This document shows positions 1 through 64,000 of a DNA stretch of 64,000 nt, one piece after another. Both the position numbers and the translations under genes were made by a program. Positions within the stretch are counted from its first letter, which is position 1; every line of letters begins with the position of its first letter. Source of the stretch: a virus (taxonomy: Duplodnaviria; Heunggongvirae; Uroviricota; Caudoviricetes); IMG/VR virus record IMGVR_UViG_2671180984_000014. One strand, 5' to 3'. The notes beneath the pieces were generated by a model. The model saw only the letters and a list, made by a program, of their open reading frames with translations, searched no databases and had not been told where the DNA came from.

Positions 1-2285
1 CCAGACGGAACGGTATCTGATGGCCACGGGATTGGTGCGCCGACTGGGTAGCTTTCTGGTGGAAGATTTTTCGAGGTATAAACTTCTGCCCAGTCTTCCT
101 CAAAACCATAACCGTCTCTTGAAGAACGGTAGAACAGACCACCATTTCTGTAATTCGCCTTCATCTGCAAGGTCGGGCAACTTCCGACTCCGGTATAGAA
201 GTTAACCAGAATATAGCTGTCGGCAGAGCGAATGACATTGTAAGCGCCTGATTCGGCATTCCAGGGAACGCCCCCATCCGCATCGGCATACGTATCCGTT
301 GCTCTTCTGGCAAAAGCAGCAACATGCGCAGCGGTTAAAGTGATATCAGTAGAACCATCAAACGAGACGCCATTGATAGTACATGCTGTCTGCAACTTGG
401 TCGCTGTAGCCGCATTACCAGAGGTGTCCTGATCCCCTTTGGCATTGACGCCGGGAATTGAATCTTTTGACGTATAGACCTGCGCCCATTCAGACCAGTT
501 GGCAGAATCAGTATCACGCCGCGAACGGATATGTACGGGCGCATGGTCACCGCTCGTGCCACTCCAGCCAATGAATAACTCACCTTCGCCAGCAGCGGTG
601 GCACCTTTAAGGTGAAGCACATTGCCATAGGTGGAAGGGTAGCCATTGTTGTATGCCTCATACAGCTGAATCCCGGATGTTCCCTGTGCATTCGCCTCTA
701 GGGCCGTTACGCGACCGCGAGATACCAGAGTATTGATATTAATGTCAGCCGAACCATCGAACCTGACGCCATTAATGTTTATGGCTGTTTTTAATTTCGT
801 CGCGGTGTCGGCGTTCCCTGTCAGCGCCCCGGTGATCCCGCCGTTGAAACTCTGGCGCGCACTCCATGTGTTAGCCGTGCTCAACAGGGGGATCTTTTCA
901 CCGCTGGTACCGAGTTCTCTTAAACCAAGGTATTGGATAACGGCCTGTGTGCTTGTTTTAGCCAGAATATCGCGACCGACTGACGTTAAATCAGTCTGAG
1001 CTACCGTATCCTTACCAGTGAAATAAGGCAGTTTGTTTGCACCAGTCGCAAGGGCAGCGAGAGCGGTTAAAGTTGCATCCAGAGGCTGTTTGCCTGCCAG
1101 CGCATTTGTCATTGTTGTCGCAAAGTTCGGGTCATTGCCAAGTGCTGCGGCAAGCTCATTCAGGGTATCAAGAGCTTCTGGTGATGAACCAACCAATGCG
1201 GATATGGCAGCTCTTACATAAGCGGTCGTAGCAATCTGCGTGTTATTCGTACCCTGTGCAGCGGTAGGCGCAGTAGGTATTCCCGTTAATGCAGGACTTG
1301 CTAAAGGAGCTTTAAGAGCCAGAGCATTGTTGATAGTTGTGCTGAAATTCGGGTCGTTATTGATCGCAGCAGCTATTTCTTTAAGCGTATCCAGTGTGCC
1401 AGGTGCACCGTTGATAAGTGCCGTTATAGCTGCCTTAACAAAGGCTGTATTTGCGATCTGCGTGCTATTTGTACCTTGCGCTGCCGTCGGCGCGGTTGGC
1501 GTTCCTGTCAGACTCGGGCTTTCTATTGGCGCTTTGGTATCAGCAAGATCTTTTACAGACTTAACGGCTTTAGGGGTAGCCGCCATTGTTTCGCTGTCGC
1601 TGTTAGTTTCGCTACTGAGCTGAACTAATCCCTTTTGCGTTGTGCTTGCATCCTGCGCCGTATACTTACTGTTCGCCAGATCGTAGGCTTTTTTAACTGC
1701 CAGCGAACTTGCAGCAACATCACTTCTGCTACTGGTTACAGAGTCTGAAATATCAATGCCGATCGTGCGGTTAATACGCTCGGATGTATCAATCATCTCC
1801 TGGGTAATGGCTGATACTCCAGCAGGGATATTCACCGTACAAACAAGCAGCTCCCCATCTCCTAACTGATATGAATCGGTATAGGTTCTGGTAACAAATT
1901 CAGCCGCATGAATATGTGACGCGGTATTAACCTGATAGGTATCCTCTCCAAGGAGGTATCTTCCCTTCAGCACAATTGCATATTTCTTGCCTGCACTAAG
2001 TGCAAGAGGAATATCCGTACATTGCTGAATAGTTACCTGGTAGAATTCACCAATATCCACCGACGCCGCGCCTGCGGTTTTATCTCCATCCACTGAGGTG
2101 ATTAACAGGTTCATCCCACCGCCAGGCTTAGGTAAGAAACCGGCATAAAATCCCGGGTCAACAATCCCCCTGAATTTTCGGTTTAGCGCGGCTGACAGAT
2201 ATGGTTCGTGGTATTGCACATCAGCAACCAGAGCCAACGACTCGGGTGATGGGTAAGTAACCGATGTAACAACTGTAACGTCATT
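1..2285 (-). CDS. tail fiber protein, N-terminal ~760 codons; gene runs off the window start
   Basis: Minus-strand frame open from ATG at 2285 to the window edge (absent from ORF track because no in-window stop). Reverse-complement translation of 1441-1640 reads QKGLVQLSSETNSDSETMAATPKAVKSVKDLADTKAPIESPSLTGTPTAPTAAQGTNSTQIANTAFV, the tandem tail-fibre repeat; last codons in window read PESYPVGAPIPWPSD. Confidence 0.8.
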
Positions 2286-2299
2286 CATCAAGCATATCC

Positions 2300-2734
2300 T
2301 TATGCTGTAGTCGTGTTTATGGCCATAACTGCGGTATATGTTTTGCCCACATACAGCGAGTCTTCCTGGACACAAATAATGGCGATTGGCTTGTTCTCGT
2401 TATCCAGAACAACCAGAGTGTTGAATGGGTAGTTTTTCCCTTCCTGCAACTGGCTTTGATCAAGGTCCATTCGGACAGTAATTATCCCACCTGAGTAGGT
2501 TGGCACGAGGTTGATGGTACAAAATTGGCTGGTCAGTTCTGCCAGATCGAAAGCCTTTGGCAGTTCTCCAATCTCATAAGTGCCATCTCCTTTCTTAGTA
2601 ACCAGAGAACTGGTACCGAAAACGGCCTTGCTGATTAAAAATCGAGAGCCTTTGTTAATGGACGATTCAGCGCGCCGCTGATAGTAATAGTCCAACAACT
2701 GACTCTTATAGAGGTTTGTTGAGACGTCAGACAT
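2300..2734 (-). CDS. small tail-fiber-associated protein (144 aa)
   Basis: ORF immediately upstream of the tail-fiber gene on the same strand; call by synteny only. Confidence 0.4.
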   Translation of the reverse strand: MSDVSTNLYKSQLLDYYYQRRAESSINKGSRFLISKAVFGTSSLVTKKGDGTYEIGELPKAFDLAELTSQFCTINLVPTYSGGIITVRMDLDQSQLQEGKNYPFNTLVVLDNENKPIAIICVQEDSLYVGKTYTAVMAINTTTA

Positions 2735-2812
2735 GATTTTCCCTAATCACTGTTGTGAAGCCTCATTGTAAGAGAAGTAACTTGTCACCCCGCCCTGCGG
2801 ACGGGGTGATTG

Positions 2813-3652
2813 TCAGGCGTCGCTATCCAGCAACAAATCATCTGCGCGGGTGCGATCAAACGTAGGTGTCGCTTTCACAATAGTGCCACCAGGCGTTGCG
2901 GTGATCGGGGCGCTAATCGACGTAACTCCAGTAAGCGAAGTTGTATCCGAAGTTTCAAACCAGCAGAATGCTTTTTCGGTATCAGAAATCTCGTTCAAAG
3001 TGATCATGTCGGCCTGTTCATTTACAACAACCGACAAATAGAGCGTAAGCCCATCAAACACTATATGCAGTGGCAGTAGAGGCTTTACGAACTGATTAAA
3101 CTTTCTGAGAATTTCTTCTGTAATTGCGGACTGATCTATCGTGCCAGTAATACCCATTGTCCGGGCCAGGTCGTTTATGGGAATACTGATCATCCCTCTG
3201 GAAGTCAGAAACATCTCGCCGAATGTGCCGCCGGTAGTCTCCAATGTGCTTTCTGGTATTAGAACTGTGCCATAGGGATGACGCTCAAGGTCCACCGGTG
3301 CATATATCGGATCCCATAAAACAGAAATACCGTTAAATTCGCGGTAAATTGTCTGGTTTATAGGACGTTCAGTTCCCTTAAAGTGGATCTCATCAAGCCG
3401 CTGTTGTAACAACATCGGAACGGAAGATGAGTCCGAGGTTCTGATAGTAAAGAACTGGCCAAGTTCATTTGTCCTGGTCTCCAGATCCTCCTTGCTCATG
3501 GAGAAAATAGACTTCCGGTTGGTAATTCGCTCCAACCATGGGTCAACAAAGGTGTCCATCATTGACTGAACCAAATCAGCCAATGATTTATAGAGCAATG
3601 ACTTTTGCTTAGCTGATGTAAGCCGGTTATTAAACCAGGAACGCTGCATCAC
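2813..3652 (-). CDS. baseplate/tail assembly protein (279 aa)
   Basis: ORF in tail operon; start overlaps stop of upstream gene by 4 bp (translational coupling). Confidence 0.4.
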   Translation of the reverse strand: MMQRSWFNNRLTSAKQKSLLYKSLADLVQSMMDTFVDPWLERITNRKSIFSMSKEDLETRTNELGQFFTIRTSDSSSVPMLLQQRLDEIHFKGTERPINQTIYREFNGISVLWDPIYAPVDLERHPYGTVLIPESTLETTGGTFGEMFLTSRGMISIPINDLARTMGITGTIDQSAITEEILRKFNQFVKPLLPLHIVFDGLTLYLSVVVNEQADMITLNEISDTEKAFCWFETSDTTSLTGVTSISAPITATPGGTIVKATPTFDRTRADDLLLDSDA

Positions 3653-5082
3653 TCCTCCTCATACGAAATATTAAAGGTGGAGTTTTCTGTATCCAGATAA
3701 ACGAAATCGTAAAAGCCGTTGGACTCATTCCACTCGACAAATTCCAGATAAAAGTCGCGGAAATAACCCAGCGTTTCGATAAACGCCCAAACGTCTTTTT
3801 TCTTAATCAGGATGTACTTCCCGACGCGGTTCGGATCAAAGAAAGTTGAGTCGCGCCCAAATTTTGTTTCCAGTGCCGACTTCAGCTCATCGGTCACATT
3901 CTCAATGGTCAGGCTTGCCGATATCCGTCCGGTGATGGTTATCTTAAATGGTAGTTTTCTGACCTCTTTATACGAGAATTTCTTGTTCAACTCATTCGGC
4001 ACCTTCTTAAAGGCAGCCAGGATCATTTCTTCAAGCTCTGACTGGCTTTTATTTGGATGCCACCCTGAAATAAATATCTTATTGATATTCCGAACATTAT
4101 AAGCACCATCTAATTTCTCTTGCTGGCCTTCGCCCCATGCCTTTACCCATGACAGTCCCGGGATGTTACGCACCAGAAAATACGTATAGTCCCCGCCCCA
4201 TACGACCTGATCATCATAGGCAAGGTAATATTGTGCACGATTACGTGTGATCTCCGTTGTTTCGGCATCGGTACCTGCGGTTATGGGTGTCGTTGTCTTA
4301 ACTGAAATCAAATTAGCTAAATTAGCCGCAGAATCGACAGGCGTCAGATTTTGGCCAGCAACCAAGGTTATATCTCCGTTGGTGCACCATACCTTAAGTG
4401 TAATGGTCGAGCCTTCTGGCGGTATTTGCCCAATTAGCCCATCACCGAATCGAACCCCCAACTGCTCGGATGGTTTATAAAACTCAACGTAGACTTGGCT
4501 TTTACTACCGGCTAACCGGAACATAGTGCTGGAAGACCACTGCGTGGTCTTACCATCGGTCGTCACGAATACTTCCAGCTTATAGCAGACAGCAGTGAGA
4601 GCCTTTGATAACACGACTTCCAGAAATTCTTTGGCTGCCGTAACGGTATATGTCACCTCCTGGATTTCCAACTGTGCCACTTCTACCGTACCGGTGCCGT
4701 CAACCAACCTGCATACATCCATAGTCATGTAAGGGTACTGGTCGTCAGATATTAAAGGCATGTTTTTGGGGATTACCGCTGGGGCATCTTCACTTGTGGC
4801 GGTGATCTCAATCATCCCCGATGACGGTGTTGGCTTGGTACCAACATAATTGTTCGTTTCTGCCGCAGCCAGGATAGAGGAACGCCGCGTCGCGGTCGAT
4901 ATAAAGCCTTCAGCCAGCGCCGCATCGGCATATTGAAAACACCTGTACACAATCTGGGTAATAAACAATATCAGCATCGAGACAAATTGAGAGCCGACAA
5001 ACTTCGACCAGAATGAATCTTTCTCGACAAGCTCTTCAAACTCTGCACGAATACTGTCTTTAGTCGGTGTTGTTTTACTCAT
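3649..5082 (-). CDS. baseplate-associated structural protein (477 aa)
   Basis: ORF in tail operon, overlapping stop/start with neighbours. Confidence 0.4.
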   Translation of the reverse strand: MSKTTPTKDSIRAEFEELVEKDSFWSKFVGSQFVSMLILFITQIVYRCFQYADAALAEGFISTATRRSSILAAAETNNYVGTKPTPSSGMIEITATSEDAPAVIPKNMPLISDDQYPYMTMDVCRLVDGTGTVEVAQLEIQEVTYTVTAAKEFLEVVLSKALTAVCYKLEVFVTTDGKTTQWSSSTMFRLAGSKSQVYVEFYKPSEQLGVRFGDGLIGQIPPEGSTITLKVWCTNGDITLVAGQNLTPVDSAANLANLISVKTTTPITAGTDAETTEITRNRAQYYLAYDDQVVWGGDYTYFLVRNIPGLSWVKAWGEGQQEKLDGAYNVRNINKIFISGWHPNKSQSELEEMILAAFKKVPNELNKKFSYKEVRKLPFKITITGRISASLTIENVTDELKSALETKFGRDSTFFDPNRVGKYILIKKKDVWAFIETLGYFRDFYLEFVEWNESNGFYDFVYLDTENSTFNISYEEE

Positions 5083-5438
5083 AGCACCACGTCCTGTGTG
5101 ATAGTTATATCCCTGATACGAATGGATATTTTCAACTTATCAAAAGCATCTCCCTCGGCTACTGACAAGCCAGAAATCGGTATGTCGGGTAAATCTACCG
5201 TCAGTTTTTGCAAAAGCATTGCCTCAACCGCAATTTGAACATGCGACAAGTTGGTCGGTTCGTGTTTAAACTGCGGTAAAACATTGCCCCATGACGGATC
5301 TCCGTATACCTCACCCTGATAAGTGTTTAGCCACTCATATAAACGAGCGCCCCAGGCCTCCTCCTGGGACTCATACGTTTTTACGCCGGATAACTCCAGC
5401 GTCAGTAAAGGATCAATTTCGTTATTGTTGGCCATCAA
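5079..5438 (-). CDS. small virion morphogenesis protein (119 aa)
   Basis: ORF coupled to the transglycosylase gene (4-bp overlap). Confidence 0.35.
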   Translation of the reverse strand: MMANNNEIDPLLTLELSGVKTYESQEEAWGARLYEWLNTYQGEVYGDPSWGNVLPQFKHEPTNLSHVQIAVEAMLLQKLTVDLPDIPISGLSVAEGDAFDKLKISIRIRDITITQDVVL

Positions 5439-8400
5439 TCAACTCTCGCGTAGTCATTCATCAACGGATCATCAATTGACAGTGGCACCGTGCGCATAAC
5501 GCCCGGTTGAGGCGTGCTGACCTTTACGACAGTTCCCTGGCCTTTCGCCGAGTCTTTGGTGTGCTCTTCAATCCTGGCAAGCAATGAGGTCATCTGCGCA
5601 AACAGCCGCTTCGTTTCACCATCAAGTGAAACGGTATTATCAGCCAACTGCATTGTCGGCTTGGCACCAGAACCGCCAAGGTCACTAATAACCTGCCCGT
5701 CTATCTGCATACGACCGGTTGGTTGCTGCAAATCGTTGGCGGCAGTCGTCACCTGGGGCGTGGAGTCTGGTTGAGGAGAATTATTTGAGCGCATTCCCCG
5801 GGCATTAATGAGTTTGTCATACAGTCCATCAATCCCCATTTGTGCGCCGAGCTGGTCAAAGTAACTTGAGTTGTTGGCCACCGGACGTGCCTCTTCAACT
5901 GGCATAGGTGTATCAACATACACATTGCCAGCTGCCGTTGCGGTTCCCCTTCCTCGTGCACGTTCTTCGAGGGTTCCCTGGACGACTTCCCGACGCATCC
6001 CCCGGCCATTCATGAATTTGTTGACCAGATCGTTAACGCCAACAGCATTGCCGATTTTGTCTACCAGACCGCCTTTCTCAAACGGGCTATCACCAGGGGT
6101 AAACGCCAGACCAGTAGACTGATCGATAACGGCGTTATCAGGCAGTGGTCCCCTCACTCCAAATTGCGCCCCACCCTGTGCTCCTGCCCCAGGTGTATAG
6201 ATTTCACCACCTAAATAGCGAGCACGATGAGTATTGACCTTGATCGCGTACTCACGGTTTTCTTTCGATAAGTCACCTGTGCCTTTTTTCCACTTATTAA
6301 TAGTGCCAAACCCAGCGTTATATGCAGTGATGGCCTCGTTTAAGTCTCCATTGGCTTGCTTCAGATACTTGCTCATGAGAAGAGCCGCAGCTTCTGCCGA
6401 TTTTTCCGGATTAAAAGAATCTTCCCGGGATAATCCAGTTTCCTCACGAGCAACGCTCGTAAACTGGAACATTCCGAGAGCGCCACCACTTAGCTTTCCA
6501 TTTGGTGATCTTGTAAGCGTAGATTTTGCGTTAGGATCACCACCAGATTCAGTTGCAGCGATCGCGTAAAGAGTACCTTCAGGAAGGCTATATTTATTCT
6601 CTAGTTCAGCAAAATACGGAGCCAACTTATCGAGATTTGCCTTACCTTCAGCGCCAAGACTTCCGACTTTTACATCCAAGTTGCCATTGTTGTAGGTATC
6701 CGCAGCTTTCTGAATGTCATTCCTAGTGCCAGTGGTATTAAGCGACGATGATGACGAGCTATTTTGACCAATAGCTTTATCAATTTTCTGCAACGCGCTA
6801 TTGCCCGTTTCTACGGCATTTGCATTGATAATCTGATTAGCAGTTTCTTTAACTGTTTTATTGCTATCTTTCGCCGTGTCCAGTGCCGCATTTATCACGC
6901 GGGTAACAATATTAGTCTGTTTGGCATCGGATTCAGTTTTAGAATCAGATGTCTCCTGGTGGCTATTAACCGGAGCTTTTAACTCTGGAGTGATTTCTTT
7001 CGCATTAGCCTCGCCGATCGGATTGGGTATTTTTGATACAATCATTGCCGCAGGGGTATTTTTAACGGCATCAACCGCTGCATCTAATGCTTTACCGGGT
7101 AAATTTTTAACCCCATCCCAAATATTACCAGCCGCCTCTTTAATGTGTTTCCCTGGGTTCTTAATGAAATCAATTGCACTATCAATTGCATCACTGAAAA
7201 CCTGTTTCAGGTTATCGACAGTAAAGAAGTCTTTGATGGCATCCAGCTTTTCAAGCAGCTTATTAGATGTATCGCTAAACCATGCTGAAACAGCATCACC
7301 AATCTTTGCTGTGTAATCATCGAACTTGGTAGAAATGGTGTCGCCAAGGTTAGAAATATATGTTTCTAAGTTGGTAATCCCACTATCAATGGCCTGGGCA
7401 ATACTTTCCGTCGAAAATGATTGCAACATATTGCCGATATCCTCAAATCCAAGTGATTTGAGAACCTCACCAATGGCGCTGCTAATACCAGATACCAGTC
7501 CCCCCATATCAAGAACATTAGCTAACGTATAAGCGGCTTTTTGCTGGAATGATGGATCTTGTCCTGATTTAAGCCCAAACGCTCGACGTTGCGCTTCTGT
7601 ATCATTCCAACCGGTTACCGCACCATAAATACCTCCAGCCACTGTGCCGACTAGGGGAATTGCGCGTAACGCCCCTTTACCAACTGCCTTTAATCCAAGT
7701 TTACCTGCTGCCCGGGCAGCCAAATCTCCGCCTTCATGAGCGAGAGTCTTCTTGCCACCACCGCGTAGCATTCCTACAAGTTTCTTTGCCCCCAGAGCGC
7801 CAAAAGCGAGTGCTCCAGCTTTTTTCAGCATGCCACGCCCCATTAACAACGACGCGACGCCACCGGCCCCCTTCCCTAACAGGCTAAATAGTTTGGACAG
7901 CAAGCCGCCCTTCTTTTTACCGGTGTTTTTGGCTATCTGATCAAGGGCACGGAGAATCTTGTCATTGCCCTCTTTAATTTCGCTGGTCTGCTCCTGAAGT
8001 TCCTGAACCGTCCGTTTTTGGGTGTTAACCTGAACGACATCGGCACTATTTTGCGATTTACGCCTAAAAAAACCTTTTCTACGGCTGTTATCGTCATTGC
8101 CACGAATCACATCGGCAATAGACTTTCTGGCACCATTAAGCGATCCACCAACTTCTTTTGATATCCCGCCAAGCTCCTTCCCTGCTGCCCACAATGGACC
8201 AGCAACGGCGTAACCTAACGCATCGACGGCACGAGTCTCTGAAGGGTTACCTATGCCTTCAGCTACTTTTGACAGTTTTTTTAATAAACCTGATTCAGCA
8301 TTTAGACGCTCATCATCCTCTTTTCGCCTGGCCTTTTCTGCTCGTTCAGCACGGGCATCTTCCGCTGCGGCCTTACTCCCTGACTTTCCAATAAAACGAC

Positions 8401-8857
8401 CACGCGCATCGCGTTGGTTTTGGCTTTTTTGCGCACCGCCTTTTTGACCGAACATTTCGCGAGCGTGTTCGGCTGCTTCGGTCCGTTGTGCCTTTACATC
8501 CTCTGGTATAGCCTTCCTGCGTCGTTTTTTACCCTTTTGTGTGGTTGATTTGGCCCGCTGTTCCTGTTGAGCAACATCTTCCTGAACTACACGAGAAACG
8601 TCCCCTAAATTAAGCCGTTTCATTGCGTCAACAATAGGGTCTACGGATGGCGCTTTGGCCACAAAGTCAGGCCGGGAATTTTCGATTGTGCGATTTAATG
8701 CCGACACGCTGCGAGAGACAGGATCAACAGTAGCAACTCGCCCCCCTTTCAAATCTTCAACAGCTTCCCGAATACCTGCAAGCTCTTCCAGCTCTTTTGC
8801 GCTGGCGGTTTCAACCGTCCTTATCACATCGTCAATGTTGGCGTTTTTTCTTTCCAT
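5435..8857 (-). CDS. sit: virion injection transglycosylase, 1140 aa, with soluble lytic transglycosylase domain
   Basis: SLT signature LPEGTLYAIAATESGGDPNAKS...GALGMFQF in the C-terminal third; N-terminal half Lys/Gly/Ala-rich low complexity; size and position match P1 Sit. Confidence 0.8.
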   Translation of the reverse strand: MERKNANIDDVIRTVETASAKELEELAGIREAVEDLKGGRVATVDPVSRSVSALNRTIENSRPDFVAKAPSVDPIVDAMKRLNLGDVSRVVQEDVAQQEQRAKSTTQKGKKRRRKAIPEDVKAQRTEAAEHAREMFGQKGGAQKSQNQRDARGRFIGKSGSKAAAEDARAERAEKARRKEDDERLNAESGLLKKLSKVAEGIGNPSETRAVDALGYAVAGPLWAAGKELGGISKEVGGSLNGARKSIADVIRGNDDNSRRKGFFRRKSQNSADVVQVNTQKRTVQELQEQTSEIKEGNDKILRALDQIAKNTGKKKGGLLSKLFSLLGKGAGGVASLLMGRGMLKKAGALAFGALGAKKLVGMLRGGGKKTLAHEGGDLAARAAGKLGLKAVGKGALRAIPLVGTVAGGIYGAVTGWNDTEAQRRAFGLKSGQDPSFQQKAAYTLANVLDMGGLVSGISSAIGEVLKSLGFEDIGNMLQSFSTESIAQAIDSGITNLETYISNLGDTISTKFDDYTAKIGDAVSAWFSDTSNKLLEKLDAIKDFFTVDNLKQVFSDAIDSAIDFIKNPGKHIKEAAGNIWDGVKNLPGKALDAAVDAVKNTPAAMIVSKIPNPIGEANAKEITPELKAPVNSHQETSDSKTESDAKQTNIVTRVINAALDTAKDSNKTVKETANQIINANAVETGNSALQKIDKAIGQNSSSSSSLNTTGTRNDIQKAADTYNNGNLDVKVGSLGAEGKANLDKLAPYFAELENKYSLPEGTLYAIAATESGGDPNAKSTLTRSPNGKLSGGALGMFQFTSVAREETGLSREDSFNPEKSAEAAALLMSKYLKQANGDLNEAITAYNAGFGTINKWKKGTGDLSKENREYAIKVNTHRARYLGGEIYTPGAGAQGGAQFGVRGPLPDNAVIDQSTGLAFTPGDSPFEKGGLVDKIGNAVGVNDLVNKFMNGRGMRREVVQGTLEERARGRGTATAAGNVYVDTPMPVEEARPVANNSSYFDQLGAQMGIDGLYDKLINARGMRSNNSPQPDSTPQVTTAANDLQQPTGRMQIDGQVISDLGGSGAKPTMQLADNTVSLDGETKRLFAQMTSLLARIEEHTKDSAKGQGTVVKVSTPQPGVMRTVPLSIDDPLMNDYARVD

Positions 8858-8938
8858 GATCTTATCGCCTACCGCTTCGGTTTAAGTTTTTCTTCCAGTT
8901 TCTCCAACAGGAAAAACGCATAGGATTCAGTGAGCCTT

Positions 8939-9820
8939 TCAGCGTCCTGAATCGGTATACCCCCATACAAAACCAGGTTGGACACTAAGGTCTGATAGCT
9001 TTTCAATCCCCACCTGTGGAATGAAGTCGGTAGCCCGAAAGGGCACCCACAGACGGGTATACGCACCCTCTGTGGACTCCTTTTTATCCTGGTTTGGGCA
9101 TTTGTGCGGCGGGAGACGAAGACGCATTTCGCCTTTATCGATGTAGCACGGTAAACCATGTTCGAGCTTTTCATGAGCCAGTCGGATGTGTGCCGCCAGC
9201 TTCATAAATTCAGTATCAATGGCCATCCGTTTGATCGTTTCATAACGACGCTCAGCCTGCTCTTCACGAGTACCGCTAACATCGTTATAAAGTTCACACT
9301 GATAAGCGAATTCCCAAAAACGCAAATCAACGATCGCTTCTTTGAATTCCGCGTCGTCTTCAGGTGGCAATGCTGCACGGCGCATCTCCAGCATTTCCAT
9401 TGCCCAACCATCAAGCGGCACGATACGCCATTGATAAGGCACGCCCTCTACAGACACCTCAATATCGTCAATGAACGGTTCCACTTCCAGGACCTGGATA
9501 TCTTCAGCCAGAGCATTCATATCGCAATCGTAATAATGCTCTTTACCGCAATGTTTACAGGTGTAGGTGAATGTCTCGACCGGTGTTTCACGGGAGCCAG
9601 TAAATATCCACCATAACGCGGTAATCCGGTCCTGCGCCGTCCATGTCAGGGGATCATATTTCGCGGGTTCAGCCAGCAAGGCTTTTAAATACGCCGTTGT
9701 CTGTTGTTCTTGTTCCTCCGGTGTTATCGAGTTGAAACGCATCGCATCAGCAATATTTGGCTGACGGAACTGGATCAATTCAGTTGGCCGCGATGGTAGC
9801 GGGAAAAGAGGTAAAAGCAT
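8939..9820 (-). CDS. virion morphogenesis protein (293 aa) with CxxC pair
   Basis: ORF upstream of sit in same operon; CKHCGK motif. Confidence 0.35.
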   Translation of the reverse strand: MLLPLFPLPSRPTELIQFRQPNIADAMRFNSITPEEQEQQTTAYLKALLAEPAKYDPLTWTAQDRITALWWIFTGSRETPVETFTYTCKHCGKEHYYDCDMNALAEDIQVLEVEPFIDDIEVSVEGVPYQWRIVPLDGWAMEMLEMRRAALPPEDDAEFKEAIVDLRFWEFAYQCELYNDVSGTREEQAERRYETIKRMAIDTEFMKLAAHIRLAHEKLEHGLPCYIDKGEMRLRLPPHKCPNQDKKESTEGAYTRLWVPFRATDFIPQVGIEKLSDLSVQPGFVWGYTDSGR

Positions 9821-9834
9821 CCTTGCTCCTTAAT

Positions 9835-10446
9835 TCAAAGAGAAAAACTAAAGCCCAGAAGGGAAGCTAAAGAACTTGAGGATTGGTTAAACGTGCTGTG
9901 CAATGCGAAGGTCATTGGGAATGACTTAAATTCCGTAACCTGATCCCGCGCATAGGTGACATCGCCGGTAGTGACCGGGAATACCGTCATCTCATTTTCC
10001 AGTTTGGTTAAACCGGAGGACAGCAACCGATAAATACGCACATTGAGCAAATATTTAGACGGTATATTCCCGGTACCGTCCGGATTGATCACCCGACCTT
10101 TTGCCGTCTTAAACCAGTCCAAAACGAGGCCATCAACGGTATCCCTGACCATCATTGTTATCTGCCCAGGCGAACGCTCCGTTGGCTGAAGGATATTCCC
10201 TCCGCCTATTTTAATCGTTTCATATTCGATGCTGTAATCGTGGTAGGTAATGTCTTTGGCAAAGAAGTCTGCCCCCTCCAGACCATCAACTTCGACAGAG
10301 AACTGCCATCCTTGCGCGAACAGCATTTTGTTCATGATGATTGACGTCAGCTTACCAACTTCCCGCTCACCAACGCCGGAGCCAAATAATGTCGTCGTTA
10401 ATGCCGAAGATACATAAGACTTTACTGAAGCAACATTAAGCCCCAT
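9835..10446 (-). CDS. putative tail tube-like structural protein (203 aa)
   Basis: Size and position in tail operon; no motif-level proof. Confidence 0.3.
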   Translation of the reverse strand: MGLNVASVKSYVSSALTTTLFGSGVGEREVGKLTSIIMNKMLFAQGWQFSVEVDGLEGADFFAKDITYHDYSIEYETIKIGGGNILQPTERSPGQITMMVRDTVDGLVLDWFKTAKGRVINPDGTGNIPSKYLLNVRIYRLLSSGLTKLENEMTVFPVTTGDVTYARDQVTEFKSFPMTFALHSTFNQSSSSLASLLGFSFSL

Positions 10447-10456
10447 ATCAGCCCCC

Positions 10457-11080
<624 letters not shown>

Positions 11081-11232
11081 GAGTAGGAATGTTGTTGTCT
11101 GGGGGGTAATCAGTGTAGGTGGAATGAGGAATATGATATGGTTATCACATAATCAGATTGTTTTGAGTAAAACAATAAAACGCCCTTTAATGGGCGTTTT
11201 GTTAAAACTTAAATTGACTATCATTTCAAATA

Positions 11233-12045
11233 CTATTTTAATTCTATGTAATTTTTAAATTCCCTCTCATATTTATACATGATGTTATCAAATCCTTCCA
11301 TTACATCAACGAATTGTTGTGAACATTCCGGCTTCCAAGGCGTACACTTACGAACCATATCCATTTTATTCTTATCCTTCGTTGTATCGACTAAGGATAG
11401 GTACCCTATAAAATTCATCATCTGAACAGGATCTTGATTTGTGAATATATATTTGACGTTTTGCTTAGTAGGTGAAAAAGAATCAAAAGCAGGGAACATA
11501 TATTCACCAGAAAAAGAGAGTGCAGCATCAATGACGTCAGTTGCTGGAGTGCAGTTGCTCAGAATTGGCACTAAACTAAAATTAGCACCGGAGCACACTG
11601 CATATATATCATCCCCTTTTTTTAGTTTTAACAGAGAGTTTTGTTTTGAATCCAACACTTTCAATTTGATATAATTTAGTGGCGTTGCATTTTCCCCTGG
11701 AGTAAATAACTCTACAATTGGTTCATTATTCACCATTCTTATGGATTTTATTTCACCATATACAATTGAAATTTTATTCCATTTTTCCTGAGCGGCAAAT
11801 TCATTATCTTTAAAATCATTAACCAACTCAGATGGAAAATGATAACCAAATTGATTATTCATTGCTTTCGAGGCAAATCCAGACAAATAGAACACCCTTA
11901 CTAAATCATAATCTTTTTTTGAAGTAGAAAGCCAATCTGGCAATTTATTATCAGCTATCGCGCTTCCAGCAAAAATAGCACAACAAAATGTTATTACATT
12001 AAATAATTTCATTTTCCATTCACTCATTAATCGGTTTAAACTCAC
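11233..12045 (-). CDS. secreted protein, sim-like superinfection-exclusion candidate (signal peptide MKLFNVITFCCAIFAGSAIA)
   Basis: N-terminal signal peptide; AT-rich island; position between tail operon and immI, where P1 carries sim genes. True start probably the internal Met near 12012. Confidence 0.4.
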   Translation of the reverse strand: MSLNRLMSEWKMKLFNVITFCCAIFAGSAIADNKLPDWLSTSKKDYDLVRVFYLSGFASKAMNNQFGYHFPSELVNDFKDNEFAAQEKWNKISIVYGEIKSIRMVNNEPIVELFTPGENATPLNYIKLKVLDSKQNSLLKLKKGDDIYAVCSGANFSLVPILSNCTPATDVIDAALSFSGEYMFPAFDSFSPTKQNVKYIFTNQDPVQMMNFIGYLSLVDTTKDKNKMDMVRKCTPWKPECSQQFVDVMEGFDNIMYKYEREFKNYIELK

Positions 12046-12355
12046 TAATCAATTCACCAAGACTATTTGGGTATGCTTTATAAATAACATACTCCGAAGA
12101 GCCATCTGAATATTGGTAAACCCCATAACAAACCAGTTTATTTATTCCTTTCTGAATAGTTTTTTGATTATAAGAATCAACCACTGTTATTCCATATGAC
12201 GATAATATTTCGTTATATTCTTCAATAAGAGCTTTTCTTGTTTCCACTGAATTGCAATCTACCTTCGAAAAGTCAACTTCATCAGCAAAAACATTAAATG
12301 TTAAAAAGGAAAGCACTAAAAACAAACGAATCAGCATAAATCCACTCCTACGCAT
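12020..12355 (-). CDS. small secreted protein (signal peptide MLIRLFLVLSFLTFNVFA)
   Basis: Signal peptide; same AT-rich island. Confidence 0.4.
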   Translation of the reverse strand: MRRSGFMLIRLFLVLSFLTFNVFADEVDFSKVDCNSVETRKALIEEYNEILSSYGITVVDSYNQKTIQKGINKLVCYGVYQYSDGSSEYVIYKAYPNSLGELISEFKPINE

Positions 12356-12358
12356 GGA

Positions 12359-12490
12359 TTAATAGTCATTGATCGCAAAGGCGTAAACGTGCCCAAGGTA
12401 TTTCGTATAATCGGTACAAATCTCCTTCACGCTTGATGCTGCATTAACAGTCCCGGCCATAAATAATAACGGTAGTAATAGTTTTCTCAT
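12359..12490 (-). CDS. 43-aa secreted peptide (MRKLLLPLLFMAGTVNAASS...)
   Basis: Below the 60-aa track cutoff; ATG with GGTGAGG SD upstream; signal-peptide-like N-terminus. Confidence 0.35.
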   Translation of the reverse strand: MRKLLLPLLFMAGTVNAASSVKEICTDYTKYLGHVYAFAINDY

Positions 12491-12586
12491 TATAACCTCA
12501 CCTGCCTTATAACTCATTTAGGGTACATATTTTCGCCTTTAAAAAAAAGAGGTTATTAGATCCAATTGTGCATTTATTAAACAAGC

Positions 12587-12603
12587 AATGCTCTAATAAA
12601 TTT
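12587..12603 (+). promoter_or_regulatory. C1-type operator (AATGCTCTAATAAATTT) at the immI promoter
   Basis: 16/17 match to ATTGCTCTAATAAATTT upstream of c4-icd-ant. Confidence 0.7.
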
Positions 12604-12739
12604 GTATTTTTAAGTCGCGAATGCTATCTTTTCGCATCATATTGACCTTTTAATCGTTCAGGCTTATAGTTCCGCCGTCGTAGCAAATTCTGCGACCGGG
12701 TTTAGCAGCCTGAATACTTACGCGGACAACCGCAGATTT

Positions 12740-12840
12740 CCGATATTGCGGTATTTTTGTGTCCGTAAACCACGTTACGCCCGAATTATGGTGGGGCGTG
12801 ATGGGGAGGCTTCGGCCTGCTGGTTTCGTAAGTGCCAGTC
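12740..12840 (+). ncRNA. c4: c4-type antisense immunity RNA (approximate bounds)
   Basis: Non-coding stretch between operator and icd containing block TTATGGTGGGGCGTGATGGGGAGGCTTCGGCCTGCTGGTTTCG, conserved in a second copy at 63759-63802; upstream hairpin plus T-run at 12730-12757. Confidence 0.35.
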
Positions 12841-12915
12841 TGCTAACCCCGTCACGTCCTGCCACCTGTTTAGCAGCGGGTCGCAGGTTGTTTATCAACT
12901 TACGAGGCCGTAACT

Positions 12916-13137
12916 ATGGTTAATGCCAATCCTTGCGCACGCCAAGAATTCATCTGGCGTTTCTATTCCTGTAAAAAACACCACTATCACTTCGTTATCG
13001 CTGCAACAGAAGACGAAGCACGCTCTCAATTGCCTGATGGCCCCTGCATTTTTACTGCCCGTTTTTCAACTAACTCGCGCAATTCACTTAGTTACTGGAG
13101 CCTCCCCTTCTCTGCCGACGTTCAGGGGGGTTTATGA
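12916..13137 (+). CDS. icd: Icd, 73-aa cell-division inhibitor of the immI operon
   Basis: 73 aa; stop overlaps ant start (ATGA); motif EFIWRFYSCKKHHYHFVIAATEDE. Confidence 0.75.
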   Translation: MVNANPCARQEFIWRFYSCKKHHYHFVIAATEDEARSQLPDGPCIFTARFSTNSRNSLSYWSLPFSADVQGGL

Positions 13138-14180
13138 AAAAACCTCTCGTCACCCGTAATGACATAGCCGAAGCGATCGCCCTGCATACTGCCTGTATGC
13201 CGACACGGGAGATCCCCGGCGCAATTGCTAACTATTTCATGATAACCAGGCGTTTTTATACCCGAACAGATAAGGCTGTGATCAACAGGCTACTGATAGC
13301 CGAGATCAGGGATTATTTGATTGAACAAGGACGTCTACGTTACGCAACAGTGGCAGCAGAAATGAGAAAGGAGGCACATAGAATGACCGGTAATAATTTG
13401 AATGTTGAAAAACCAGCACCTGTTACGTCAGCTACGCCAGCACCAGCCGTGAATATTATCCCCAACACCGGAGACACAATCGACAGCCTGACACTGTTAA
13501 AGATGGTCAATGAGGCACGGAAATTATGTAGCGAAAAACCAGTTCGCAACAATGATTTCATTGCCAGAGTTAAGGATGAGCTTGATGGGGAGGGTTACGA
13601 AATCTTCGTAACCCCTATGGATAAGAAAAAAGGTGGAGCGGATCAGGTAGTTATAGTAATGACATACAAACAAGCCCTGCGCGTTGCTGCTCGCGAATCG
13701 AAAGCGGTCCGCCGTTCGCTGATCGACAAACTGGAAGAATTGCAGCAGGCAAACTCCCCTACCCCATCGATCCCCCAAACATTACCAGAAGCTCTACGCC
13801 TGGCTGCCGAGTTGGCAGAACAGAAAATGCAGTTGGAACAACAGCTGGTGGCCGCAGCCCCTAAAGTCGATTTTGCCGACCGGGTATCAGCGGCTAATGG
13901 AATCCTGATCGGGAACTTTGCAAAGGTCGTTGGACTTAAGCAAAACGCCCTTTTCTCATGGTTGCGCCAGAACGGCATTCTCATGGCTTTTGGTGCGCGC
14001 AAAAACGTACCGCGCCAGCAGTACATTAACGCCGGGTATTTCACGGTGAAAGAAGTGGTGCTGGATGATGAAAATGGCTACCAGATACGGCTGACGCCCC
14101 AATTAACGGGTAAAGGCCAGCAGTGGTTAACTCGCAAGCTACTTGATGCTGGTTTGTTAAAACCAGTAGCAATAGGTTAA
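13134..14180 (+). CDS. ant1: antirepressor Ant1 (348 aa)
   Basis: C-terminal Ant/KilA-C domain (LPEALRLAAELAEQK...GKGQQWL) paralogous to the KilA C-terminus; coupled to icd. Confidence 0.75.
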   Translation: MKKPLVTRNDIAEAIALHTACMPTREIPGAIANYFMITRRFYTRTDKAVINRLLIAEIRDYLIEQGRLRYATVAAEMRKEAHRMTGNNLNVEKPAPVTSATPAPAVNIIPNTGDTIDSLTLLKMVNEARKLCSEKPVRNNDFIARVKDELDGEGYEIFVTPMDKKKGGADQVVIVMTYKQALRVAARESKAVRRSLIDKLEELQQANSPTPSIPQTLPEALRLAAELAEQKMQLEQQLVAAAPKVDFADRVSAANGILIGNFAKVVGLKQNALFSWLRQNGILMAFGARKNVPRQQYINAGYFTVKEVVLDDENGYQIRLTPQLTGKGQQWLTRKLLDAGLLKPVAIG

Positions 14181-14193
14181 CAAAAGAAAAAAA

Positions 14194-14218
14194 CCTGCCA
14201 GCAAACTGGCAGGTTTCT
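14194..14218 (+). terminator. rho-independent terminator after ant
   Basis: Hairpin CCTGCCAGCAAACTGGCAGG followed by TTTCT. Confidence 0.55.
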
Positions 14219-14257
14219 GAGCAGATCGTCCAACCCGATCTGGATCGAGTCAGAAAA

Positions 14258-14275
14258 ATTTGCTCTAATAAATTT
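14258..14275 (+). promoter_or_regulatory. C1-type operator upstream of kilA-repL
   Basis: TTTGCTCTAATAAATTT. Confidence 0.7.
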
Positions 14276-14344
14276 CGTTTTCTAAGTGCAAAGAATCACC
14301 ATTTCGAGCTGGTGATTGAAGGTTGATGCAAATTTGGAGAAAAA

Positions 14345-15145
14345 ATGCAACAAACATTCAATGCGGATATGAATATATCAAACCTTCATCAAAATGTCGA
14401 TCCTTCAACCACTCTGCCCGTTATTTGTGGTGTTGAAATTACGACCGACCGCGCTGGCCGTTACAACCTTAATGCTCTACACAGAGCGAGCGGACTCGGT
14501 GCCCATAAAGCGCCAGCTCAATGGCTAAGAACGCTGTCAGCTAAACAGCTCATCGAAGAGCTTGAAAAAGAAACTATGCAGAATTGCATAGTTTCGTTCG
14601 AAGGCCGTGGCGGCGGCACTTTTGCCCATGAATTGCTCGCAGTGGAGTACGCTGGTTGGATTTCTCCTGCGTTTCGGCTGAAGGTAAACCAGACATTTAT
14701 CGACTATCGAGCTGGAAGATTACAACCTGCTATTCCGCAGAGTCTCCCAGAAGCTCTCCGTTTGGCTGCCGACCTGGCAGAGCAAAAGCAACGGCTGGAG
14801 CAAAAAATGCTGATGGATGCACCTAAAGTCGAATTCGCCGAACGCGTTGCTACCGCCAGCGGGGTTCTAATCGGCAACTATGCCAAAGTGCTCGGCCTGG
14901 GCCAAAACTATCTCTTCACCTGGTTGCGTGATAACGGAATTCTGATCGCAACCGGTGAACGCAGGAACGTCCCCAAACAAGAATACATATCCCGTGGGTA
15001 TTTCACCCTTAAAGAAACCGTGATCGATACAAGCAATGGAAGCAGGATTTCTTTCACGACTCGTATAACCGGCAAAGGTCAGCAGTGGCTGATGAAGCGA
15101 TTGCTTGATGCTGGTGTGCTGGTACCTGTCGCGGCAGCGCGCTAA
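14345..15145 (+). CDS. kilA: KilA (266 aa; KilA-N plus Ant-type C-terminal domain)
   Basis: N-terminal KilA-N-like region; C-terminus paralogous to Ant1; size matches P1 KilA. Confidence 0.75.
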   Translation: MQQTFNADMNISNLHQNVDPSTTLPVICGVEITTDRAGRYNLNALHRASGLGAHKAPAQWLRTLSAKQLIEELEKETMQNCIVSFEGRGGGTFAHELLAVEYAGWISPAFRLKVNQTFIDYRAGRLQPAIPQSLPEALRLAADLAEQKQRLEQKMLMDAPKVEFAERVATASGVLIGNYAKVLGLGQNYLFTWLRDNGILIATGERRNVPKQEYISRGYFTLKETVIDTSNGSRISFTTRITGKGQQWLMKRLLDAGVLVPVAAAR

Positions 15146-15174
15146 CAGACGTAGTAAGAACCACCAGCATTGTA

Positions 15175-16020
15175 ATGCTGGCTAAAGTCACTTTCCTGAG
15201 CTGTATAACGATGAGCGATTTTACTTTTTCTGGCTATGAATTGGCCTGCTTTGTAACACACTCCGGTCTATCCCGTAGCGCCGGGCATATCCTGTCGCAA
15301 TGTGCAAATCTCGCGGCAACAACCAGTGAATACTTCATTCACAAGCCTCACCGCCTGATCGCGGCAGAAACTGGTTATAGCCAATCAACCGTCGTTCGTG
15401 CATTCCGTGAAGCTGTAAACAAAGGAATCCTGTCAGTAGAGATTGTTATCGGCGATCACCGTGAACGTCGCGCTAACCTGTACCGGTTTACACCATCCTT
15501 TTTGGCCTTCGCACAACAAGCAAAAAATGCGCTGATTGAAAGCAAATTAAAGATCTCTTCAGCGGCAACCAAGGTTAAAGCTGTTCTCGCTAAGACATTG
15601 GCTTTATTTAATTTTTTATCCACACCCCCATGTCAAAATGATACCCCCTCCCCCTGTCAGGATGACGTGGCAATAAAGAATAAGAAGTCACAATTTAAAA
15701 AAACAAAAAGATCAGTTTCCGGCGCTGCCGGAACGACCAAACTCAAAAAATTGACTTCATGGATCGCTGAGGCAAAAGCAAAGGCTGACAATCTGCGGTT
15801 ATCCAAAAAACGCGCTCAAAAACATGAGTTCAAGCAGAAAGTAGAGGCGGCAGCGCGGAAATATGCTTACCTGAAGAACAAGCGTTCTCCTGATATTGGC
15901 GGGGTATCAAACTTCGATAATCTGCCGCATTGCATGACGGTAAACGAAGCTCTTAATGCGGTTTTAGCCAAAAATAAAGATAACGAACAATGGGGTATAC
16001 CGGCAGGATTCAGAGGGTGA
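15175..16020 (+). CDS. repL: RepL lytic-replicon initiator (281 aa)
   Basis: Position directly after kilA, basic C-terminal half, size as P1 RepL. Confidence 0.65.
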   Translation: MLAKVTFLSCITMSDFTFSGYELACFVTHSGLSRSAGHILSQCANLAATTSEYFIHKPHRLIAAETGYSQSTVVRAFREAVNKGILSVEIVIGDHRERRANLYRFTPSFLAFAQQAKNALIESKLKISSAATKVKAVLAKTLALFNFLSTPPCQNDTPSPCQDDVAIKNKKSQFKKTKRSVSGAAGTTKLKKLTSWIAEAKAKADNLRLSKKRAQKHEFKQKVEAAARKYAYLKNKRSPDIGGVSNFDNLPHCMTVNEALNAVLAKNKDNEQWGIPAGFRG

Positions 16021-16023
16021 TAG

Positions 16024-16040
16024 ATTGCTCTAATCTGGAG
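16024..16040 (+). promoter_or_regulatory. partial C1-operator-like site (ATTGCTCTAATCTGG)
   Basis: 11-nt match to the operator left half, just after repL. Confidence 0.3.
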
Positions 16041-16070
16041 TCACCTGGCGTTTTCAGTTTGAGGTCGGAG

Positions 16071-16316
16071 ATGCAATCTGATTTTTTACAGTTAGCGATC
16101 GCTTTTGCAGGATATGTTTGTATTGGCTTCTGTGTATACATGATCAGCCGAAAAATGCTTGTCGATATCGACCGCAAAGAACAAGCAGAGGAGATCTTAG
16201 TATGGATTTTCTTTGGCGCGGTCTGGCCATTAGGGATCATGTTTGCTGCAACATTTCTTCTGATGTGGATATTCACCCTTCCAGGTGATTTCTATAGAAA
16301 AAAAGCCAGACATTGA
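16071..16316 (+). CDS. small two-helix membrane protein (81 aa)
   Basis: Internal ATG of track ORF 15990-16316; two hydrophobic helices. Confidence 0.35.
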   Translation: MQSDFLQLAIAFAGYVCIGFCVYMISRKMLVDIDRKEQAEEILVWIFFGAVWPLGIMFAATFLLMWIFTLPGDFYRKKARH

Positions 16317-16439
16317 TACAATCGTTGCGGGTGCTTGAGGCTATCTGCTTCAGGCATTACCCGAAAAGCAGATAGAAGAAAGCCCCAGATAACATTACGC
16401 GTCCTGCAAGACGCTTAACATTAATCTGAGGCCACATCT

Positions 16440-16646
16440 ATGCTTAGCATACGTAGATTAGCCTCTTACCGACCAAAAGGTCAAGGAGAAGCAGGCTATG
16501 AAGCAGCAAAAAGCGATGTTAATCGCTCTGATCGTCATCTGTTTAACCGTCATTGTGACGGCACTGGTAACGAGGAAAGACCTCTGCGAGGTACGAATCC
16601 GAACCGGCCAGACGGAGGTCACTGTCTTCACAGCCTACGAATCTGA
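16440..16646 (+). CDS. mok: mok-like overlapping reading frame of the hok locus
   Basis: 68-codon frame starting upstream of hok and overlapping it in another frame, the classical mok arrangement. Confidence 0.45.
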   Translation: MLSIRRLASYRPKGQGEAGYEAAKSDVNRSDRHLFNRHCDGTGNEERPLRGTNPNRPDGGHCLHSLRI

Positions 16647-16653
16647 AAGGTAA
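16498..16653 (+). CDS. hok: Hok/Gef-family type I toxin (51 aa)
   Basis: MKQQKAMLIALIVICLTVIVTALVTRKDLCEVRIRTGQTEVTVFTAYESER aligns with Hok ([26 protein letters not shown]); AAGGAG SD; below track size cutoff. Confidence 0.8.
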   Translation: MKQQKAMLIALIVICLTVIVTALVTRKDLCEVRIRTGQTEVTVFTAYESER

Positions 16654-16721
16654 GAGACCTGGCGGGGAGAGATCCCCGCCACTCTTCGTGTGTCAGGTAT
16701 CCTCAATGCACCCTTTCCTCT

Positions 16722-16748
16722 CCAAATAAAAAAGCTCCCGAAGGAGCT
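16722..16748 (-). terminator. rho-independent terminator ending the minus-strand head/tail operon
   Basis: Hairpin AGCTCCCGAAGGAGCT with T-run on the minus strand; may also end the hok transcript. Confidence 0.6.
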
Positions 16749-16769
16749 TTAAAATACAAGGGATTACTA

Positions 16770-17279
16770 TTAATCCCACTCAATCCAGTTGTAGACGATA
16801 CGAAGTGACGGGCGCACAGCGGCAGTCACATCTTCGGTACTAAAGTCGATTGCATCACTGTAGATTTTGCAGTCCAACATTTCAATTGTTGTAGCAGCTT
16901 TTGTCACAGCGTTAACCCCGGAAGATTTGGATTCAGGGGTAGCAGCCATCGTGATATCAACATAGTCCTTCGCCGCAATGCGATCCTTGATGAACTGAAG
17001 AATATCGCCTTCGATAGTCTCCACGCACTGGACCTGGATTTCCCCAGAGTTTCGAATTGGTCCGTGCTGGTTGAACTTCACACCATTCGGACCATAGTCC
17101 TCCACATCCTCGCGGGTCATTTCAGGAATTTGCGACGTGCGAACCAGTACGCTGATATCTTCATGGCCTGCAACAGTGAGCTGGAATTCAGAAGATACCA
17201 GTCGTTCGCCTTTGGCCGCGTTGGCAGTATAGCGGCCCTTAATAAATTTACGGTTTCCCTTAGTGTTATTGTGCCCCAT
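16770..17279 (-). CDS. virion structural protein (169 aa), possibly tail tube-like
   Basis: Last gene of the sheath-containing operon. Confidence 0.35.
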   Translation of the reverse strand: MGHNNTKGNRKFIKGRYTANAAKGERLVSSEFQLTVAGHEDISVLVRTSQIPEMTREDVEDYGPNGVKFNQHGPIRNSGEIQVQCVETIEGDILQFIKDRIAAKDYVDITMAATPESKSSGVNAVTKAATTIEMLDCKIYSDAIDFSTEDVTAAVRPSLRIVYNWIEWD

Positions 17280-17290
17280 ATAAAATCCTT

Positions 17291-17872
17291 TTACTGGAAC
17301 GCCCGAACAATATCGGAGCTGTTATATATCGAAGAACCGGTCAACTGGAGGTTGACGGTGTTTTTCAGGAAATGCCCATTGCTGTCCCTGGGCGCATCGA
17401 GATCGAAACTTATGTCCTGGATAGCGACATCAATGATGTTGATCTGGCGACCAATGTTTAGCGTCACACGCTCCGGGATTCGACCACCAATACTGGCATC
17501 TTTAAGTTCCGGGCTAATCATCGCTGACAATGCGGCGATAGCTCCTGAAACCTCCGTGAATGGATCAAACAAAGCGATGAAAGTTACTGGCAGCGTGAAA
17601 GTTGGCGGTGTTCCCCCCTCCCAAACCATTAAGCTGTTCCAACGGGCCACCGACGTTGTTTCAGTACCAACCTGCGCAAAACCACTGAAGGCACCAGCAA
17701 CAGACCCCATGGACATACCGGTAAACGGCGCTTCCCAATTCTGGGCCATGTTCATTGCTGCCCCCTGGCTGATATATCCGGTAACCTGGTACTGAGAGTT
17801 CGTTAAAGTAACTTTCAGAAATGGCGATACACCGTCAGCCTGGCTGTAAACCCCATAAGGTATAGGTGCCAT
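17291..17872 (-). CDS. virion structural/baseplate protein (193 aa)
   Basis: ORF in same operon. Confidence 0.35.
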   Translation of the reverse strand: MAPIPYGVYSQADGVSPFLKVTLTNSQYQVTGYISQGAAMNMAQNWEAPFTGMSMGSVAGAFSGFAQVGTETTSVARWNSLMVWEGGTPPTFTLPVTFIALFDPFTEVSGAIAALSAMISPELKDASIGGRIPERVTLNIGRQINIIDVAIQDISFDLDAPRDSNGHFLKNTVNLQLTGSSIYNSSDIVRAFQ

Positions 17873-17907
17873 TCAAGTTAAAGGCCGGAGTTCTCCGGCC
17901 TCCTCCT

Positions 17908-18723
17908 TTAGCCAAGGCGCTTACGGCGCAGTTTCATTGACTTTTTGCGGGCAAGTTTTGCCGCACCCGTCTGGGCTTTTCGACGCGCTTTTTTCAGCGC
18001 CGATTTTTGAGCCGCAGTCAGACGTTTTTTACGCAGGCGTTTACGGATGAGTTTGATCTCACCGTTACGAACAACCTTCTTAAATGCTTCAGTCAGCATT
18101 TCATCAGAAGTGCCAGCAACAACAAACGCCGCTTCCAGTTCGTCACGGTCGTCGCTATCTAAACCAGCGATAGAGGCACCAACATCAGCAGCTGCGTCGT
18201 CGTCTTCATCGTCAGCCAGTGCTTCGATCAGGTCATCATCTACACCGCATGCTGCGAGGAAGTCAGCAACATTTGCCCATGCTTCGTTATAGGCATCGTC
18301 CTGTTCTTCTGTAACTTCGGAGTCGTCGTCATCAGAGATACCAGCGATAGCCTGAACGAAACCATCAAGGGAGTCGAAAGTCAGATCACCGCTATCAGCC
18401 CAGGCGAAAACGGCGTCGGCCGCATCACTCAACGCATTCTGCATAGCACTTCTATTTGCAGCTTCCAGAATCATCTGGTGCGCCTGTTCGACGGTCCATT
18501 CTTTACCGTCTTTCCCTTCCAGGATTTGCTCAGGAGCCGGGGCAGATGGAACGTTATCGTTAGTCTGTGCCGCCGGTTCCGGATTATTATTAATAACCGG
18601 ATCTGTTGGCTGTTCGGCGCTTGCTCGGGCAGACTCCATCAGCTGCACAGGATCAGAGTTCAAAGCGAAACGAGACAGTCCATTCCCCAAAAATGCCCCG
18701 GATTGAAAAAAGTTTTTGCTCAT
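17908..18723 (-). CDS. acidic-then-basic virion protein (271 aa)
   Basis: Asp/Glu-rich core followed by Lys/Arg-rich C-terminus. Confidence 0.35.
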   Translation of the reverse strand: MSKNFFQSGAFLGNGLSRFALNSDPVQLMESARASAEQPTDPVINNNPEPAAQTNDNVPSAPAPEQILEGKDGKEWTVEQAHQMILEAANRSAMQNALSDAADAVFAWADSGDLTFDSLDGFVQAIAGISDDDDSEVTEEQDDAYNEAWANVADFLAACGVDDDLIEALADDEDDDAAADVGASIAGLDSDDRDELEAAFVVAGTSDEMLTEAFKKVVRNGEIKLIRKRLRKKRLTAAQKSALKKARRKAQTGAAKLARKKSMKLRRKRLG

Positions 18724-18732
18724 TGTATTCCC

Positions 18733-20322
18733 TTACTTAATAAGCAGCGGTACGCCCTGGATACGACGGGCTACGCCAGTCGGGCAGCAGGCCCAGACTA
18801 CTTCCCATTTATCGAATTCCGCCTGCGTAACTTTCAGCACATACGGTTCTGTACCGTCAGCATCAGGATCACGAGGAGCCACCAGAGCGCCGGAGGCGAC
18901 AAAGCGATCTAAAAGTTTGGTCATCCCTTTAGTCAGGCCAGCCGCAGTAATACCGTCCGGGCTATGCTTCATCTGTCGGGCTAACTGGACAAAGAAACGG
19001 CTGATTGCATTCATCAGGGATGGGACGTGCTGGAAGTGCAGATAGTTATCCTGCGTGCAGCAAGTTAAAGCATCGTCGATGATCATCTGGCCAGAGGTGC
19101 CAACAGATACTTTATTGAGACGGCCCTTGACCATTGCTTCTTCGTCCGGGGTATCTTCCGGATACAGCGGTTGAATTGACGCACGAGCAATGACGGCACG
19201 TTCTTCACCAGCCGGTGAGTAATGCCAACCGCCGACATCAGAGTTTTTCTTGACGCCACGAGCTTTCGCCGCATACGCCACGCCAGACAGACCAAAGACC
19301 ACACGGGATTGGGTCCATTTGTCTTTGCAGGAGAACGGGTAGTGATAGACAGCACAGCTTACATAATCGGTACCAAGTAAACCGGTATCTTCAACAGCAG
19401 AGAGCGCTTCCGTATACGTCAATGTCGGTTTGACATCAAAGAAGCCATCAATCAGGCGATCAGAACAGATATTACCTAACGCGGTGATCGCCGCATTGTC
19501 ATAGCAACCCAGGCCGAGAACAGCGGTGTACATGTACGGCGCATTGTTCAGCACCTTAACCGCACGCAGGTACGCAGCGGTTGAGATTTTCGACTGATCA
19601 CCGTTGGTACCACCAGTGAACGCCAGCGATTTTTTATTTGTTACTTTCGCCGTCGAAATCAGCTCTTCATTAACAACCGCGCGCAGATATTTAGAACGGG
19701 CTTCCAGAGCCGTAGGCAGATAACACAAGCGGCCCATGTCATCTTTCGCTTCTTCCGCCAAAGACACAGTGTGTGTCTCCAGGGTCGTTACCACGCCGAG
19801 CGAAGTCGTCTGGGTCAGTTTTAAGAGGAAGCGTTCATTACCCGCGCTGTCCGCTGTTGCCGTTTCGATGGTTAACTCACGGGTAGGTGAAATACACGGA
19901 TCACCATCATCAACGTAGATAGCAAAGGCTTCGCCACTATCAAGTTCAATTTCAGAACCGTATGGCAACGCACTGTAAGCCGGTTCGCCTGATTCATCGA
20001 ACATAATAATCGGGAACTTCGCATCATCCGGAACAGCACGAACAACATAACCTGACGTTTGCTGAATAGCTTCGTATACATGGCGAATTGGTTCGAACTG
20101 TGAGCCGGAAGACGGCTTCAGCGGTTCGCCGAGAACATCTTTGTAATTGGACTCAGTAACCGCAAGAACAGTAAACGGCTTGCCACGCGCAAATACGCCA
20201 ATACCAGCCCACAAGCTGCTATTTAATGCAACACCGGTAGATAACGTCGCATCGGCATTGATCGGGCTAACCGCGACGCCGGATGCATTACCTAATGACT
20301 GTTGAATTGAATATTGAGACAT
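18733..20322 (-). CDS. putative contractile tail sheath protein (529 aa)
   Basis: Size and position next to the capsid gene; assignment by synteny (P1 gene 22 position). Confidence 0.4.
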   Translation of the reverse strand: MSQYSIQQSLGNASGVAVSPINADATLSTGVALNSSLWAGIGVFARGKPFTVLAVTESNYKDVLGEPLKPSSGSQFEPIRHVYEAIQQTSGYVVRAVPDDAKFPIIMFDESGEPAYSALPYGSEIELDSGEAFAIYVDDGDPCISPTRELTIETATADSAGNERFLLKLTQTTSLGVVTTLETHTVSLAEEAKDDMGRLCYLPTALEARSKYLRAVVNEELISTAKVTNKKSLAFTGGTNGDQSKISTAAYLRAVKVLNNAPYMYTAVLGLGCYDNAAITALGNICSDRLIDGFFDVKPTLTYTEALSAVEDTGLLGTDYVSCAVYHYPFSCKDKWTQSRVVFGLSGVAYAAKARGVKKNSDVGGWHYSPAGEERAVIARASIQPLYPEDTPDEEAMVKGRLNKVSVGTSGQMIIDDALTCCTQDNYLHFQHVPSLMNAISRFFVQLARQMKHSPDGITAAGLTKGMTKLLDRFVASGALVAPRDPDADGTEPYVLKVTQAEFDKWEVVWACCPTGVARRIQGVPLLIK

Positions 20323-20382
20323 AACTTTCCCTGTTATGCGCCCCGCACGGGGGCGCTATGTTAAACGGAGAACTTCCCCTGA

Positions 20383-22089
20383 TTACTCAGAGTCACCGGC
20401 ATCAATCGTGTCGCCGCTTATGAAGTTAAGCCCGCCTTTTTTGGCCATTGTCAGCGTTACACGAGTGAAGTAATCAGCGCCGTTGCGTGGGTGCATATCG
20501 TTGATAGCCGAACCCCACAGTGTGGTACGGTTGACCAGCGCCGGAGTGGTCGGATGCTGGAACGGGATAGCCGGGACAGCATCACCAGTCACGAAGCCTG
20601 CTTTACCCGGATTTTCATCACGGACGTAGCACAGCACATCCATCGAGCTGAACTGAATGTTCTCTGTCGTTAAGTTCTTACAAATACCAGCAGGTACTTC
20701 GTACACTTTCACGTTACCGAACAGGGTACCGATGTAGTGAACATACGGAGTCTGGATATAGTCTTCGGCTGGCTGGAAGAAATCCTTCGGCAACTGTTTG
20801 AAGAAAGATGCTGCATCAGCACCAGCAAACATCCCCATCGCACCAGAAGATTTAACGCGCTCAATAATGTCGCGATATACAGTCTGGAATTTGCCACGAA
20901 TGATGGTTGCCCATACATTAAAGGACTGGTTAACCGGCAGAGCGATGTCAAAGGTGTCGGTCGCAAGAGTACGCCAGATCATGATGCGAAGACGCAGCAT
21001 ATCCTGTTCATGAGACAGGTATTCCTTCAGGGTGCGGAACTGTAGGGAACCCAGGTCCAGACCAAATTCACGCTGTGCTTCATACGCCGCCTGTACCGTG
21101 TGCTCAGCCGCGATAACGAACTGACTTGGGAACAGGGTGTATTTCTTCATTTCGTGGTTGATCAGCGGGATCAGCTCAGGTGCGGCTTCAATATTGATTT
21201 CCGTCTCAATTGCGATCTCAGTGCCTTTATCCGGCGCTTTGGAGAACGACAGGGCAATCTGACCAATGTTGTAGTTCAGAGAGCAGGTAACAGTGATTTG
21301 CTCACCAGCAGCATTAGTAAACGAGTGAAGTAGGCTGCCGGAACCGTTATCAACAACAGACTTAATACGGTTAACGTAGATGTTAGTGCGACCTTTTCGG
21401 ATTGGTACATTCTGGCCTTCGAAGTCTTCCATCTTGAAGGTTGCGGTTTTGCTGGTGCCATCGGAGCTTGCCACCAGCACATAGCGGCGACGTAACTGGC
21501 TGTACACACCAACGGATTGCATGTCCAGAACATCACCAGCAGCATAAGAACCAAAAGAGGAACCTGCCACGTTAAAGACTTCATAGATGTCGGACTGGTC
21601 ACGCGTAACCGGAATGAAGGTACACGCATCAGCGGTAGCTGCCCCCAACTGAACAGGCAGGATCATCGCGAGGAATAAAGGCAGACGCATAACACCGTCA
21701 GAAACGCTCATCATCTCTGCTGCGACGGATTCCAGCATCGCTTTATTAGTGGCATCCATGCTATTGCGGGTGGACTCAATCAGGCAGTTTTCCAGCGTCT
21801 GGTGGCAGGAGGCCAGAATTTCCGGACGCGGCATAGATTTATGTGCTGCGGCGTAGTCAGCCAGTGCACTTGCCCACGCTGTAGCGATTTGAGCGGTGGC
21901 ATTATCAGAGATACCCGCAAAAACCGGGTCTTTACGTGCAGCTTCAAGGATAGATGCGGCACGCGCGGCATCATCTTTAATGAATTGGTTATCAGTACCG
22001 AACTGCGCAGTGCTTGCCCAGCCAAGCACAGCTTTAGAGCGTTTTGCGATATCTGCAATACGATTCTGGTATTCGCGTAAGTTACTCAA
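20383..22089 (-). CDS. putative major capsid protein precursor
   Basis: Helical N-terminal region then a large beta-rich body; no ATG near the 5' end; preferred start is TTG at 22089 behind SD AAGGAAG (track start at 22110 is also TTG). Confidence 0.4.
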   Translation of the reverse strand: MSNLREYQNRIADIAKRSKAVLGWASTAQFGTDNQFIKDDAARAASILEAARKDPVFAGISDNATAQIATAWASALADYAAAHKSMPRPEILASCHQTLENCLIESTRNSMDATNKAMLESVAAEMMSVSDGVMRLPLFLAMILPVQLGAATADACTFIPVTRDQSDIYEVFNVAGSSFGSYAAGDVLDMQSVGVYSQLRRRYVLVASSDGTSKTATFKMEDFEGQNVPIRKGRTNIYVNRIKSVVDNGSGSLLHSFTNAAGEQITVTCSLNYNIGQIALSFSKAPDKGTEIAIETEINIEAAPELIPLINHEMKKYTLFPSQFVIAAEHTVQAAYEAQREFGLDLGSLQFRTLKEYLSHEQDMLRLRIMIWRTLATDTFDIALPVNQSFNVWATIIRGKFQTVYRDIIERVKSSGAMGMFAGADAASFFKQLPKDFFQPAEDYIQTPYVHYIGTLFGNVKVYEVPAGICKNLTTENIQFSSMDVLCYVRDENPGKAGFVTGDAVPAIPFQHPTTPALVNRTTLWGSAINDMHPRNGADYFTRVTLTMAKKGGLNFISGDTIDAGDSE

Positions 22090-22104
22090 TTTACTCTTCC
22101 TTAA

Positions 22105-22169
22105 ACACAAGGCACTTGTGTGAATCCCTTTTCGGAAGAGATTTTATTGAAAGTCACTTGTTGACTTTC
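22105..22169 (-). promoter_or_regulatory. putative late promoter/leader: two perfect inverted repeats
   Basis: ACACAAGGCACTTGTGT (22105-22121) and GAAAGTCACTTGTTGACTTTC (22149-22169); the latter shares its core with 11065-11077, 43911-43925 and 60824-60839. Confidence 0.35.
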
Positions 22170-22225
22170 TCGTGACAAGCAATTTTTTTATTTTTTCGGG
22201 AGTAGGGGAGGAAGGTAAAATCCAA

Positions 22226-22313
22226 GGTGAAATCGTGGCGATTTCACCTTGAAATTTTAGATGGATTTACTTTAAAAACAGTAGGTTAATAGTGAAATTT
22301 GAATGGCGAAAGT
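22226..22313. promoter_or_regulatory. parS: parS partition site (centromere)
   Basis: Immediately after parB stop; reverse complement reads AAACTTTCGCCATTCAAATTTCACTATTAACC...TTTCAAGGTGAAATCGCCACGATTTCACC with ATTTCAC and TCGCCA motifs around an AT-rich core, as in P1 parS. Confidence 0.8.
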
Positions 22314-23315
22314 TTAAGGCTTCGGCTTTTTATCGAGGCTCTTTCTAAGGATATGCCCAATCATCCTGTCGAGTTCTTCCTGTAGCTCTTTTGAAAGTCG
22401 ATTAAACTCATAAGAAAATGCACGGCCTTTCACGCGCTTCCTTGCAAAGCGATCCTTGTCCTCAAATTTCCATAATTCAGTAACTACGGACTTATCTTTA
22501 GAACCTTTATCCGTGAGTAGTGAGGCTTCCTTTGTTATCAAGCGCAGGATTTTATTTTTAACTTCATCTTCGGCCATTTCTTCAATGGATAAGATGTCGT
22601 TTATTTCCGGGGATATGTTTTGAATAAGCTGATCAAACTCTAAATTCTTGTTCCCCATTTCGTCGCCAACAGCACAAAGCGTTTTGTAGTCCGAAAAGGT
22701 TAATTCCGACTGCACAGGGAAAAGGGCGACTAATTCTTCCGGAGCACTCGCTGCCTGGAGAGCACGCGTGACCTTCGCCTGAGACAGCCCTTCTTTGGCT
22801 GCAATATCCTTCTGACTCATCCCATCATTTTTCATTCGCATCAAACGCAGACCTATTTCTCGAATGCTGTGCTGCAATGCTGTCTGAACGTCTTTCGCTA
22901 AATTTTGCGCTTCCTGAACGCTGATCTCCTGGTCCGTGACTAAAACCCGCAACCCTACGTTCTCTAAGATGGCAGAAGCTCGACGCCGGGAACCATCCAA
23001 AATTTCAATTTTCCCTGTAGCCCGTCTAACACCTATTGCAGGGTAAAATTGCTGATGCTTAATAGTGCTTCGGATACTTTTTAATGATTTTGGCGTAAGA
23101 GATGCCTGGTCACGCCCGTTGTTATGCTGATCAACAAAGGTATCGCTTTCTACCTGGTTCGGAGGTATTACCTCTTCAATAAATGTGGCCTGGCGACCAG
23201 TTGATAACTTGAATACCTGCTCGACTCGATCGCCAGAGGCTGAAGAACTATCAAATCCGCTTAATATTGAAGGATTAAGGGTTCGCCCAATTGTTGGTCT
23301 GTTTTTCTTTGACAT
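22314..23315 (-). CDS. parB: ParB partition protein (333 aa)
   Basis: ParB-type HTH region (MSQKDIAAKEGLSQAKVTRAL); follows parA; followed by parS. Confidence 0.85.
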   Translation of the reverse strand: MSKKNRPTIGRTLNPSILSGFDSSSASGDRVEQVFKLSTGRQATFIEEVIPPNQVESDTFVDQHNNGRDQASLTPKSLKSIRSTIKHQQFYPAIGVRRATGKIEILDGSRRRASAILENVGLRVLVTDQEISVQEAQNLAKDVQTALQHSIREIGLRLMRMKNDGMSQKDIAAKEGLSQAKVTRALQAASAPEELVALFPVQSELTFSDYKTLCAVGDEMGNKNLEFDQLIQNISPEINDILSIEEMAEDEVKNKILRLITKEASLLTDKGSKDKSVVTELWKFEDKDRFARKRVKGRAFSYEFNRLSKELQEELDRMIGHILRKSLDKKPKP

Positions 23316-23331
23316 GGGGGTTTCTTACTCC

Positions 23332-24528
23332 TCAGTTAGATCTGATAAATTCAATACGGTCAAAAACTGCTTTAGCAAAATCTTCCGCGGCAATTCGCGC
23401 GTTCTTCAATGCATCAGCACTACCAACATACGTTGCAGGGTTAGCTGAAATAACAGTGTCAAAAGACTCGCCGCAGCGTTCAAAACCGTCAAGGCGAGGG
23501 AGGACGACATCAAGCATATCCCCACCGAACACTTCTTTAGCCAGGCTATGGCAATACTTATGGTCTGCCTTGTTACTCAACTTGGACATAAAACCAATGT
23601 TAGTCGCAAGCTGGCACTCGCAGCCTTCATCCGAAATGAGTTTCACCAACTCAGGAAGGCGGGCAACGTATTTAAGCGATGAGTGGAAATCAACCGTTGC
23701 AGGCGGCAGAGGTGTAAACAGTATATTGGCCGAGGCCAAAGCATTTTTCAGGAAGGCGTCAAGGTGAGGACCACTATCAACGAGGATAAAGTCATAATCG
23801 CTCTTCAGCTTATCAATCACATTTTCTTTCAGGACAGCATGGATGTTCTGACCCGGTAGATGCTCATTGCACAGCTCTCTCCAATCGGATGCAATAAAGG
23901 CATCGTCAATCGACGCAGGCATAACGTCAACCCCAGGTACAACAGAAGGAACAATAAACTCCTCTAACAGCTCTTCACGGCTTACATTCTGCAACATAGC
24001 CTGTGCAGATGTTGCGTTTACGATACCAATAGAGTGTTTATGGCTTAAAAACATCGTTGCTGAAGATTGCGGATCAAGGTCAATAACCAGAATCCTTAAA
24101 TCTTCCATCAGAAGATGAGGGTGAGCACGCATTGCATGCGCCAGAGAAACCGTCGATACAGTTTTTGACACACCGCCTTTAAGATTGGAGATGAAAATCA
24201 CATACGCTTCGCTGTAGCGATCCCGGTATTTTGGCACTCCGCGATGTTCATATATGTCAATGATGTTCTGAATTGACATCGCATATTTCATTGAAGAGCC
24301 AGCAGGGCGTTTATCGAAAACATAACCCTTTTCTTCCATTTCACTTACGGCATAGTCAACGTTCGCTCGAGTCAGTAGAGGCAATTTTGCCAGTGCCGCT
24401 TTCGCATAGACCTGGTAAAACTCGTTCGCGTGTAGCTCATCCTTTTGCAACTGTACTTGTTCAGTCAGAACATTGAGCATTCTGTTTGCTCTTTGAGCAA
24501 CCTTGTGAAGCTGGCTGGAATCACTCAT
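23332..24528 (-). CDS. parA: ParA partition ATPase, type Ia (398 aa)
   Basis: Deviant Walker A NLKGGVSKTVSTVSLA, Walker B-like LVIDLDPQ, ~100-aa N-terminal extension. Confidence 0.85.
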   Translation of the reverse strand: MSDSSQLHKVAQRANRMLNVLTEQVQLQKDELHANEFYQVYAKAALAKLPLLTRANVDYAVSEMEEKGYVFDKRPAGSSMKYAMSIQNIIDIYEHRGVPKYRDRYSEAYVIFISNLKGGVSKTVSTVSLAHAMRAHPHLLMEDLRILVIDLDPQSSATMFLSHKHSIGIVNATSAQAMLQNVSREELLEEFIVPSVVPGVDVMPASIDDAFIASDWRELCNEHLPGQNIHAVLKENVIDKLKSDYDFILVDSGPHLDAFLKNALASANILFTPLPPATVDFHSSLKYVARLPELVKLISDEGCECQLATNIGFMSKLSNKADHKYCHSLAKEVFGGDMLDVVLPRLDGFERCGESFDTVISANPATYVGSADALKNARIAAEDFAKAVFDRIEFIRSN

Positions 24529-24665
24529 CGAAAGTCATCCTTTATGCTGTATTTTTGAATTTAATTAAAAATGCTGCATAAAATAATAATGTATGCGTAG
24601 ATGCTTGTACATGGCATTCTCTGCATGTTTTGTTCATTTTGCACGATTGAGAGTTACAAGAAAGG

Positions 24666-24689
24666 CACAAAAAAGCCCCGTTCAGGGGC
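24666..24689 (-). terminator. rho-independent terminator closing the two-gene cassette
   Basis: Minus-strand hairpin GCCCCTGAACGGGGC followed by TTTTTT. Confidence 0.6.
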
Positions 24690-24696
24690 ATCAGTG

Positions 24697-25101
24697 TTAT
24701 TTGCTAAGAGCAGCGAATAATCGTTCGAAATCGATAGTATCTATAGCACGCGTAAGCGCCGGAAGTTCAGCCTCAAAGTACCCGTGTCGATCGTAAAAGA
24801 AGGGACCGAAGAGCGAGGCATGTTGGATTCTACTTCGCCCCAGCCCGGACACACAGTTAAGCCCATTACCGGCTAAAAGGCTAAAAAACTTCTCTGGATT
24901 ATCGTGGTAAAGCTGAGAATCAATGGTGGCGGTTAACTCTTCCATAGGGAAGCACACCCGCCCTGTCTCCCAGGGATATTTAGTCCGAAGCATAAACATT
25001 GCTTTCAGCAATTCACATTGAGCGCGGATCGCGTCCGGTTCATAGCCAGATATGGAGACATAAGCCACGTCCCTCATTCCTGCGTCATCTTTGAAAGTCA
25101 C
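24697..25101 (-). CDS. hypothetical protein (134 aa) of the incA-par cassette
   Basis: ORF with no recognisable motif. Confidence 0.4.
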   Translation of the reverse strand: MTFKDDAGMRDVAYVSISGYEPDAIRAQCELLKAMFMLRTKYPWETGRVCFPMEELTATIDSQLYHDNPEKFFSLLAGNGLNCVSGLGRSRIQHASLFGPFFYDRHGYFEAELPALTRAIDTIDFERLFAALSK

Positions 25102-25170
25102 GATAGAAGTAACATCCAGTTCTTTTTCGAAAGAGCGAGCAGCATCTACTGGACGCTGAAGTAAATCATT

Positions 25171-25506
25171 CTACTTAATGCGCTCGAGAATCCCTCCCCA
25201 CATATCATTTAGATATTCGATATGAGCCAAAACCTTATCAAGACACTCTCGTGTAAACCATTCAGTATGCCCGCCACCGGCGCTTTTCTCCCACGGCGCA
25301 TTCCAGGGGAAAAAGGTTGCGTGTAAAGCCCGCTCAAGATTAACCATTGCCAAACGCGTACCACGATAGACCCGTGAAAGCGCAAAATCGGGACTCACTT
25401 GTAGCCCTTTAAACCGTGCCAATGGACCACATGAAATGCCGATTTTAAAAGTATCTCCGTTCTCCGGCACCAGAACGTAGAGGTAGTGTTGTTTCTCTTC
25501 TTGCAT
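25171..25506 (-). CDS. T5orf172 / GIY-YIG-like domain protein (111 aa)
   Basis: YLYVLVPENGDTFKIGIS ... GGHTEWF resembles the T5orf172 signature. Confidence 0.45.
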   Translation of the reverse strand: MQEEKQHYLYVLVPENGDTFKIGISCGPLARFKGLQVSPDFALSRVYRGTRLAMVNLERALHATFFPWNAPWEKSAGGGHTEWFTRECLDKVLAHIEYLNDMWGGILERIK

Positions 25507-25540
25507 ATCAATACCACTGCTTGATGAGAACCGCGCAAAT

Positions 25541-25767
25541 GTTGACTATGCGCGATGTGACTACAGTCAAAAGTTGACTGTAGTCGATTTAACTCCACCA
25601 AAGATCGACTATGTAAGATATTGTCGGGAGAAACGTTGACTATACGCGATGAAATGACCCTAAAAGCCATCTCAATAGCGACTTGCAGAATATTGACGCC
25701 AGCAAAAATCCACCAGCGTCAACGAATGTCGCCTATAGTCAACTTCTCGCTATCGCATATAGTCAAT
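25541..25767. repeat. incA-like iteron cluster downstream of repA
   Basis: At least seven copies of the core (A)TCGCGYATAGTCAAC in both orientations. Confidence 0.65.
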
Positions 25768-25768
25768 A

Positions 25769-26710
25769 TTATGGATTGCGCTTATGGATCTGAAAGCCGA
25801 TTTTCCTGCCGTTTTTTATCTCTGAAAATTTAAGATATTCAATAGCTTCCAAATCTTTCATGGCTTTTCTGATAACGCTATTTTGCACGCTAACGGATGA
25901 TTTGAGATTAAGCCTTGCTCTAAGGCGCTCAATGCTGACAGGTGCCGGGTTGGCGGGTAGAGCCTCAAAGAATGTATACAGTACCTTGGCCGTCTCTTTG
26001 CGCCCGAGCTTATCCAGCATCTTCAGCTTCAGGATTCGCTTATAGTCAACATAGTAAAGTTCAGATAGCTGTTTCTGCGGCTGGATCTCGATAACATCAA
26101 GCTCGGTATTCAGGCTGCTATATGCCAACAAGTTGACGTTAATGTTATTGAGATGACCTTTTGCCGCCGGGAAGCGGAATTTGACAACTGTCTGCTGAAT
26201 GCGTGTCAGAGAGTCATCAATACTTTTACGGAACGCCTTTGAAAGGCGCTTACGTGGATAGCCGCATCGATCGGCAAACTCGGAGAATGGCAGGGTGATT
26301 ATGCCGTCATCATCAGGTGCGTAGTCAAACAACGCGGAGGTTATGCCCACCCACACCTTAAAATCAGTATCCATATCCAGGCGTGGACCATGAATTTCAA
26401 TTCCCTCATAGCCTTCCTGCTCAACAATTTTGAGGCTTGATAGTTCTTCGGTTGCGTTCGTTGTGTTTGTAGTAACTGACGATCCGCGACGTAGTGCCAC
26501 ATTGGTAGATTTTAAGGTTGGCACAAACACACCTAAGCGCAACAAAGCAATGGGTTGTATAGTGCTATTGTTATTGGGTTTCAGGCTGTGGATTTCTCCT
26601 GTATTTCCTGCAACTTCTTCAACGCTAAGGAAGCCTTTATTTTCTTCCAGCATCGTGGTTTCTCCATATGTGGCGCGGCCTGGCGTCATCTGGATTGCAG
26701 TTATCAACAA
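25769..26710 (-). CDS. repA: iteron-binding replication initiator RepA
   Basis: Rep-family initiator (LRLGVFVP, GPRLDMDTDFKVWVGI) flanked by iterons; start may be an internal Met. Confidence 0.8.
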   Translation of the reverse strand: MLITAIQMTPGRATYGETTMLEENKGFLSVEEVAGNTGEIHSLKPNNNSTIQPIALLRLGVFVPTLKSTNVALRRGSSVTTNTTNATEELSSLKIVEQEGYEGIEIHGPRLDMDTDFKVWVGITSALFDYAPDDDGIITLPFSEFADRCGYPRKRLSKAFRKSIDDSLTRIQQTVVKFRFPAAKGHLNNINVNLLAYSSLNTELDVIEIQPQKQLSELYYVDYKRILKLKMLDKLGRKETAKVLYTFFEALPANPAPVSIERLRARLNLKSSVSVQNSVIRKAMKDLEAIEYLKFSEIKNGRKIGFQIHKRNP

Positions 26711-26730
26711 CTGTGAATAGTCAGGCTCTA

Positions 26731-26834
26731 AAATCGCGTACAGTCAATGTTTCTGTCGCATATAGTCAACAATAAATCGCGTGCAGTCAACAATAAATCG
26801 TGCACAGTCAACATAAAATCGCGTATAGTCAATG
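26731..26834. repeat. origin iterons (incC-like), five ~21-bp direct repeats
   Basis: AAATCGCGTRYAGTCAACAAT x5; DnaA-box-like TTATCAACA at 26701-26709. Confidence 0.7.
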
Positions 26835-26986
26835 TTGATCCCATTTCAGGCCAGAAATGGCGCGGCTTACAGCGATCCGGGATCTTCTTTGGATCTTCCT
26901 GGGTTCTCTTTAGGATCTGTTTATTGGATCTATGCTGTGGATAAGTTGAATAAACCGGCCAACATAGCCGGTTGGAAGGAAGGGTA

Positions 26987-27379
26987 TTATTCTACGCTTT
27001 CGATAAGAAGACCATGTTCATAACATTTAAGCTCATCGCCTTCGTACAGGAATTGGTATCCAATACCACCATTTTCATGGACATTAGGGAATAACTCATA
27101 ACTCACTGAAGAGCAAATCACACCAATGCAGCGATCAACGCCTTCTCGTTCTTCAGTGCTGAAAAAATCCTCTTCGGTAAGAACATGAGTACATTGCTCA
27201 TCAGCATAGGTCGGAAATACATGCTCGATGCAATCCGGGTGTTTTAAACCAAGCTGATCGGCAAGCTCGAAAGCATGACGGTATTGTTCAGATCCTGGCT
27301 TGCCAACAGTGATGTGCTCAATTTTGTAAATTGAAGTCGCTTTGTTGATAGTTTGCTTTACTGTTACTTTATCAGACAT
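26987..27379 (-). CDS. hypothetical protein (130 aa)
   Basis: ORF. Confidence 0.35.
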   Translation of the reverse strand: MSDKVTVKQTINKATSIYKIEHITVGKPGSEQYRHAFELADQLGLKHPDCIEHVFPTYADEQCTHVLTEEDFFSTEEREGVDRCIGVICSSVSYELFPNVHENGGIGYQFLYEGDELKCYEHGLLIESVE

Positions 27380-27390
27380 AAAAATCCCTT

Positions 27391-27642
27391 TTAGTTACCG
27401 CTGATAGCGCGGTTGTAATCATTAACGTTGCGATTCTTCCTGTTAATCCCCATCAGCATCGTTTCTGTATCGAGGATATACGCTGGCAGATCATCAAAAT
27501 ATTCACTGCTAAACTCTGGCATCCTGCACATAAACGCACTTTTGGGGGCAGGGTGGTTAACCTTTGTCGGCGTCGGCGTTAAATTCGCTGATCGACTCCC
27601 GGAGCAACCGCTGAGTGTCAGCAGGAATGCGCTGGCGAACAT
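27391..27642 (-). CDS. outer-membrane lipoprotein, o-spanin (Rz1)-like
   Basis: Lipobox LTLSGC, Pro-rich mature part (TPTPTKVNHPAPK); start overlaps 3' end of 27557-28006 in another frame. Confidence 0.45.
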   Translation of the reverse strand: MFASAFLLTLSGCSGSRSANLTPTPTKVNHPAPKSAFMCRMPEFSSEYFDDLPAYILDTETMLMGINRKNRNVNDYNRAISGN

Positions 27643-28006
27643 TACCCGCCGCAACCAGTTGTTTCTGAACTTCAGCTTTTCGTTCCATTTGCCTGTCAGC
27701 ATATTTGGCTTGTTCTGATTCATTTTTCACTTCCTGGCTGTGAAAATGTTGCTCTGCTTTGTTCATCGTCTCAATGGTCTGGTTAAGATCCATTATTGAC
27801 TTATCACGTTCCTTAACAGCCTGATCAAGACTGCCAATTTTCTCCATGGCTTGCTTTAGCTGATGACGTTCCCATGCAAACCCAGCACCAACAAGTGCGC
27901 AAATCAGAACAAGAACACCAGTAGCAGCAAGTTTCTCCTTCAAAGACAAAGCTGTTTTTAACGTAGAAAAGAATGACATGTCTTCCTCCTGAAGAAAAAT
28001 TATCAA
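27557..28006 (-). CDS. i-spanin (Rz)-like: N-terminal TM helix plus coiled coil
   Basis: TM segment ATGVLVLICALVGAGFAW then charged coiled-coil region. Confidence 0.4.
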   Translation of the reverse strand: MIIFLQEEDMSFFSTLKTALSLKEKLAATGVLVLICALVGAGFAWERHQLKQAMEKIGSLDQAVKERDKSIMDLNQTIETMNKAEQHFHSQEVKNESEQAKYADRQMERKAEVQKQLVAAGNVRQRIPADTQRLLRESISEFNADADKG

Positions 28007-28018
28007 TGAAGTCCTTTG

Positions 28019-28807
28019 TTACCGTGCCGCTTTGTTTAATTCATCAAGAACAGAATCAGGAACCAAAGCGGCGACTGCGCTGGCTGTGCTGGCCTTATTT
28101 GCTGATGCTTCCGCAAGCGCGGTACCGATAGCATGGTTATAAGCAGTTATGGCTACGTTGGCGCTTTCATTCGCTCGTTCATACTGCTGTTGTAACGCAG
28201 TTGTGGGTGCTGTTGTCTGGTTGAAAACAACCCCAAACTGTTCAGTTGCTACTTTCAGAGATTCAATTTGCTCTTCTGTTAGTGCTGGTGGGGGAGTGGC
28301 AGTGCCGCCGCCTGAACCAGAGCCTGACGAGCTTTCTGAGCCAGTGTTAAGGGCCTGGTTAATCTCCCCCATTGCAGCGACTAAACTTGATGTATTAAGC
28401 GCGTTAACAGCGTCCTCAAGCGATTTAGTAATATTCACATCACCAATGGCAATAGAGATCGGCAGTTCTGAAACTTCTCGCTCATTAGCACGGCAGTAAA
28501 CATCCCAACCAATATCGAGTTGAAGCAGCATTGACAGATCTGCATAACCAGCCAACAGGTCCGCGTGCTTAGTTGCCAGTTCTCCAATGTTCGTTAAGCC
28601 GGTTGTGGTTGTTCTGATCGTTGAAACATAGCTGGTAATAGTGTCGGGATAGACAATTGTATCCAGAATTAATCCGGTCAATTCTTCTGCAAGCAGTTTT
28701 GCTGTGTTAGCACTGTTTCGTGCCGATGTTATGGCACCAGGTGTTTTCATCCCACCGGCGGCGGCCAATTTTTTATATGCGGATAACTGGTAGTCTTTTT
28801 CCAACAT
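28019..28807 (-). CDS. hypothetical protein (~262 aa)
   Basis: Track ORF 28019-28864 trimmed to internal Met (MLEKDYQ...) to avoid overlap with upstream gene. Confidence 0.3.
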   Translation of the reverse strand: MLEKDYQLSAYKKLAAAGGMKTPGAITSARNSANTAKLLAEELTGLILDTIVYPDTITSYVSTIRTTTTGLTNIGELATKHADLLAGYADLSMLLQLDIGWDVYCRANEREVSELPISIAIGDVNITKSLEDAVNALNTSSLVAAMGEINQALNTGSESSSGSGSGGGTATPPPALTEEQIESLKVATEQFGVVFNQTTAPTTALQQQYERANESANVAITAYNHAIGTALAEASANKASTASAVAALVPDSVLDELNKAAR

Positions 28808-28815
28808 GATATCTC

Positions 28816-29100
28816 CTAACTTACCTGAACCAGGCCGTCTCCGGACGCTACGGTAGATCCGCATGAAACAGGGTCACCAACGCATACGATCCCTTTACCA
28901 TTGACGGTAAACCATGCCCTGGTTGATATAGCTTGCCCACCGTGCGTACTGTTTCCATCGGTATGCTGTGCATATTGCTTACCATCAACTAACACTTCGA
29001 CTCCGTTGACTTTAAGTAGTGGTTCACTCTCTACAGGAGGCCTGGATGGGAATCCTCCGTGCCCCGAACAAATGCTGTCTTTTGTTGCAATGCTTGCCAC
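28816..29100 (-). CDS. PAAR-like small spike-tip protein (94 aa)
   Basis: Motifs SGHGG, THGG and VCVGDPVSCGS typical of PAAR-repeat proteins. Confidence 0.4.
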   Translation of the reverse strand: MASIATKDSICSGHGGFPSRPPVESEPLLKVNGVEVLVDGKQYAQHTDGNSTHGGQAISTRAWFTVNGKGIVCVGDPVSCGSTVASGDGLVQVS

Positions 29101-29181
29101 GCCATCACCAATTATTTGCTCTGATTTTCGTTATTTTAACTTAGGTTATTTGTGGTCTGTATGGCGTTTACTTATCGCAAA

Positions 29182-29198
29182 ATTGCTCTAATAAATAT
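29182..29198 (+). promoter_or_regulatory. C1-type operator (ATTGCTCTAATAAATAT) in divergent promoter region
   Basis: 15/17 match; precedes the hrdC-dmt operon. Confidence 0.65.
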
Positions 29199-29269
29199 TG
29201 TTTTTTATGTCGTATTTTCGGTACCATTCAGCCATCGCCCTTCAATGGGCATTTGTTTGGAGTCGTCAG

Positions 29270-29554
29270 ATGCAGATGGAGCTAATAAGCCGCAAAGAGT
29301 TCGATAGCCGTGTAACCAGCGGTGAACTCGACAACTTGCAGGCTATCAAGGTGAAAGAAGGCTTTTGCCTCATTGGGAATCAGAGCGGAATAAATCGCGT
29401 TTTTATGCTTCGCCGTACGGATTTGAAGCCATTTGTCTGGAAGAACGAAATTGGTCCCAGCTCATACGCTCAAACGAGGGGGTGCCACAACCTGGCCTTT
29501 TTCTACAAAGACGAGCTTTCTGTGGTTGATATTCAAGGGTTACAACATGTTTAA
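29270..29554 (+). CDS. small protein upstream of the rdgC homolog (~94 aa)
   Basis: Internal Met of track ORF 29198-29554; start uncertain. Confidence 0.3.
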
Positions 29555-30452
29555 GCACTGGAAAAACATTACTATTTATAAACTTTCTCGTGAGGCGGAT
29601 CTGACCGACTTAGAAGATAAAAAGAAAATGATCCTTTTCACGCCATGCGGTAGTCAGGATATGGCCAAGTTCGGTTTTGTATCGCCATTTGGTGATAATT
29701 CTGAAGTTATCGCTATGCATGGAAATGGTTTTATCCTTGTTGAAGCAAAGCGCGAAACAAAAATTCTTCCCCCGCCGGTTATCCAGCGAGCTATTCAAGA
29801 AAAAATTGAAAAACTTGAGCAAGAACAAGCGCGTAAACTGAAGAAAACAGAGAAGGACTCCCTGAAAGACGAAGTTCTGCATTCTCTTCTGCCACGGGCT
29901 TTTTCAAAGTTTTCTGTTATCCAGGCGATCTACGACGGTTCAACTAAACGTATCTATATCAATGCCAGCGCGCGGCAGGCAGAGGATATGCTCGCGCTTA
30001 TGCGTAAGTCTCTGGGTTCTCTTCCTGCTGTTTCCCTGAGTGTTGAAAATCCCATTGAATTAACGCTGACCGACTGGGTACGTGATGGTAGTGCTCCACA
30101 GGGATTTCAAATGGGGGATGCGGCAGAACTTAAGGCAGTGCTTGAGGATGGCGGTATTGCCCGAGTGAAAAAGCAGGATTTGGGAAGCGATGAAATTTCC
30201 ACACACCTGGAAGCTGGCAAGCTCGTCACTAAGTTGGCACTCGACTGGCAGAACCGCATTAAATTTACACTGGACCATAACTTCAGCCTTACCAGCGTCA
30301 AATTTGCGGATGAATTGCTTGAGCAGAACTCTGATATTGATAGTGAAGATGTTGCGCAGCGACTGGACGCAGATTTCTTCCTGTTGACCAGTGAAATTTC
30401 GTGCCTGGTTGATGCTCTGGTAAATGCCCTTGGCGGAGAGGCTAAGCAGTGA
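29547..30452 (+). CDS. hrdC: RdgC homolog (recombination-associated protein)
   Basis: [16 protein letters not shown]...[15 protein letters not shown]...[30 protein letters not shown] aligns along full length with E. coli RdgC; start set at internal ATG 29547. Confidence 0.8.
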
Positions 30453-33400
30453 AAGAGCTGTGCTATGGATCTGTTTGCAGTGGAATTGAAGCCGCGAGTA
30501 TTGCCTGGGAACCGTTGGGTATGCGTCCGGCGTGGTTTGCTGAAATCGAGCCTTTTCCATCGGCCGTTCTTGCGCTCCGCTGGCCCCATGTTGCCAACCT
30601 TGGCGACATGAAAAAACTTGCCAAAAAAGTCTTGGCTGGGGAAATCGAATCCCCTGACGTGCTCGTCGGGGGAACACCATGTTTTACCGCGGGGCATATG
30701 GTTCTTTGTAAAAATGGCTATAAACCAATAGAAAATGTTTGCCCTGGTGATTACGTAGTCAGTCATCTCGGGCGGTTACAACAAGTAAAAAGAGTTGGTT
30801 CAAAAATAGCTAATACGGGGTTACTTAATGCCGTTGGGCAGCCTTTAGGTATAAGAACAACCAATGACCATCCCTTCCTGGCTGTTCGGTGGAAAGCCCA
30901 AAACACCCGGAAAAATGGCACATATTTTAAGAGAGAGTTGTTGTCTGAACCGGAATGGCGAGCAGCATGTGATATGCCGGGATATCAATGGTGCGCTCTA
31001 ACTAATTTCAATATTGCATTTCCAGATATTTGTTCTCGGTTCTTGTCTGAAGAACAGGCTATGTATCTTGCGGGCGCTTATGTTGGCGATGGATATATTA
31101 GGAGATGGAGAGGTAAATCTAAGAAGGCGGTTGTTTTTGGCATAAATTGCCAGAAATTGAGAAAGTTTCATTGCCGCATACCAGAAAACATATTTTCCGT
31201 GGCAAGCGAAATCCGAGGGAGCATCAAAGTAACCTTGAATGATACGTGTTATGCCAATTGGCTTAATGAACATTTTGGCGAGTTAAGCCATGCTAAGCGT
31301 ATCCCTGCATGGGTGATGTCGCATCCATTGCGTCATGTGTTTTTACAAGGCTATCTTGATACTGATGGGACACCAAGTGGTAAAGCGGGATTTAGAATTA
31401 ATAGTGTTAGTTCTGCGCTTGCTTGGGGCGTTGCGGGGTTGTCACAGACTTGTGGTTATGTTTCTTCGGTCAGCTTTATTGAAGTTGAGCCCAAAAAAGT
31501 GATCGAGGATCGCGTGGTAAATCAACGGAATTATTATCAGGTAACAATCTGCCCGCAGAAATTGTCACGTAAATCAAGATTGGCTCATGGAATGCTTTTA
31601 CGAACAGTCAAAGAGTTTAAATCGGTAGGCCTAGATACTGTATACAACATAGAAGTCGAAGGTGATCATTCCTATATCCTCAATGGTGCGGTGGTCCATA
31701 ACTGTCAGGCATTCAGTATCGCGGGATTACGTGGTGGGCTTGATGATGAGCGTGGCGCGCTAACTTTAAAGTATGTGGAGCTTGCAAATGCAATTGACGA
31801 CAAACGGGCTGAGTCATTTCTCAAACCAGCCGTTATCGTCTGGGAAAATGTCCCAGGAGTCTTGTCATCGGCAGATAACGCCTTCGGATGTTTCCTTGCC
31901 GGATTGGCTGGAGAAGATGTGCCATTTGAACCAGGTGATCGACCTGAATCAGGAAAAAGCAACGCGTTCTGGCGGTGGGATGGCAAAACCGGTTGCCATG
32001 TTCCAAAGTGGCCGCAGTGTGGTTGTATTTATGGACCGCAGCGAAAAGTGGCCTGGAGAATCCTTGATGCCCAATACTTCGGAGTGGCACAACGACGCCG
32101 ACGCGTGTTTGTTGTCGCAAGTGCTCGAACAGATCTCGATCCCGCAACGGTACTTTTTGAGTTCGAAGGCGTGCGCCGGAATATTGCGCCGAGCAGAGGC
32201 GAGGGGAAGGAAACTACCAGATATACTTCAAACATCGCTATCAGAACTTGCGATGATACAAACATAATTGCCATGGCACATGGGCAAGGAGGGGCTGAGA
32301 TAAAAACCGATAATTCGGCACCAACTTTGACATGTAACCATGAAGCACCAATTGTATTGCTCGGCGACGGTAGAATGCGCCGTCTTACCCCTGTCGAATG
32401 TGAAAGGCTGCAAGGTTTTCCTGATTGGCATACGTTGATCCCTACGGAAAAGCGTAAAAAAGTTAATTCAGATGAACTGGCATATCTGCACAATCACTAT
32501 CCAGATTTAAGCGAAGAAGAGGCCGCAATGCTTGCAGCTGACGGACCGCGTTACAAAGCGATCGGCAATAGTATGGCAATACCAGTAATGCGCTGGATTG
32601 GCGATCGGATTACTAAGGCCGTATGTCGGCAGAAAGAAGGAAGTGAAACAAAAGAGCGAAAAGTTAAACCAGCGGCAGAATTCGAACGGTCCATATTCAA
32701 ATGGGCTGGTGGAAAATTTGGTGTTCTGGAACAAATCTTTCGCTATTTGCCAGAAGGGAAGCGCCTGATTGAACCTTTCGTTGGTGGCGGAGCTGTCTTC
32801 ATGAATGCCGGATACCAGGAAAATCTGCTAAATGATGTGAATGCTGACCTGATTAACTTTTACAAGACTCTGCAACGCGAGGCGCATTCACTTATCACTC
32901 TGGCACATCGTTTCTTCCAGGACTACAACACACAGGAAGGATACCTGGCAGTACGGAATGCGTTTAACAAACAAGTCTATGATGATTTACATCGCGCAGC
33001 GGCGTTTTTGTTCCTGAACCGACATTGTTTTAACGGATTGACGCGTTACAACCAGGCCGGTGAGTTCAATGTCGGTTATGGGAAGTATAAAACTCCGTAT
33101 TTCCCATTACAGGAGATGGAAGCCTTCCTCGGTGCGGAAGGGCGGTCTGAGTTTGTATGCGGTGATTTTGCAGCGGTGATTGAAGCTGCCGGAGAAGGAG
33201 ATGTCATCTTTTGCGATCCGCCGTATGAACCGCTTCCAAATACAGAGGGATTCACGAACTATTCCGGTCATGACTTTAAGTTTGAAGAGCAAAAACGCCT
33301 GGTGTCTCTGTTGACGGATGCTCATCGTCGAGGTGCAAAGGTTCTCATTACTAACAGTGGCGCGCCAAACATCAGAGAGCTTTATCATGACAGTGGCTTC

Positions 33401-33490
33401 AGAGTGGAACCTCTTTTTGCCAGACGTTCTGTGTCTTGTAAGGGGGACACTCGAGGTGTAGCTCATGACGTTTTGGGTATATTGCTCTAA
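30449..33490 (+). CDS. dmt: bifunctional DNA methyltransferase: N-terminal C5-cytosine MTase (intein-interrupted) fused to C-terminal Dam-like N6-adenine MTase
   Basis: GTG start overlapping hrdC stop; C5 motifs GGTP|[22 protein letters not shown]; Dam motifs KWAGGK and DPPY. Confidence 0.8.
30680..31702 (+). other. intein (341 aa) with LAGLIDADG homing-endonuclease core inside dmt
   Basis: Begins Cys ([20 protein letters not shown]), block [19 protein letters not shown] and [10 protein letters not shown], ends [21 protein letters not shown] followed by Cys+1. Confidence 0.8.
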
Positions 33491-33497
33491 TAAATTT
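33481..33497 (+). promoter_or_regulatory. C1-type operator, exact consensus ATTGCTCTAATAAATTT
   Basis: 17/17; precedes the tRNA/ban operon. Confidence 0.75.
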
Positions 33498-34162
33498 ATT
33501 AGTGTAATATTACCTCAATGAATCGTGATTTATAGAGCGATTTAGCTGTTAGCCGCGACAGGCGCGGCGGTAAGCATGGCTGGGCCTAGTCCTCCCAGAC
33601 AAACCACCGAGTTGCCAGGTTGACCATGCGCCTAAGTGGCAACGCCGAAGTGCGTTACGAGCGTCCAGTTTGCCCATCTTCGGGTGGGCGTTTTTTTCAG
33701 GGTTTTCGTCATGGTTAGCGACTTTGCGGCGGTTTAGAAACTGACCATTAAAGTAAATGCAAACGATGATCTGATGATGGTAGCGGCCTAAGAAGCCAGA
33801 TGCCATGGGGTATGAGTCGTCCCCCGTCAAAAAATCGACCGCAGAGTGTCCCCGTCTGTGTATTAGGGAACGGGGAGGCACAACAGGTAAGGGCGCTGGT
33901 GTGATTAACCAGATGAACGAGAAGGGGCCATCTGTTGGTCAGCGTCCTTTCCTGTTGCGTTTTCTTTTCAGCGTAACAGCGGTGCTTAACAGCACTTTGG
34001 GTACAGTTCCACGAATTTACGGGTATATCCCGTCATGCTGAAGGCGCTAATCACGCTGGAAGCCAGGGTTATGCATCCCCTGTTACCGAATTGCAGCCAG
34101 GGCGCGGTGCGCCGAAAAGCATACGGAGGTGGAAGCCCTCGCCGGAGACGTACCCGGCAAGT

Positions 34163-34237
34163 GATGGTGTAGCTCAGCGGTAGAGCAGTTGGCTGTTAAC
34201 CAACTGGTCGGTAGTTCGAATCCACCCACCATCGCCA
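34163..34237 (+). tRNA. tRNA-Asn (anticodon GTT)
   Basis: Acceptor GATGGTG/CACCATC, anticodon loop CTGTTAA, T-loop TTCGAAT, 3' GCCA. Confidence 0.8.
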
Positions 34238-34242
34238 CTTTA

Positions 34243-34328
34243 GGGGAGTTAGTCCGTAGGGGTAGCGGGGTAGACTGTAAATCTACTGTCATTGCGACTC
34301 GGGTGGTTCGACTCCATCACTCCCCACC
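34243..34328 (+). tRNA. tRNA-like element, anticodon loop CTGTAAA (GUA, Tyr-like) with long variable arm and irregular D-arm
   Basis: Acceptor GGGGAGT/ACTCCCC, perfect anticodon stem GTAGA/TCTAC, T-arm GGTGGTTCGACTCCATC, ACCA end; D-arm does not fold canonically. Confidence 0.4.
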
Positions 34329-34333
34329 ACATT

Positions 34334-34409
34334 GCCGATTTAGCTCAGTTGGTAGAGCAGTCGCTTTGTAAGCGAATGGTCAGCGGTTCGATCCCGTTAA
34401 TCGGCACCA
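34334..34409 (+). tRNA. tRNA-Thr (anticodon TGT)
   Basis: Acceptor GCCGATT/AATCGGC, D-arm GCTCAGTTGGTAGAGC, anticodon loop TTTGTAA, T-loop TTCGATC, CCA. Confidence 0.8.
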
Positions 34410-35282
34410 ACATAACAGGTAAGAGCATTCTCCCTTATGGGGCCTGGCTTAAATGCATCGAGTGCTCTTACCGTTGTGATGAAGTGCAGATCTTAGAAGC
34501 AACCAGAAGATAAGCATCTGGCTTCACAACATAAACCGCAGGAACGACCAATAAACGGTAGTCCGTATGGAGAACACCCCGTTGAGGAAGAGGCCTGGCC
34601 GGAACCGTAACCGGCGACTGGTAATGTGTGTAAATGGAGCGAAATATGTGGGCGTTTAACGGGATACGGGTTGTAACAGCGATTATTAACGGCGAACTTA
34701 AGTATTCACGTTTCGAGACAAATGAACGTGATGGGAAATGTATTGGTGTGCGGTTAGTAAGAGAATACGCATAACAACTACAACGTTGAGAACACTGGCG
34801 TAACGGGGTCATATCCCAATCTACGAATAAATGTTGCGTTGCCGCGTGACAACCAGTGTTCTCAACATTGTGGTGAATGCACAGGCTGATGTGCCGCAAC
34901 TACAGTAGTGCGCGCTTTGCGGGGCTTGCTACAACCCTGTGTCGGAGTTCAGCACCGACCATCACAGTTTGATTCTCTGGCATGAGCATAACGCTGAAAT
35001 AAGTCCAGTCTGGTGCGGTCTGATCACCCGCCGTTAGCTCCACGAAACGGAGCACGTAACAGGTAAGAGCATTCTCCTGTAACGGGTTCATATCCCAATC
35101 TACAGGTCCACCAAGAATGCTCTTTCCGTTGCGGTGAATGCGGCTAAGCGCACGCGGGGAAATGGTTATATCTGTCCATTATTTCTCCTTGTTTCCACGT
35201 CCACGGTGGATAACCAGCCAAAGGACACCGGGAGGAACCCGGCACCGCAGCTTTTTTATTCGTTAAATAATGGAGTGAGAGG

Positions 35283-35519
35283 ATGCAGAACAATCCGAAC
35301 AAATGTCGAACGCTATGGGTGCGGTTATATATTTATGCCGTCCTCTGTTTGATTGTGTCACTGGTTCTGTATGTTTGGCTTTTGCCAAATATGATCTCAT
35401 CTAACAGCACAATACTTGTATTGTTGGGAGTCCTTCTCGCGCTCATTTACCCGGCTTTCGCAGTAGTCTTTTTTCGTGAAAAAACCAGGAAATTAATTAA
35501 TGAAAAAAACGTTGATTAG
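35283..35519 (+). CDS. small membrane protein (78 aa)
   Basis: Two hydrophobic helices; coupled to downstream lipoprotein gene. Confidence 0.4.
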   Translation: MQNNPNKCRTLWVRLYIYAVLCLIVSLVLYVWLLPNMISSNSTILVLLGVLLALIYPAFAVVFFREKTRKLINEKNVD

Positions 35520-36327
35520 TGCAGCGATTATTTTGGGTTCTTTATGTCTGACCGGATGCGATCGGGTAGAGCCAGGTAACGTAGGGATCAAAGTAAATAA
35601 GCTGGGGGATGATAAAGGTATCGGTGAAGTAGTTGGCGTTGGTCGCTACTGGACAGGCTTGAATACTGAAGTTTATATCTTCCCGACCTTTAAGCAAATG
35701 AAGACATACGATGAGCCGTTCAGCTTCCAGATGAGCGACGGAACAACCATTGGTTACCACATCGGCGTAGCCTACAAGGTTGATCCAGCAAAAGTCACAA
35801 CGGTATTTCAGACCTATCGCAAAGGTGTAGATGATATTACTGATACCGATCTACGCCAGAAGGTTGCAGATGCTCTGAACCGATTAGCCAGCAAAATGAC
35901 CACCGACAAATTTATCGACGGTGGCAAATCTGAATTGCTTGATGCAGCCCTTAAAGACATTCAGGAAGAAATGACGCCAATCGGCATTCAGGTGATGAGC
36001 CTCTCTTATGTAGGTAAGCCAGAATACCCGCCAACAGTTATTGACAGTATTAACGCCAAAGTCACGGCAAACCAAAAAACCCTGCAACGCGAGCAAGAGG
36101 TCAAACAACGTGAAGCAGAGGCCAACATGCTGCGCGCGGAAGCTGCCGGACAGGCTGATGCTATTCGCACAAAAGCCCAGGCCGAAGCTGATGCCATTCG
36201 TTTACGTGGTGAAGCTCTGCGCCAGAACCCCGGTGTTATGGACTTGGAAGCGATCAACAAATGGAACGGTACATTACCGCAGTATATGACCAGTAATACC
36301 GCTGTTCCGTTTGTTCCGGTGAAATAA
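35500..36327 (+). CDS. SPFH/band-7 domain lipoprotein (275 aa)
   Basis: Lipobox LCLTGC; prohibitin/HflC-like core and Ala/Glu/Arg-rich coiled-coil tail. Confidence 0.6.
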   Translation: MKKTLISAAIILGSLCLTGCDRVEPGNVGIKVNKLGDDKGIGEVVGVGRYWTGLNTEVYIFPTFKQMKTYDEPFSFQMSDGTTIGYHIGVAYKVDPAKVTTVFQTYRKGVDDITDTDLRQKVADALNRLASKMTTDKFIDGGKSELLDAALKDIQEEMTPIGIQVMSLSYVGKPEYPPTVIDSINAKVTANQKTLQREQEVKQREAEANMLRAEAAGQADAIRTKAQAEADAIRLRGEALRQNPGVMDLEAINKWNGTLPQYMTSNTAVPFVPVK

Positions 36328-36354
36328 AAGCGTAAGCAAAATTGGCAGTAATCC

Positions 36355-36430
36355 GGCCCTTTAGCTCAGTGGTTAGAGCTGGCGACTCATAATCGCACGG
36401 TCACCGGTTCAAGTCCGGTAGGGGCCACCA
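36355..36430 (+). tRNA. tRNA-Ile2 type (anticodon CAT; could be read as Met without lysidine)
   Basis: Near-identical in architecture to E. coli ileX: acceptor GGCCCTT/AGGGGCC, anticodon loop CTCATAA, T-loop TTCAAGT, CCA. Confidence 0.8.
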
Positions 36431-36710
36431 TATTTGGTTGTAACACGGCGTCTGGCACATGCGTCGTTAGCGGTCTGGTGACGTTAAAGGGGTAACCTTT
36501 CCCCTAGCTCAGGCAACAAACCAGGTAGCCGGAATGTGCAAGCCCCGTTCATAGCGTCGGACTGCGGATTCACCATCCTGGCGATTCGGTGTGACAGCCG
36601 GGAAGAGTCCGGCGCATTAATCCTGATTTTCTGGTGATGACTCATATCGTTAGGAGTGATTTGAGTATGCCGATTATATCTGACATTCAGCACGCCTGGG
36701 TGGAGTGCTA

Positions 36711-38075
36711 ATGTCTGCATCCCCTCTTGAATCCATGCCAAATTCCCTTAGTGCAGAACAAGCTGTACTTGGTGGCTTAATGCTTGATAACTGCCGCTGG
36801 GATGAAGTTGCAGATCGTATAGTTGCTGATGATTTTTATACCAGTGCTCATCGTGAAATTTTCAGTGAGATGGAGAGGTTATTAAGTCATGGCAAACCGA
36901 TTGATTTGATAACACTTGCTGAAGCACTTGAACAGAACGGTAAATTAGAACGCGCCGGTGGTTTTGCGTACCTTGCGGAGATGTCAAAGAACACGCCCAG
37001 CGCGGCAAATATTTGTGCTTATGCGGATATCGTTCGTGAACGCGCGGTTGTTCGTGAAATGATTTCCGTCGCAAATGAAATAGCTGAAGCTGGATATGCG
37101 CAGGATGGCAGGGGCAGCAATGAATTGCTGGATATGGCCGAGCGCCGCGTTTTTGAAATAGCTGAAAAACGACAAAAGAGCGGTAGTGGTCCAAAAGATA
37201 TCGCCAGCATTCTCGATGCAACGGTATCTCGCATAGAAGAGTTGTTTCAGCGACCGCATGATGGTGTAACGGGGCTTGATACCGGATTTACCGATCTCAA
37301 TAAGAAGACGGCAGGACTTCAGGCGTCCGATCTCATTATTGTCGCCGCCCGCCCATCGATGGGGAAGACTACGTTTGCGATGAATCTCGTCGAAAATGCC
37401 GCAGTCCGTAACGATAAGCCCGTATTGGTTTTTAGCCTTGAGATGCCGAGCCACCAACTGATGATGCGCTCACTGGCTTCTCTTGCACGCGTTGATCAGA
37501 CTCGTATTCGAACAGGGCAACTTAACGACGAGGATTGGGCGCGGGTTTCTGGCGCAATGGGGATTCTGTTGGACAAGCAGAATATTTTTATTGATGACTC
37601 AAGCGCCCTAACACCTACAGAGCTTCGTTCCCGCGCTCGTCGTGTTTATAAAGAAAATGGTGGTTTGAGCATGATTATGATCGACTACCTGCAACTTATG
37701 CGCGTCCCCGAGCTGCAAGATAACCGAACGCTGGAAATTGCCGAGATTTCTCGCTCACTGAAGGCTTTGGCGAAGGAATTACAAGTACCGGTGGTGGCAT
37801 TGTCACAACTTAATCGATCGCTTGAACAGCGTGCGGACAAACGACCGGTAAATTCAGATTTACGTGAATCAGGAGCAATTGAGCAGGACGCAGACCTGAT
37901 CATGTTTCTGTATCGCGACGAAGTTTATCACCCGGATAGCGAAATGAAGGGCATTGCCGAGGTAATTATCGGAAAGCAACGAAATGGCCCAATTGGCACG
38001 GTGAGATTGGCTTTTAACGGCCAATACTCACGGTTTGATAACTATGCTGGTGCTGACTGGCAAGAGGATTATTAA
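36711..38075 (+). CDS. ban: DnaB-family replicative helicase (Ban)
   Basis: DnaB N-terminal domain, Walker A RPSMGKTTFAMN, RecA-like core; ATG 36711 preferred over GTG 36705. Confidence 0.85.
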   Translation: MSASPLESMPNSLSAEQAVLGGLMLDNCRWDEVADRIVADDFYTSAHREIFSEMERLLSHGKPIDLITLAEALEQNGKLERAGGFAYLAEMSKNTPSAANICAYADIVRERAVVREMISVANEIAEAGYAQDGRGSNELLDMAERRVFEIAEKRQKSGSGPKDIASILDATVSRIEELFQRPHDGVTGLDTGFTDLNKKTAGLQASDLIIVAARPSMGKTTFAMNLVENAAVRNDKPVLVFSLEMPSHQLMMRSLASLARVDQTRIRTGQLNDEDWARVSGAMGILLDKQNIFIDDSSALTPTELRSRARRVYKENGGLSMIMIDYLQLMRVPELQDNRTLEIAEISRSLKALAKELQVPVVALSQLNRSLEQRADKRPVNSDLRESGAIEQDADLIMFLYRDEVYHPDSEMKGIAEVIIGKQRNGPIGTVRLAFNGQYSRFDNYAGADWQEDY

Positions 38076-39073
38076 TGCAATGGAATGAGGAAAAGCCGAT
38101 GAACATCCTGATCATTGGGCGAAAATTTGAAGCTATCAGTGATGTGAAAACATATACGGAAATGTGGGCTTACAACCTGGCCTGCGCCTTTAGTGAGGCA
38201 GGGGTAACATTGCAATTCCATCGTCCATATTCCCCCGGCGTCGAAAGCCCGGAGGATTATGTTGAAGCTGTGTTGACCGCTGCGACCTCGTGTTCTGCGA
38301 AAGCCATTTTAGCGCCAGGATTGCGGTATTTTACTACGGTGCCCAGGGAAATAGGCGTGCAACTGCGTCGTCGATTCACTGGATGGGTAGCCCAGGTATA
38401 CGACGGTTCTATGCTGGATTCGGCACCAGTCGATATTACTTTTACTGTCCGCGATGATACCTGGCGGTACCTGGATAATCCCGGCAGGTTAGAGCGTCAT
38501 AATCGCTTTAACAAACATGTTGGATGGGCAGCGAATCAGGATCTGTTCCATCTGGAAACCAAAACAGACGATGTTCTGCGTATTTTTGTAGACCACGCTG
38601 CATTTGATGTTAGTGGGTTTGATCACTCCTTAAGTATCCTTATGAACCTTCAGCGTCTGACCGTTCCGTATGAGGCCAGAACGTTGACCGATGACGGATT
38701 GATTACCATTGATCCGGGGAATATATCGGTAACCCCATACAGACGGACGCCGGTACCAGCAACCGAATTTGCAGCTGAATTGCGTAAGAGTGACGTGTTT
38801 ATCGTTACGCATCCCGAAAGCCTTGGATTAACTGTACTTGAGGCGGCAATGTGCGGGGCGTTGGTATTAACGCCTCCCGATTGCCTTCCGCCAGATCGCC
38901 TGGCTTTGGTGAACCATATGGTTATCAAGTCGCGGATTGATTGGGATGAGGTTATTGCTCGCGTTGATCGCGTGAAAAATGCTGAAAAGGTCCAGTGTCA
39001 CACCTGGTCGGCAATTGCGGAAAAGATGCTTGAGACGTTTATCACGCAGAAACCGTCGCGCGGTAACGGATAA
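38075..39073 (+). CDS. GT1-like glycosyltransferase-fold protein (332 aa)
   Basis: Start overlaps ban stop (TAATG); C-terminal SLGLTVLEAAMCGALVL motif. Confidence 0.45.
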   Translation: MQWNEEKPMNILIIGRKFEAISDVKTYTEMWAYNLACAFSEAGVTLQFHRPYSPGVESPEDYVEAVLTAATSCSAKAILAPGLRYFTTVPREIGVQLRRRFTGWVAQVYDGSMLDSAPVDITFTVRDDTWRYLDNPGRLERHNRFNKHVGWAANQDLFHLETKTDDVLRIFVDHAAFDVSGFDHSLSILMNLQRLTVPYEARTLTDDGLITIDPGNISVTPYRRTPVPATEFAAELRKSDVFIVTHPESLGLTVLEAAMCGALVLTPPDCLPPDRLALVNHMVIKSRIDWDEVIARVDRVKNAEKVQCHTWSAIAEKMLETFITQKPSRGNG

Positions 39074-39096
39074 AAAATTGAACCCGTCATAACAGA

Positions 39097-39119
39097 AAAG
39101 CCCGAACGCCGGGCTTTTC

Positions 39120-39120
<1 letters not shown>
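39097..39120. terminator. bidirectional rho-independent terminator between convergent operons
   Basis: Hairpin AGCCCGAACGCCGGGCT with T-runs on both strands. Confidence 0.6.
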
Positions 39121-42266
<3,146 letters not shown>

Positions 42267-52299: not shown

Positions 52300-52586
52300 A
52301 TATCGACACGACAATAACGATCGATACGCTCCTAAATACCGGTCTGGCACTTCTCGGTTGGCTTTTCATCATGTCCCGTACATGGCGATGGCTGGGTTCC
52401 ATTTTCCTAAAACAGTGGAAAAAACGGCGCAAACAGGAACTACGCCAGAAGGCATTAGAAGCGTTCTATGACGCATTTGAGCTTAGCCGCATTGAACCAG
52501 GTACAACAGCTAGGATAGCGACAAAAGGCGACCTGATGATAGTGATGTTCCGACAGGAGAGAGCAGAGAAAGGGGAATCAGCATGA
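52296..52586 (+). CDS. small membrane protein (~97 aa, GTG start)
   Basis: GTG overlapping upstream TGA, SD AAGGAAG; one TM helix. Confidence 0.35.
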   Translation: MNIDTTITIDTLLNTGLALLGWLFIMSRTWRWLGSIFLKQWKKRRKQELRQKALEAFYDAFELSRIEPGTTARIATKGDLMIVMFRQERAEKGESA

Positions 52587-53287
52587 AATTTTCCAAATTT
52601 TCTGAGTTGGTGAATCGTATTTTGTTCAACAACCACAGCCATCGTCGCGATATGGATGTAACAATCGTTGTTCATTCGCCTGGCAGCATTGGTTCAACAC
52701 CCTCAGTTGAGGTTCAGTCAATTCACGCTGGTTTTGATTGGGATTCCGGGACAGTGCTGATTTTCCCAGCACAGCCACTGACCACGCTAACACCAGAACA
52801 GATTACTGATATTACTGATAGTGTGCGCAAAGGTCAGTCCTGGCACGCATATCAGGAATACAAGAAGCATAAAGAGCAGTTGGAAAAATTATCGATTGAA
52901 CTTGATGCCGCAAAACAGCGCATTGCAGAGCTGGAGGGTAATTGCGCGGCGCTGGCGGCGGAGAATGCGGCAATGCATGAAACTATTGAAGCCGTTCGGG
53001 GTGTTGCGGATAACTCCAGTGGAATTGCCGGATGGCATTTGAATGGCGATATCGCTACATGGGAAGAGATTCTTCCTGAAATTAACGATATCGAAACCCC
53101 AGCCACCGATGCTTTTCTGGCTGAAGTACGTGCGCAGGGCGTGGAGATGCTGGCAAAAAATCATCAGAGTATCGTCAATGCACTTAAGGGAGATTCTTTA
53201 TTTTCTGATGGTGAATACCGACATGCAGCTATTGTTTCCGCAGCTGTATATTTCGCTGCAGAGCTTCGCAAAGGAGGCAACCAGTGA
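52583..53287 (+). CDS. Ead/Ea22-like protein, paralog B
   Basis: Shares ETPATDAFLAEVRAQG and the LEGNCAALAAENAAM block with paralog A. Confidence 0.45.
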   Translation: MKFSKFSELVNRILFNNHSHRRDMDVTIVVHSPGSIGSTPSVEVQSIHAGFDWDSGTVLIFPAQPLTTLTPEQITDITDSVRKGQSWHAYQEYKKHKEQLEKLSIELDAAKQRIAELEGNCAALAAENAAMHETIEAVRGVADNSSGIAGWHLNGDIATWEEILPEINDIETPATDAFLAEVRAQGVEMLAKNHQSIVNALKGDSLFSDGEYRHAAIVSAAVYFAAELRKGGNQ

Positions 53288-53940
53288 GCGAAATTAATTA
53301 CCAGGCACTGCGTGAGGCGGCAGAACGTGCAACTCCAGCAATGGAACGCCTGTTAATGTTGCCAGTTGATGATGATTTGTTAAGTGAACAGGAACTTAAA
53401 GATTACGGTGTGGATATTGATGCGCTCAACGCCTTCAAATTTCTGACCGGACCAGAAACCGTGCTGGCACTACTGGATGAACGGGAAAGAAACCAGCAAT
53501 ACATCAAATCACGCGACCAGGAGAACGAGGAGATTGCGCTTACGGAAGGGAAGCTGCTAATCGAAAACGGCCGGCTTGTTGCCGATACGCTACGCCACTT
53601 AGCTGATAACGAAATCGACTCTGATTATTTTGCTATCACCTCAACGAATGAGAACGGTACTGAAATTGATCATGAGATGGCTATTACCGATTACGCACTG
53701 CAAGCTGCCGGAACTGTAGACGAATTGGTTGCGGCGTTGGAATCCGCAGAGAATCGCATTGCAGAACTGGAAGCACGGGAAATATCGCTCCCAGAACGTA
53801 GCAGCATGCTTCATCGAACAGATTTTCACGATGATTACCAAACGGTAATGGCATACAAAGTTTCTGAAGTCATCGCTGCAATCCGCGCCGCTGGCATTCG
53901 CATCAAAGGAGAGGAGCATGGAAATAAAACCAGAAGATGA
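53284..53940 (+). CDS. Ead/Ea22-like protein, paralog C
   Basis: INYQALREAAE...TVLALLDERERNQQ...AENRIAELEARE. Confidence 0.45.
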   Translation: MSEINYQALREAAERATPAMERLLMLPVDDDLLSEQELKDYGVDIDALNAFKFLTGPETVLALLDERERNQQYIKSRDQENEEIALTEGKLLIENGRLVADTLRHLADNEIDSDYFAITSTNENGTEIDHEMAITDYALQAAGTVDELVAALESAENRIAELEAREISLPERSSMLHRTDFHDDYQTVMAYKVSEVIAAIRAAGIRIKGEEHGNKTRR

Positions 53941-54274
53941 GTTAAGCAATATCGTTTTATTTCCGGTAAAAGAGGATGACCCACGTAATCAGGTTAATTT
54001 TCTCTATGAGCCATCGGAAAGACCATATTGCCATCACGCCTCTGTCCGGGTTGACGAAAAAGAGCGTCAGGTCCGCTGTAAAATCTGCGGTGCAGTTGTG
54101 GAGCCATTTGACTGGATGCTCTCTGTGGCGAAAAGAGAAACCAGACTGGCAGATGATGTAAGGATCTTGCGCCAGGAGGAACGGGAAAGGCGGAGAAATA
54201 TAGAAAAGCTAATTCAGATTGAGCGTAACGTGAAAGCGCGGATACGCAGGGTGACAAAATCCAGAACTGAATAA
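53918..54274 (+). CDS. small zinc-ribbon protein (118 aa)
   Basis: CHHASVRVDEKERQVRCKICG. Confidence 0.35.
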   Translation: MEIKPEDELSNIVLFPVKEDDPRNQVNFLYEPSERPYCHHASVRVDEKERQVRCKICGAVVEPFDWMLSVAKRETRLADDVRILRQEERERRRNIEKLIQIERNVKARIRRVTKSRTE

Positions 54275-54322
54275 TTAAATTTAGCTCTGTTAAAAATTTA
54301 ATCCTTAACCGGAGGTATATCA

Positions 54323-54535
54323 ATGTCAAACGCACAGAAAGTTATTAACGCTGAAAAATATAACGAGTGGGTGAAAAAGTTCTCAGAGCAGATTTTTAAA
54401 ATTACTGGCGACGAGAATGCGGCAAAAAATGAATTAGAGCCGTGGACACCTGAAGGTGTCGACCCAAATTATTGCTGGTGGGATGTTGATCCAGTTGATG
54501 CTGCAAATGAAGCTATGAGTTATCACAACGATTAA
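54323..54535 (+). CDS. small hypothetical protein (70 aa)
   Basis: SD GGAGG. Confidence 0.35.
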   Translation: MSNAQKVINAEKYNEWVKKFSEQIFKITGDENAAKNELEPWTPEGVDPNYCWWDVDPVDAANEAMSYHND

Positions 54536-54735
54536 TGTCAGGAGGCCGCCCGAAAGGGCGGTAATGAAAAGTGACTGAATTAACCAAAGAGAAATTAATC
54601 GAAGAAGCCAAATTAAAAATAGCGATTGCGAAATGCTACCCCAATTCAGGGATGGCACGGGTATAGGGCGAGTTATTCAAAATTGCACTGGCATAGCTGG
54701 AAGCAGATCCAGTTAAACGAGTTAACTCAGATCAG

Positions 54736-55434
54736 ATGCACCGAGTCTGCTTAGAAGCTAATCGCTATTTAGATAAATATGACGCGATGGCGAAAGAGGT
54801 AAATAAGTTGCTTGGACGCATCGCCCCGCCAGCGCCAGTATTTAACGGCGAATACGGTGACGCATATCAGGGCGCTCGTGAAGACCTGTCCATCTGGAAA
54901 CGGCGAGCGCTTGAAGCTGATGAGCACGTTCGGCGACTGGAGCAAATCAATGACCACATGGTGAAAGAGGCGCAGGGAGAATCACGCATGGGCGAGCCTG
55001 TAATACGTGAGCCAGCACCGGTAGTGCCTGAAGAAGCAACTCCGGAAAACGTAGAAATGCTCTCTGGCTATGTTTCAACGTACAAATTAACCGATAGCGA
55101 GCGCGATATTGCTGCCGAAATATGGAACGCCTGCCGCGCCGCCATGCTTCAGGCTGGAAACTTTCGGGAAAATAAGGGTTCGTCAACCAATAATTTTCGG
55201 GAAATCTCGGAAACGTCAACCAACTATCCGGTAACTCCGGATGGTTGGATAAGCTGTAGTGAGCGAATGCCCGCTCAAGATGATTGGATTTTAATTTATT
55301 CAAAGCACGGTGAGTATATGGCAGGACAGGTGCAAGGGGAATACGTGGAGTTGAGCGACGGCACTTTATCGTGGTTAGGGAACGCCTTGTTCTGGATGCT
55401 GCTACCAGAACCTCCCCAGGAGGCAGGTCAATGA
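54736..55434 (+). CDS. hypothetical protein (232 aa)
   Basis: ORF. Confidence 0.35.
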   Translation: MHRVCLEANRYLDKYDAMAKEVNKLLGRIAPPAPVFNGEYGDAYQGAREDLSIWKRRALEADEHVRRLEQINDHMVKEAQGESRMGEPVIREPAPVVPEEATPENVEMLSGYVSTYKLTDSERDIAAEIWNACRAAMLQAGNFRENKGSSTNNFREISETSTNYPVTPDGWISCSERMPAQDDWILIYSKHGEYMAGQVQGEYVELSDGTLSWLGNALFWMLLPEPPQEAGQ

Positions 55435-55514
55435 GCTGGCCTGAAGCATTCGCAACGGTAGGAATTGTGATGGCGGCAGCACTGGGTTTGTATTCAATTT
55501 GTCGCTGGTGGTAA
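55431..55514 (+). CDS. 27-aa hydrophobic peptide (MSWPEAFATVGIVMAAALGLYSICRWW)
   Basis: ATG overlapping upstream stop; SD AGGAGG. Confidence 0.35.
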   Translation: MSWPEAFATVGIVMAAALGLYSICRWW

Positions 55515-55750
55515 CGATGGGGAAATTAACTTTTGTAGTCGAATTTGAGGATGGTAAAGAGCCACCTGTTAGCGCCAATCTTGATGTTGCTGGTGGCAGG
55601 CTTGTTTCGGTTCTATTTGGTGACTACCGAGATGATTTCTTCCAACCAGAAGAAGTTGATGTGGTGCGAGAGGCATTAAACGAGTTAAGTGTTGATAACG
55701 ATGATGCTCATGCGGAAATCATCCAAAAAATGGAACTGCTAACTCACTAA
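55499..55750 (+). CDS. small acidic protein (83 aa)
   Basis: ORF. Confidence 0.3.
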   Translation: MSLVVTMGKLTFVVEFEDGKEPPVSANLDVAGGRLVSVLFGDYRDDFFQPEEVDVVREALNELSVDNDDAHAEIIQKMELLTH

Positions 55751-55798
55751 ATTATCAATTATGGTGCTATCACCTACGACACCGAGAGAAAATTTATA

Positions 55799-55921
55799 AT
55801 GTCAAAAGTAAATGTTTTGATTTTTTCAGCAATTGTTGGCTTTGGTTTTACTGCCGGAGTGCAGATTTATATTGCGTGGGAAAAAATCATCAACTACGCA
55901 TGGAGTTGTTTTATTAAGTGA
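55799..55921 (+). CDS. 40-aa hydrophobic peptide (MSKVNVLIFSAIVGFGFTAGVQIYIAWEKIINYAWSCFIK)
   Basis: Short ORF with one TM helix; stop abuts next gene's SD. Confidence 0.3.
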   Translation: MSKVNVLIFSAIVGFGFTAGVQIYIAWEKIINYAWSCFIK

Positions 55922-55928
55922 GGTAAGT

Positions 55929-56222
55929 ATGTGGAGAGGTAATAGTCATGGCAAAAGCCAGATGATACTTACCGAATATAAGCTAGACCACAAAACCAAT
56001 AAATCACGTTCAGTATATTTGCTTCGCCACAATAGCCGCGTAAGGAATACCGTACTGGAGCAAAATCTGACCGTTGAAATGGATAATTACGGGGGCTTCA
56101 AGCCAACAATATCGCTTGATGATTTTCCTCGTGGTTTAAGCGAAAGAGAAGCAATGCTGAAATTAGCAGAATGGCTACAAAGATTAAGCATTGCTATTGA
56201 AGATAACTGGTCTGAACCTTAA
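55929..56222 (+). CDS. small hypothetical protein (97 aa)
   Basis: Internal ATG of track ORF 55833-56222 behind SD GAGGTAAG. Confidence 0.35.
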   Translation: MWRGNSHGKSQMILTEYKLDHKTNKSRSVYLLRHNSRVRNTVLEQNLTVEMDNYGGFKPTISLDDFPRGLSEREAMLKLAEWLQRLSIAIEDNWSEP

Positions 56223-56228
56223 ATTTAT

Positions 56229-56603
56229 ATGATGACACTAAAACATTTTCTTGACCGCCCATTATGGGCGGCAGCCGCAGGCTATGACTTTAATTATATG
56301 GATTGCATGTCTTATACTGCCAATGCATACGACCATTCGTTCAGCCTGCTGTTTAATTCTTTAAGAATATTGCCGCAAACAGAAGTTGGAGAGCTTCATT
56401 TATGGCTATTGGGCTTTATCGCGGCTGGAGTTGGTATTGCTGTATGGCCTTTTATTTTCTGGCTGGTGGCTGTTGTAGTGTGGTTTAAGTGCAAGACGTA
56501 CCGGAAAAAGTATTTCTTAGGTGATGGAATGACTGATATTGCCAAAATGAACATTGAAAAATGGACTAAGGAATGTGAAAAGAAATGGCGCAAAAAGAAA
56601 TGA
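56229..56603 (+). CDS. membrane protein (124 aa)
   Basis: Two adjacent TM helices. Confidence 0.35.
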   Translation: MMTLKHFLDRPLWAAAAGYDFNYMDCMSYTANAYDHSFSLLFNSLRILPQTEVGELHLWLLGFIAAGVGIAVWPFIFWLVAVVVWFKCKTYRKKYFLGDGMTDIAKMNIEKWTKECEKKWRKKK

Positions 56604-57265
56604 CTACTCTAACGACAGCATACTTACAGCAATTGGTATTTTTTGCAGGCGAGGCTACTTGTCATCCTGACGCAAACTATTTATTGGAATTTGAGAGGTT
56701 AGCGTCACCCGGTATCGTTCTGGAACTGGCCCAACAGGTGCTGGCCTTAAGACAAAAAGAGCAACATGAAAGTAATACGTGTAGATTGAATTTTGAGCAG
56801 TGGCTGGAACAGCAACGCGGAAAAATCGATGTGGACTGTGGTTGTGTGTCTACTGAAACATTCATGCACTGGCTGCGGGTAGCTTACGAGGCTGGCAACT
56901 ATCCGGATATTCCGGATAGTTCGGTGCCAGCGCCAGGAAAGGGCGTCACCGGTGAACGTATCCGCATTAAGCCGCATGTTTATCGCGAACTGGTTAACCG
57001 TCTCCACGATACAGCGATCAAGTGTGCAGGCACCCGGCAATTACGAGAAAAAATTAGCCGTGTTTTGGGCGACGTTATTACGCCAGATCATCATAAACAA
57101 GCCGAGAAAAGTGGCCTGGAAAGGTGTCACCTTGAGGCGGCATTAAACATTAAGCCGGGGCATACGCTTGGCATTATTGATGCACTATTGGTTCATAAGA
57201 TGGCCAGGGCTTTATTGCCGCTGGTGGCTGATAAGCATGAGGCGGGCCATGCCAACGAAAGCTGA
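56585..57265 (+). CDS. hypothetical protein (226 aa)
   Basis: ORF. Confidence 0.35.
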   Translation: MAQKEMTTLTTAYLQQLVFFAGEATCHPDANYLLEFERLASPGIVLELAQQVLALRQKEQHESNTCRLNFEQWLEQQRGKIDVDCGCVSTETFMHWLRVAYEAGNYPDIPDSSVPAPGKGVTGERIRIKPHVYRELVNRLHDTAIKCAGTRQLREKISRVLGDVITPDHHKQAEKSGLERCHLEAALNIKPGHTLGIIDALLVHKMARALLPLVADKHEAGHANES

Positions 57266-57533
57266 GTTACAGGCGCGCATAGAGATTCTTGAAAAAGAGA
57301 ATGCGAGTCTAAAAGGAATGCTGGCGCGGGCGGAAAGGGAATTATCAGGCAAATTATTGCCAGAAGAACTGCCACCAGCAGATATACCAGATCGAGTGTC
57401 CCGGTGGATGAAGTCTTTTGGTTTACCGTGGGAGGCTTTTTGGTGCTACGAGCATCGCAGATGGTGTGATGAACTTGATAGCAGTTTCCCCTACTTTGCG
57501 GAAGGGAACACCTGCCCTGAGTGTAGGAGGTAG
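57249..57533 (+). CDS. small coiled-coil / Cys-pair protein (94 aa)
   Basis: Internal ATG of track ORF 57168-57533; C-terminal CxxC. Confidence 0.3.
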   Translation: MPTKAELQARIEILEKENASLKGMLARAERELSGKLLPEELPPADIPDRVSRWMKSFGLPWEAFWCYEHRRWCDELDSSFPYFAEGNTCPECRR

Positions 57534-57537
57534 CGCG

Positions 57538-57816
57538 ATGTTTCGTCCTCGTCCAATACCGCCGAAAATAACTAATGGCTATCAGCCGAATACTCCAGAA
57601 ATACAAGGGAGCGAGGGGCTTAAACCACCACCAGCACCACGTATTCCGCCTGTAGCAAGGAACGTATCATTACGACGAGAGTTAATATTAGCCTTGTCGC
57701 CCGTTCTGGCTGCCCGCCAGGATTGGGTAAGTAATGATGACCTGGCAGAAAAAATCACATCGCTGGTGGATAAAATTCTGCAGATTGGCAATGAGATTAC
57801 GCTGATCCATTGGTGA
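57538..57816 (+). CDS. Pro-rich small protein (92 aa)
   Basis: Internal ATG behind SD GTAGGAGG. Confidence 0.3.
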   Translation: MFRPRPIPPKITNGYQPNTPEIQGSEGLKPPPAPRIPPVARNVSLRRELILALSPVLAARQDWVSNDDLAEKITSLVDKILQIGNEITLIHW

Positions 57817-57900
57817 TGAATAGTAGCAAAGCGCACAAAATCATCTGCGGTGGTTGGTGTACATAACGAGTTTGCACCAAAGGTGTCTCTTTAATGTATA

Positions 57901-57916
57901 CTGTATAAATGAACAG
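57901..57916 (+). promoter_or_regulatory. LexA (SOS) box CTGTATAAATGAACAG
   Basis: CTGT-N8-ACAG palindrome 22 bp upstream of humD. Confidence 0.7.
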
Positions 57917-57937
57917 TATTATTGAGGTGAAAACGCT

Positions 57938-58327
57938 ATGGGCTTCCCTTCTCCTGCGGCGGATTATGTTGAAAGCAGAATTTCTCTTGATCAGCAACTA
58001 ATCAGGCATCCATCAGCGACCTACTTCATGCGGGCGGCAGACAGCCATCACCGTGAGGGAATATTGCAGGGTGCTTTGCTGGTGGTTGATTCCTCGCTTA
58101 CTCCGGTTGATGGTTCGCTGCTTGTCTGCGCTATGGAGGGTGAATATCGCATAAAGAGATACCGAAAGTATCCGCGCCAGCACCTGGAGGATTTAAGCAC
58201 CGGGAAGAAAGAGGCGTTACCAGTAGATGACGATGGATACACGGGCAGTAATGCTGTTTTTGGTGTGATCACTCATGTCATCAATGATGCCCGAAGTGGG
58301 GAGTTTGATGATTGTCCGGTTATTTAA
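57938..58327 (+). CDS. humD: UmuD-like S24 peptidase-domain protein
   Basis: LexA/UmuD C-terminal-domain fold (GDSMEP-type region replaced by VVDSSLTPVDGSLLVCAMEGEYRIKRY). Confidence 0.8.
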   Translation: MGFPSPAADYVESRISLDQQLIRHPSATYFMRAADSHHREGILQGALLVVDSSLTPVDGSLLVCAMEGEYRIKRYRKYPRQHLEDLSTGKKEALPVDDDGYTGSNAVFGVITHVINDARSGEFDDCPVI

Positions 58328-58393
58328 GCTGCAAAGGGCTGGTGCTTTATGCCTGTTAGGTTTATAATTGTGTACACATAACGAGTACACGAG

Positions 58394-58621
58394 GTGTTTA
58401 TGCAATCCATTAACTTCCGTACCGCGCGCGGCAACCTTTCTGAAGTGCTCAACAATGTTGAAGCCGGGGAAGAGGTTGAAATCACCCGCAGAGGCCGTGA
58501 GCCAGCAGTAATTGTCAGCAAGGCTACTTTCGAAGCCTACAAAAAAGCGGCGCTGGATGCTGAATTTGCATCCCTGTTTGACACCCTGGACTCCACCAAC
58601 AAGGAACTGGTTAACCGATAA
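58394..58621 (+). CDS. phd: Phd antitoxin (73 aa)
   Basis: [73 protein letters not shown]. Confidence 0.9.
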
Positions 58622-59001
58622 TGAGGCATATATCACCGGAAGAACTTATTGCGCTTCATGATGCGAATATAAGCCGCTACGGCGGCCTGCCTGGCATGTC
58701 AGATCCGGGCAGGGCAGAGGCCATTATCGGGAGAGTTCAGGCCAGAGTTGCCTACGAAGAGATCACCGACCTTTTCGAAGTCTCCGCCACCTACCTGGTG
58801 GCTACAGCGAGAGGGCATATATTCAATGATGCCAATAAGCGTACCGCGCTAAACAGCGCGCTGCTATTTCTACGCCGTAACGGGGTGCAGGTATTTGATT
58901 CACCTGAACTGGCAGACCTTACTGTAGGCGCTGCGACTGGCGAGATATCTGTATCTTCTGTCGCCGACACGTTACGTAGATTGTATGGTTCCGCGGAGTA
59001 G
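58621..59001 (+). CDS. doc: Doc toxin (Fic-fold kinase, 126 aa)
   Basis: Start overlaps phd stop (TAATG); [10 protein letters not shown] Fic-like motif. Confidence 0.9.
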
Positions 59002-59185
59002 ATTAATGGCACGTAAATACAACAAATTGTCCCGTGAAGCGTTAAAGATGCTTCTTGATGGCGTGAGTCGCCGCGAGGTAAAGCAATACCTGGTTGGTAA
59101 GCAAATTGGTGCCAGGACCGCTATTGCTGTGTTATGCCGTCAGGAAATGGTTGTGCTTAAACAGAGAATGCCGGGCAGCAGATAA
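58985..59185 (+). CDS. small protein downstream of doc (66 aa)
   Basis: ORF. Confidence 0.35.
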
Positions 59186-59212
59186 AGCCCAATCAGTGAT
59201 GAAAGGTGTGAT

Positions 59213-60256
59213 GTGAAAGCCGTAATTACTCCCTTTGTACAAAAAGAGCTTGGCGTCGCCACATTCAAAGTGGATCAGGAAGTCAGAAAGCTGGTGGAGG
59301 CTGGCCGTAAATTTATTATGGAGCCGGTGCCGCGTGAGTTAATCGAGCACATGGACGACGGCCTCGTTGTTTCCGAGCAAACTATGGCAACAAATGAGGC
59401 GTTGCAGCCGTTTTTTAACAGCGATGAACTGTTTCGCCGTATTGGTGGAATTGACGCGCTGGTGGCGTGGTTGCGCAGGAAAGAGGGGCAATGCCAGGCC
59501 GCAGATCGTAGCTGGTGTGACAACCATATTGTCCACGCAGAACGAGACAATAGCGCGGTGTTGTTGTGCTGGCATCACGATAACCATTACCGGATGCGTG
59601 GTTTTAATGAGCTGAAAGAAACGCTGCATAATAATCGCGTTAACTGGATACTGGATGTCGCCCGTCAGGAAATGGGGCTTTCAGATGGCCATGATTTAAG
59701 TATTCAGGAACTGTGCTGGTGGGCTTTCATGCGCAACATGATGCACCTGATGCCGGAAGAAGTTTGCCGTATATCAATAAATAAGATGAAAGCCGCAACG
59801 CAGGATAGCGGACCTCTGAAAGAGGCGGATATTCGCCCGTATGACGATCGCGCTACAGCATATGTTCAGATGATGGAAGAACGCGCCGCGCCGATGCGTG
59901 CAAAAGTATGCCCTGTGGATGTTGACTCCGACCCTGGCATGGCGCATTTCAAAATACCAAAACTGCAATCGCTAAAATTACCTGAGTACATGGACTTTGT
60001 TGCTTCCCGTCCATGCTGTGGGTGTGGAGCGGCGGGAGCTGGCGCTCACATTACGCCTTATATCGTTCGTCATAGTCGATTATGCGCGCATGACATTTAC
60101 GCAATTCCTCTGTGCCAGTCATGCCAGCGTGATATTGAGCGTGACCGCGATAATTGGGAGAAGACGCACGGTAGGCTGGCGATGCATCAACGATTGTTCT
60201 TTGATTACGCGCTTGGAGTCGGCGCTATCACAAGTCACTCGTCGAGCGTTAGATAA
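59213..60256 (+). CDS. hypothetical protein (347 aa), Cys-rich C-terminus
   Basis: ORF; CCGCG...CQSCQ motifs. Confidence 0.4.
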
Positions 60257-60257
60257 A

Positions 60258-60274
60258 ATTGCTCTAATGTATTG
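60258..60274 (+). promoter_or_regulatory. C1-operator-like site (ATTGCTCTAATGTATTG) before lpa
   Basis: 11-nt left-half match; placement fits C1 control of the late activator. Confidence 0.5.
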
Positions 60275-60344
60275 CGATTTCTTTAATCGAGGGTATTATA
60301 TTCCACGTTGATTAGTTGACATGGGCTAATCAGTAGGTGACAGG

Positions 60345-60797
60345 ATGTTACTTAACTGGCAGGGACGCCACTTCATGGAAATAAATCACTCACGAATAAC
60401 ATCGTACGAGATTGCGGATTACATGATCCGCACTAAATCTCTTCTATCAGCGAAAGAACTCGCAGCAATTCTTGAAAAGGAATACCCGCATCTGGATGTC
60501 GATAAGCGCGATGTTTATCTGCGCTTAAAGGCTATCGCTGTGTCTAAGTATTCGTCTGTTTTGATTGATGACAGTACACGCCCACGTAGATTTCAGATCC
60601 ACTCTCTGAATCCTGAATTCTTTCGCCGTAGCCGCGCTCCGCGCCGGTTTGATGAAAAACTCCAGAACGAACTCTATATGACGCAGGACGAAAAGGAACG
60701 CCGGGAGCACCAGCCTTGGGTAATGGCGCGTCAACTTTTCAATAAGGTGGCCCGTCAGCACCGTCATTACGGTAATGCCACATCCGCACGTATCTGA
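60345..60797 (+). CDS. lpa: late promoter activator (150 aa)
   Basis: Position between operator and pacA; call by synteny. Confidence 0.55.
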   Translation: MLLNWQGRHFMEINHSRITSYEIADYMIRTKSLLSAKELAAILEKEYPHLDVDKRDVYLRLKAIAVSKYSSVLIDDSTRPRRFQIHSLNPEFFRRSRAPRRFDEKLQNELYMTQDEKERREHQPWVMARQLFNKVARQHRHYGNATSARI

Positions 60798-60823
60798 TTG
60801 ATTGCTTGCCCGTTCCGGGCCTT

Positions 60824-60839
60824 TTGACATGTGACTTTC
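60824..60839 (+). promoter_or_regulatory. putative late-promoter element TTGACATGTGACTTTC before pacA
   Basis: Shares the GTGACTTTC core with the inverted repeat upstream of the capsid gene. Confidence 0.35.
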
Positions 60840-60882
60840 GTTACCCTCGCGTCAAAAAGAGTTTTTACGAAAGGAAGCATAA

Positions 60883-62076
60883 GTGACCTGGGACGATCAC
60901 AAGAAGAATTTTGCTCGCCTGGCGCGAGATGGTGGTTACACCATCGCACAGTATGCCGCCGAGTTTAATCTTAACCCTAATACTGCACGTCGTTATCTCC
61001 GTGCCTTCAAAGAAGACACCAGGACAGCGGACAGCCGCAAGCCAAATAAGCCAGTCAGGAAGCCACTAAAAAGCATGATCATTGATCACTCTAATGATCA
61101 ACATGCAGGTAATCACATTGCGGCTGAAATAGCGGAAAAACAAAGGGTTAATGCCGTTGTCAGTGCCGCAGTCGAGAATGCGAAGCGCCAAAATAAGCGC
61201 ATAAATGATCGTTCTGATGATCATGACGTGATCACCCGCGCCCACCGGACCTTACGTGATCGCCTGGAACGCGACACCCTGGATGATGATGGTGAACGCT
61301 TTGAATTCGAAGCTGGCGATTACCTGATAGATAACGTTGAAGCGCGGAAGGCCGCGCGCGCTATGTTGCGTCGGTCCGGGGCCGATGTTCTGGAAACCAC
61401 TCTTCTGGAAAAGTCTCTTTCTCATCTCCTTATGCTGGAGAACGCCAGGGATACGTGTATTCGTCTGGTGCAGGAAATGCGCGATCAGCAAAAAGACGAT
61501 GATGAAGGGACTCCGCCTGAATATCGTATCGCGAGCATGCTAAACAGCTGTTCCGCGCAGATAAGCAGCCTGATCAACACCATTTACAGCATCCGGAATA
61601 ACTATCGAAAAGAAAGCCGGGAGGCGGAAAAGCACGCTTTATCTATGGGGCAAGCTGGCATTGTTAAGCTGGCATACGAACGAAAGCGTGAAAATAACTG
61701 GTCAGTGCTGGAAGCAGCTGAATTCATCGAGGCGCATGGCGGGAAAGTGCCGCCCCTGATGCTGGAGCAAATCAAAGCCGATCTGCGTGCTCCTAAGACC
61801 AATACCGATGATGAGGAAAGGCAAACAGCCGTCGGTGGCCCTTCTCTTGAAGATCTGGACAAAGTTGCGCGAGAACGGGCCGCCAACCGCCGCGCGGATG
61901 CCGCATTGTGGATTGAGCAGCGTAGGGAAGAAATCGCCGATATCGTTGATACAGGCGGTTATGGAGATGTTGATACTGAAGGTGCATCAAACGACCCATG
62001 GCTGGAACAAGACCTGGACGAAGACGAGGAGGAAGACGAAGAAGTTACCCGCAAGCTATACGGGGATGATGATTAA
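60883..62076 (+). CDS. pacA: terminase small subunit PacA (pac recognition)
   Basis: GTG start behind SD AAGGAAG; contains the pac hexamer clusters; acidic C-terminus. Confidence 0.8.
61076..61262. other. pac: pac packaging site: seven TGATC(A/G) hexamers in two clusters
   Basis: Hexamers at 61076, 61083, 61095 and 61206, 61218, 61229, 61257 inside pacA. Confidence 0.75.
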
Positions 62077-63560
62077 TGGCCAGAAGTTGCGTAACGGATC
62101 CACGTTGGCGCGAGCTGGTGGCGCTATATCGTTATGACTGGATTGCGGCCGCTGATGTTTTGTTCGGCAAAACACCTACCTGGCAGCAGGATCTGATTAT
62201 TGAGTCTGTGCAGGAACAGGGTAGCAAGACATCTGTTTCGTCTGGTCACGGTACCGGGAAATCAGACATGACTTCTATCATGATCATGTTGTTCATAATC
62301 ATGTATCCCGGTGCCCGAGCCATTATCGTTGCGAACAAAATTCAGCAGGTAATGACCGGTATATTCAAGTACATCAAGATAAACTGGGCTACTGCCACCA
62401 GCCGTTTCCCATGGCTTGCTGATTATTTTGTTCTGACAGAAACCGCTTTCTATGAGGTTACTGGTAAAGGTGTATGGACTGTAGTACCGAAGGGCTTTCG
62501 TCTGGGAAGTGAAGAAGCTCTCGCCGGTGAACACGCAGATCATCTTCTGTATATTATCGATGAAGCCTCCGGTGTCAGTGATAGAGCTTTCGGTATCATC
62601 ACCGGTGCTCTTACCGGACAGGATAACCGCATCTTATTACTGTCACAGCCTACACGCCCAAGCGGCTATTTCTACGATACTCACCATAAACTGGCCAAGC
62701 GTCCTGGTAACCCTGATGGCGTTTATACGGCGATCACGCTTAACAGTGAGGAATCACCGCTGGTAACGCCAGCATTTATCAAAATGAAGCTGGCGGAGTA
62801 CGGCGGGCGCGATAACCCTATGTACATGATTAAGGTACGCGGCCTATTCCCTAAATCACAGGATGGCTTCCTTCTTGGACGTGATGAGGTTGAACGTGCA
62901 ACGCGGCGGAAAGTCAAGATTGCAAAAGGATGGGGCTGGCTTGCATGTGTGGACGTTGCTGGTGGTACGGGACGGGATAAGTCCGTTATCAATATCATGA
63001 TGGTGTCCGGCCAGCGAAATAAACGCCGTGTAATCAACTATCGAATGCTGGAATACACAGACGTTACAGAAACGCAGCTTGCCGCCAAAATTTTCGCAGA
63101 ATGTAATCCTGAGCGATTCCCAAATATCACCATAGCGATAGACGGCGATGGCCTGGGTAAAGCAACGGCGGATCTGATGTACGAGTATTATGGTATTACC
63201 GTACAGCGTATACGCTGGGGTAAAAAGATGCATAGCCGTGAAGATAAGAGCCTGTACTTTGATAAACGTGCTTATGCCAACGTTCAAGCCGCAGAGGCCG
63301 TAAAATCTGGTCGTATGAGACTGGATAAGGGTAATGAAACTATTGAGGAAGCGTCGAAAATCCCTGTAGGGATTAACTCCGCAGGTCAATGGAAAGTGAT
63401 GAGTAAGGAGGATATGAAGAAAAAACTCAACCTGCACTCACCAGACCATTGGGATACATATTGTTTCGCTATGCTGGCTGATTATGTTCCCCAGGATGAA
63501 GTGCTTAGCGTCGAAGACGAAGCGCAGGTTGATGAAGCTCTGGCATGGCTTAATGAATGA
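62076..63560 (+). CDS. pacB: terminase large subunit PacB
   Basis: Start overlaps pacA stop (TAATG); ATPase/nuclease terminase layout. Confidence 0.8.
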
Positions 63561-63563
63561 ATA

Positions 63564-63580
63564 TTTGCTCTAATAAATTG
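63564..63580 (+). promoter_or_regulatory. C1-type operator (TTTGCTCTAATAAATTG) after pacB
   Basis: 15/17 match. Confidence 0.65.
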
Positions 63581-63699
63581 TGTTTTTTAGCTACCGATGT
63601 TACATTGAACCTGACCTCTTGCGCCTTGAGGCATTTTCGGTTTATGCTTATCAGGCACCTCATTAAAACGGGTGCCGGGATTGGCCTCCCGCTTAAGTC

Positions 63700-63815
63700 T
63701 AAGGCGATACAGACGCCGCTCGCGTCTTTTTTTGTATCGGCGTACACGCACACCTCTACAATGGTGGGCTGTATGGGGCTACCTTCGGGTAGGCTGGTTA
63801 CCTTGGACGCCAGTA
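63700..63815 (+). ncRNA. second c4-like antisense RNA (approximate bounds)
   Basis: Hairpin plus T-run at 63706-63731, then block CAATGGTGGGCTGTATGGGGCTACCTTCGGGTAGGCTGGTTACC homologous to 12786-12828. Confidence 0.35.
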
Positions 63816-63898
63816 AGGCCAACTCCGTACAGTCCACCGCCAGCAAGATTGGTCTCTTCTGCGGTGGTTACATACCAACGTCTAAGGAGGCTGCCAAT

Positions 63899-64000
63899 AT
63901 GGCTACTATCCCTACCCCAACTCATCCTGAATTTATCTGGCGCTTTTACTCCTGCCAAAAACGTCACTATCACTTCGTTATTGCACCAACAGAAGATGAG
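63899..64000 (+). CDS. icd-like gene, 5' part (runs off window end)
   Basis: ATG behind SD TAAGGAGG; MATIPTPTHPEFIWRFYSCQKRHYHFVIAPTEDE parallels Icd. Confidence 0.6.
   Translation, partial: MATIPTPTHPEFIWRFYSCQKRHYHFVIAPTEDE

What the first reader, a model, noticed from the sequence alone, without database searches (positions are those of the whole stretch)
30680..31702. Intein with LAGLIDADG endonuclease core inserted at the catalytic Cys of the methyltransferase PCQ motif
The C5-MTase half of the Dcm/Dam fusion is interrupted after ...VLVGGTP by 341 residues that start with Cys, carry the intein block B (TTNDHPF), two LAGLIDADG motifs, and end ...[12 protein letters not shown] followed by Cys+1. 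Precise excision rejoins GGTP to CQAFSIAG, i.e. a canonical motif IV. The enzyme would therefore be inactive for cytosine methylation until the intein splices, and the endonuclease core suggests the element can home into intein-less alleles. I do not recall an intein in the P1 methyltransferase, so this may be lineage-specific.
Basis: partly seen in the sequence, partly recalled or inferred. Interest (0 to 1): 0.7.

Follow-up and report, generated by a model that had tools for sequence, protein, structure and literature searches.

The report
Mobile intein splitting P1-like Dmt methyltransferase
The DNA methyltransferase gene of this P1-like phage-plasmid is interrupted, exactly at its catalytic cysteine, by a canonical self-splicing intein with a homing endonuclease; the element is a textbook example of its kind but is unannotated and sits in about 30% of P1-like elements in E. 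coli.

Summary
Window 30680..31702 (+) is a 341-codon in-frame insert in the 1013-aa Dcm/Dam fusion gene dmt (30449..33490). It starts with Cys, ends in His-Asn and is followed by Cys. P1, P7 and many P1-like plasmids lack exactly these 1023 nt and read GGTP|CQAFSIAG.

Profiles (LAGLIDADG_3, intein_Cterm) and a confident AlphaFold model identify a class-1 intein with a double-motif LAGLIDADG endonuclease. The model's best PDB matches are PI-SceI, VMA inteins and PI-PfuI. The +1 Cys aligns with the catalytic Cys81 of M.HhaI.

About 30% of P1-like dmt alleles in complete E. coli genomes carry it (152 against 337 genomes), on at least three target-recognition-domain backgrounds. One carrier is a laboratory P1 stock. 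In 35 intein-bearing alleles the intein is about six times less diverse than the adjoining N-extein. The synonymous base next to the insertion tracks occupancy perfectly: CCA in 147/147 occupied sites, CCT in 346/346 empty ones. This fits recent horizontal spread, probably by homing.

Related inteins occupy the same P|C site in C5-methyltransferases of many phages and bacteria. Splicing and cleavage are inferred, not shown. Verdict: a real, ordinary-mechanism, apparently undescribed new member of a known kind.

The parts
30449..33490 (+). dmt gene: 1013-aa precursor made of a C5-cytosine methyltransferase half, the intein, and a Dam-type N6-adenine methyltransferase half
   Evidence: ORF. Pfam PF00145 7e-30 and PF02086 2e-56. 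TIGR00571 dam 249 bits. 97-99% identical to dmt/dam of P1-like phages.
30449..30679 (+). N-extein, 77 aa, ending ...VLVGGTP (first half of motif IV). The last codon is CCA.
   Evidence: The CCA codon is found in every occupied allele and in no empty one.
30680..31702 (+). Intein, 341 aa, 38.3 kDa, pI 9.4, 42.7% GC
30680..31030 (+). N-terminal splicing (Hint) lobe, about residues 1-117. Contains Cys1 (block A) and Thr61/His64 (block B, TxxH).
   Evidence: C1, T61 and H64 are invariant across 9 inteins of 29-53% identity. The model is all-beta in this stretch, block pLDDT 80-97. Hint_2 matches residues 1-49. The domain boundary is approximate.
31031..31489 (+). LAGLIDADG endonuclease core, about residues 118-270. 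Motif 1 is [10 protein letters not shown] (130-139, Asp137); motif 2 is [11 protein letters not shown] (221-231, Asp229); Lys206 is conserved.
   Evidence: PF14528 at 3e-8, above cutoff. D137, G138 and K206 are invariant. Helices 124-137 and 218-229 in the model. Foldseek matches to I-DmoI and I-SceI at about 4e-5. D137, K206 and the ORF are intact in 36/36 copies. D229 is read directly from the motif; it is replaced in only 2 homologues, P0009 (Asn) and P0015 (Glu). The boundary is approximate.
31490..31702 (+). C-terminal splicing lobe, about residues 271-341. Block F is [12 protein letters not shown]; block G is NGAVVHN with His340 and Asn341.
   Evidence: TIGR01443 intein_Cterm 30.8 bits against cutoff 15.6. 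The Spl DnaX mini-intein C-terminus aligns at E=1.5e-3. N341 is invariant.
31703..33490 (+). C-extein, 595 aa. It begins with Cys+1 of CQAFSIAG (catalytic Cys of motif IV), followed by the [23 protein letters not shown] and GNS motifs, a variable target-recognition region and the Dam domain.
   Evidence: The spliced sequence aligns with M.HhaI FPC81QAFS. The PF00145 match becomes contiguous over residues 8-135 and rises from 104.9 to 125.8 bits after in-silico splicing.

Best explanation
This is a canonical class-1 intein carrying a monomeric double-motif LAGLIDADG homing endonuclease. It is inserted between Pro and the catalytic Cys of motif IV (PCQ) of the C5-cytosine methyltransferase half of a P1-like Dmt.

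Inferred mechanism. The 113-kDa precursor is translated through the insert. Cys1 makes an N-S acyl shift, assisted by Thr61 and His64. The thioester is passed to Cys+1. Asn341 cyclises, assisted by His340, and releases the intein. An S-N shift then leaves a normal Pro-Cys peptide bond. The products are a 672-aa Dmt with an intact motif IV and a free 38-kDa endonuclease. Before splicing the C5 active site is split and should be inactive, while the C-terminal Dam domain need not be affected.

The free or precursor-borne endonuclease is inferred to cut empty dmt alleles at the GGxACxCCT|TGTCAGGC junction when two P1-like genomes meet in one cell. Repair from the occupied allele then copies in the intein plus at least the adjacent base.

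Shown here: the anatomy, the fold (predicted), the presence/absence polymorphism, and the population signature of recent spread. Inferred: splicing, cleavage and homing.
For: Exact in-frame presence/absence at one site, with motif IV restored on removal.

All splicing residues are present and invariant across inteins down to 29% identity.

LAGLIDADG_3 and intein_Cterm score above their curated cutoffs.

The AlphaFold model has pLDDT 90.9 and pTM 0.88. Its top Foldseek hits in the PDB are all bifunctional intein endonucleases: PI-SceI 4e-18, TliVMA 1e-16, PI-PfuI 1e-11 and PI-PkoII 2.5e-9. Free-standing I-DmoI and I-SceI follow.

All 36 fully sampled copies are open reading frames with C1, T61, H64, D137, K206 and H340-N341 intact. 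Segregating sites across 19 haplotypes are 18 synonymous and 18 nonsynonymous, and pairwise dN/dS is 0.14-0.57. Both indicate purifying selection.

Spread: the intein is in 152 of 5426 complete E. coli genomes, against 337 with an uninterrupted junction. It is in 126-129 of 498 PLSDB plasmids that carry dmt.

Identical inteins sit on three target-recognition-domain types.

In 35 occupied alleles, nucleotide diversity is 0.60% in the intein, 3.9% in the adjoining N-extein and 1.4% in the proximal C-extein. Third-position segregating sites are 6% in the intein against 32% in the N-extein. For window versus L011 there are 22 differences in 231 N-extein nt and 11 in 1023 intein nt, Fisher p=8e-10, with the switch within 7-15 nt of the junction.

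The synonymous base at -1 is A in 147/147 occupied and T in 346/346 empty E. coli records, as expected if the flank is co-converted.

The same proximal C-extein exists with and without the intein: L009 versus L016, 0 differences in 480 nt.

The intein's GC content is 42.7%, against 54.5% and 48.4% in the exteins.

An infectious laboratory P1 stock (OP279344) carries the intein, so it is compatible with a working phage.
Against: No experiment shows splicing, cleavage or homing.

Pfam Hint_2 is just below its gathering score (28.1 against 28.4 bits). The Intein_splicing match is weak, and TIGR01445 (intein N-terminal region) did not report a hit.

P1-like phages recombine freely. The low diversity of the intein and its presence on several backgrounds could come from ordinary homologous recombination or a sweep, without endonuclease action.

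Nonsynonymous polymorphism is, if anything, more frequent in the endonuclease core (11 nonsynonymous: 7 synonymous) than in the splicing lobes (7: 11). The difference is not significant (p=0.32), so strong selection on cleavage is not demonstrated.

C5 methylation by P1 Dmt itself is annotated only as 'perhaps'.
Confidence: 0.9

Rival explanations
1. The intein still splices but its endonuclease no longer cuts. Its distribution would then reflect one old invasion, followed by vertical descent and the ordinary homologous recombination that makes P1-like genomes mosaic.
For: A single shared -1 base (CCA) in all occupied alleles fits a single origin. Exteins are visibly mosaic, with four target-recognition-domain types. 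pN/pS in the endonuclease core is not lower than in the splicing lobes. A homologue, P0009, has Asn in place of the second catalytic Asp, so endonuclease decay does occur in this family.
Against: D137, D229 and K206 are intact in this allele, and D137 and K206 were checked in all 36 sampled copies. The drop in diversity begins within about 10 nt of the N-junction rather than at arbitrary recombination points. The intein is younger than its flanks on many backgrounds.
Confidence: 0.25
2. The insert does not splice. It would be a dead intein that knocks out the C5 half, leaving a 113-kDa protein that works only as a Dam methylase.
For: The Dam domain is C-terminal and self-contained, so the phage could tolerate loss of the C5 half. 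C5 activity of P1 Dmt is only 'perhaps' in the P1 annotation. Decayed hosts exist elsewhere: in Mannheimia the C-extein is lost, and in Sphingopyxis Ser replaces Cys at +1.
Against: All nucleophiles and assisting residues are kept in 36/36 copies and across relatives of 29-53% identity. There is no stop or frameshift inside any of 38 copies. The C5 motifs downstream remain intact and conserved in occupied alleles. A dead insert would be expected to accumulate damage.
Confidence: 0.07
3. The segment is not an intein but a different in-frame mobile insertion, or a normal accessory domain of the methyltransferase. An example of the former is the ShiLan-type HNH element described in actinophage methylases.
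For: In-frame non-intein homing insertions in phage methylases have been described (PMC11855218, PMC9957025).
Against: The Hint blocks A, B, F and G, the fold match to PI-SceI and VMA inteins, and the Cys1/Asn/Cys+1 boundaries are all present. The segment is absent from two thirds of orthologues.
Confidence: 0.01

Closest known systems
PI-SceI (yeast VMA1 intein) and the archaeal VMA and PI-PfuI/PI-PkoII intein endonucleases
   Same: They share the architecture: a Hint splicing domain split by a double-motif LAGLIDADG endonuclease, with Cys1, terminal His-Asn and Cys+1. They are the best structural matches, at E from 4e-18 to 2.5e-9 and TM (query-normalised) 0.53-0.64.
   Different: Sequence identity is only 11-17%. 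The host proteins differ (V-ATPase, RNR, polymerase) and so do the hosts (eukaryote, archaea). The intein here is smaller: 341 aa against 361-537 for those chains.
Inteins in mycobacteriophage and actinophage DNA methylases (DNMT-1/2 of Kelley et al. 2016, PMC5050341; Gosselin et al. 2023, PMC9957025)
   Same: These are also LAGLIDADG inteins in phage DNA methyltransferase genes. They show patchy distribution and evidence of transfer between divergent methylases.
   Different: Their exteins are N6_N4 (amino) methyltransferases of actinophages. Here the extein is a C5-cytosine methyltransferase (PF00145) of an enterobacterial phage-plasmid, and the insertion splits the catalytic Pro-Cys dipeptide.
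Unnamed inteins at the same P|C site of C5-methyltransferases in other phages and bacteria
   Same: They share the insertion point and, for the closer ones, the start CF(T/V/P)AG and a similar length. 54 of 54 IMG/VR relatives and more than 12 species genomes carry them, at 26-54% identity. The genomes include Metarhizobium, Gemmiger, Blautia, Bacteroidaceae and a Desulfurococcales archaeon.
   Different: They sit in other methyltransferase lineages. Some are mini-inteins without an endonuclease (P0019, 141 aa). Some have a degenerate endonuclease or a decayed host gene. I found no paper describing this insertion site.

Membership tests
Intein (Hint-fold protein-splicing element, class 1) | Nucleophile (Cys/Ser) as first residue, at an in-frame insertion absent from orthologues | tested here: met
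   Cys1 at 30680. The insertion is absent from P1, P7 and others, with exact boundaries. C1 is invariant in alignment A3.
Intein (Hint-fold protein-splicing element, class 1) | Block B TxxH motif | tested here: met
   T61-N-D-H64. T61 and H64 are invariant across 9 inteins of 29-53% identity.
Intein (Hint-fold protein-splicing element, class 1) | Blocks F/G: C-terminal His-Asn followed by Cys/Ser/Thr at +1 | tested here: met
   [12 protein letters not shown]...NGAVVHN|C. TIGR01443 scores 30.8 bits against cutoff 15.6. N341 is invariant.
Intein (Hint-fold protein-splicing element, class 1) | Hint fold | tested here: met
   Tested on a predicted structure only: AlphaFold pLDDT 90.9, with Foldseek top hits PI-SceI, VMA inteins and PI-PfuI at probability 1.00. 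Pfam Hint_2 scores 28.1 bits, just under the 28.4 cutoff.
Intein (Hint-fold protein-splicing element, class 1) | Excision restores a conserved, functional host motif | tested here: met
   The spliced sequence reads GGTPCQAFS and aligns with M.HhaI FPC81QAFS. PF00145 rises from 104.9 to 125.8 bits and its best stretch becomes one contiguous match over residues 8-135 spanning the junction.
Intein (Hint-fold protein-splicing element, class 1) | Protein splicing actually occurs | not testable with these tools
   This needs expression and detection of the 75-kDa and 38-kDa products. Indirect support: an infectious lab P1 carries the intein, and all 38 sampled copies are intact.
LAGLIDADG homing endonuclease (monomeric, two-motif) | Two LAGLIDADG helices, each ending in an acidic residue | tested here: met
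   LAGAYVGD137G and GYLDTD229G. PF14528 scores 34.2 bits against cutoff 22.5. The helices lie at 124-137 and 218-229 in the model.
LAGLIDADG homing endonuclease (monomeric, two-motif) | Alpha-beta-beta-alpha-beta-beta-alpha core fold, duplicated | tested here: met
   Tested on the predicted model: Foldseek hits to I-DmoI (4e-5), I-SceI (8e-5), I-AniI and I-OnuI variants over the core.
LAGLIDADG homing endonuclease (monomeric, two-motif) | Site-specific cleavage of the empty allele, and homing | not testable with these tools
   Only population signatures are available. They are low intein diversity against the flanks, three target-recognition-domain backgrounds and perfect linkage of the -1 base. 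These are consistent with homing but do not prove it.
C5-cytosine DNA methyltransferase (extein) | Motif IV Pro-Cys catalytic dipeptide plus motifs VI (ENV), VIII (QxRxR), IX and X (GNS) | tested here: met
   PF00145 at 3e-36 on the spliced protein. The alignment to M.HhaI includes PCQ, ENV, RRLTPxECxRxxGFP and GNS. The motifs can also be read.

The most novel reading that the evidence does not exclude
The intein may be more than a passenger. It sits on the catalytic Cys and uses a Cys1/Cys+1 pair, so splicing could be conditional, for example sensitive to redox state or temperature. That would time or gate m5C methylation by Dmt during P1 development. Its endonuclease could also act as a weapon that cuts the dmt gene of competing, intein-free P1-like plasmids or superinfecting phages. 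That would bias inheritance much as marker exclusion does in T-even phages. The invariant CCT in all 346 empty sites could even reflect a cleavage-resistant variant rather than simple ancestry.
Probability: 0.1. Interest if true: 0.7.

Novelty: new member of a known kind. Interest (0 to 1): 0.42.

Why it matters
P1 is one of the most tractable phages, and P1-like phage-plasmids are common in pathogenic and drug-resistant E. coli and Salmonella. A natural, polymorphic and apparently intact intein/homing-endonuclease pair in these elements, including a laboratory P1 stock, would give a convenient system in E. coli. Intein homing, co-conversion and the invasion-decay cycle could be measured between co-resident phage-plasmids.

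It also matters for annotation. The gene is labelled only 'Dam family methyltransferase', and its size (113 kDa) and C5 activity are misread if the intein is ignored.

The P|C site of C5-methyltransferases also emerges as a widely used intein insertion point in phage genomes, one I could not find described. Mechanistically nothing here departs from textbook inteins.

Tried and rejected
Literature. Eight full-text searches found no description of an intein in P1 dmt or in any C5-methyltransferase. Terms included intein with phage P1, P1-like, cytosine methyltransferase, DNA methylase, cytosine-5 and extein. Only N6/N4-methylase inteins of actinophages turned up. Absence from this open-access library does not prove the element is undescribed; InBase and REBASE could not be consulted.

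PDB sequence search with the intein gave only weak hits: Spl DnaX mini-intein at 1.5e-3 and PI-PkoII at 0.024. The structural route was needed instead.

Profiles. TIGR01445 (intein N-terminal region) gave no hit, and Hint_2 and Intein_splicing fell below their cutoffs. PHROGs matched only an intein-bearing anaerobic RNR family.

It was repeated with the 7 closer inteins.

A test of relaxed selection in the endonuclease core against the splicing lobes was inconclusive (p=0.32).

The insert as an intron, a free-standing endonuclease gene or an accessory domain was considered and rejected. The frame is continuous, the Hint blocks are present, and the segment is absent from orthologues.

The coordinates I transferred from pO111_2 for a neighbouring GIY-YIG gene were off and the Pfam call failed. 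The ORF was located but not analysed further.
Full report
**1. The observation**

The window holds one long ORF, 30449..33490 on the + strand, of 1013 aa. Its translation reads ...DVLVGGTP | CFTAGHMVL... ...[12 protein letters not shown] | [12 protein letters not shown].... The first Cys codon is at 30680-30682 and the Asn codon at 31700-31702.

Pfam finds a C5-cytosine methylase (PF00145, broken into several stretches) and a D12-class Dam domain (PF02086, 2e-56) in the whole protein. Inside the insert it finds LAGLIDADG_3 at 3e-8 and 34.2 bits (cutoff 22.5), Hint_2 at 28.1 bits (cutoff 28.4), and a weak Intein_splicing match. NCBIfam adds intein_Cterm (TIGR01443) at 30.8 bits against a cutoff of 15.6.

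**2. Presence/absence at one site**

The gene is the dmt (dam) gene of P1-like phages. Six alleles were aligned. P7 Dam (672 aa), MH422554 (672 aa) and reference P1 Dmt (754 aa) lack exactly the 341 residues and read GGTP|[10 protein letters not shown]279344, vB_EcoM-Ro157c2YLVW and RCS47 carry them. The extra 82 aa of P1 and Ro157c2YLVW lie elsewhere, in the variable target-recognition region.

The window's dmt is 100% identical to that of plasmid pO111_2 of E. coli O111:H- 11128.

**3. What the insert is**

The splicing signature is complete:
- Cys1.
- Thr61 and His64 (block B).
- [12 protein letters not shown] (block F).
- NGAVVH340N341 (block G).
- Cys+1.

C1, T61, H64, D137, G138, K206 and N341 are invariant in an alignment of nine inteins sharing only 29-53% identity. 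The two LAGLIDADG motifs are LAGAYVGD137G and GYLDTD229G.

An AlphaFold model built on 12 sequences is confident, with pLDDT 90.9 and pTM 0.88. Its top 16 Foldseek matches in the PDB are all bifunctional intein endonucleases: PI-SceI at 4e-18, TliVMA at 1e-16, PI-PfuI at 1e-11, PhoVMA at 4e-11 and PI-PkoII at 2.5e-9. Free-standing LAGLIDADG enzymes I-DmoI and I-SceI follow.

After in-silico excision the PF00145 match becomes one contiguous stretch over residues 8-135 and rises from 104.9 to 125.8 bits. The junction then aligns with M.HhaI ...GFPC81QAFSISG.... Cys81 is the known catalytic nucleophile of M.HhaI (established knowledge), so Cys+1 of the intein is the catalytic Cys of the methyltransferase.

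The intein has 42.7% GC, against 54.5% in the N-extein and 48.4% in the C-extein.

**4. Distribution**

| Collection | dmt present | Empty junction | Intein present |
|---|---|---|---|
| Complete E. coli genomes (5426) | 492 genomes | 337 genomes | 152 genomes |
| PLSDB plasmids | 498 plasmids | not counted | 126-129 plasmids |

The PLSDB carriers are from Escherichia, Salmonella and Shigella. All are annotated merely as 'Dam family ... methyltransferase'.

[quoted passage not shown] An infectious laboratory phage therefore tolerates it.

**5. Population signature**

Nine occupied and ten empty alleles were fetched, and 27 further occupied loci came from IMG/VR.

All 36 fully covered copies are open and keep the checked key residues.

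Identical inteins occur on three target-recognition-domain types, with gene length minus intein of 2019, 2265 and 2424 nt.

Diversity among 35 occupied alleles:

| Segment | Nucleotide diversity | Third-position segregating sites |
|---|---|---|
| N-extein (231 nt) | 3.9% | 32% |
| Intein (1023 nt) | 0.60% | 6% |
| Proximal C-extein (480 nt) | 1.4% | 15% |

For window versus L011 there are 22 differences in the 231-nt N-extein and 11 in the 1023-nt intein (Fisher p=8e-10). The last extein difference is at -7 and the first intein difference at +15.

L009 (occupied) and L016 (empty) have identical proximal C-exteins.

The intein is thus younger than the gene around it and has moved between diverged alleles. 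That is the expected footprint of homing, although general recombination could produce it too.

**6. The base next to the insertion**

In my sample, every occupied allele has Pro codon CCA at -1 and every empty one has CCT. I tested this at scale with 54-nt junction queries designed so that a mismatch at -1 prevents a megablast seed.

| Junction | -1 codon | Records found |
|---|---|---|
| Empty | CCA | 0 (two flank types tried) |
| Empty | CCT | 122 + 224 = 346 |
| Occupied | CCT | 0 |
| Occupied | CCA | 147 |

All 36 further loci also have CCA. The nearest foreign relatives (54% identity, L127 and L128) read ACA CCA as well.

The simplest reading is that the A arrived with the intein and is co-converted, or tightly linked, at every transfer. 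No precise intein loss, which would leave an empty CCA site, is seen among the 346 empty sites. An alternative that cannot be excluded is that CCT protects empty sites from cleavage.

A minority of occupied alleles (L008, L011 and 11 E. coli records) carry a further distinct tract at -22..-7 that none of the empty alleles in my sample has. This may be a longer co-conversion tract.

**7. Selection**

Pairwise dN/dS within the intein is 0.14-0.57. Across 19 haplotypes there are 18 synonymous and 18 nonsynonymous segregating sites. The endonuclease core has 11 nonsynonymous to 7 synonymous and the splicing lobes 7 to 11 (p=0.32). Purifying selection is evident overall. Specific selection on cleavage is not demonstrated.

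**8. Relatives**

Protein search with the intein alone returned only proteins that also contain PF00145. In those where the junctions are visible, the insertion is GGTP|C...N|CQ.

The species-genome scan found inteins at the same site in C5-methyltransferases of Metarhizobium (48%), Gemmiger/Clostridiales (38-39%), Beijerinckiaceae, Coriobacteriales, Mesorhizobium, Blautia, Bacteroidaceae, Deferribacteres and a Desulfurococcales archaeon. Weaker hits were inteins of other proteins: the recurring ...NSPTLMNAG...|C...HN|CFVLP exteins look like ribonucleotide reductase and one ...YIEG|C...|CTAPRY extein like SufB. These host assignments are my reading of the flanking residues, not a profile test.

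In IMG/VR, all 54 loci whose junctions I examined have the element at P|C...N|C(Q/T/A) of a methyltransferase-like extein. One locus, L142, has three in-frame stops and a degenerate C-terminal junction.

A 141-aa mini-intein (P0019), an endonuclease with Asn for the second catalytic Asp (P0009), and decayed hosts (Mannheimia; Sphingopyxis with Ser at +1) show the usual intein life cycle.

**9. Comparison with what is known**

The architecture and predicted chemistry are those of textbook class-1 inteins such as PI-SceI.

Inteins in phage DNA methylases are known, but in N6_N4 amino-methyltransferases of actinophages (PMC5050341; PMC9957025). I found no paper on an intein in a C5-methyltransferase or in P1 dmt. 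Domain databases already tag fragments as 'Hint domain-containing' or 'DOD-type homing endonuclease'.

I therefore rate it a new member of a known kind. It has an apparently undescribed insertion site and a well-resolved polymorphism in a model phage family.

**10. Verdict**

What is shown is the anatomy, the predicted fold, the exact polymorphism, its frequency and a footprint of recent horizontal spread. What is inferred is splicing, dependence of C5 activity on splicing, endonuclease activity and homing.

Interest is moderate. The mechanism is ordinary, but the system is useful and unannotated.

Noticed in passing
L005 (AF234172, reference P1) locus 1501-3765, codon 74; corresponds to window about 30668-30670: Reference P1 c1-100 mod749::IS5 Dmt reads VLVWGTPCQ. 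All 18 other alleles examined have VLVGGTPCQ. The change is G to T at nt -12 from the insertion site. A Trp in motif IV might impair the C5 half in the classic lab strain.
   Followed up: partly
window about 32200-32500 (variable region of dmt) and loci L002, L009, L016, L017: The target-recognition region of the C5 half comes in at least four length types: gene length minus intein of 2019, 2265, 2424 and 2589 nt. This suggests swapping of specificity modules among P1-like phages.
   Followed up: partly
window 30449-33490: On the intein-bearing precursor, the NCBIfam dcm model TIGR00675 scores 95.5 bits, below its 100.65 cutoff. RefSeq names the gene only 'Dam family ... methyltransferase', and neither the C5 half nor the intein is annotated. 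Intein-free alleles get the same name, so the intein may not be the cause.
   Followed up: partly
L038 (Sphingopyxis sp. GW247-27LB) 4001-5047: A related intein at the same site is followed by Ser instead of Cys (HN|SQGFSLAG). The spliced methyltransferase would lack its catalytic Cys.
   Followed up: no
P0010, L133, L134 (Mannheimia haemolytica and IMG/VR contigs): The intein is intact, but the C-extein reads CQSDKGGTVKASGGG... and ends soon after. The host methyltransferase has decayed while the intein ORF persists.
   Followed up: no
L107 (IMGVR_UViG_2597489893_000002): The N-extein of this occupied allele is frameshifted, with stops in frame, while the intein itself is open. This is either a pseudogene or an assembly error.
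   Followed up: no
window 25171-25506 (-): A 111-aa ORF here appears to correspond, by approximate position only, to a gene annotated 'GIY-YIG nuclease family protein' in RefSeq pO111_2. It may be a second homing-type nuclease in the window. My Pfam check failed on wrong coordinates.
   Followed up: no
window 34163-34409 and 36355-36430 (+): There is a tRNA-Asn, tRNA-Tyr and tRNA-Thr cluster plus a tRNA-Met downstream of dmt. Reference P1 and P7 are annotated with only Asn and Thr at the same place, within the roughly 1.5 kb downstream that I fetched. Ro157c2YLVW also has the Tyr gene.
   Followed up: no
L008, L011 and 11 E. coli records (90-95% identity class); N-extein nt -22..-7: A subset of occupied alleles carries a distinct five-substitution synonymous tract just upstream of the intein. 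None of the ten empty alleles examined has it. It may be a longer co-conversion tract from a foreign donor.
   Followed up: partly

Follow-up and report, generated by a model that had tools for sequence, protein, structure and literature searches.

A widespread phage RNA module with a tmRNA-like tag template and complementarity to host tmRNA in the region downstream of the ban promoter of a P1-like phage

Bacteria rescue ribosomes and control protein quality mainly through trans-translation, which is an antibiotic target. Some phages, such as lambda-P22 hybrids and Mu, need it; how phages handle trans-translation is, to our knowledge, still largely an open question. Phage-encoded anti-sRNAs are known, for example AgvB and AsxR of EHEC prophages. 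In tmRNA the frame is set four nucleotides downstream of A86, following the U85/A86 frame-setting rule (Miller et al. 2008, PMC2481249), and the pseudoknots and the tag template can both be replaced (PMC2481249). Natural two-piece tmRNAs function as base-paired pieces (PMC3985003). Derivatives of tmRNA are encoded by the mycobacteriophage DS6A, by Bxz1-like mycobacteriophages and by Bacillus phage G. All of these keep the tRNA-like domain; the RNA of DS6A consists of this domain only, lacks a template and has been reported to inhibit tmRNA (PMC4131195, PMC11915505). A different type of phage RNA is DicF of the Qin/Kim-type prophages (RF00039), whose precursor joins an upstream platform of about 100 nt to a short RNA that ends at an intrinsic terminator, near the start of an operon under repressor control.

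The DNA analysed here is a stretch of 64,000 nucleotides from a virus of the Caudoviricetes (the window), which shares 99.9% identity with a P1-like phage and 98-99% with P1. The interval under study, 33498-34162, is flanked by the stop codon of dmt (33490) and by tRNA-Asn (34163-34237). The first-pass annotation had placed it between the operator and the first tRNA. The right edge indeed adjoins tRNA-Asn, but the first 13 bases (33498-33510) still belong to the Oban/Op72 operator and the P1ban -10 box, according to annotation transferred from P1. The best overall explanation of the interval is that it forms the 5' part of a polycistronic array of non-coding RNA genes under the C1-repressed ban promoter, rather than a single cis-acting leader, and that its second unit would dock on host tmRNA, covering the host template and supplying one of its own. 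We hold this joint reading tentatively, with a confidence just short of even. The features are as follows.

33481-33510, + strand: Oban (Op72a/b) C1 operators and P1ban/P2ban promoter elements, transferred from the P1 annotation (AF234172) on a 99% identical alignment
33553-33647, + strand: DicF-locus structured platform (5' part of the dicF precursor), from homology and consensus fold
33648-33697, + strand: P1-type 3' small-RNA part AAGUGCGUUACGAGCGUCCAGUUU with intrinsic terminator, in the position of DicF in Qin
33701-33747, + strand: predicted anti-tmRNA domain, complementary to host tmRNA nt 56-106, with seed GGUUUUCGUC at 33701-33710
33748-33758, + strand: single-stranded linker ending in UAAAU; relative to the resume codon, U is at -5 and A at -4
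33759-33791, + strand: tag template GCA AAC GAU GAU CUG AUG AUG GUA GCG GCC UAA, encoding ANDDLMMVAA followed by a stop
33777-33798, + strand: hairpin whose loop holds the stop codon (GGC 33785-33787 paired with GCC 33795-33797; an outer UGGU/GCCA stem is possible)
33806-33839, + strand: H-type pseudoknot (stem 1 33806-33810/33822-33826; stem 2 33816-33819/33836-33839)
33849-33876, + strand: terminal hairpin with a conserved loop, UGUGUAUUAGGGA here and GUGUGAUUAAUAA in most lineages; at least six covarying stem versions
33877-33961, + strand: long spacer ("H") hairpin with arms CAACAGGUAAGGGCGCUG and CAGCGUCCUUUCCUGUUG (-40 kcal/mol, z = -3.8)
33962-34020, + strand: linker, poorly conserved and indel-rich in the alignment of P1-like phages
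34021-34162, + strand: conserved 3' module, specific to the P1 group, with few variable columns, adjoining tRNA-Asn
34163-34409, + strand: tRNA-Asn, tRNA-Tyr and tRNA-Thr (ARAGORN, Rfam), continuing the array

The interval contains mechanical open reading frames of 110, 78 and 45 amino acids. A Pfam search with the three translations gave no matches, and in an alignment of 34 distinct P1-like copies the frames are disrupted by frameshifting indels near 33829, 33929, 33933, 33980 and 34012-34015. On both grounds a protein-coding reading was discarded, which bears out the earlier statement that no plausible ORF spans the interval. The GC-rich stems listed in the same annotation were confirmed as stable, the segment 33877-33961 being one example, and the 465 nt 3' of the terminator folded better than all 100 of 100 shuffled sequences (z = -3.6). 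The interval very likely yields processed RNAs.

Transcription would proceed from the C1-repressed ban promoter. The P1ban -10 box (TAATAT) occupies 33505-33510, and by inference transcripts start near 33517; a generic sigma-70 scan did not call the P1ban promoter. Downstream, 33553-33697 consists of the platform and, 3' of it, a short RNA that ends in an intrinsic terminator. By homology and layout this segment is a DicF-locus cassette that combines the platform with a P1-specific small RNA and a strong terminator, early in a repressor-controlled operon as in the DicF precursor. The platform is about 78% identical to a segment found in 4242 of 5426 E. coli genomes, its consensus fold contains compensatory changes, and in the Qin prophage the homologous segment is located immediately upstream of DicF. 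Among 136 copies, the 3' part that follows the platform is DicF in 72, the P1 type in 29 and another sequence in 35, and 3' parts are interchangeable between platform copies. The P1 record labels approximately 33605-33706 as "dicF-like region". However, the sequence of DicF itself is missing from the P1 unit: the Rfam DicF model (RF00039) had no match in the window even at E values up to 10, compared with 76.7 bits for the Qin copy. An identification of the first unit as DicF was therefore rejected, the upstream platform alone being held in common. Because the DicF sequence is absent, the seed of the P1-type small RNA, and hence its targets, must differ from those of DicF.

The terminator-like hairpin reported earlier at 33672-33697 is real. 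A consensus scan gave a stem 33672-33678/33683-33689 with a UUCG loop and seven U residues at 33691-33697, with a folding energy of -12.8 kcal/mol (z = -4.7 versus shuffles). Such a terminator must lower transcription into the tRNA/ban genes, and the sequence beyond 33697 would be reached by read-through transcripts only. The reduction is a side effect that dicF-dicB of Qin also shows, and not a demonstrated control device. A strong intrinsic terminator about 180 nt downstream of the promoter would also suit a cis-acting structured leader of attenuator or riboswitch type that governs read-through from Pban into the tRNA/ban genes, and the annotation of P1 has the downstream genes depend on Pban. 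Several results make such a leader very improbable. In the interval, Rfam at permissive thresholds returned tRNAs, a sub-threshold tmRNA_permuted match and noise, and nothing else; the covariance-model check proposed for riboswitches and attenuators thus gave no cis-regulatory family. Folds of the interval show no alternative antiterminator pairing. The cassette family to which the terminator belongs occurs with many different downstream contexts, and the 465 nt that follow consist of modules that are conserved separately, move horizontally and have their own promoter in unrelated phages. From the earlier proposal of a regulatory or processed RNA, a non-coding, structured interval that is very likely a source of processed RNAs was retained, but not a single leader that controls read-through.

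The second unit, 33701-33876, is an unannotated RNA module that phages of several families carry, in at least 327 genomes. A blastn search with the module alone matched 327 phage records, and the position is unannotated in nearly all of them; the segment 33701-33894 was likewise found by blastn in phages otherwise unrelated. A pattern scan of IMG/VR recovered at least 120 loci with the module, and 5 of 185,579 bacterial species genomes carry it. No earlier description was found in a literature search that included the tag peptides as strings. Conservation begins at GUUUUCG. In T1-like phages a promoter (TTGACA-17-TAGATT) would start transcription a few nucleotides before the module; in P1 the module lies downstream of the strong terminator and lacks a separate promoter. 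We infer that it is expressed as a discrete RNA.

The regions around the module are mosaic and repeat-rich arrays with degenerate T-arms, and the linker at 33962-34020 is poorly conserved. Both features would be expected of a decaying relic, in which ssrA-like and tRNA gene fragments hitch-hike in a recombination-prone tRNA region and serve no present function. This is the least probable of the readings considered here. The module is 70-88% identical across phage families that have nothing else in common, it shows compensatory base-pair changes, and its frame is intact in every copy.

That frame begins with a GCA resume codon, preceded by the linker. The UAAAU at the end of the linker is invariant, although the presence of UAAAU followed by GCA in all copies is partly imposed, since the 3' part of the linker, (U)AAAU followed by GCAAACGA, was fixed in the search patterns. 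Within the linker, the patterns left free no more than two A residues, in NNANNNUAAAU form, and these are also invariant in the alignment (A50/A51; A18/A19 in the second alignment). The tag consists of 10 codons plus a stop in 126 of 126 copies, without indels. Translated, these copies give 18 peptides that fit AN[DE]...[AV]A, apart from one variant ending in AP. Variation at third positions is high, and GCN codons occur with all four third bases. Between tags that are single-base neighbours, 12 changes are synonymous and 12 non-synonymous, where 22.6% synonymous changes are expected. Read from the aligned copies, the substitution pattern of the frame shows the coding type.

The elements 3' of the frame are supported by covariation. 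The stop codon is enclosed in a hairpin of at least 3 bp in 92 of 92 unique modules, and its pair 53:64 covaries (GC, AU, CG, UA). Stem 1 of the pseudoknot is paired in 97.6%, with changes on both sides in four of six pairs, and stem 2 exists in four types (CCGA:UCGG, CCAG:CUGG, CCAA:UUGG and GUCG:CGAC). In the module structure, 87.1% of cells are paired compared with 74.5% in shuffles, and 0 of 500 shuffles reached 87.1%; the covariation score is 0.338 compared with 0.146. The stop-codon hairpin and the pseudoknot 3' of it, which both covary in the module, have counterparts in one-piece tmRNA (SsrA, RF00023). The module further resembles it in U(-5)A(-4), in the GCA resume codon and in a 10-codon tag of the form AND...AA; the resume-codon context of one-piece tmRNA, followed by a short tag ORF with a hydrophobic or alanine end, is present.

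In contrast to one-piece tmRNA, the module has no acceptor stem, G3:U70 pair, T-arm or CCA, and an unstructured antisense stretch takes the place of pseudoknot 1. ARAGORN called the E. coli control but no tmRNA in the window or in 251 loci. Rfam matched isolated T-arms only in other phages and found no tRNA-like domain. An acceptor stem with G3:U70 or a CCA end was found in none of the lineages, and the assembly that defines the tRNA-like domain of one-piece tmRNA (7-bp acceptor stem, G3:U70, T-arm, 3' CCA) is absent. The best Rfam score in the window was 24.1 bits for tmRNA_permuted, with a gathering score of 47, and values of up to 39 bits were obtained in other phages; these sub-threshold matches (24-39 bits) cover the resume-codon context. 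The closest Rfam likeness is to the permuted and beta-proteobacterial tmRNA models. A complete or permuted tmRNA was rejected for lack of a tRNA-like domain in ARAGORN and Rfam. Flanking repeats AGUGCUCUUUCC and GGUAAGAGCAUU were considered as a P2-like closing helix, and P1 as circularly permuted, but covariation of the arms shows local hairpins. A same-sense alignment of the module to E. coli ssrA was not significant, and same-sense homology was rejected. Evidence for descent from tmRNA therefore comes from the organisation, from the tag peptide and from Rfam scores below threshold.

Among the closest known counterparts is the coding piece of the two-piece tmRNAs of alpha- and beta-proteobacteria and cyanobacteria. 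It is likewise a separate RNA with a resume-codon context, a short tag ORF with a hydrophobic or alanine end, a stop and a pseudoknot, and it works only when base-paired to an RNA with tRNA-like function (PMC3985003), as is proposed for the phage module. Unlike this piece, the module is encoded by phages, has no acceptor-strand segment and has no acceptor piece upstream, where the promoter is located in T1-like phages and the terminator in P1. Its pairing surface also differs: it is complementary to the template region in a complete host tmRNA and not to the acceptor or P2 strands of a dedicated partner.

The resemblance to a PK1-tag-PK2 coding piece speaks for a self-contained trans-translation RNA of the phage, formed from the module and a neighbouring tRNA-like or T-arm module or a phage tRNA, with the complementarity to host tmRNA incidental to common descent. 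The arrays do hold uncalled tRNA-like modules and T-arm-like hairpins, including one at 34141-34158, and some spacer hairpins contain the tmRNA-type T-arm GGGUUCAACUCC. However, besides the missing acceptor stem, CCA end and tRNA-like domain, no partner is shared by every lineage: Cronobacter phage ESP2949-1 has an ORF about 20 nt 3' of the module, and in T1-like phages transcription starts at the module. When the flanks from -600 to +1200 were searched by eye and with a T-arm regular expression, many stray T-arms and tRNA-like modules were seen, none of them consistently tied to the module. Nor does common descent alone predict that the 10-nt seed matches the tag codons of the host, not those of the module itself (9.07 of its 10 positions form Watson-Crick pairs with host nt 96-105, compared with 4.5 of 10 with the module's own tag). 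We consider a self-contained phage system improbable.

The 5' domain, 33701-33747, is complementary to the template region of host tmRNA, not to its acceptor or P2 strands. The predicted target runs from the 3' strands of pseudoknot 1 through the frame-setting linker and the resume codon to tag codons 2-6, and is nearly invariant among 121 enterobacterial ssrA copies. RNAduplex gave -45.9 kcal/mol for this domain with host tmRNA (z = -3.5 to -4.1). For seven lineages with E. coli ssrA, duplex energies ranged from -40 to -47 kcal/mol and z from -1.7 to -5.5, with values of -3.5 or below in five of the seven. For most of 46 lineage representatives the alignment falls on one interval of the ssrA reverse complement, 68-105, with a median z of 4.5 and a maximum of 10.5, and a scan of the rest of the leader for complementarity to ssrA gave no further segment. 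In RNAcofold the minimum-energy dimer contains a 38-bp intermolecular helix. The net gain over the separate monomers is modest, -6.3 kcal/mol in a calculation that leaves out the real stability of pseudoknot 1; shuffled 5' domains gained -2.4 on average (sd 1.9), and 1 of 30 reached -6.7. An internal equivalent of pseudoknot 1 was not found in the 5' domain by RNAalifold consensus. The candidate pairings CUUUG:CAAAG and UUAUG:CAUAA lie in different registers, a pseudoknot 1-like pairing within the module is weakly supported, and complementarity to the host explains these sequences better. The complementarity is collinear, is kept in the different lineages and exceeds that to the module itself or to controls, as would be expected of a proposed new class of base-pairing antisense RNAs directed at tmRNA, and it suggests that the module pairs with host tmRNA in vivo. 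Trans-acting sRNAs and anti-sRNAs such as AgvB and AsxR share with the module a 5'-terminal seed and extended complementarity to a specific host RNA. Their targets are mRNAs or sRNAs and not tmRNA, and the module differs further in carrying a translatable template itself.

The same complementarity supports the chief rival to docking, which is simple inhibition. As a pure anti-tmRNA inhibitor or sponge, the module would block the resume codon or lead to RNase III cleavage of the duplex, and tagging and rescue would be shut down; its own tag-like frame would be untranslated and kept for structural or historical reasons. The host resume codon G90 and tag codons 2-6 fall within the predicted duplex. 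Phage interference with the tmRNA pathway also has a precedent, because the tRNA-like-domain-only tmRNA of DS6A was reported to be inhibitory (PMC4131195, PMC11915505). Inhibition leaves unexplained the fixed length of 10 codons without indels, the invariant U(-5)A(-4) and the AN[DE]...[AV]A composition. It likewise does not account for GCN codons with four third bases or for the synonymous excess, template features that are kept where the tags have diverged. We regard pure inhibition as unlikely, although it is the strongest of the rivals.

In the docking model the RNA of the module would bind host alanyl-tmRNA through its 5' antisense domain. The docked module would mask the host template and set its own template beside the tRNA-like domain of the host, with the intermolecular duplex standing in for pseudoknot 1. 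Rescued ribosomes would then add a tag specified by the phage, not ANDENYALAA. The module is the reverse of the DS6A RNA, a template without a tRNA-like domain, to which an antisense domain is added. Points against docking include the following: host U85/A86 would be bulged, not paired, in the predicted duplex of most lineages, and we know of no demonstration that a template tethered to the tRNA-like domain by a duplex alone supports trans-translation. It is possible, if rather doubtful, that P1 and hundreds of enterobacterial phages encode such a "tag-swap" RNA, paired with host tmRNA over the beginning of its template; rescue would then continue, and in P1 rescued proteins would carry AANDDLMMVAA, not AANDENYALAA, at the C terminus.

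The remainder of the interval probably provides processing and boundary elements, with RNase III acting at the spacer hairpin and RNase P at tRNA-Asn. The arms of the 85-nt spacer hairpin covary between lineages, and further copies of it are located at 34412-34478 and 35056-35133. The 3' module ends in a T-arm-like hairpin, GCCGGAGACGUACCCGGC (34141-34158), followed by AAGU, and RNase P, cutting at tRNA-Asn, would generate the 3' end of the module; the z-score of its fold is just -2.0. The family of T-arm-like hairpins grades into canonical T-arms and was detected in 50 of 92 loci compared with 2 of 92 shuffled sequences. A long-range pairing of the 5' domain with 34046-34066 was observed in P1 and one lambdoid lineage only, and its energy is no outlier. 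A partner scan for the 5' domain over the whole window with RNAduplex was uninformative, because long spurious duplexes dominate.

Two results stand even if the tag swap is wrong: the organisation of such regions as modular small-RNA arrays, and a widespread phage-borne element antisense to tmRNA. The module occurs, unannotated, in families of therapeutic phages (Vi01-like, T1-like and N4-like) and in P1, a heavily used laboratory phage for which existing strains allow a direct test. Its properties suggest that phages block or reprogram the protein-tagging system of the host. If true, the tag swap would be without known precedent on two counts, as a trans-acting reprogramming of tmRNA and as a natural tmRNA built from a host piece and a viral piece. 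A tmRNA-antisense RNA with a replacement template would give viruses a new means of commandeering host machinery. It would also represent a new class of RNA-RNA regulation and provide programmable tagging with a precedent from nature.

The 64-kb window is a P1-like phage. Over nucleotides 33400-34500 it had 99.9% identity with Escherichia phage vB_EcoM-Ro157c2YLVW, and 98% with P1 across the part that both possess. The leader between the dmt stop codon (33490) and the start of tRNA-Asn (34163) was 99% identical to that of P1, a higher conservation than that of the neighboring tRNA-Asn. Apart from the operators with their promoters and a dicF-like region, P1 record AF234172 carries no annotation in this interval. 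The first-pass annotation had proposed a non-coding, structured leader in 33498-34162, and the absence of a plausible ORF was borne out: mechanical ORFs of 110, 78, and 45 amino acids gave no Pfam match and were broken by frameshifting indels among 34 distinct P1-like copies. The suspected terminator hairpin with its T-run proved genuine, and the additional stable stems were also recovered, as an 85-nt hairpin and the 465 nt 3' of the terminator (z = -3.6) folded better than every shuffle. A covariance-model search (Rfam) for riboswitch, leader, or attenuator families yielded none in the interval. The features of the leader are as follows.

Features of the leader
33481-33510: C1 operators Oban a/b (formerly Op72) and promoters P1ban/P2ban (annotation of AF234172)
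about 33605-33706: 'dicF-like region' (annotation of AF234172)
33672-33689: intrinsic terminator, 7-bp G+C-rich stem, UUCG loop, then U7; -12.8 kcal/mol, z = -4.7
33877-33961: long spacer hairpin, 85 nt; -40 kcal/mol, z = -3.8, better than all shuffles
33962-34020: linker, poorly conserved
34021-34162: 3' module, conserved within the P1 group, ending in GCCGGAGACGUACCCGGC

When 50,697 phage records were searched with the 665 nt by sensitive blastn, the leader proved modular: two separate pieces of it match unrelated genomes. Segment 33553-33647 matched lambdoid phages. Segment 33701-33894 matched unannotated gaps beside tRNA genes in three phage families: Ackermannviridae (phiEa2809, phiMAM1), N4-like Schitoviridae (ECBP1, KP8), and T1-like Drexlerviridae (ESP2949-1). 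Phage D6 had only 33669-34237 in common with the leader.

Of 5426 complete E. coli genomes, 4242 carry a segment ~78% identical to the first piece, termed the platform. In the Qin prophage its counterpart lies between ydfC and dicB and ends ~25 nt upstream of DicF, where the Rfam DicF model scored 76.7 bits; the same model had no match anywhere in the window. Platform copies (~100 nt) were collected by a pattern scan (n = 136), and their consensus fold shows compensatory changes. The 3' neighbor was DicF in 72 copies, P1-type sequence in 29, and other short terminator-bearing sequences in 35. Because of the Qin homology and these exchangeable 3' parts, the P1 cassette (33553-33697) is of the DicF-locus type, with AAGUGCGUUACGAGCGUCCAGUUU and the terminator in place of DicF. 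P1 thus shares the upstream platform with Qin but lacks DicF itself. It adds a new member to a familiar kind of cassette, one that the P1 annotators had in essence already marked.

When homologues of the second piece (33701-33876, the tag module) were placed side by side, they read GCA AAC GAx, seven further codons, and a stop. The encoded peptides, ANDDLMMVAA in P1, ANDDVVLMAA in ECBP1, ANDNEFKVAA in phiEa2809, and ANDDLMLMAA in ESP2949-1, compare with the E. coli SsrA tag ANDENYALAA. A degenerate pattern scan of IMG/VR yielded at least 120 loci with the module. All 126 tag copies had exactly ten codons plus stop and gave 18 distinct peptides built as AN[DE]...[AV]A, one variant of which ends in AP. 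Indels were absent from the tag frame and numerous in the flanks, and all four bases occurred at the third position of the two C-terminal codons. Among single-base neighbors, 12 of 24 were synonymous versus 22.6% expected, and the other two reading frames contained stops at variable positions. UAAAU preceded the tag in every copy, although the search patterns required this motif. Its U (position -5) and first A (-4) are the counterparts of U85/A86 in the tmRNA of E. coli, in which the reading frame is fixed by A86 four nucleotides further downstream (PMC2481249). The Rfam models tmRNA_permuted and beta_tmRNA gave alignments over this resume-codon context whose scores stayed below threshold, at 24.1 bits for the window and ≤39 bits elsewhere.

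Three structures follow: the stop codon sits in the loop of a first hairpin, an H-type pseudoknot comes next, and the last is a terminal hairpin whose loop is conserved. In a 36-sequence alignment, predicted pairs were formed in 87.1% of cells versus 74.5% in shuffles (0/500 as high), with a covariation score of 0.338 versus 0.146 shuffled; sliding the pairing partners reduced pairing to ≤50%. Stem 1 of the pseudoknot was 97.6% paired with double changes at 4 of 6 pairs, and stem 2 occurred as CCGA:UCGG, CCAG:CUGG, CCAA:UUGG, and GUCG:CGAC.

Sequence conservation is high in the ~50 nt 5' of the template, a domain in which no consensus internal helix was found. This domain is predicted to be antisense to host tmRNA. 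In RNAduplex, module nt 1-47 (33701-33747) paired with E. coli ssrA 56-106 at -45.9 kcal/mol (z = -3.5). Among six other lineages, four reached -40 to -47 kcal/mol with z as low as -5.5; the remaining two, both Vi01-like, gave weaker z-scores of -1.7 and -2.3. The reverse complement of full ssrA 68-105 (or 68-104) was aligned by 29 of 46 lineage representatives, and part of it by all but one of the remaining 17 (median z for the 46, 4.5; maximum, 10.5); same-sense alignment of the module with ssrA was not significant. No other leader segment showed complementarity of this kind. The complementary blocks, module before ssrA, are listed below.

Complementary blocks
(A/G)GUUUUCGUC : GACGAAAACU, ssrA 96-105, tag codons 3-6
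GUU : AAC
GCGAC : GUCGC, ssrA 87-91, spanning resume codon G90
UUUGCGG : CCGCAAA
CUUUUUA : UAAAAAG, 3' strands of pseudoknot 1

The 10-nt seed (33701-33710) was compared over 71 unique modules that differ in their own tags. Watson-Crick pairs formed at 9.07 of 10 positions against the host versus 4.5 of 10 against the equivalent positions of the module; the seed thus appears aimed at the host rather than at the template of its own module. The target segment was near-invariant across 121 ssrA copies adjoining enterobacterial prophages, which explains why one 5' domain is kept in phages that infect Escherichia, Salmonella, Klebsiella, Serratia, and others.

The module is not a tmRNA, since it lacks the tRNA-like domain. 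ARAGORN in tmRNA mode called the E. coli control but nothing in the window and nothing in 251 loci; the Rfam matches were confined to isolated T-arms of some other phages. Conservation starts abruptly at (A/G)GUUUUCG. In T1-like phages (L130 and L131, both at ~860-895), a near-consensus promoter, TTGACA-17-TAGATT, precedes an array of tag module, spacer hairpin, STnc100-like module, and tRNAs, and would imply high array expression in these lytic phages. It is positioned for a start a few nucleotides 5' of (A/G)GUUUUCG, and therefore no upstream sequence can belong to the RNA. On the other side, an ORF begins ~20 nt 3' of the module in ESP2949-1.

The anatomy of the module, together with natural two-piece tmRNAs that work as base-paired RNAs (PMC3985003), leads us to infer that an antisense domain serves for docking and is joined to a replacement template. 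The phage RNA would pair with host tmRNA, open pseudoknot 1, and mask the host resume codon; the phage UAAAU-GCA template would be presented ~11 nt past the duplex end, and rescued ribosomes would add AANDDLMMVAA. Alternatively, the pairing may merely block host tmRNA or cause its cleavage. The RNAcofold optimum of module plus tmRNA includes a 38-bp intermolecular helix. Against both template replacement and blocking or cleavage, the net cofold gain was modest (-6.3 kcal/mol; shuffled domains, mean -2.4, one at -6.7), the P1 module lies behind a terminator without its own promoter, and the required topology is without precedent.

Segments 34046-34066 and 34110-34119 of the 3' module complement the anti-tmRNA domain that lies on their own transcript, in an order that cannot nest, and such stretches are kept in the P1 group and one lambdoid lineage (L036 at +289). 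They may be a cis mask of the seed, a mimic of the host target, or chance. The GCCGGAGACGUACCCGGC-type hairpin, found in 50/92 loci versus 2/92 shuffles, stands before tRNAs or spacer hairpins and grades into canonical T-arms. The spacer hairpin belongs to a family with covarying arms (CACAACAGGUAAGRGC... and ...GCYCUUWCCGUUGUG) that stands between modules in arrays, with two further copies 3' of the tRNAs in the window; processing by RNase III at these hairpins is a reasonable guess. Their ends, CACAAC...GTTGTG, resemble integron attC site ends. Some (L075, L003 at ~3027-3120, L033, L060) carry a T-arm with the tmRNA-typical loop GGGUUCAACUCC directly before the 3' arm, which hints at descent from tmRNA or tRNA acceptor-T minihelices. 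Arrays of other phages contain tRNA-like modules without an ARAGORN call (L010, L014, L099, L103, L125, L061, and L040, ~+250 to +600 from the tag; L132, 1190-1375). Their acceptor-like stem reads GUUGUGGYG...CRCCACAAC, they have a D-arm and a canonical T-arm, and an insert of 60-110 nt replaces the anticodon arm.

Further differences from P1 and annotations were observed around the leader. The two STnc100-like modules have a parallel in the dicF-dicB interval of Qin, which gives a like sub-threshold STnc100 match.

Neighboring features
30449-33490 (+): dmt methyltransferase ORF, 1013 aa versus 754 aa in P1; Hint (aa 77-126) and LAGLIDADG (aa 298-361) domains within the C5-cytosine methylase part, an intein with homing endonuclease
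34243-34329 (+): extra tRNA-Tyr(GUA) between tRNA-Asn and tRNA-Thr, absent from P1 and P7, found in some P1-like IMG/VR contigs, in some of which tRNA-Arg(UCU) replaces tRNA-Asn
34410-35270 (+): ~850 nt of additional non-coding array where P1 has plp/upl
34412-34478 and 35056-35133 (+): spacer hairpins in the extra array
34598-34615 (+): GCCGG-N8-CCGGC hairpin in the extra array
~34870-34975 and 35130-35249 (+): STnc100-like modules (the latter 38 bits vs gathering score 47)
35500-36327 (+): 'putative serine protease' in MH160767; SPFH/Band 7 family protein (Pfam E = 1e-30) with lipoprotein-like N-terminus

The tag module alone matched 327 phage records, nearly always without annotation there. 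Hosts were Salmonella (100), Klebsiella (96), and Escherichia (87), then Serratia, Shigella, Cronobacter, Aeromonas, and others, and the phages include Vi01, Det7, HK620, and P1. Only 5 of 185,579 species-representative bacterial genomes carried it; the module is therefore phage-borne and no host's ssrA. Two systematic surveys of tmRNA genes that screened RefSeq viruses report a few phages with complete tmRNAs or forms with the tRNA-like domain only, and nothing similar to a template without that domain, on which both pipelines rely (PMC4131195, PMC11915505). A full-text literature search, including the tag peptides as strings, found no such element described, although a remark in the P1 genome paper is possible; 'tmRNA' in papers on these phage families occurred only in ARAGORN citations. 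This combination of template and putative antisense domain is neither a tmRNA nor an ordinary small RNA.

Follow-up and report, generated by a model that had tools for sequence, protein, structure and literature searches.

A tRNA-Tyr(GUA) gene with a shifted D-arm register between tRNA-Asn and tRNA-Thr of a P1-like phage

Between the tRNA-Asn and tRNA-Thr genes of a P1-like virus lies a tRNA-like element with an irregular D arm, and the question is whether it is a working tRNA-Tyr gene, a decayed copy or a signal of another kind. The element is located on the plus strand of a 64,000-nucleotide stretch of viral DNA, hereafter the window. An earlier note, made from the sequence alone, placed it at 34243-34328 and considered a class II tRNA-Tyr with an unusual D arm, a pseudo-tRNA and a tRNA-mimic processing signal. 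In our assessment, 34243-34329 is very probably a genuine, working tRNA-Tyr(GUA) gene of a P1-like phage or phage-plasmid that would sustain tyrosine decoding in lytic growth. The gene is already known and already annotated, and its family is experimentally characterised; the 4-nt connector with a re-registered D stem is the only under-described aspect.

Structure and identity of the element

The tRNA-Tyr(GUA) gene (34243..34329, +) is 87 nt long, is of class II and encodes its CCA, as assigned by ARAGORN, Rfam model RF00005 and public annotation. ARAGORN calls the element as tRNA-Tyr(gta) of 87 nt. In a search of the whole window against all Rfam families, the tRNA model RF00005 gave 41.9 bits (E = 1.7e-5), compared with a gathering score of 29; the three neighboring tRNAs reach 65-70 bits, well above this value. 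Predictor scores below pseudogene level, which the earlier note had named as grounds for dismissing the element, were not what ARAGORN and Rfam returned.

The full layout, as read from the sequence, is GGGGAGU-UAGU-CCGU-AGGGGUA-GCGG-G-GUAGA-CUGUAAA-UCUAC-UGUCAUUGCGACUCG-GGUGG-UUCGACU-CCAUC-ACUCCCC-A-CCA. The acceptor stem GGGGAGU (34243..34249, +) forms seven perfect pairs with ACUCCCC (34319-34325) and is followed by the discriminator A73 at 34326 and by CCA at 34327-34329. The connector from the acceptor stem to the D stem, UAGU (34250..34253, +), has 4 nt and is treated by cmscan as a 2-nt insertion after position 9. The D arm (34254..34268, +), as placed by the covariance-model alignment and the minimum-energy fold, consists of the stem CCGU (34254-34257) with GCGG (34265-34268) and the loop AGGGGUA (34258-34264). 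The anticodon arm (34270..34286, +) has the stem GUAGA/UCUAC and the loop CUGUAAA (34275-34281), with the anticodon GUA at 34277-34279. The long variable region UGUCAUUGCGACUCG (34287..34301, +) comprises 15 nt with a 3-bp stem GUC/GAC, and the T arm (34302..34318, +) has the stem GGUGG/CCAUC and the loop UUCGACU. The plus-strand location between tRNA-Asn and tRNA-Thr, the perfect 7-bp acceptor stem with its ACCA end, the perfect anticodon stem with the loop CTGTAAA, the long variable arm and the T arm are all as the earlier note had described them. Its start at 34243 is also correct; its end at 34328 omitted the last A of CCA and is moved to 34329.

Outside the D region, the element has the features of a class II tRNA-Tyr: an acceptor stem of 7 bp that includes G1-C72 and is followed by the discriminator A73; a 7-nt anticodon loop in which GUA is flanked by U33 and by a purine at position 37; a stemmed long variable arm (15 nt, the criterion being at least 10 nt); and a T arm that has the G53-C61 pair and a UUCRA loop. 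The tyrosine identity elements A73, G34, U35, G1-C72 and the long variable arm are all present in the window copy, following the identity rules for tyrosine tRNAs (PMC9976931).

The host tRNA-Tyr shares several of these features. The E. coli sequence (tyrT/tyrV/tyrU), which has a 100% match annotated as tRNA-Tyr in 5426 of 5426 genomes, is likewise of class II, with GUA in CUGUAAA, A73, G1-C72, the variable stem GUC/GAC and a similar T loop. Its connector, however, has 2 nt, its D stem (CCC/GGG) 3 bp and its D loop 11 nt, where the phage tRNA has 4 nt, 4 bp and 7 nt, and the variable loop is 2 nt longer in the phage tRNA-Tyr (AUUGC vs AUC). In both, the stretch that starts at position 8 and ends before the anticodon stem has 20 nt, with the D stem shifted two positions in the window copy.

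D-arm register and the phage tRNA-Tyr family

The earlier note had described a D arm without conventional pairing. The arm in fact pairs regularly, as a 4-bp stem with a 7-nt loop on which the covariance-model alignment and the minimum-energy fold agree; what is unusual is its register, so that the note was partly right. Four connector nucleotides precede the stem, whereas the canonical acceptor-to-D connector consists of two nucleotides, U8 and N9 (PMC7609411). The D loop AGGGGUA contains the equivalents of A14, G18G19 and A21, and a single G separates the D stem from the anticodon stem. Three other arrangements were rejected. A host-type register with a 2-nt connector and a 3-bp stem leads to G10-G25 and C12-C23 clashes in the window copy; a 3-nt connector with a UCCG/CGGG stem fits the window copy but fails for phages Kha5h and T6; and a longer D stem, with a further pair formed by the fourth connector base and position 26, is not conserved in the family. 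The minimum-energy fold of the single sequence has a z-score of -0.67 vs shuffles, and folding energy alone is uninformative.

A sensitive BLAST search with the 87-nt tRNA-Tyr found homologues in 1524 phage records, 1359 of which cover at least 80% of the query. They occur in T-even-like, rV5-like, T5-like, Felix O1-like, podovirus and Enterococcus phages, mostly annotated as tRNA-Tyr, with some labeled tRNA-OTHER or tRNA-Val and some unannotated. A family alignment was made from 50 distinct sequences, taken from phage records and from two pattern scans of viral contigs; 45 of them were chosen by a rule requiring a connector of 4 nt and a D stem of 4 bp, and 5 were added by homology alone. The connector is UANN in 48 of the 50 members; the other two, from Cronobacter phage CR3 and phage SYGMH1, have one of 5 nt. 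A paired D stem is present in 50/50, a figure that partly follows from the selection rule; only the compensatory variants and the five homology-added members are independent of it. The usual stem CCGU/GCGG is replaced by CGGU/GCCG in six members and by CUGU/GCAG in three, which are compensatory changes of the second pair from C-G to G-C and to U-A, respectively. The D loop ends in GGUA, the pattern A..GGUA being nearly invariant, and the family also has in common the anticodon loop YUGUAAA, a stemmed variable arm and A73.

When the 50 sequences were set in the cloverleaf with the shifted D stem, 98.8% of cells were paired and 19 of 24 pairs had changes on both sides. The covariation score was 0.644, compared with 0.16 for shuffled alignments and at most 0.12 when partners were slid. 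Changes on both sides occur in all seven acceptor pairs, and covariation was found in 5/5 anticodon-stem pairs and 3/3 variable-stem pairs; the selection rule affects neither the four helices other than the D stem nor the compensatory D-stem variants. The window copy has the layout of the T5 and T6 tRNAs (UANN, a stem of the CCGU/GCGG type and one nucleotide before the anticodon stem) and is homologous to this family over its full length.

The T6 tRNA-Tyr (AP018814.1, 66468-66554) is also 87 nt long and is about 91% identical to the window copy (8 differences in 87 positions). The connector length, the D stem CCGU/GCGG, the variable and T arms, A73 and the encoded CCA are the same in both; the connector reads UAUC in T6 and UAGU in the window, and a few changes lie in the anticodon stem. 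The T6 copy is part of a T-even tRNA array beside the homing endonuclease segB, whereas the window copy lies in the Asn-Thr gap of a P1-like ban operon, with no homing endonuclease annotated in the 8 kb around it (MH160767 annotation). The T6 tRNA-Tyr has been probed by northern blot (Chihara et al. 2026, PMC13096335). Its overexpression rescues T6 from Septu EcB88, and deletion of the T6 tRNA region sensitizes the phage to Septu (PMC13096335). Septu cleaves the host tRNA-Tyr and also the T6 tRNA-Tyr, the latter at C48 in the variable arm; being itself cleaved, the T6 tRNA-Tyr protects only when abundant (PMC13096335). By our own position count, C48 of the T6 tRNA-Tyr corresponds to C 34290 of the window.

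The T5 tRNAY(GUA) (AY543070, 35340-35427) has the same architecture as the window copy and aligns with it end to end, with an identical variable arm, UGUCAUUGCGACUCG. It differs in its length of 88 nt, in its D stem CUGU/GCAG, which is one of the compensatory variants, and in a different acceptor stem with G1-U72. In T5-like phages the tRNA-Tyr is driven by a strong promoter of its own. According to the T5 GenBank record, tRNAY with a replaced anticodon is an effective amber suppressor. The tRNA-Tyr of T5 and SP15 rescues phage from retron-Eco7, the PtuAB effector of which depletes host tRNA-Tyr, and rescue is lost with mutations in the anticodon or the stems (Azam et al. 2024, PMC11555353). 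Direct tRNA cleavage by the PtuAB of retron-Ec78 was not reproduced in vitro in a later structural study (PMC12819146), so that the mechanism of tRNA-Tyr depletion is not settled. The tRNAs of the T5 region are interspersed with RNAs described as "stable RNA" or "tRNA-like RNA with unknown functions" (RNAI, RNAIII, RNA1, RNA2, RNA2H, RNAIV and RNA3; locus L372, 785-1145, 2309-2480, 3339-3584 and 4378-4450).

Several family members are poorly seen by generic tRNA models. At Rfam thresholds, none of the tested copies, from T6, the T5-like phage IrisVonRoten, a Felix O1-like phage, an Enterococcus phage and CR3, is reported. With relaxed Rfam settings, the best clan match of the T6 and T5 copies is tRNA-Sec, with 30.9 and 28.6 bits and a gathering score of 47, whereas the general tRNA model is the best match for the window copy, which is among the better-scoring members of the family. 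ARAGORN misses both 5-nt-connector variants (CR3 and SYGMH1) and the one tested Enterococcus-phage copy (A155). The 5-nt connectors are UAUUU and UAAUU; the copies lie at 201-285 of the CR3 locus (L132), at 201-285 of the SYGMH1 locus (L133) and at about 201-282 of the A155 locus (L131). The locus is unannotated in the SYGMH1 and A155 records, and the CR3 record annotates tRNA-Tyr. Since the functional T5 and T6 copies score even lower in Rfam, the modest generic tRNA score is a family trait tied to the connector and not a pseudogene sign. The connector lowers generic tRNA-model scores and probably contributes to patchy annotation in phage records.

Judged by the alignment, the odd D arm with its 4-nt connector and 4-bp stem is an inherited trait of the phage tRNA-Tyr family, not decay. 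No description of this connector or of the re-registered D stem was found in the literature searched. A pan-phage tRNA-Tyr clade might have the conserved connector of 4 nt, occasionally 5 nt, and the re-registered stem as a functional adaptation that would reshape the tRNA core or reorient the variable arm and could alter recognition by defense nucleases that target tRNA-Tyr, or by host processing or modification enzymes, while charging by TyrRS is kept; we regard this as rather unlikely.

Genomic setting and distribution

The tRNA-Tyr gene is preceded by tRNA-Asn(GUU) (34163..34237, +) with a 5-nt spacer and followed by tRNA-Thr(UGU) (34334..34409, +) with a 4-nt spacer, both assigned by ARAGORN and Rfam. 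A further tRNA with a CAU anticodon (36355..36430, +) is identical to P1 trnI (tRNA-Ile2), lies upstream of ban and is transcribed in the same direction. At 99.9-100% identity, the region matches Escherichia phage vB_EcoM-Ro157c2YLVW (MH160767, genus Punavirus), in which the identical tRNA-Tyr sequence is already annotated as tRNA-Tyr(gta); searches for papers on a P1-like tRNA-Tyr or on this phage found nothing relevant.

The flanks of P1 are about 95% identical to the window. In P1 (NC_005856), trnA (Asn) and trnT (Thr) lie 2 nt apart with no tRNA-Tyr between them, whereas the window has 91 extra bases. The site is otherwise like that of P1: dmt, the C1 operator and the dicF-like region lie upstream of it, the flanking genes are the same and trnI is identical. 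The earlier note's remark that only tRNAs for Asn, Thr and Ile are described for P1 agrees with the P1 record, and tRNA-Tyr is not part of canonical P1 gene content (NC_005856); the novelty for P1 that it implied falls away, the window being a P1-like relative rather than P1 itself, with a record that already lists the gene.

Upstream, the candidate promoters P1ban/P2ban (33465..33510, +) and the C1 repressor operator (33481-33508) are identical to the annotated P1 region, the operator being bivalent in the P1 annotation. The region corresponding to the P1 "dicF-like" region (window 33605-33707) is conserved at almost every base and ends in a terminator-like hairpin with a T run (33671-33690); no Rfam family reached its gathering threshold over 33605-33707. 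This hairpin is located between the ban promoters and the tRNA cluster. A scan for consensus promoters found none close to the tRNA cluster, and the transcription start is therefore inferred from P1 annotation only.

The Asn and Thr copies of the window diverge from those of P1 more than the flanks do, which suggests that the whole tRNA block has been exchanged. N4-like phages have an Asn-Ser-Thr order with 5-nt and 4-nt spacers equal to those of Asn-Tyr-Thr in the window; the array of the N4-like phage 3HA13 lies at 1001-1250 of locus L003, and that of Kha5h at 1504-1669 of locus L002. In T-even-like phages, Tyr is followed 4 nt later by Asn, and CMS-2020a phage-plasmids carry Asn-Tyr-Thr. 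The tRNA block that lies between dmt and ban resembles an exchangeable cassette, one that N4-like and T-even-like phages have as well, and the presence of shared modules in arrays of unrelated phages suggests cassette-like exchange at tRNA boundaries.

Among 5426 complete E. coli genomes, 269 have the tRNA-Tyr sequence at 95-100% identity. All of these copies are on plasmids, which measure roughly 70-115 kb, and none of the 5426 genomes gave a chromosomal match. Among the matches listed, the plasmid copies are annotated as tRNA-Tyr in 30 of 30, and many independent plasmids have the sequence at 100% identity. The Asn-to-Thr stretch matches 709 PLSDB plasmids, and in 237 of them the match extends over at least 80% of the stretch and therefore includes the Tyr gene. 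About one third of the matched P1-like plasmids thus carry tRNA-Tyr, and the gene is dispensable, because P1 and most P1-like plasmids do without it. A search of bacterial genomes (596 Gb) with the 14-base pattern GGTAGCNGNNNNNNCTGTAAA returned tRNA-Tyr in 2 of 120 among the matches listed, most being chance matches to a pattern that is too short, and was uninformative as to cellular tRNA-Tyr genes with this D arm.

Other features of the window differ from P1 or are reported here for completeness. Between upl and trnI, ORFs of 78 and 275 aa (35283-36327) replace tciA-tciB-tciC of P1. The 275-aa ORF belongs to the SPFH/Band 7 family (Pfam E = 9.7e-31), is labeled "putative serine protease" in MH160767 and had no PADLOC match. 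Rfam matches to the C4 antisense RNA were found at 12784-12869, with the a1/b1 target element at 12664-12716, and at 63757-63844, about 51 kb from the first and with an isrK-like RNA upstream (63655-63732). A second C4-type immunity RNA is unexpected in a P1-like genome, P1 being described with one immI c4 locus. A match to the sok antitoxin RNA (16329-16503; 114.8 bits, gathering score 59) suggests a hok/sok-type plasmid addiction module in the phage-plasmid.

Expression, alternative explanations and benefit

In the proposed course of expression, tRNA-Asn, tRNA-Tyr and tRNA-Thr would be transcribed as one precursor in lytic development or on prophage induction, probably from promoters of the ban operon that are repressed by C1 and lie about 750 nt upstream, or by read-through. 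With an intervening hairpin and no nearer promoter, the transcription route of the P1-like tRNA cluster is uncertain. Host RNase P and 3' processing enzymes would excise the tRNA-Tyr, the CCA of which is encoded, and the host tyrosyl-tRNA synthetase would charge it by way of A73, G34/U35, G1-C72 and the long variable arm. The charged tRNA would read UAC and UAU codons. Its likely benefit would be that tyrosine decoding is maintained when Septu or retron-Eco7 (PtuAB) deplete host tRNA-Tyr, as for the T5 and T6 homologues.

Tyrosine codons make up 30.3 per 1000 in the ORFs of the window and are not enriched, the E. coli value being about 28-29 per 1000. The codons ATA (12.1 per 1000), ACA (14.4) and AAT (23.8) look higher in these ORFs than in E. 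coli, which fits the Ile2, Thr and Asn tRNAs. The lack of tyrosine codon enrichment argues mildly against simple codon compensation for tRNA-Tyr, and a back-up or counter-defense role, as in T5 and T6, thus appears somewhat more likely than plain codon supply. A working tRNA-Tyr that is of benefit by codon supply alone, with no link to host defenses, is a possible but doubtful reading, and one that need not exclude the other: codon compensation is how phage tRNAs have classically been explained (see the discussion in PMC11555353), and the remaining tRNAs of the window fit it. Against this reading stand a tyrosine codon usage close to that of the host, the tRNA-Tyr genes that E. coli already has (median 3 per genome), and the demonstrated phenotype of the homologues, which is defense escape.

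The other readings deny the element a role as a tRNA-Tyr. That it is a pseudo-tRNA, an acquired tRNA gene now in decay whose product is neither charged nor used any more, could be argued from the non-canonical connector, from a covariance-model score below that of its neighbors and from homologues that are unannotated or labeled tRNA-OTHER or tRNA-Val. All stems are, however, perfectly paired with the conserved loop bases all present, the connector and D-stem type are those of the functional T5 and T6 tRNAs, which work despite even lower Rfam scores, compensatory changes occur in all five helices of the family, and many independent plasmids carry 100% identical copies; decay is very improbable. 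The tight packing between two tRNAs, with spacers of 4-5 nt inside a longer operon, would suit a tRNA-like punctuation mark, i.e. an RNase P or RNase E processing signal for the neighboring tRNAs or the downstream mRNA without use in translation. Yet P1 processes Asn-Thr without a tRNA-Tyr, a processing signal would have no need of the conserved GUA, A73, encoded CCA and covarying anticodon stem, and the SP15 homologue loses its function on anticodon mutation, which makes such a signal extremely improbable. The chance of a different identity, tRNA-Sec-like or for another amino acid owing to the altered core, is close to nil: it draws on the tRNA-Sec clan matches of the T5 and T6 homologues, but these lie far below the gathering score of RF01852, and the window copy itself is matched best by the general tRNA model. 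The tRNA-Sec model was rejected on these sub-threshold scores, on the anticodon, which is GUA and not UCA, and on an acceptor stem of 7 bp rather than 8-9 bp; moreover, T5 tRNAY suppresses amber codons once its anticodon is replaced, and rescue by the SP15 homologue needs the Tyr anticodon.

Of the possibilities raised by the earlier note, the class II tRNA-Tyr with an unusual D arm is the one favored by the predictors, by public annotation and by a covarying family that includes the functional T5 and T6 tRNA-Tyr; the pseudo-tRNA and the tRNA-mimic processing signal are unsupported, given the intact stems, the identity elements present and the 100% conservation on many plasmids.

The tRNA-Tyr gene has little value as a discovery, being annotated on hundreds of E. 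coli plasmids, with the functions of its T5 and T6 homologues already published. Its occurrence on about one third of the matched P1-like plasmids, as a tRNA-Tyr of the type that aids the escape of T5 and T6, suggests that temperate phage-plasmids may share this counter-defense.

Follow-up and report, generated by a model that had tools for sequence, protein, structure and literature searches.

The interval at positions 34410-35280 of the window, a 64,000-nt stretch of a P1-like phage-plasmid, is very probably a non-coding, structured RNA array on the + strand; it sits in the ban operon leader, which is under C1 control. It is built of alternating + strand modules, in which long hairpins (LHs) are followed by closed units (U1-U3), and the explanation of the whole that we favour on balance is that this LH/U array acts as RNA punctuation. 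The interval lies directly 3' of the genes for tRNA-Asn, tRNA-Tyr and tRNA-Thr, within the synteny known from P1 (dmt-Pban-tRNAs-...-trnI-ban), and the flanking genes examined were dmt, a membrane ORF, an SPFH lipoprotein and ban. It shares 100% identity with E. coli plasmid NZ_AP027178 and 99.3% with phage Ro157c2YLVW, and has matches in 818 of 5,426 complete E. coli genomes, mostly in P1-type plasmids and also in chromosomal prophages. The elements of the leader are as follows, with covariance model scores (model R1) and folding energies where these were obtained.

33478-33509, + strand: bivalent C1 operator and Pban promoter, which drives the whole unit (inverted repeat TATATTGCTCTAATAAATT...; aligned to P1 Obanab/P1ban/P2ban).
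33605-33697, + strand: 'dicF-like' region of the P1 annotation (P1 misc_feature 68791-68892 maps here).
33671-33690 (stem) and following T-run, + strand: intrinsic terminator closing the 'dicF-like' region (terminator scan).
33700-33791, + strand: tmRNA-like 5' fragment with a 10-codon tag frame at 33759-33791 (ANDDLMMVAA, stop; Rfam tmRNA_permuted).
33878-33960, + strand: LH0, upstream of the tRNAs, with the third ACAGGTAAG copy (37.7 bits, E 1.7e-9; -40.4 kcal/mol, z -4.06).
34163-34409, + strand: tRNA-Asn(GTT), tRNA-Tyr(GTA) and tRNA-Thr(TGT) (ARAGORN, Rfam tRNA model).
34410-34479, + strand: LH1, abutting the CCA end of tRNA-Thr, with copy 1 of ACAGGTAAGAGCATTCTCC (36.3 bits; -33.5 kcal/mol, z -4.25).
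34473-34530, + strand: U1, a short closed unit in which GUUGUGAUG pairs with CUUCACAAC round a hairpin.
34531-34615, + strand: S1, a conserved spacer with leader hairpin GCCGGAACCGUAACCGGC at its end, kept in all P1-like relatives.
34616-34776, + strand: 161-bp lineage-specific insertion, absent from P1, P7, D6, SJ46 and RCS47.
34646-34774, + strand: possible 42-aa ORF with a GGAG Shine-Dalgarno, inside the insertion (PHROG 8025, E 7e-25).
34778-34873, + strand: LH2, its loop holding copy 1 of GTAACGGGGTCATATCCCAATCTAC, a T-arm-like mini-hairpin (41.9 bits, E 7e-11; -46.7 kcal/mol, z -4.72).
34867-34968, + strand: U2, with the architecture of U3 (9-bp closing helix AUUGUGGUG/CAUCACAGU and terminal 5-bp hairpin).
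34969-35053, + strand: S2, a spacer with leader hairpin GCUCCACGAAACGGAGC at its end (alignment of relatives).
35054-35134, + strand: LH3 (33.6 bits; -36.1 kcal/mol, z -4.87).
35128-35251, + strand: U3, an STnc100/PasD-like sRNA unit closed by GUUGCGGUG/CACCGCAGC, with a U-run at 35252-35257 (Rfam RF02076; fold z -2.5).

A preliminary description of this DNA had drawn attention to exact repeats, and these are borne out. ACAGGTAAGAGCATTCTCC occurs at 34415 and 35059 (0 in 100 shuffles), with no further copy at up to 3 mismatches in the 64 kb; GTAACGGG(G/T)TCATATCCCAATCTAC occurs at 34800 and 35079 (0 expected); and a third copy of the core ACAGGTAAG is present at 33884, inside CACAACAGGTAAGGGC (33879-33894). 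The first repeat begins directly after tRNA-Thr, as had been stated, because ARAGORN places the 3' end of this tRNA at 34409. These repeats are the product of paralogy among the hairpins: LH3 shares its 5' arm with LH1 (copy 2 of the first repeat) and its T-arm-like loop hairpin with LH2 (copy 2 of the second). A further repeat, absent from the preliminary description, is the 3' tail GTTGYGRTGAAKGC that follows each hairpin. That description also lacked the grammar of the hairpin family, the STnc100 likeness of the last ~125 nt and the P1 gene annotation.

Each LH consists of a stalk of 20-25 bp, giving 21-31 paired positions per hairpin, whose bottom 6-7 bp are conserved in sequence (5'-CAYAAC...GUUGYG-3'), often with a bulged A that is always in the 5' arm. 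The upper stem covaries freely and the top is variable (20-70 nt), with a T-arm-like mini-hairpin in several versions. The strong hairpins noted earlier are borne out, four elements folding with z -4.1 to -4.9 against dinucleotide shuffles, and the fold of the whole interval reaches -304 kcal/mol on the + strand (z -4.1) and -271 on the - strand (z -2.7). Comparison with P1-like genomes, a check that had been suggested at the outset, reveals that the hairpin arms covary and that the modules recur in relatives. Among 31 distinct arm sets drawn from P1, P7, D6, SJ46, RCS47 and SSU5-like and Klebsiella plasmids, 95.2% of cells are paired, part of which reflects selection, since the set was chosen by a hairpin finder, and double changes occur in 18 of the 20 pairs. 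The covariation score is 0.68, versus 0.24 for shuffled and 0.10-0.16 for slid alignments. Scanning with the arm covariance model returned exactly four copies in the 64 kb, all within the ban leader and all scoring 10-17 bits higher on the + strand than on the - strand. In hairpins collected by a strand-neutral finder, G.U outnumber A.C pairs 111:66 in the tRNA sense, and the sense RNA is the more stable in 16 of 22 distinct LH types (mean -2.4 kcal/mol, Wilcoxon p 0.016), although this asymmetry is modest (p about 0.02-0.05). No sigma-70-like promoter was found on either strand between 33400 and 36800.

The family is closely associated with tRNA genes. Related loci totalling 1.28 Mb hold 322 long hairpins, of which 249 are within 1.5 kb of a tRNA, and at many loci an LH lies directly 3' of tRNA-Thr or tRNA-Ser with a gap of 0-3 nt; in relatives, LHs take tRNA slots of the same module grammar, and the S2 slot is the site of tRNA-Ser(UGA) in P7, D6 and several plasmids. 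LHs recur beside tRNAs in P1-, SSU5- and Klebsiella-type phage-plasmids and are also found in lambdoid prophages, where they lie right after tR' in the stretch from Q to the holin gene, with one copy in K-12 Qin (NC_000913.3 1641166-1641225, minus strand). No Rfam family matched the LHs in gathering-score or E<=10 scans of the window and its relatives, these scans returning only tRNAs, sub-threshold STnc100 and spurious microRNA-precursor matches to hairpins, and a literature search found no description of them. The LH family is conserved and apparently undescribed. A role as terminators or attenuators was rejected, as no U-tract follows the LHs and the only terminator-like sites are 33671-33697 and 35252-35257. 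A resemblance to the rrn/lambda boxA (TGCTCTTT and GCTCTTA in LH 3' arms) was noticed post hoc and is unlikely to be meaningful because the string is buried in the stem.

The same data bear on whether the repeats act as DNA, that is, as recombination substrates or cassette boundaries of an attC- or MITE-like kind that shuffle tRNA and sRNA modules without any RNA function. The region is indeed highly mosaic, with breakpoints at repeats. In SJ46, recombination exactly between the two 25-nt loop repeats has removed LH2-U2-S2 together with the 5' half of LH3, RCS47-type genomes carry a ~215-bp insert (an extra LH and U unit) between two copies of the LH1 5' arm, and flanks that are alike in other respects may or may not enclose tRNA-Ser, tRNA-Tyr and tRNA-Arg. 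The hairpin ends AAC...GTT also recall RYYYAAC/GTTRRRY, the cores of integron attC sites. Against this, compensatory changes hold the pairing while the sequence drifts, and selection therefore acts on structure rather than on sequence identity; the bias towards the tRNA sense and the constant position of the bulged A on the 5' arm likewise disagree with a DNA-level role, and several tRNA gains and losses break inside tRNA sequences, not at LHs. The attC identity fails on the cores themselves, the LH 5' end being CAYAAC-like and the 3' core GTTGYGR, with a pyrimidine at position 5, and no integrase is present among the flanking genes. A MITE origin was similarly dismissed: by eye, no direct repeats or target-site duplications adjoin the LHs, and in place of a near-identical dispersed set there are only four copies in 64 kb, in one operon leader and with different loops. 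Recombination as the sole role of the repeats is, on this evidence, improbable.

In P1 the interval has been read as coding. The P1 record NC_005856 annotates plp, for a putative lipoprotein (69472-69849), and upl (69850-70041) on the minus strand, an annotation copied in RCS47, and if this were correct the repeats would be incidental. The window contains matching - strand ORFs of 143 aa (34468-34899, TTG start) and 63 aa (34900-35091), and Upl matches PHROG 14500, a family made of the same annotated ORF. The preliminary statement that no convincing ORF exists therefore needs qualification, as these two frames and the 42-aa + strand ORF are present; it holds in so far as the plp and upl frames are unconserved. 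The plp frame uses a TTG start, and in P1 extends antisense into tRNA-Thr. In the window, the 161-bp insertion places plp residues 1-41 and 42-93 in different frames because 161 = 3x53+2; plp is also split across frames in P7, RCS47 and several plasmids, and in SJ46 it is without its first 25 residues. The start codon of upl falls within the LH3 loop, and the otherwise closely similar Ro157c2YLVW has lost it through a 13-nt deletion; at four loci upl is reduced to residues 43-63 because tRNA-Ser takes the rest. Neither ORF has a Pfam match, plp has no PHROG match, and no promoter-like site was found on the - strand between 33400 and 36800. The later P7 annotation and RefSeq/PGAP place no gene here, even in plasmids that are 100% identical. 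On comparative sequence grounds, P1 plp and upl are not conserved ORFs and the coding reading is exceedingly improbable; the original preference for structured non-coding over coding DNA is upheld, with both sizeable frames broken, shifted or truncated in close relatives.

The 161-bp insertion is found, at 99% identity or more, only in 47 E. coli plasmids and phage Ro157c2YLVW; PGAP annotates no gene within it, and no source was found outside its own lineage. S1 is 93% identical to a segment that follows tRNA-Met in a Citrobacter plasmid. From the loss of modules in SJ46 and of 13 nt of the LH3 loop in Ro157c2YLVW it follows that individual modules are dispensable, which, together with tRNA-derived scraps (T-arm-like and D-arm-like strings), would agree with the interval being what is left of former tRNA and sRNA genes, in decay and without a present-day role. 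CRISPRi knock-down of P1 trnT, plp, upl, tciA-C and ban likewise caused no lytic-growth defect, the P1 genes here being non-essential by this assay (PMC10695390). Decay is difficult to reconcile, however, with stems of 20-25 bp that are kept paired via double substitutions in three phage lineages, with a stalk base that stays conserved in sequence and with the confinement of the elements to the tRNA strand of lytic-operon leaders, and we regard it as quite improbable.

The U units share a 9-bp closing helix (GUUGYGRUG/CAYCRCARC) with a 5-bp hairpin that abuts its 3' strand, an acceptor/T-arm-like topology maintained through compensatory changes; for U2, both the closing helix and the terminal hairpin covary across paralogues. 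The U1 segment is also present in SSU5-like and Klebsiella plasmids. The 9-mer GTTGYGRTG is locally enriched, with 8 matches in the 870-bp interval, but not over the whole window (66 versus 55 expected). U3 aligns to positions 31-147 of the 206 of the STnc100 model RF02076 with 38 bits (E 6e-7), below the gathering score of 47, and is a relative of STnc100, not a member by the Rfam rule. Its outer helix, 5' hairpin and 3' CCGGG...CCCGG hairpin align in consensus order, and the MFE fold agrees. STnc100 and PasD belong to the prophage sRNAs encoded in the Q-holin late leader (bioRxiv 10.64898/2026.05.13.724894; PMC12370729). In Stx2 phages STnc100 is found 75 nt downstream of stx2 (PMC12370729), while PasD lies within 10 kb of the antiterminator gene Q, and pasA, pasC and pasD1 adjoin the holin/lysozyme operon (bioRxiv 10.64898/2026.05.13.724894).

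This kinship of U3 to a known prophage sRNA family raises the possibility that the LHs and U units are themselves the products, namely stable small RNAs or tRNA mimics that would act in trans, perhaps as STnc100/PasD-like sponges or regulators, or as decoys for tRNA-binding host factors or tRNA-targeting defence nucleases. Mini-hairpins that resemble a T-loop turn up repeatedly in the LH loops: exact T-loop strings (5-bp stem, UUCRANY loop) are found in the P1-type LH1 (GGGTTCGAATCCC) and the L014/L139-type LH (AGAGTTCGACTCT), and LH2 and LH3 of the window have the degenerate form GGGKTCATATCCC alone. With the topology of the U units, this sustains part of the earlier suggestion of tRNA-like pseudo-elements. 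The part that did not stand is any actual tRNA or pseudo-tRNA, as ARAGORN and the Rfam tRNA model, even at E<=10, detected none in LH or U units and only the four true tRNAs. The array also travels with variable phage tRNAs (Asn, Tyr, Thr, Ser, Arg) and a tmRNA-like fragment, and is conserved in three temperate-phage lineages. However, LH loops differ between types and the stalk base alone is conserved, so a recognition or cleavage site fits better than a trans-acting sequence, and the losses in SJ46 and Ro157c2YLVW entail no obvious cost. A YrlA/Y-RNA-like identity was discarded, its sole match (25.6 bits, gathering score 69) falling over real tRNAs. A trans-acting function for the modules would thus appear rather unlikely.

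The tmRNA-like fragment upstream scores 24 bits against Rfam tmRNA_permuted (gathering score 47), aligning UAAAUGCAAACGAU...GUAGC-GCCUAA. It has a tag frame, a resume-codon context and a hydrophobic C-terminus, and the seven tag variants from four phage groups all have 10 codons and hydrophobic ends (VAA, AAA, MAA or AVA). A complete tmRNA round the tag frame was rejected, as no tRNA-like domain was found there and ARAGORN reported no tmRNA in the window or any locus. The P2-like helix of P1-type copies is not kept in lambdoid and SSU5-type copies, and a literature search on tag peptides yielded nothing relevant. A broader and speculative proposal, which we consider unlikely as it stands, is that P1-like, SSU5-like and lambdoid phages share a portable non-coding RNA island in their lytic-operon leaders that would manipulate the host RNA machinery in lytic growth, with a grammar of CAYAAC/GUUGYG-base hairpins, STnc100-like units of tRNA-like acceptor/T-arm topology, a changing set of tRNAs and a shortened tmRNA mimic whose 10-codon tag is conserved. 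The hairpins and mimics would then do more than serve passively as processing sites. Candidate targets would include RNase III and RNase P, tRNA-modifying or -cleaving defence enzymes, and SmpB with trans-translation.

Returning to RNA punctuation, the favoured reading, the interval very probably represents a non-coding part of the long C1-repressed ban-operon leader, predicted to be co-transcribed on the + strand with the tRNA genes. E. coli RNase III requires stems of 20 bp or more, and it acts in the processing of the phage T4 tRNA cluster and in DicF maturation; to our knowledge, it has no positive sequence signature. With their 21-31 paired positions, the LHs span the roughly two turns (at least 20 bp, mostly Watson-Crick) of its substrates, and the stalks may be double-stranded processing sites, most likely for RNase III. 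RNase P, for which the P1 C4 RNA precursor is a substrate, and RNase E could act on the U units and tRNAs. Cuts at these sites would release the tRNAs and small RNAs from a polycistronic precursor and set or shield their ends. The predicted stem of LH1 starts at 34408 and pairs with the CCA end of tRNA-Thr. Several observations count against such a model, among them the dispensability of individual modules and the CRISPRi result. In addition, a strong terminator (33671-33697) separates Pban from the array, and the LH bases and U closing helices compete for the same 6 nt and therefore cannot both be fully formed at once. A literature search found no P1 transcript map of the interval. Punctuation by RNase III and RNase P as the function of the array is accordingly put forward as a tentative assignment.

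P1 is among the best-studied phages, yet ~0.9 kb of its genome is still databased as two hypothetical genes; the comparative data argue for retiring plp and upl and putting structured RNA modules in their place. The LH is a candidate RNA family with unusually clear covariation, common in E. coli genomes, and through it the P1 ban leader is connected with a region already known for its cluster of virulence-associated sRNAs, the Q-holin late leader of lambdoid and Stx phages. Stalks that serve as processing signals would account for the release of phage tRNAs and sRNAs from a single precursor. As mimics, they could, like the tmRNA-like fragment, bear on phage counter-defence against tRNA-targeting systems.

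Several known systems offer points of comparison. Like attC sites, the LHs are imperfect palindromes of 60-120 nt (5' ...AAC/3' GTT...) between 'cassettes' of variable content. In contrast to attC, the LH stalk forms a long, almost perfect helix that lacks the arrangement of R/L boxes and spacer, and the part of 'cassettes' is played by the tRNAs and sRNAs of a transcribed leader. The tmRNA-like fragment resembles SsrA in its tag (ANDDLMMVAA, compared with ANDENYALAA in E. coli), in the A-rich UAAAU that precedes the frame and in its first codons, GCAAACGA, but differs in having no tRNA-like domain (acceptor stem with G.U pair, T arm, CCA). U3 shares with STnc100/PasD the closing helix, GGUGAAU, UAACCAG and the CACCGGGAGGNACCCGGCACC hairpin, together with its location, each being found where a non-coding stretch of a phage lytic-operon leader ends; no match extends to model positions 1-30 and 148-206, and the host element is a P1-type phage-plasmid, not a lambdoid prophage. 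U1 and U2 have only the architecture in common with STnc100. The LHs are like tRNAs in occupying the same array slots and in the T-arm-like hairpins of some loops, as are the U units in their acceptor/T-arm-like coaxial topology, and YrlA (RF02553) likewise joins a long stem to a tRNA-like top; unlike tRNAs (RF00005), neither module has a cloverleaf, anticodon arm or CCA. RNase III stalks, such as those of rRNA operons, the T7 early region, the T4 tRNA cluster and dicBF/DicF, enclose large RNAs, whereas an LH encloses a short variable top, and the conserved stalk base (CAYAAC/GUUGYG) is unlike known RNase III determinants, the LHs being predicted substrates. The P1 leader likewise opens with an annotated 'dicF-like' region, and the LHs and the RNase III stalks alike are long (at least 20 bp), imperfect double-stranded elements that punctuate a polycistronic precursor, each enclosing or abutting an RNA for release.

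The interval 34410-35280 is very probably a non-coding array of structured RNA on the plus strand, and synteny with the annotated P1 record puts it within the leader of the ban operon, which is repressed by C1. Over 33500-35500, the sequence matches E. coli plasmid NZ_AP027178 at 100% identity, phage vB_EcoM-Ro157c2YLVW at 99.3% identity and, over 76% of the length, phage P1 at ~95% identity. The setting and the modules, which comprise long hairpins (LHs), closed units that follow them (U units) and spacers, are as follows.

Features of the ban leader
33490, plus strand: end of dmt, the first feature in order leading to the interval
~33478-33509: bivalent C1 operator and Pban, after dmt in feature order
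33671-33697: intrinsic terminator at the end of the annotated 'dicF-like' region
33878-33960, plus strand: LH0, which holds the third repeat-core copy
34163-34409: tRNA-Asn, tRNA-Tyr and tRNA-Thr, directly before the interval
34410-34479, 34778-34873 and 35054-35134, plus strand: LH1, LH2 and LH3
34616-34776: 161-bp lineage-specific insertion with a possible 42-aa ORF
Between the units: S1, a conserved spacer
Between the units: S2, a spacer and the slot holding tRNA-Ser(UGA) in relatives
Downstream, in order: 78-aa membrane ORF, SPFH lipoprotein, tRNA-Met(CAT), ban

The tRNA-Tyr(GTA) at 34243-34329, between tRNA-Asn and tRNA-Thr, is absent from P1, and relatives carry tRNA-Ser(UGA) and/or tRNA-Arg(UCU) instead; the phage tRNA set thus differs between near-identical backbones. 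The Asn/Thr pair and the phage N4 tRNA cluster are 76% identical. The dmt gene (30449-33490, plus strand) encodes 1013 aa, compared with 754 aa in P1; inside its C5-cytosine methylase domain, Hint_2 and LAGLIDADG_3 domains (residues ~77-361) mark an intein-like insert. Elsewhere in the window, Rfam gathering-score matches at 12664-12869, 16329-16503 and 63655-63844 represent two C4 antisense RNAs, c4 a1/b1 targets, isrK and a sok antitoxin RNA, as commonly seen in the immunity and maintenance regions of P1-like elements.

Two exact repeats, a further copy of a repeat core and several strong hairpins had been recognised in the preliminary description, and all are borne out. The 19-mer lies at 34415 and 35059 and the 25-mer at 34800 and 35079; no other copy turned up in 64 kb when up to three mismatches were allowed, or in 100 shuffles. 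At 33884 there is indeed a third ACAGGTAAG copy, and four hairpins reach folding z-scores between -4.1 and -4.9. These repeats are not scattered; they belong to paralogous LHs, as arm or loop: the 19-mer is the 5' arm common to LH1 and LH3, and the 25-mer is a loop mini-hairpin, GTAACGGGKTCATATCCCAATCTAC, common to LH2 and LH3. All LHs start with CAYAAC and end with GUUGYG. A covariance model of the arms alone finds exactly LH0-LH3 in the 64-kb window and nothing else, each scoring 10-17 bits higher on the plus strand than on the minus strand, and the folding energy of the interval is -304 kcal/mol on the plus strand versus -271 kcal/mol on the minus strand. The U unit after each LH has a 9-bp closing helix (GUUGYGRUG/CAYCRCARC) and a 5-bp hairpin abutting the 3' strand of that helix, both helices being kept via compensatory changes in six paralogues and orthologues. 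Six nucleotides are common to the U closing helix and the base of the LH, so that the two pairings are mutually exclusive.

LHs of many sequence types are found in P1, P7, D6, SJ46, RCS47 and many P1-like plasmids, as well as in SSU5-like E. coli plasmids and Klebsiella and Citrobacter phage-plasmids, and they nearly always adjoin tRNAs, on the tRNA strand. Across 31 distinct LH arm sets, 95.2% of cells are paired (73% when shuffled, 35-52% when slid), an absolute value that is inflated because the sets were gathered with a hairpin finder; what is informative is how varied the pair types are at homologous positions. Both sides have changed in 18 of 20 pairs (shuffled 12.9, slid 4-8), with a covariation score of 0.68 (shuffled 0.24, slid 0.10-0.16). 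Sequence is conserved only at the stalk bottom (A5, A6, C7, U47, U48 and G51). A strand-neutral finder applied to 1.28 Mb of related loci detected 322 long hairpins, 249 of them no further than 1.5 kb from a tRNA, and counted 111 G.U versus 66 A.C pairs in the tRNA sense; the sense RNA is the more stable strand in 16 of 22 distinct LH types (Wilcoxon p 0.016). These analyses show structured, co-oriented modules with selection for pairing, a conserved stalk base in the LHs and tight association with tRNAs.

A competing but very unlikely explanation is that the interval codes for plp and upl, which the P1 record annotates here on the minus strand and whose window counterparts are ORFs of 143 aa (TTG start) and 63 aa. 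Neither has a Pfam match, and no promoter-like sites were found on either strand across 33400-36800. In P1, plp extends antisense into tRNA-Thr; its frame is shifted in the window by the 161-bp insertion, divided between frames in P7, RCS47 and several plasmids, and missing its start in SJ46. For upl, phage Ro157c2YLVW (99.3% identical) has a 13-nt deletion in the LH3 loop that takes out the ATG located there, and only the last 21 codons are left in four loci because tRNA-Ser occupies that place. The P7 annotation is without both genes, and RefSeq annotates nothing here in 100%-identical plasmids. In a P1 CRISPRi screen, trnT, plp, upl, tciA-C and ban were non-essential for lytic growth (PMC10695390). 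With the plp and upl frames broken, shifted or lost in relatives, no ORF is conserved. The 42-aa ORF of the insertion has a GGAG Shine-Dalgarno sequence and matches PHROG 8025, and PGAP calls no gene for it. Apart from phage Ro157c2YLVW, only P1-like plasmids associated with STEC have the insertion (at least 99% identity, 47 E. coli genomes), and no source was found beyond this lineage.

Breakpoints between relatives coincide with repeats: a deletion in SJ46 spans exactly between two 25-nt loop copies, in RCS47-type genomes one additional LH and one U unit are flanked on each side by a copy of the LH1 5' arm, and tRNA-Tyr, tRNA-Ser and tRNA-Arg are variably present. The repeats are thus recombinogenic and single modules dispensable, as would be expected if the repeats were DNA-level recombination modules or the interval debris; both explanations are unlikely and have to be set against the selection on pairing and the orientation shared with the tRNAs. 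In the 369-kb E. coli plasmid NZ_CP017632, the ban leader is broken by a TnpB-family RNA-guided endonuclease gene.

E. coli chromosomes contain 235 matches to the interval, including LH1-like hairpins. In two lambdoid prophages examined (L139, 3500-4004; L140, 3498-3856), LHs lie in the ~1-kb non-coding gap that separates the Q antiterminator gene from the holin gene; the tR' terminator is followed at once by the first of them, and they adjoin a homologue of a tmRNA-like fragment. A single copy, weaker than these, is present in K-12 Qin (L143, 10166-10225), with cspB and essQ on either side; RefSeq annotates nothing at the LH sites of these three prophages. The lambdoid Q-holin late leader also encodes the STnc100 and PasA/C/D sRNAs (bioRxiv 10.64898/2026.05.13.724894; PMC12370729), so that it shares a pool of non-coding modules with the P1 ban leader. 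U3 (35128-35251), which has a U-run directly 3', is a sub-threshold relative of STnc100 (38 bits against a curated cut-off of 47; E 6e-7; model positions 31-147 of 206).

In the window, the tmRNA-like fragment (33700-33791) lies upstream of the tRNA array. In it, an A-rich lead-in precedes GCAAACGA, and the resulting tag frame (33759-33791) comprises 10 codons, ANDDLMMVAA-stop, compared with ANDENYALAA in E. coli SsrA. The Rfam tmRNA_permuted model aligns at 24 bits (gathering score 47), and ARAGORN detected no tRNA-like domain. Further copies of the frame lie at 3640-3672 (L139), 3638-3670 (L140), 1816-1848 (L015) and 2183-2215 (L018). Seven tag variants occur across P1-like, lambdoid, SSU5-like and Klebsiella elements, all with 10 codons and hydrophobic ends (VAA, AAA, MAA or AVA); a literature search for these peptides found no paper. 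A perfect 12-nt complement (GAAGCCAGATGC/GCATCTGGCTTC) between 33792-33803, just past the tag stop, and 34514-34525 in the U1 hairpin, 710 nt apart, could be chance or long-range pairing.

How such an array might act is suggested by its shape. The 20-25-bp LH stalks would be endonuclease sites, RNase III being the obvious candidate because of their length, and the U units, whose topology resembles an acceptor stem with a T arm, may be cut by RNase P or RNase E, like the tRNAs; that cleavage of both kinds cuts the array into tRNAs and small RNAs is a tentative proposal, somewhat short of an even chance. In the predicted fold, the final two bases of the tRNA-Thr CCA end are paired within the LH1 stem, so cleavage or unfolding would be needed there to free it. 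Less probably, the modules could be trans-acting sRNAs or tRNA mimics, to which the likeness of U3 to STnc100 and the U-unit topology are relevant. In Citrobacter freundii plasmid NZ_CP056338 (L017, 3150-3290), reading by eye showed a long hairpin followed immediately by a tRNA-like sequence. Its acceptor stem is of 7 bp (GTTGTGG/CGCTGCAAC region), its start is D-arm-like, ~60 extra nt lie mid-way and the T arm (GGGTTCGAGTCCC) is canonical. It is not called by ARAGORN and is possibly a tRNA with an intron or of some other unusual kind.

The LH family matched no Rfam family, its assignment as tRNA, YrlA, attC or MITE was rejected on the features tested, and the searchable literature yielded no description of it. 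We place the LH family, as a variant, among phage non-coding processing and sRNA modules. Both maturation of DicF and processing of the T4 tRNA cluster involve RNase III, and the P1 C4 RNA precursor is cut by RNase P.

Follow-up and report, generated by a model that had tools for sequence, protein, structure and literature searches.

A probable second immI-type immunity module, with IsrK-like and C4-family RNAs, between pacB and c1 of a P1-like element

The end of the 64,000-nt stretch of viral DNA analysed here (IMG/VR record IMGVR_UViG_2671180984_000014, hereafter the window) very probably carries a functional-looking second immunity module of immI type, which lies between pacB and c1 and includes its own decoy/antisense switch. 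The cassette is real, well conserved and assembled from already known parts: both of its RNAs belong to curated Rfam families, and its proteins are annotated as Icd-like and Ant. The portion inside the window, 63564-64000, holds a C1 operator-like site, an isrK-family RNA, a C4 RNA and the start of an icd-like gene, all on the + strand downstream of the end of pacB at 63560. A first-pass annotation of this DNA had placed an immunity-type cassette after the terminase gene, and all four elements that it described are present. It had also considered the cassette to be duplicated from immI but diverged; a second cassette does exist, but it is a mosaic and not a simple duplication.

Position and parts of the cassette

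The true immI of the window occupies 12587-14180, followed by kilA at 14345; the new cassette is not at this locus beside kilA, but between pacB and c1. In homology searches, the similarity of P1 and P7 to the region stops at the pacB stop codon. The stop codons of pacB and c1 lie only 24 nt apart in P1, with no C1 operator between the two genes, and the cassette is therefore an insertion of about 1.7 kb relative to P1. This answers the concern that the region might simply be the 5' end of a known single-copy P1 gene, for P1 has nothing at this place. The gene order in annotated relatives is pacB, icd-like, ant and then the convergent c1 and coi. The cassette is present in the phages RCS47, JL22 and vB_EcoM-673R5. 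Plasmid records containing at least 80% of 63400-64000, a span including the last 161 nt of pacB, number 271, and 260 of 5,426 complete E. coli genomes contain at least 80% of 63561-64000. The features of the cassette within the window are the following.

63564-63580, + strand: C1 repressor operator-like site, TTTGCTCTAATAAATTG, 15 of 17 bases of the consensus
63619-63648, + strand: putative sigma-70 promoter of the isrK-like RNA, read from the sequence
63655-63732, + strand: isrK-family small RNA, Rfam RF01394, 60.8 bits against a gathering threshold of 50
63681-63687, + strand: a1 target, UUGGCCU, 7/7 pairs with a', covarying with a' (15 sequences)
63697-63704, + strand: b1 target, GUCUAAGG, 8/8 pairs with b' (one G-U), covarying with b'
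63711-63734, + strand: intrinsic terminator of the isrK-like RNA, stem 63711-63727 followed by T7, from the terminator scan
63757-63844, + strand: C4-family antisense RNA, RF01695, 75.9 bits against a gathering threshold of 45, model positions 1-87 of 87
63801-63808, + strand: b', CCUUGGAC, in the loop of C4 hairpin 2
63816-63822, + strand: a', AGGCCAA, in the single-stranded C4 junction
63849-63855, + strand: a2 target in the icd leader, UUGGUCU, 7/7 pairs with a' (one G-U), covarying
63880-63887, + strand: b2 target, GUCUAAGG, overlapping the Shine-Dalgarno sequence
63884-63890, + strand: Shine-Dalgarno sequence of the icd-like gene, AAGGAGG
63899-64000, + strand: 5' part (34 of 73 codons) of the icd-like gene, ATG at 63899, the ORF running off the window

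The C1-operator match reported earlier after pacB holds: TTTGCTCTAATAAATTG has two mismatches to the 17-bp consensus ATTGCTCTAATAAATTT, both at outer positions; shuffled sequence would lead one to expect 0.31 such sites in the window, which contains 11. By analogy with P1, C1 would bind at this site. The putative -35 element begins 55 nt downstream of the first operator base, about 40 nt separating the two elements, and in immI the same 55 nt lie between the start of the operator-like site (12587) and a promoter-like -35 (12642). The putative promoter consists of -35 TTGCGC at 63619-24, an 18-nt spacer and -10 TATGCT at 63643-48; it matches the consensus only weakly and escaped the promoter scan; P1-like alleles conserve it. 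Its assignment follows Gifsy-1, where the isrK promoter is TTGACA-17-TATATT and its -10 likewise lies 6 nt before the start of the Rfam isrK match. Of the two features that would delimit a short transcript, the terminator was detected by a scan and the promoter is a weak consensus match placed by this analogy. A second arrangement, with -10 TAAATT inside the operator and a -35 in the end of pacB, was too weak to claim.

The isrK match covers the whole model (positions 1-77 of 77), and the predicted fold consists of a 5' hairpin, a second hairpin with a1 in its loop, b1 in single-stranded form and the intrinsic terminator. The first hairpin is 95% paired in the 15 sequences compared, with four covarying pairs. 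What had been described as a hairpin with a T-run is the terminator of this RNA; a GC hairpin followed by a T-run recurs in all 15 aligned copies and is part of the Rfam isrK model. Hfq binding is a trait of the isrK family. The Rfam model c4-a1b1 (RF03163) remains below threshold in the window (20.5 bits against 46.7, E = 0.0074, at 63642-63695), while scoring 48.1 bits on the isrK of Gifsy-1; it aligns to the isrK position, where a1 and b1 are present and covary with C4.

The block of about 45 nt once recognised as c4-like proves to belong to a complete C4 RNA, with the long closing stem, two hairpins and single-stranded junction of the family. The first-pass annotation had proposed a covariance-model search, allowing that conserved structure might be missing; the C4 model in fact matches full length and above gathering, even if the span suggested for the small RNA (63700-63815) was off by about 40-50 nt. 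The cassette C4 outscores the immI C4 of the window (12784-12869, 70.8 bits), and when the two copies are aligned (91 columns), 59 positions are identical. RNAs of the C4 family are processed by RNase P to about 77 nt and repress ant expression.

The icd-like ORF and its strong Shine-Dalgarno sequence were correctly recognised from the start, whereas the supposed parallel of its N-terminus with Icd does not stand: residues 1-10 (MATIPTPTHP) are unlike those of P1 Icd (MVNANPCARQ), and homology begins at residue 11. Over residues 11-73 the product is 81% identical to the window's own Icd, and it matches NCBIfam phage_ICD_like at 46.6 bits. Since the copies of Stx phages and lambdoid prophages also begin MAT.P, the first 10 codons or so travel with a lambdoid-type RNA leader. 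The ant-like gene for which the first-pass annotation proposed to look by extending the sequence follows the icd-like gene in every related record (the annotated loci L001, L002 and L003 and about 60 viral loci), and the icd stop overlaps the ant start (ATGA) in all related loci with a readable ant start. In most loci ant is intact, encoding a protein of 370-372 aa with ORF6N and KilAC domains, whose N-terminal 95 residues or so and C-terminal third are homologous to the window's Ant1 while the middle domain differs. On this comparison the cassette is a mosaic and no plain immI duplication, because its isrK and C4 leader is about 80% identical to Stx-phage copies, while the bulk of icd and both termini of ant are of P1 type.

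Pairing, covariation and specificity

The loci compared were 82 encoding close icd-like relatives, the window and the three annotated loci, 86 altogether, which yielded 69 distinct upstream sequences, all with C4; a scan of genome contigs with the 73-aa Icd query gave three loci. Starts of the icd-like ORFs were anchored on the motif EFIWRFYSC, and C4 copies were located by nhmmer and folded per sequence. Covariation was evaluated on an alignment of 15 distinct diverged sequences from P1-like plasmids, Stx phages, SfV, Gifsy-1 and others. Every C4 loop allele among the 69 upstream sequences has an exact complement both upstream and at the ribosome-binding site, and the position of b2 on the icd Shine-Dalgarno sequence is identical in 15 of 15 copies.

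Duplex energies computed on single sequences exceed chance by a modest margin only: shuffled targets matched or beat b':b2 in 28 of 1000 trials and a':a2 in 287 of 1000, and the pairings were therefore tested by comparative covariation. RNAduplex energies computed for the complete C4 and leader molecules carried no information; they ignore the C4 fold and were large for every combination. In the 15 sequences, 97.3% of the cells of the upstream pairings (a1:a' plus b1:b') are paired; both partners have changed in 12 of the 15 pairs, and the covariation is 0.733 against a shuffled mean of 0.190 (0/500 shuffles; best slid register 0.153). The downstream pairings (a':a2 plus b':b2) are 95.0% paired, again with 12 of 15 pairs changed on both sides, and their covariation is 0.679 against 0.183 (0/500 shuffles; best slid register 0.098). 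The C4 fold itself is 99.3% paired, 12 of its 27 pairs being changed on both sides, with a covariation of 0.528 against 0.234 (0/500 shuffles; best slid register 0.116). The few unpaired cells are alignment shifts of one or two columns in Gifsy-1, Hafnia and Klebsiella.

The elements are thus present, and both sets of pairings hold and covary. Since the upstream and downstream targets share the same C4 nucleotides, the two pairings are mutually exclusive, which on sequence grounds is the signature of a competition switch; the covariation points to a working three-RNA switch that is coded differently from the resident immI. The C4 of immI has b' CGUAAGU and a' CUGCUAA, which complement its own upstream targets a1/b1 and its a2/b2 targets at the icd ribosome-binding site. 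Cognate in-register pairing reaches 7/7 and 8/8 in the new cassette and 7/7 and 7-8/8 in immI, whereas non-cognate C4-target pairing is interrupted (4/7 and 4/8, and 5/7 and 6/8), the cassette C4 attaining only 4/7 and 4/8 on immI targets. These values directly support the different specificity that the first-pass annotation had considered, in a second circuit whose pairings are orthogonal to those of immI.

The codes vary in related elements. The pacB-c1 cassettes have three b-codes and three a-codes in five combinations, P1-like cassettes alone thus presenting five of the nine possible a/b combinations, while the immI-type cassettes have five b-codes and two a-codes. The 15 isrK-type copies contain at least six b-codes and at least six a-codes. 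In ten further diverged copies the register of the six sites is preserved, and the site sequences are particular to each copy: the lambdoid Gifsy-1 and the Stx phages P13374, VT2phi_272, Stx1_499, Stx2_14744 and Stx2_KH16-043, together with SfV, Salmonella 118970_sal3, Hafnia yong2 and a Klebsiella prophage.

A proposed mechanism and its alternatives

How would such a cassette operate? Its order is C1 operator, promoter, IsrK-like decoy (a1, b1, terminator), C4 (a', b'), a2/b2 leader, icd-like gene and ant. Transcription would start near 63655, and most transcripts would end at the terminator to give an IsrK-like RNA of about 78 nt, while read-through transcripts would contain C4, active in cis or after excision. 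The b' and a' sequences of C4 would pair with b2 and a2 and hide the icd ribosome-binding site; Icd would not be made, nor would Ant, through translational coupling and polarity. The a1 and b1 sequences of the IsrK-like RNA would bind the same C4 nucleotides, so that the decoy would compete with the mRNA as an anti-antisense activator. With an a/b code unlike that of the resident immI, no cross-regulation would be expected between the two circuits. The direction of regulation, the RNA processing, the binding of C1 and the protein functions are assigned here by analogy with P1 and Gifsy-1 experiments. The c4-icd-ant operon of P1 is repressed by C1, and for repression to be complete C4 RNA must also act at the ribosome-binding site, according to two articles that cite Citron and Schuster (1990) (PMC8198154, PMC12197685).

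In Gifsy-1, the compensatory mutant pairs G28-C162 and G31-C159 prove the pairing of IsrK with orf45 (Hershko-Shalev et al. 2016, PMC4825925); numbered from isrK base 1, a1 is U26-U32 and a' is A158-A164, and the mutated pairs are therefore a1:a' pairs. Moreover, IsrK in trans raised anrP translation 139-fold, which IsrK G28A or G31A could not do (PMC4825925). This evidence needs to be qualified, for cis a1 mutants of Gifsy-1 raised, and did not lower, expression (PMC4825925), a result that counts against the decoy model because a simple decoy does not predict it.

The authors of the Gifsy-1 work favour a cis structural switch with a translated upstream ORF over a released antisense RNA (PMC4825925). 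Transferred to the cassette, their model would make the C4 region a structured read-through leader from which no antisense RNA is released: an upstream ORF (orf45, or 'Ash') would be translated from the AUG at 63761 in the C4 5' stem, the short IsrK-like RNA would remodel the leader in trans, and ribosomes leaving the upstream ORF would go on into icd and ant. We hold this to be possible but somewhat doubtful, while noting that it is compatible with the antisense model, the two being not mutually exclusive. It draws on the tagged orf45 product, the dependence of anrP translation on orf45 translation and the alternative structures A and B of Gifsy-1 (PMC4825925), and the frame from AUG 63761 is indeed open in the window and in frame with the icd ATG. 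The same holds for 10 of the 15 isrK-type copies, the remaining five stopping 18-24 nt before the start or overlapping it as AUGA, and Pfam Phage_ASH matches the translation from AUG 63761 at 44.5 bits. However, frame 1 is likewise stop-free in 5 of the 15 copies, and a coding constraint leaves unexplained why the same nucleotides covary with two separate target pairs. A stable RNA, STnc1160, was detected over the orf45 region of Gifsy-1 itself (PMC4825925), where the nucleotides of orf45 are conserved and its amino acids variable, as the 2016 paper is quoted in PMC12197685; the homologous C4 of P1 is a processed RNA of 77 nt (Citron and Schuster 1992, as cited in a later paper).

A different alternative is that the cassette is a decaying relic, its antirepressor circuit dead and its RNAs and icd carried along or controlling Icd only. 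The plasmid pF1273-3, from E. coli O157:H7, agrees with the window at 2601 of 2601 positions over 61400-64000; the locus ranking second has 13 mismatches. Four records from O157:H7 and O26 strains of the USA and Belgium, namely pF1273-3 and three others, are identical over 63400-64000, and all four plasmids share a 1-nt deletion in ant that leaves a 257-aa product without KilAC; RefSeq flags the ant of the pF1273-3 lineage as frameshifted. The element of the window, which ends before the lesion, would on the evidence of these identical plasmids carry the same frameshifted ant, and the antirepressor output of this lineage is probably crippled. Other independent truncations of ant add weight to the idea of decay, with products of 257 aa in L002 (from another lesion) and of 254, 80 and 60 aa elsewhere. 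Against it, the state of ant in the window is deduced from a sequence that stops short of the lesion, and the operator, isrK, C4, both target pairs, the Shine-Dalgarno sequence and icd are intact (icd having 73 aa in the identical plasmid L001). Furthermore, 17 loci with the same RNA allele encode an intact 372-aa Ant, and the truncated Ant retains its N-terminal region and ORF6N, a 171-aa ORF covering KilAC also remaining. As an account of the cassette we find decay conceivable, though not probable.

The annotation of the region as a protein of the 'Ash family', with no regulatory RNAs at all, is very improbable. It stems from PGAP, RefSeq presenting a partial 'ash family protein' CDS at 63557-63874, and from the match to Pfam PF10554 mentioned above. 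Yet this match runs across isrK, the terminator, C4 and the icd leader, and on the same bases two Rfam covariance models score above gathering, and base-pair changes of the compensatory kind are seen throughout. RCS47-type alleles interrupt the reading frame at codon 39 and VT2phi_272 does so at codon 37, and PGAP itself labels the CDS incomplete. We reject an Ash protein as the main explanation, since the match overlies the RNAs and the frame is broken in these alleles. Chance resemblance, or the 5' end of an ordinary single-copy P1 gene, can practically be dismissed, given Rfam E-values of 1e-12 to 4e-15, the excess of C1 operators in the window and the end of P1/P7 homology at the pacB stop before a gap that in P1 is only 24 nt long.

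Known systems and biological meaning

The preferred reading, a second immI-type module with a decoy/antisense switch, has to be set against the systems that it resembles. The 'tripartite immunity' of P1, familiar from textbooks, was defined with the laboratory phages P1 and P7. The cassette shares with immI of P1 and P7 the C1 operator, the distance of 55 nt from operator start to a promoter-like -35, the upstream targets, C4, the targets at the ribosome-binding site, icd and the overlapping ant, as well as the Icd similarity given above and the homology of the Ant N-terminus and KilAC C-terminus. It differs in adjoining immC (pacB-c1), away from the immI locus, and in having its upstream targets within an isrK-type RNA with its own intrinsic terminator, while no terminator was found by scanning 12400-13000 in the immI leader. 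The a/b code and the first 10 Icd residues also differ, and the cassette Ant has an ORF6N middle domain which Ant1 is without.

The isrK-orf45-anrP region of Gifsy-1 is similar in having isrK with its terminator, a C4-family RNA and b2 on the ribosome-binding site of an antirepressor operon, all six sites being in the same register. In the antQ-anrP gap of Gifsy-1, Rfam models give 79.3 bits for isrK and 69 bits for C4, with c4-a1b1 lying over isrK, and 'orf45' begins at an AUG in the C4 5' stem. Gifsy-1, however, has no icd gene, so that b2 lies directly on the anrP ribosome-binding site, whereas the cassette interposes icd before ant. It also has no C1 operator, its b' loop is 4 nt shorter, and its location is the lambdoid nin/Q region beside antQ, while the neighbours of the cassette are pacB and c1, without a Q-like antiterminator. 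The isrK and C4 leaders of other lambdoid elements (P13374, VT2phi_272, ArgO145, SfV and 118970_sal3) are the closest DNA relatives, at about 80% identity over 63656-63912, and their downstream ORF shares the first codons MAT.P with the cassette. These copies are uncharacterised; downstream of them the annotation names Rha, 'regulatory protein' or Ant but no icd, and they are not under C1.

A likeness in logic is offered by phage P4 immunity, in which, as described in PMC4825925, a processed CI RNA (seqB) pairs with seqA upstream and seqC downstream in the same transcript, but causes premature transcription termination of the replication operon. The Gifsy-1 authors term IsrK a structural homolog of SeqA (PMC4825925). 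A second c4/icd region has been noted in a D6-like plasmid (Calva et al. 2019, PMC6799933), and two short orfs plus ant between pacB and c1 in pTZ20_1P, as in RCS47 (Venturini et al. 2019, PMC6906374). The insert of pTZ20_1P and RCS47 is the very same cassette, and D6-like prophages present the same phenomenon of more than one c4/icd(/ant) module; each of the two papers gives one sentence on the genes, with no analysis of RNAs, targets or specificity. APSE phages have been reported to possess both isrK and c4 (PMC7313666), and a 2025 review still lists IsrK and c4 as separate systems (PMC12197685). In the searchable literature, we found neither isrK described as an explicit carrier of a1/b1, nor orf45/STnc1160 identified as C4, nor a three-way covariation with reassorting codes.

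The finding links three literatures: IsrK of Gifsy-1 carries a1/b1, orf45/STnc1160 overlaps a C4-family RNA, and the Pfam family 'Ash' matches a translation of the RNA locus. Its natural compensatory alleles form a ready set for testing RNA-RNA specificity. A bolder interpretation, to which we give little credence, would regard the isrK/C4 leader as a portable, programmable switch of three RNAs (decoy, antisense and mRNA) with a two-part reassorting barcode made up of a-code and b-code, doubling as a sensor of kin or superinfection; on this barcode reading the a/b codes reassort among P1-like plasmids and lambdoid prophages. If it were true, the resident C4 would be titrated by the diffusible decoy of any incoming relative that shares its barcode, turning on Icd and Ant, and a P1-like plasmid with two orthogonal cassettes could react to two different classes of invader.

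The sequence is found in about 5% of complete E. coli genomes, for the most part on plasmids, of which many derive from STEC or multidrug-resistant strains. Right beside c1, the gene of the master repressor, these elements would have a second antirepressor circuit with a code of its own, which may be relevant to the induction of phage-plasmids, to mutual exclusion or sensing among them and to their stability as plasmids.

Protein annotations over the isrK-like and C4 RNAs

The region after pacB carries, in the RefSeq/PGAP annotation, a partial protein gene, and many sequences in the alignment A3 of 15 distinct isrK-type copies have an open frame that begins within the C4 RNA itself.

63557-63874, + strand: partial 'ash family protein' pseudo-CDS (RefSeq/PGAP annotation)
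63761-63901: open frame starting at an AUG that is conserved in the 5' stem of C4 (alignment A3)

When the conceptual translation is compared with Pfam PF10554 (Phage_ASH), the match spans nt 63659-63934, a stretch that consists of the isrK-like RNA and its terminator, the C4 RNA, the leader and the opening codons of icd. Phage_ASH as a protein family may be, for the most part, a conserved RNA locus read as protein. Among deposited phage genomes there are many, for example SfV (L088), sal3 (L089), Stx1_499 (L091), Hafnia yong2 (L092) and Stx2_14744 (L094), in which the isrK and C4 region also lies under a long annotated CDS, labelled variously 'immunity region', 'transcriptional regulator', 'Ash family protein' or 'antirepressor Ant'. 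The annotated starts of such CDSs lie well upstream of the start codon that is linked to a Shine-Dalgarno sequence, and these long CDSs are probably over-extended gene calls.

In 10 of the 15 copies the frame from the C4-stem AUG runs open, and in phase, to the start codon downstream, and indels between copies preserve the frame; in the remaining five it either ends 18-24 nt short of that start codon or overlaps with it. The overlap in Gifsy-1 is AUGA and the frame is the published orf45, while the corresponding frame in the window's immI ends 2 nt before the start. Frame 1 is likewise often open among isrK-type copies, and the evidence for coding from this AUG is therefore ambiguous.

Allele codes and an additional spacer

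Among the P1-like pacB-c1 cassettes (L004-L085), the a-code and b-code, namely the allele sequences of the C4 segments a' and b' and of their targets in the isrK-like RNA (a1, b1) and at the icd leader and RBS (a2, b2), occur in five of nine combinations. Along the DNA the sites are interleaved in the order a1-b1-terminator-b'-a'-a2-b2, so that one code can switch alone only if three distinct stretches change together; candidate routes to this are multiple crossovers, gene conversion or stepwise compensation. RCS47-type alleles are about 21 nt longer in the interval from the isrK terminator to C4 (A3 columns 108-128: RCS47-type, L033, L034 and L048). In locus L033 the additional stretch holds the inverted repeat CGTAGC.ACAT.AGCTACG, which could form another hairpin.

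Other elements of the window

14259-14275: C1 operator-like site a short distance upstream of the kilA-like gene
14345-15145: kilA-like gene (KilA-N and KilAC domains)
16329-16503, + strand: sok antitoxin RNA (Rfam RF01794, 114.8 bits)
33481-33508: overlapping inverted pair of C1 operator-like sites (33481/33492)
34163-34406 and 36355-36427, + strand: four tRNA genes, three clustered and one separate
47568-47633: facing pair of C1 operator-like sites (47568/47617)

The sok match indicates a hok/sok-type addiction module on this P1-like element. PLSDB typing by MOB-suite assigns the P1-like plasmids L001 (pF1273-3, identical to the window over 61400-64000) and L097-L100 to replicon 'IncHI1B', which is unexpected for P1-type elements, named IncY in the literature.

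Truncation of the cassette ant gene

The cassette ant has been cut to 257 aa by at least two independent lesions (L001 8281; L002, L097-L099), and further loci have it shortened to 254, 80 and 60 aa. Since the RNAs and icd are still intact in the loci with truncated ant, this pattern suggests that the KilAC antirepressor domain is recurrently lost in plasmid prophages.
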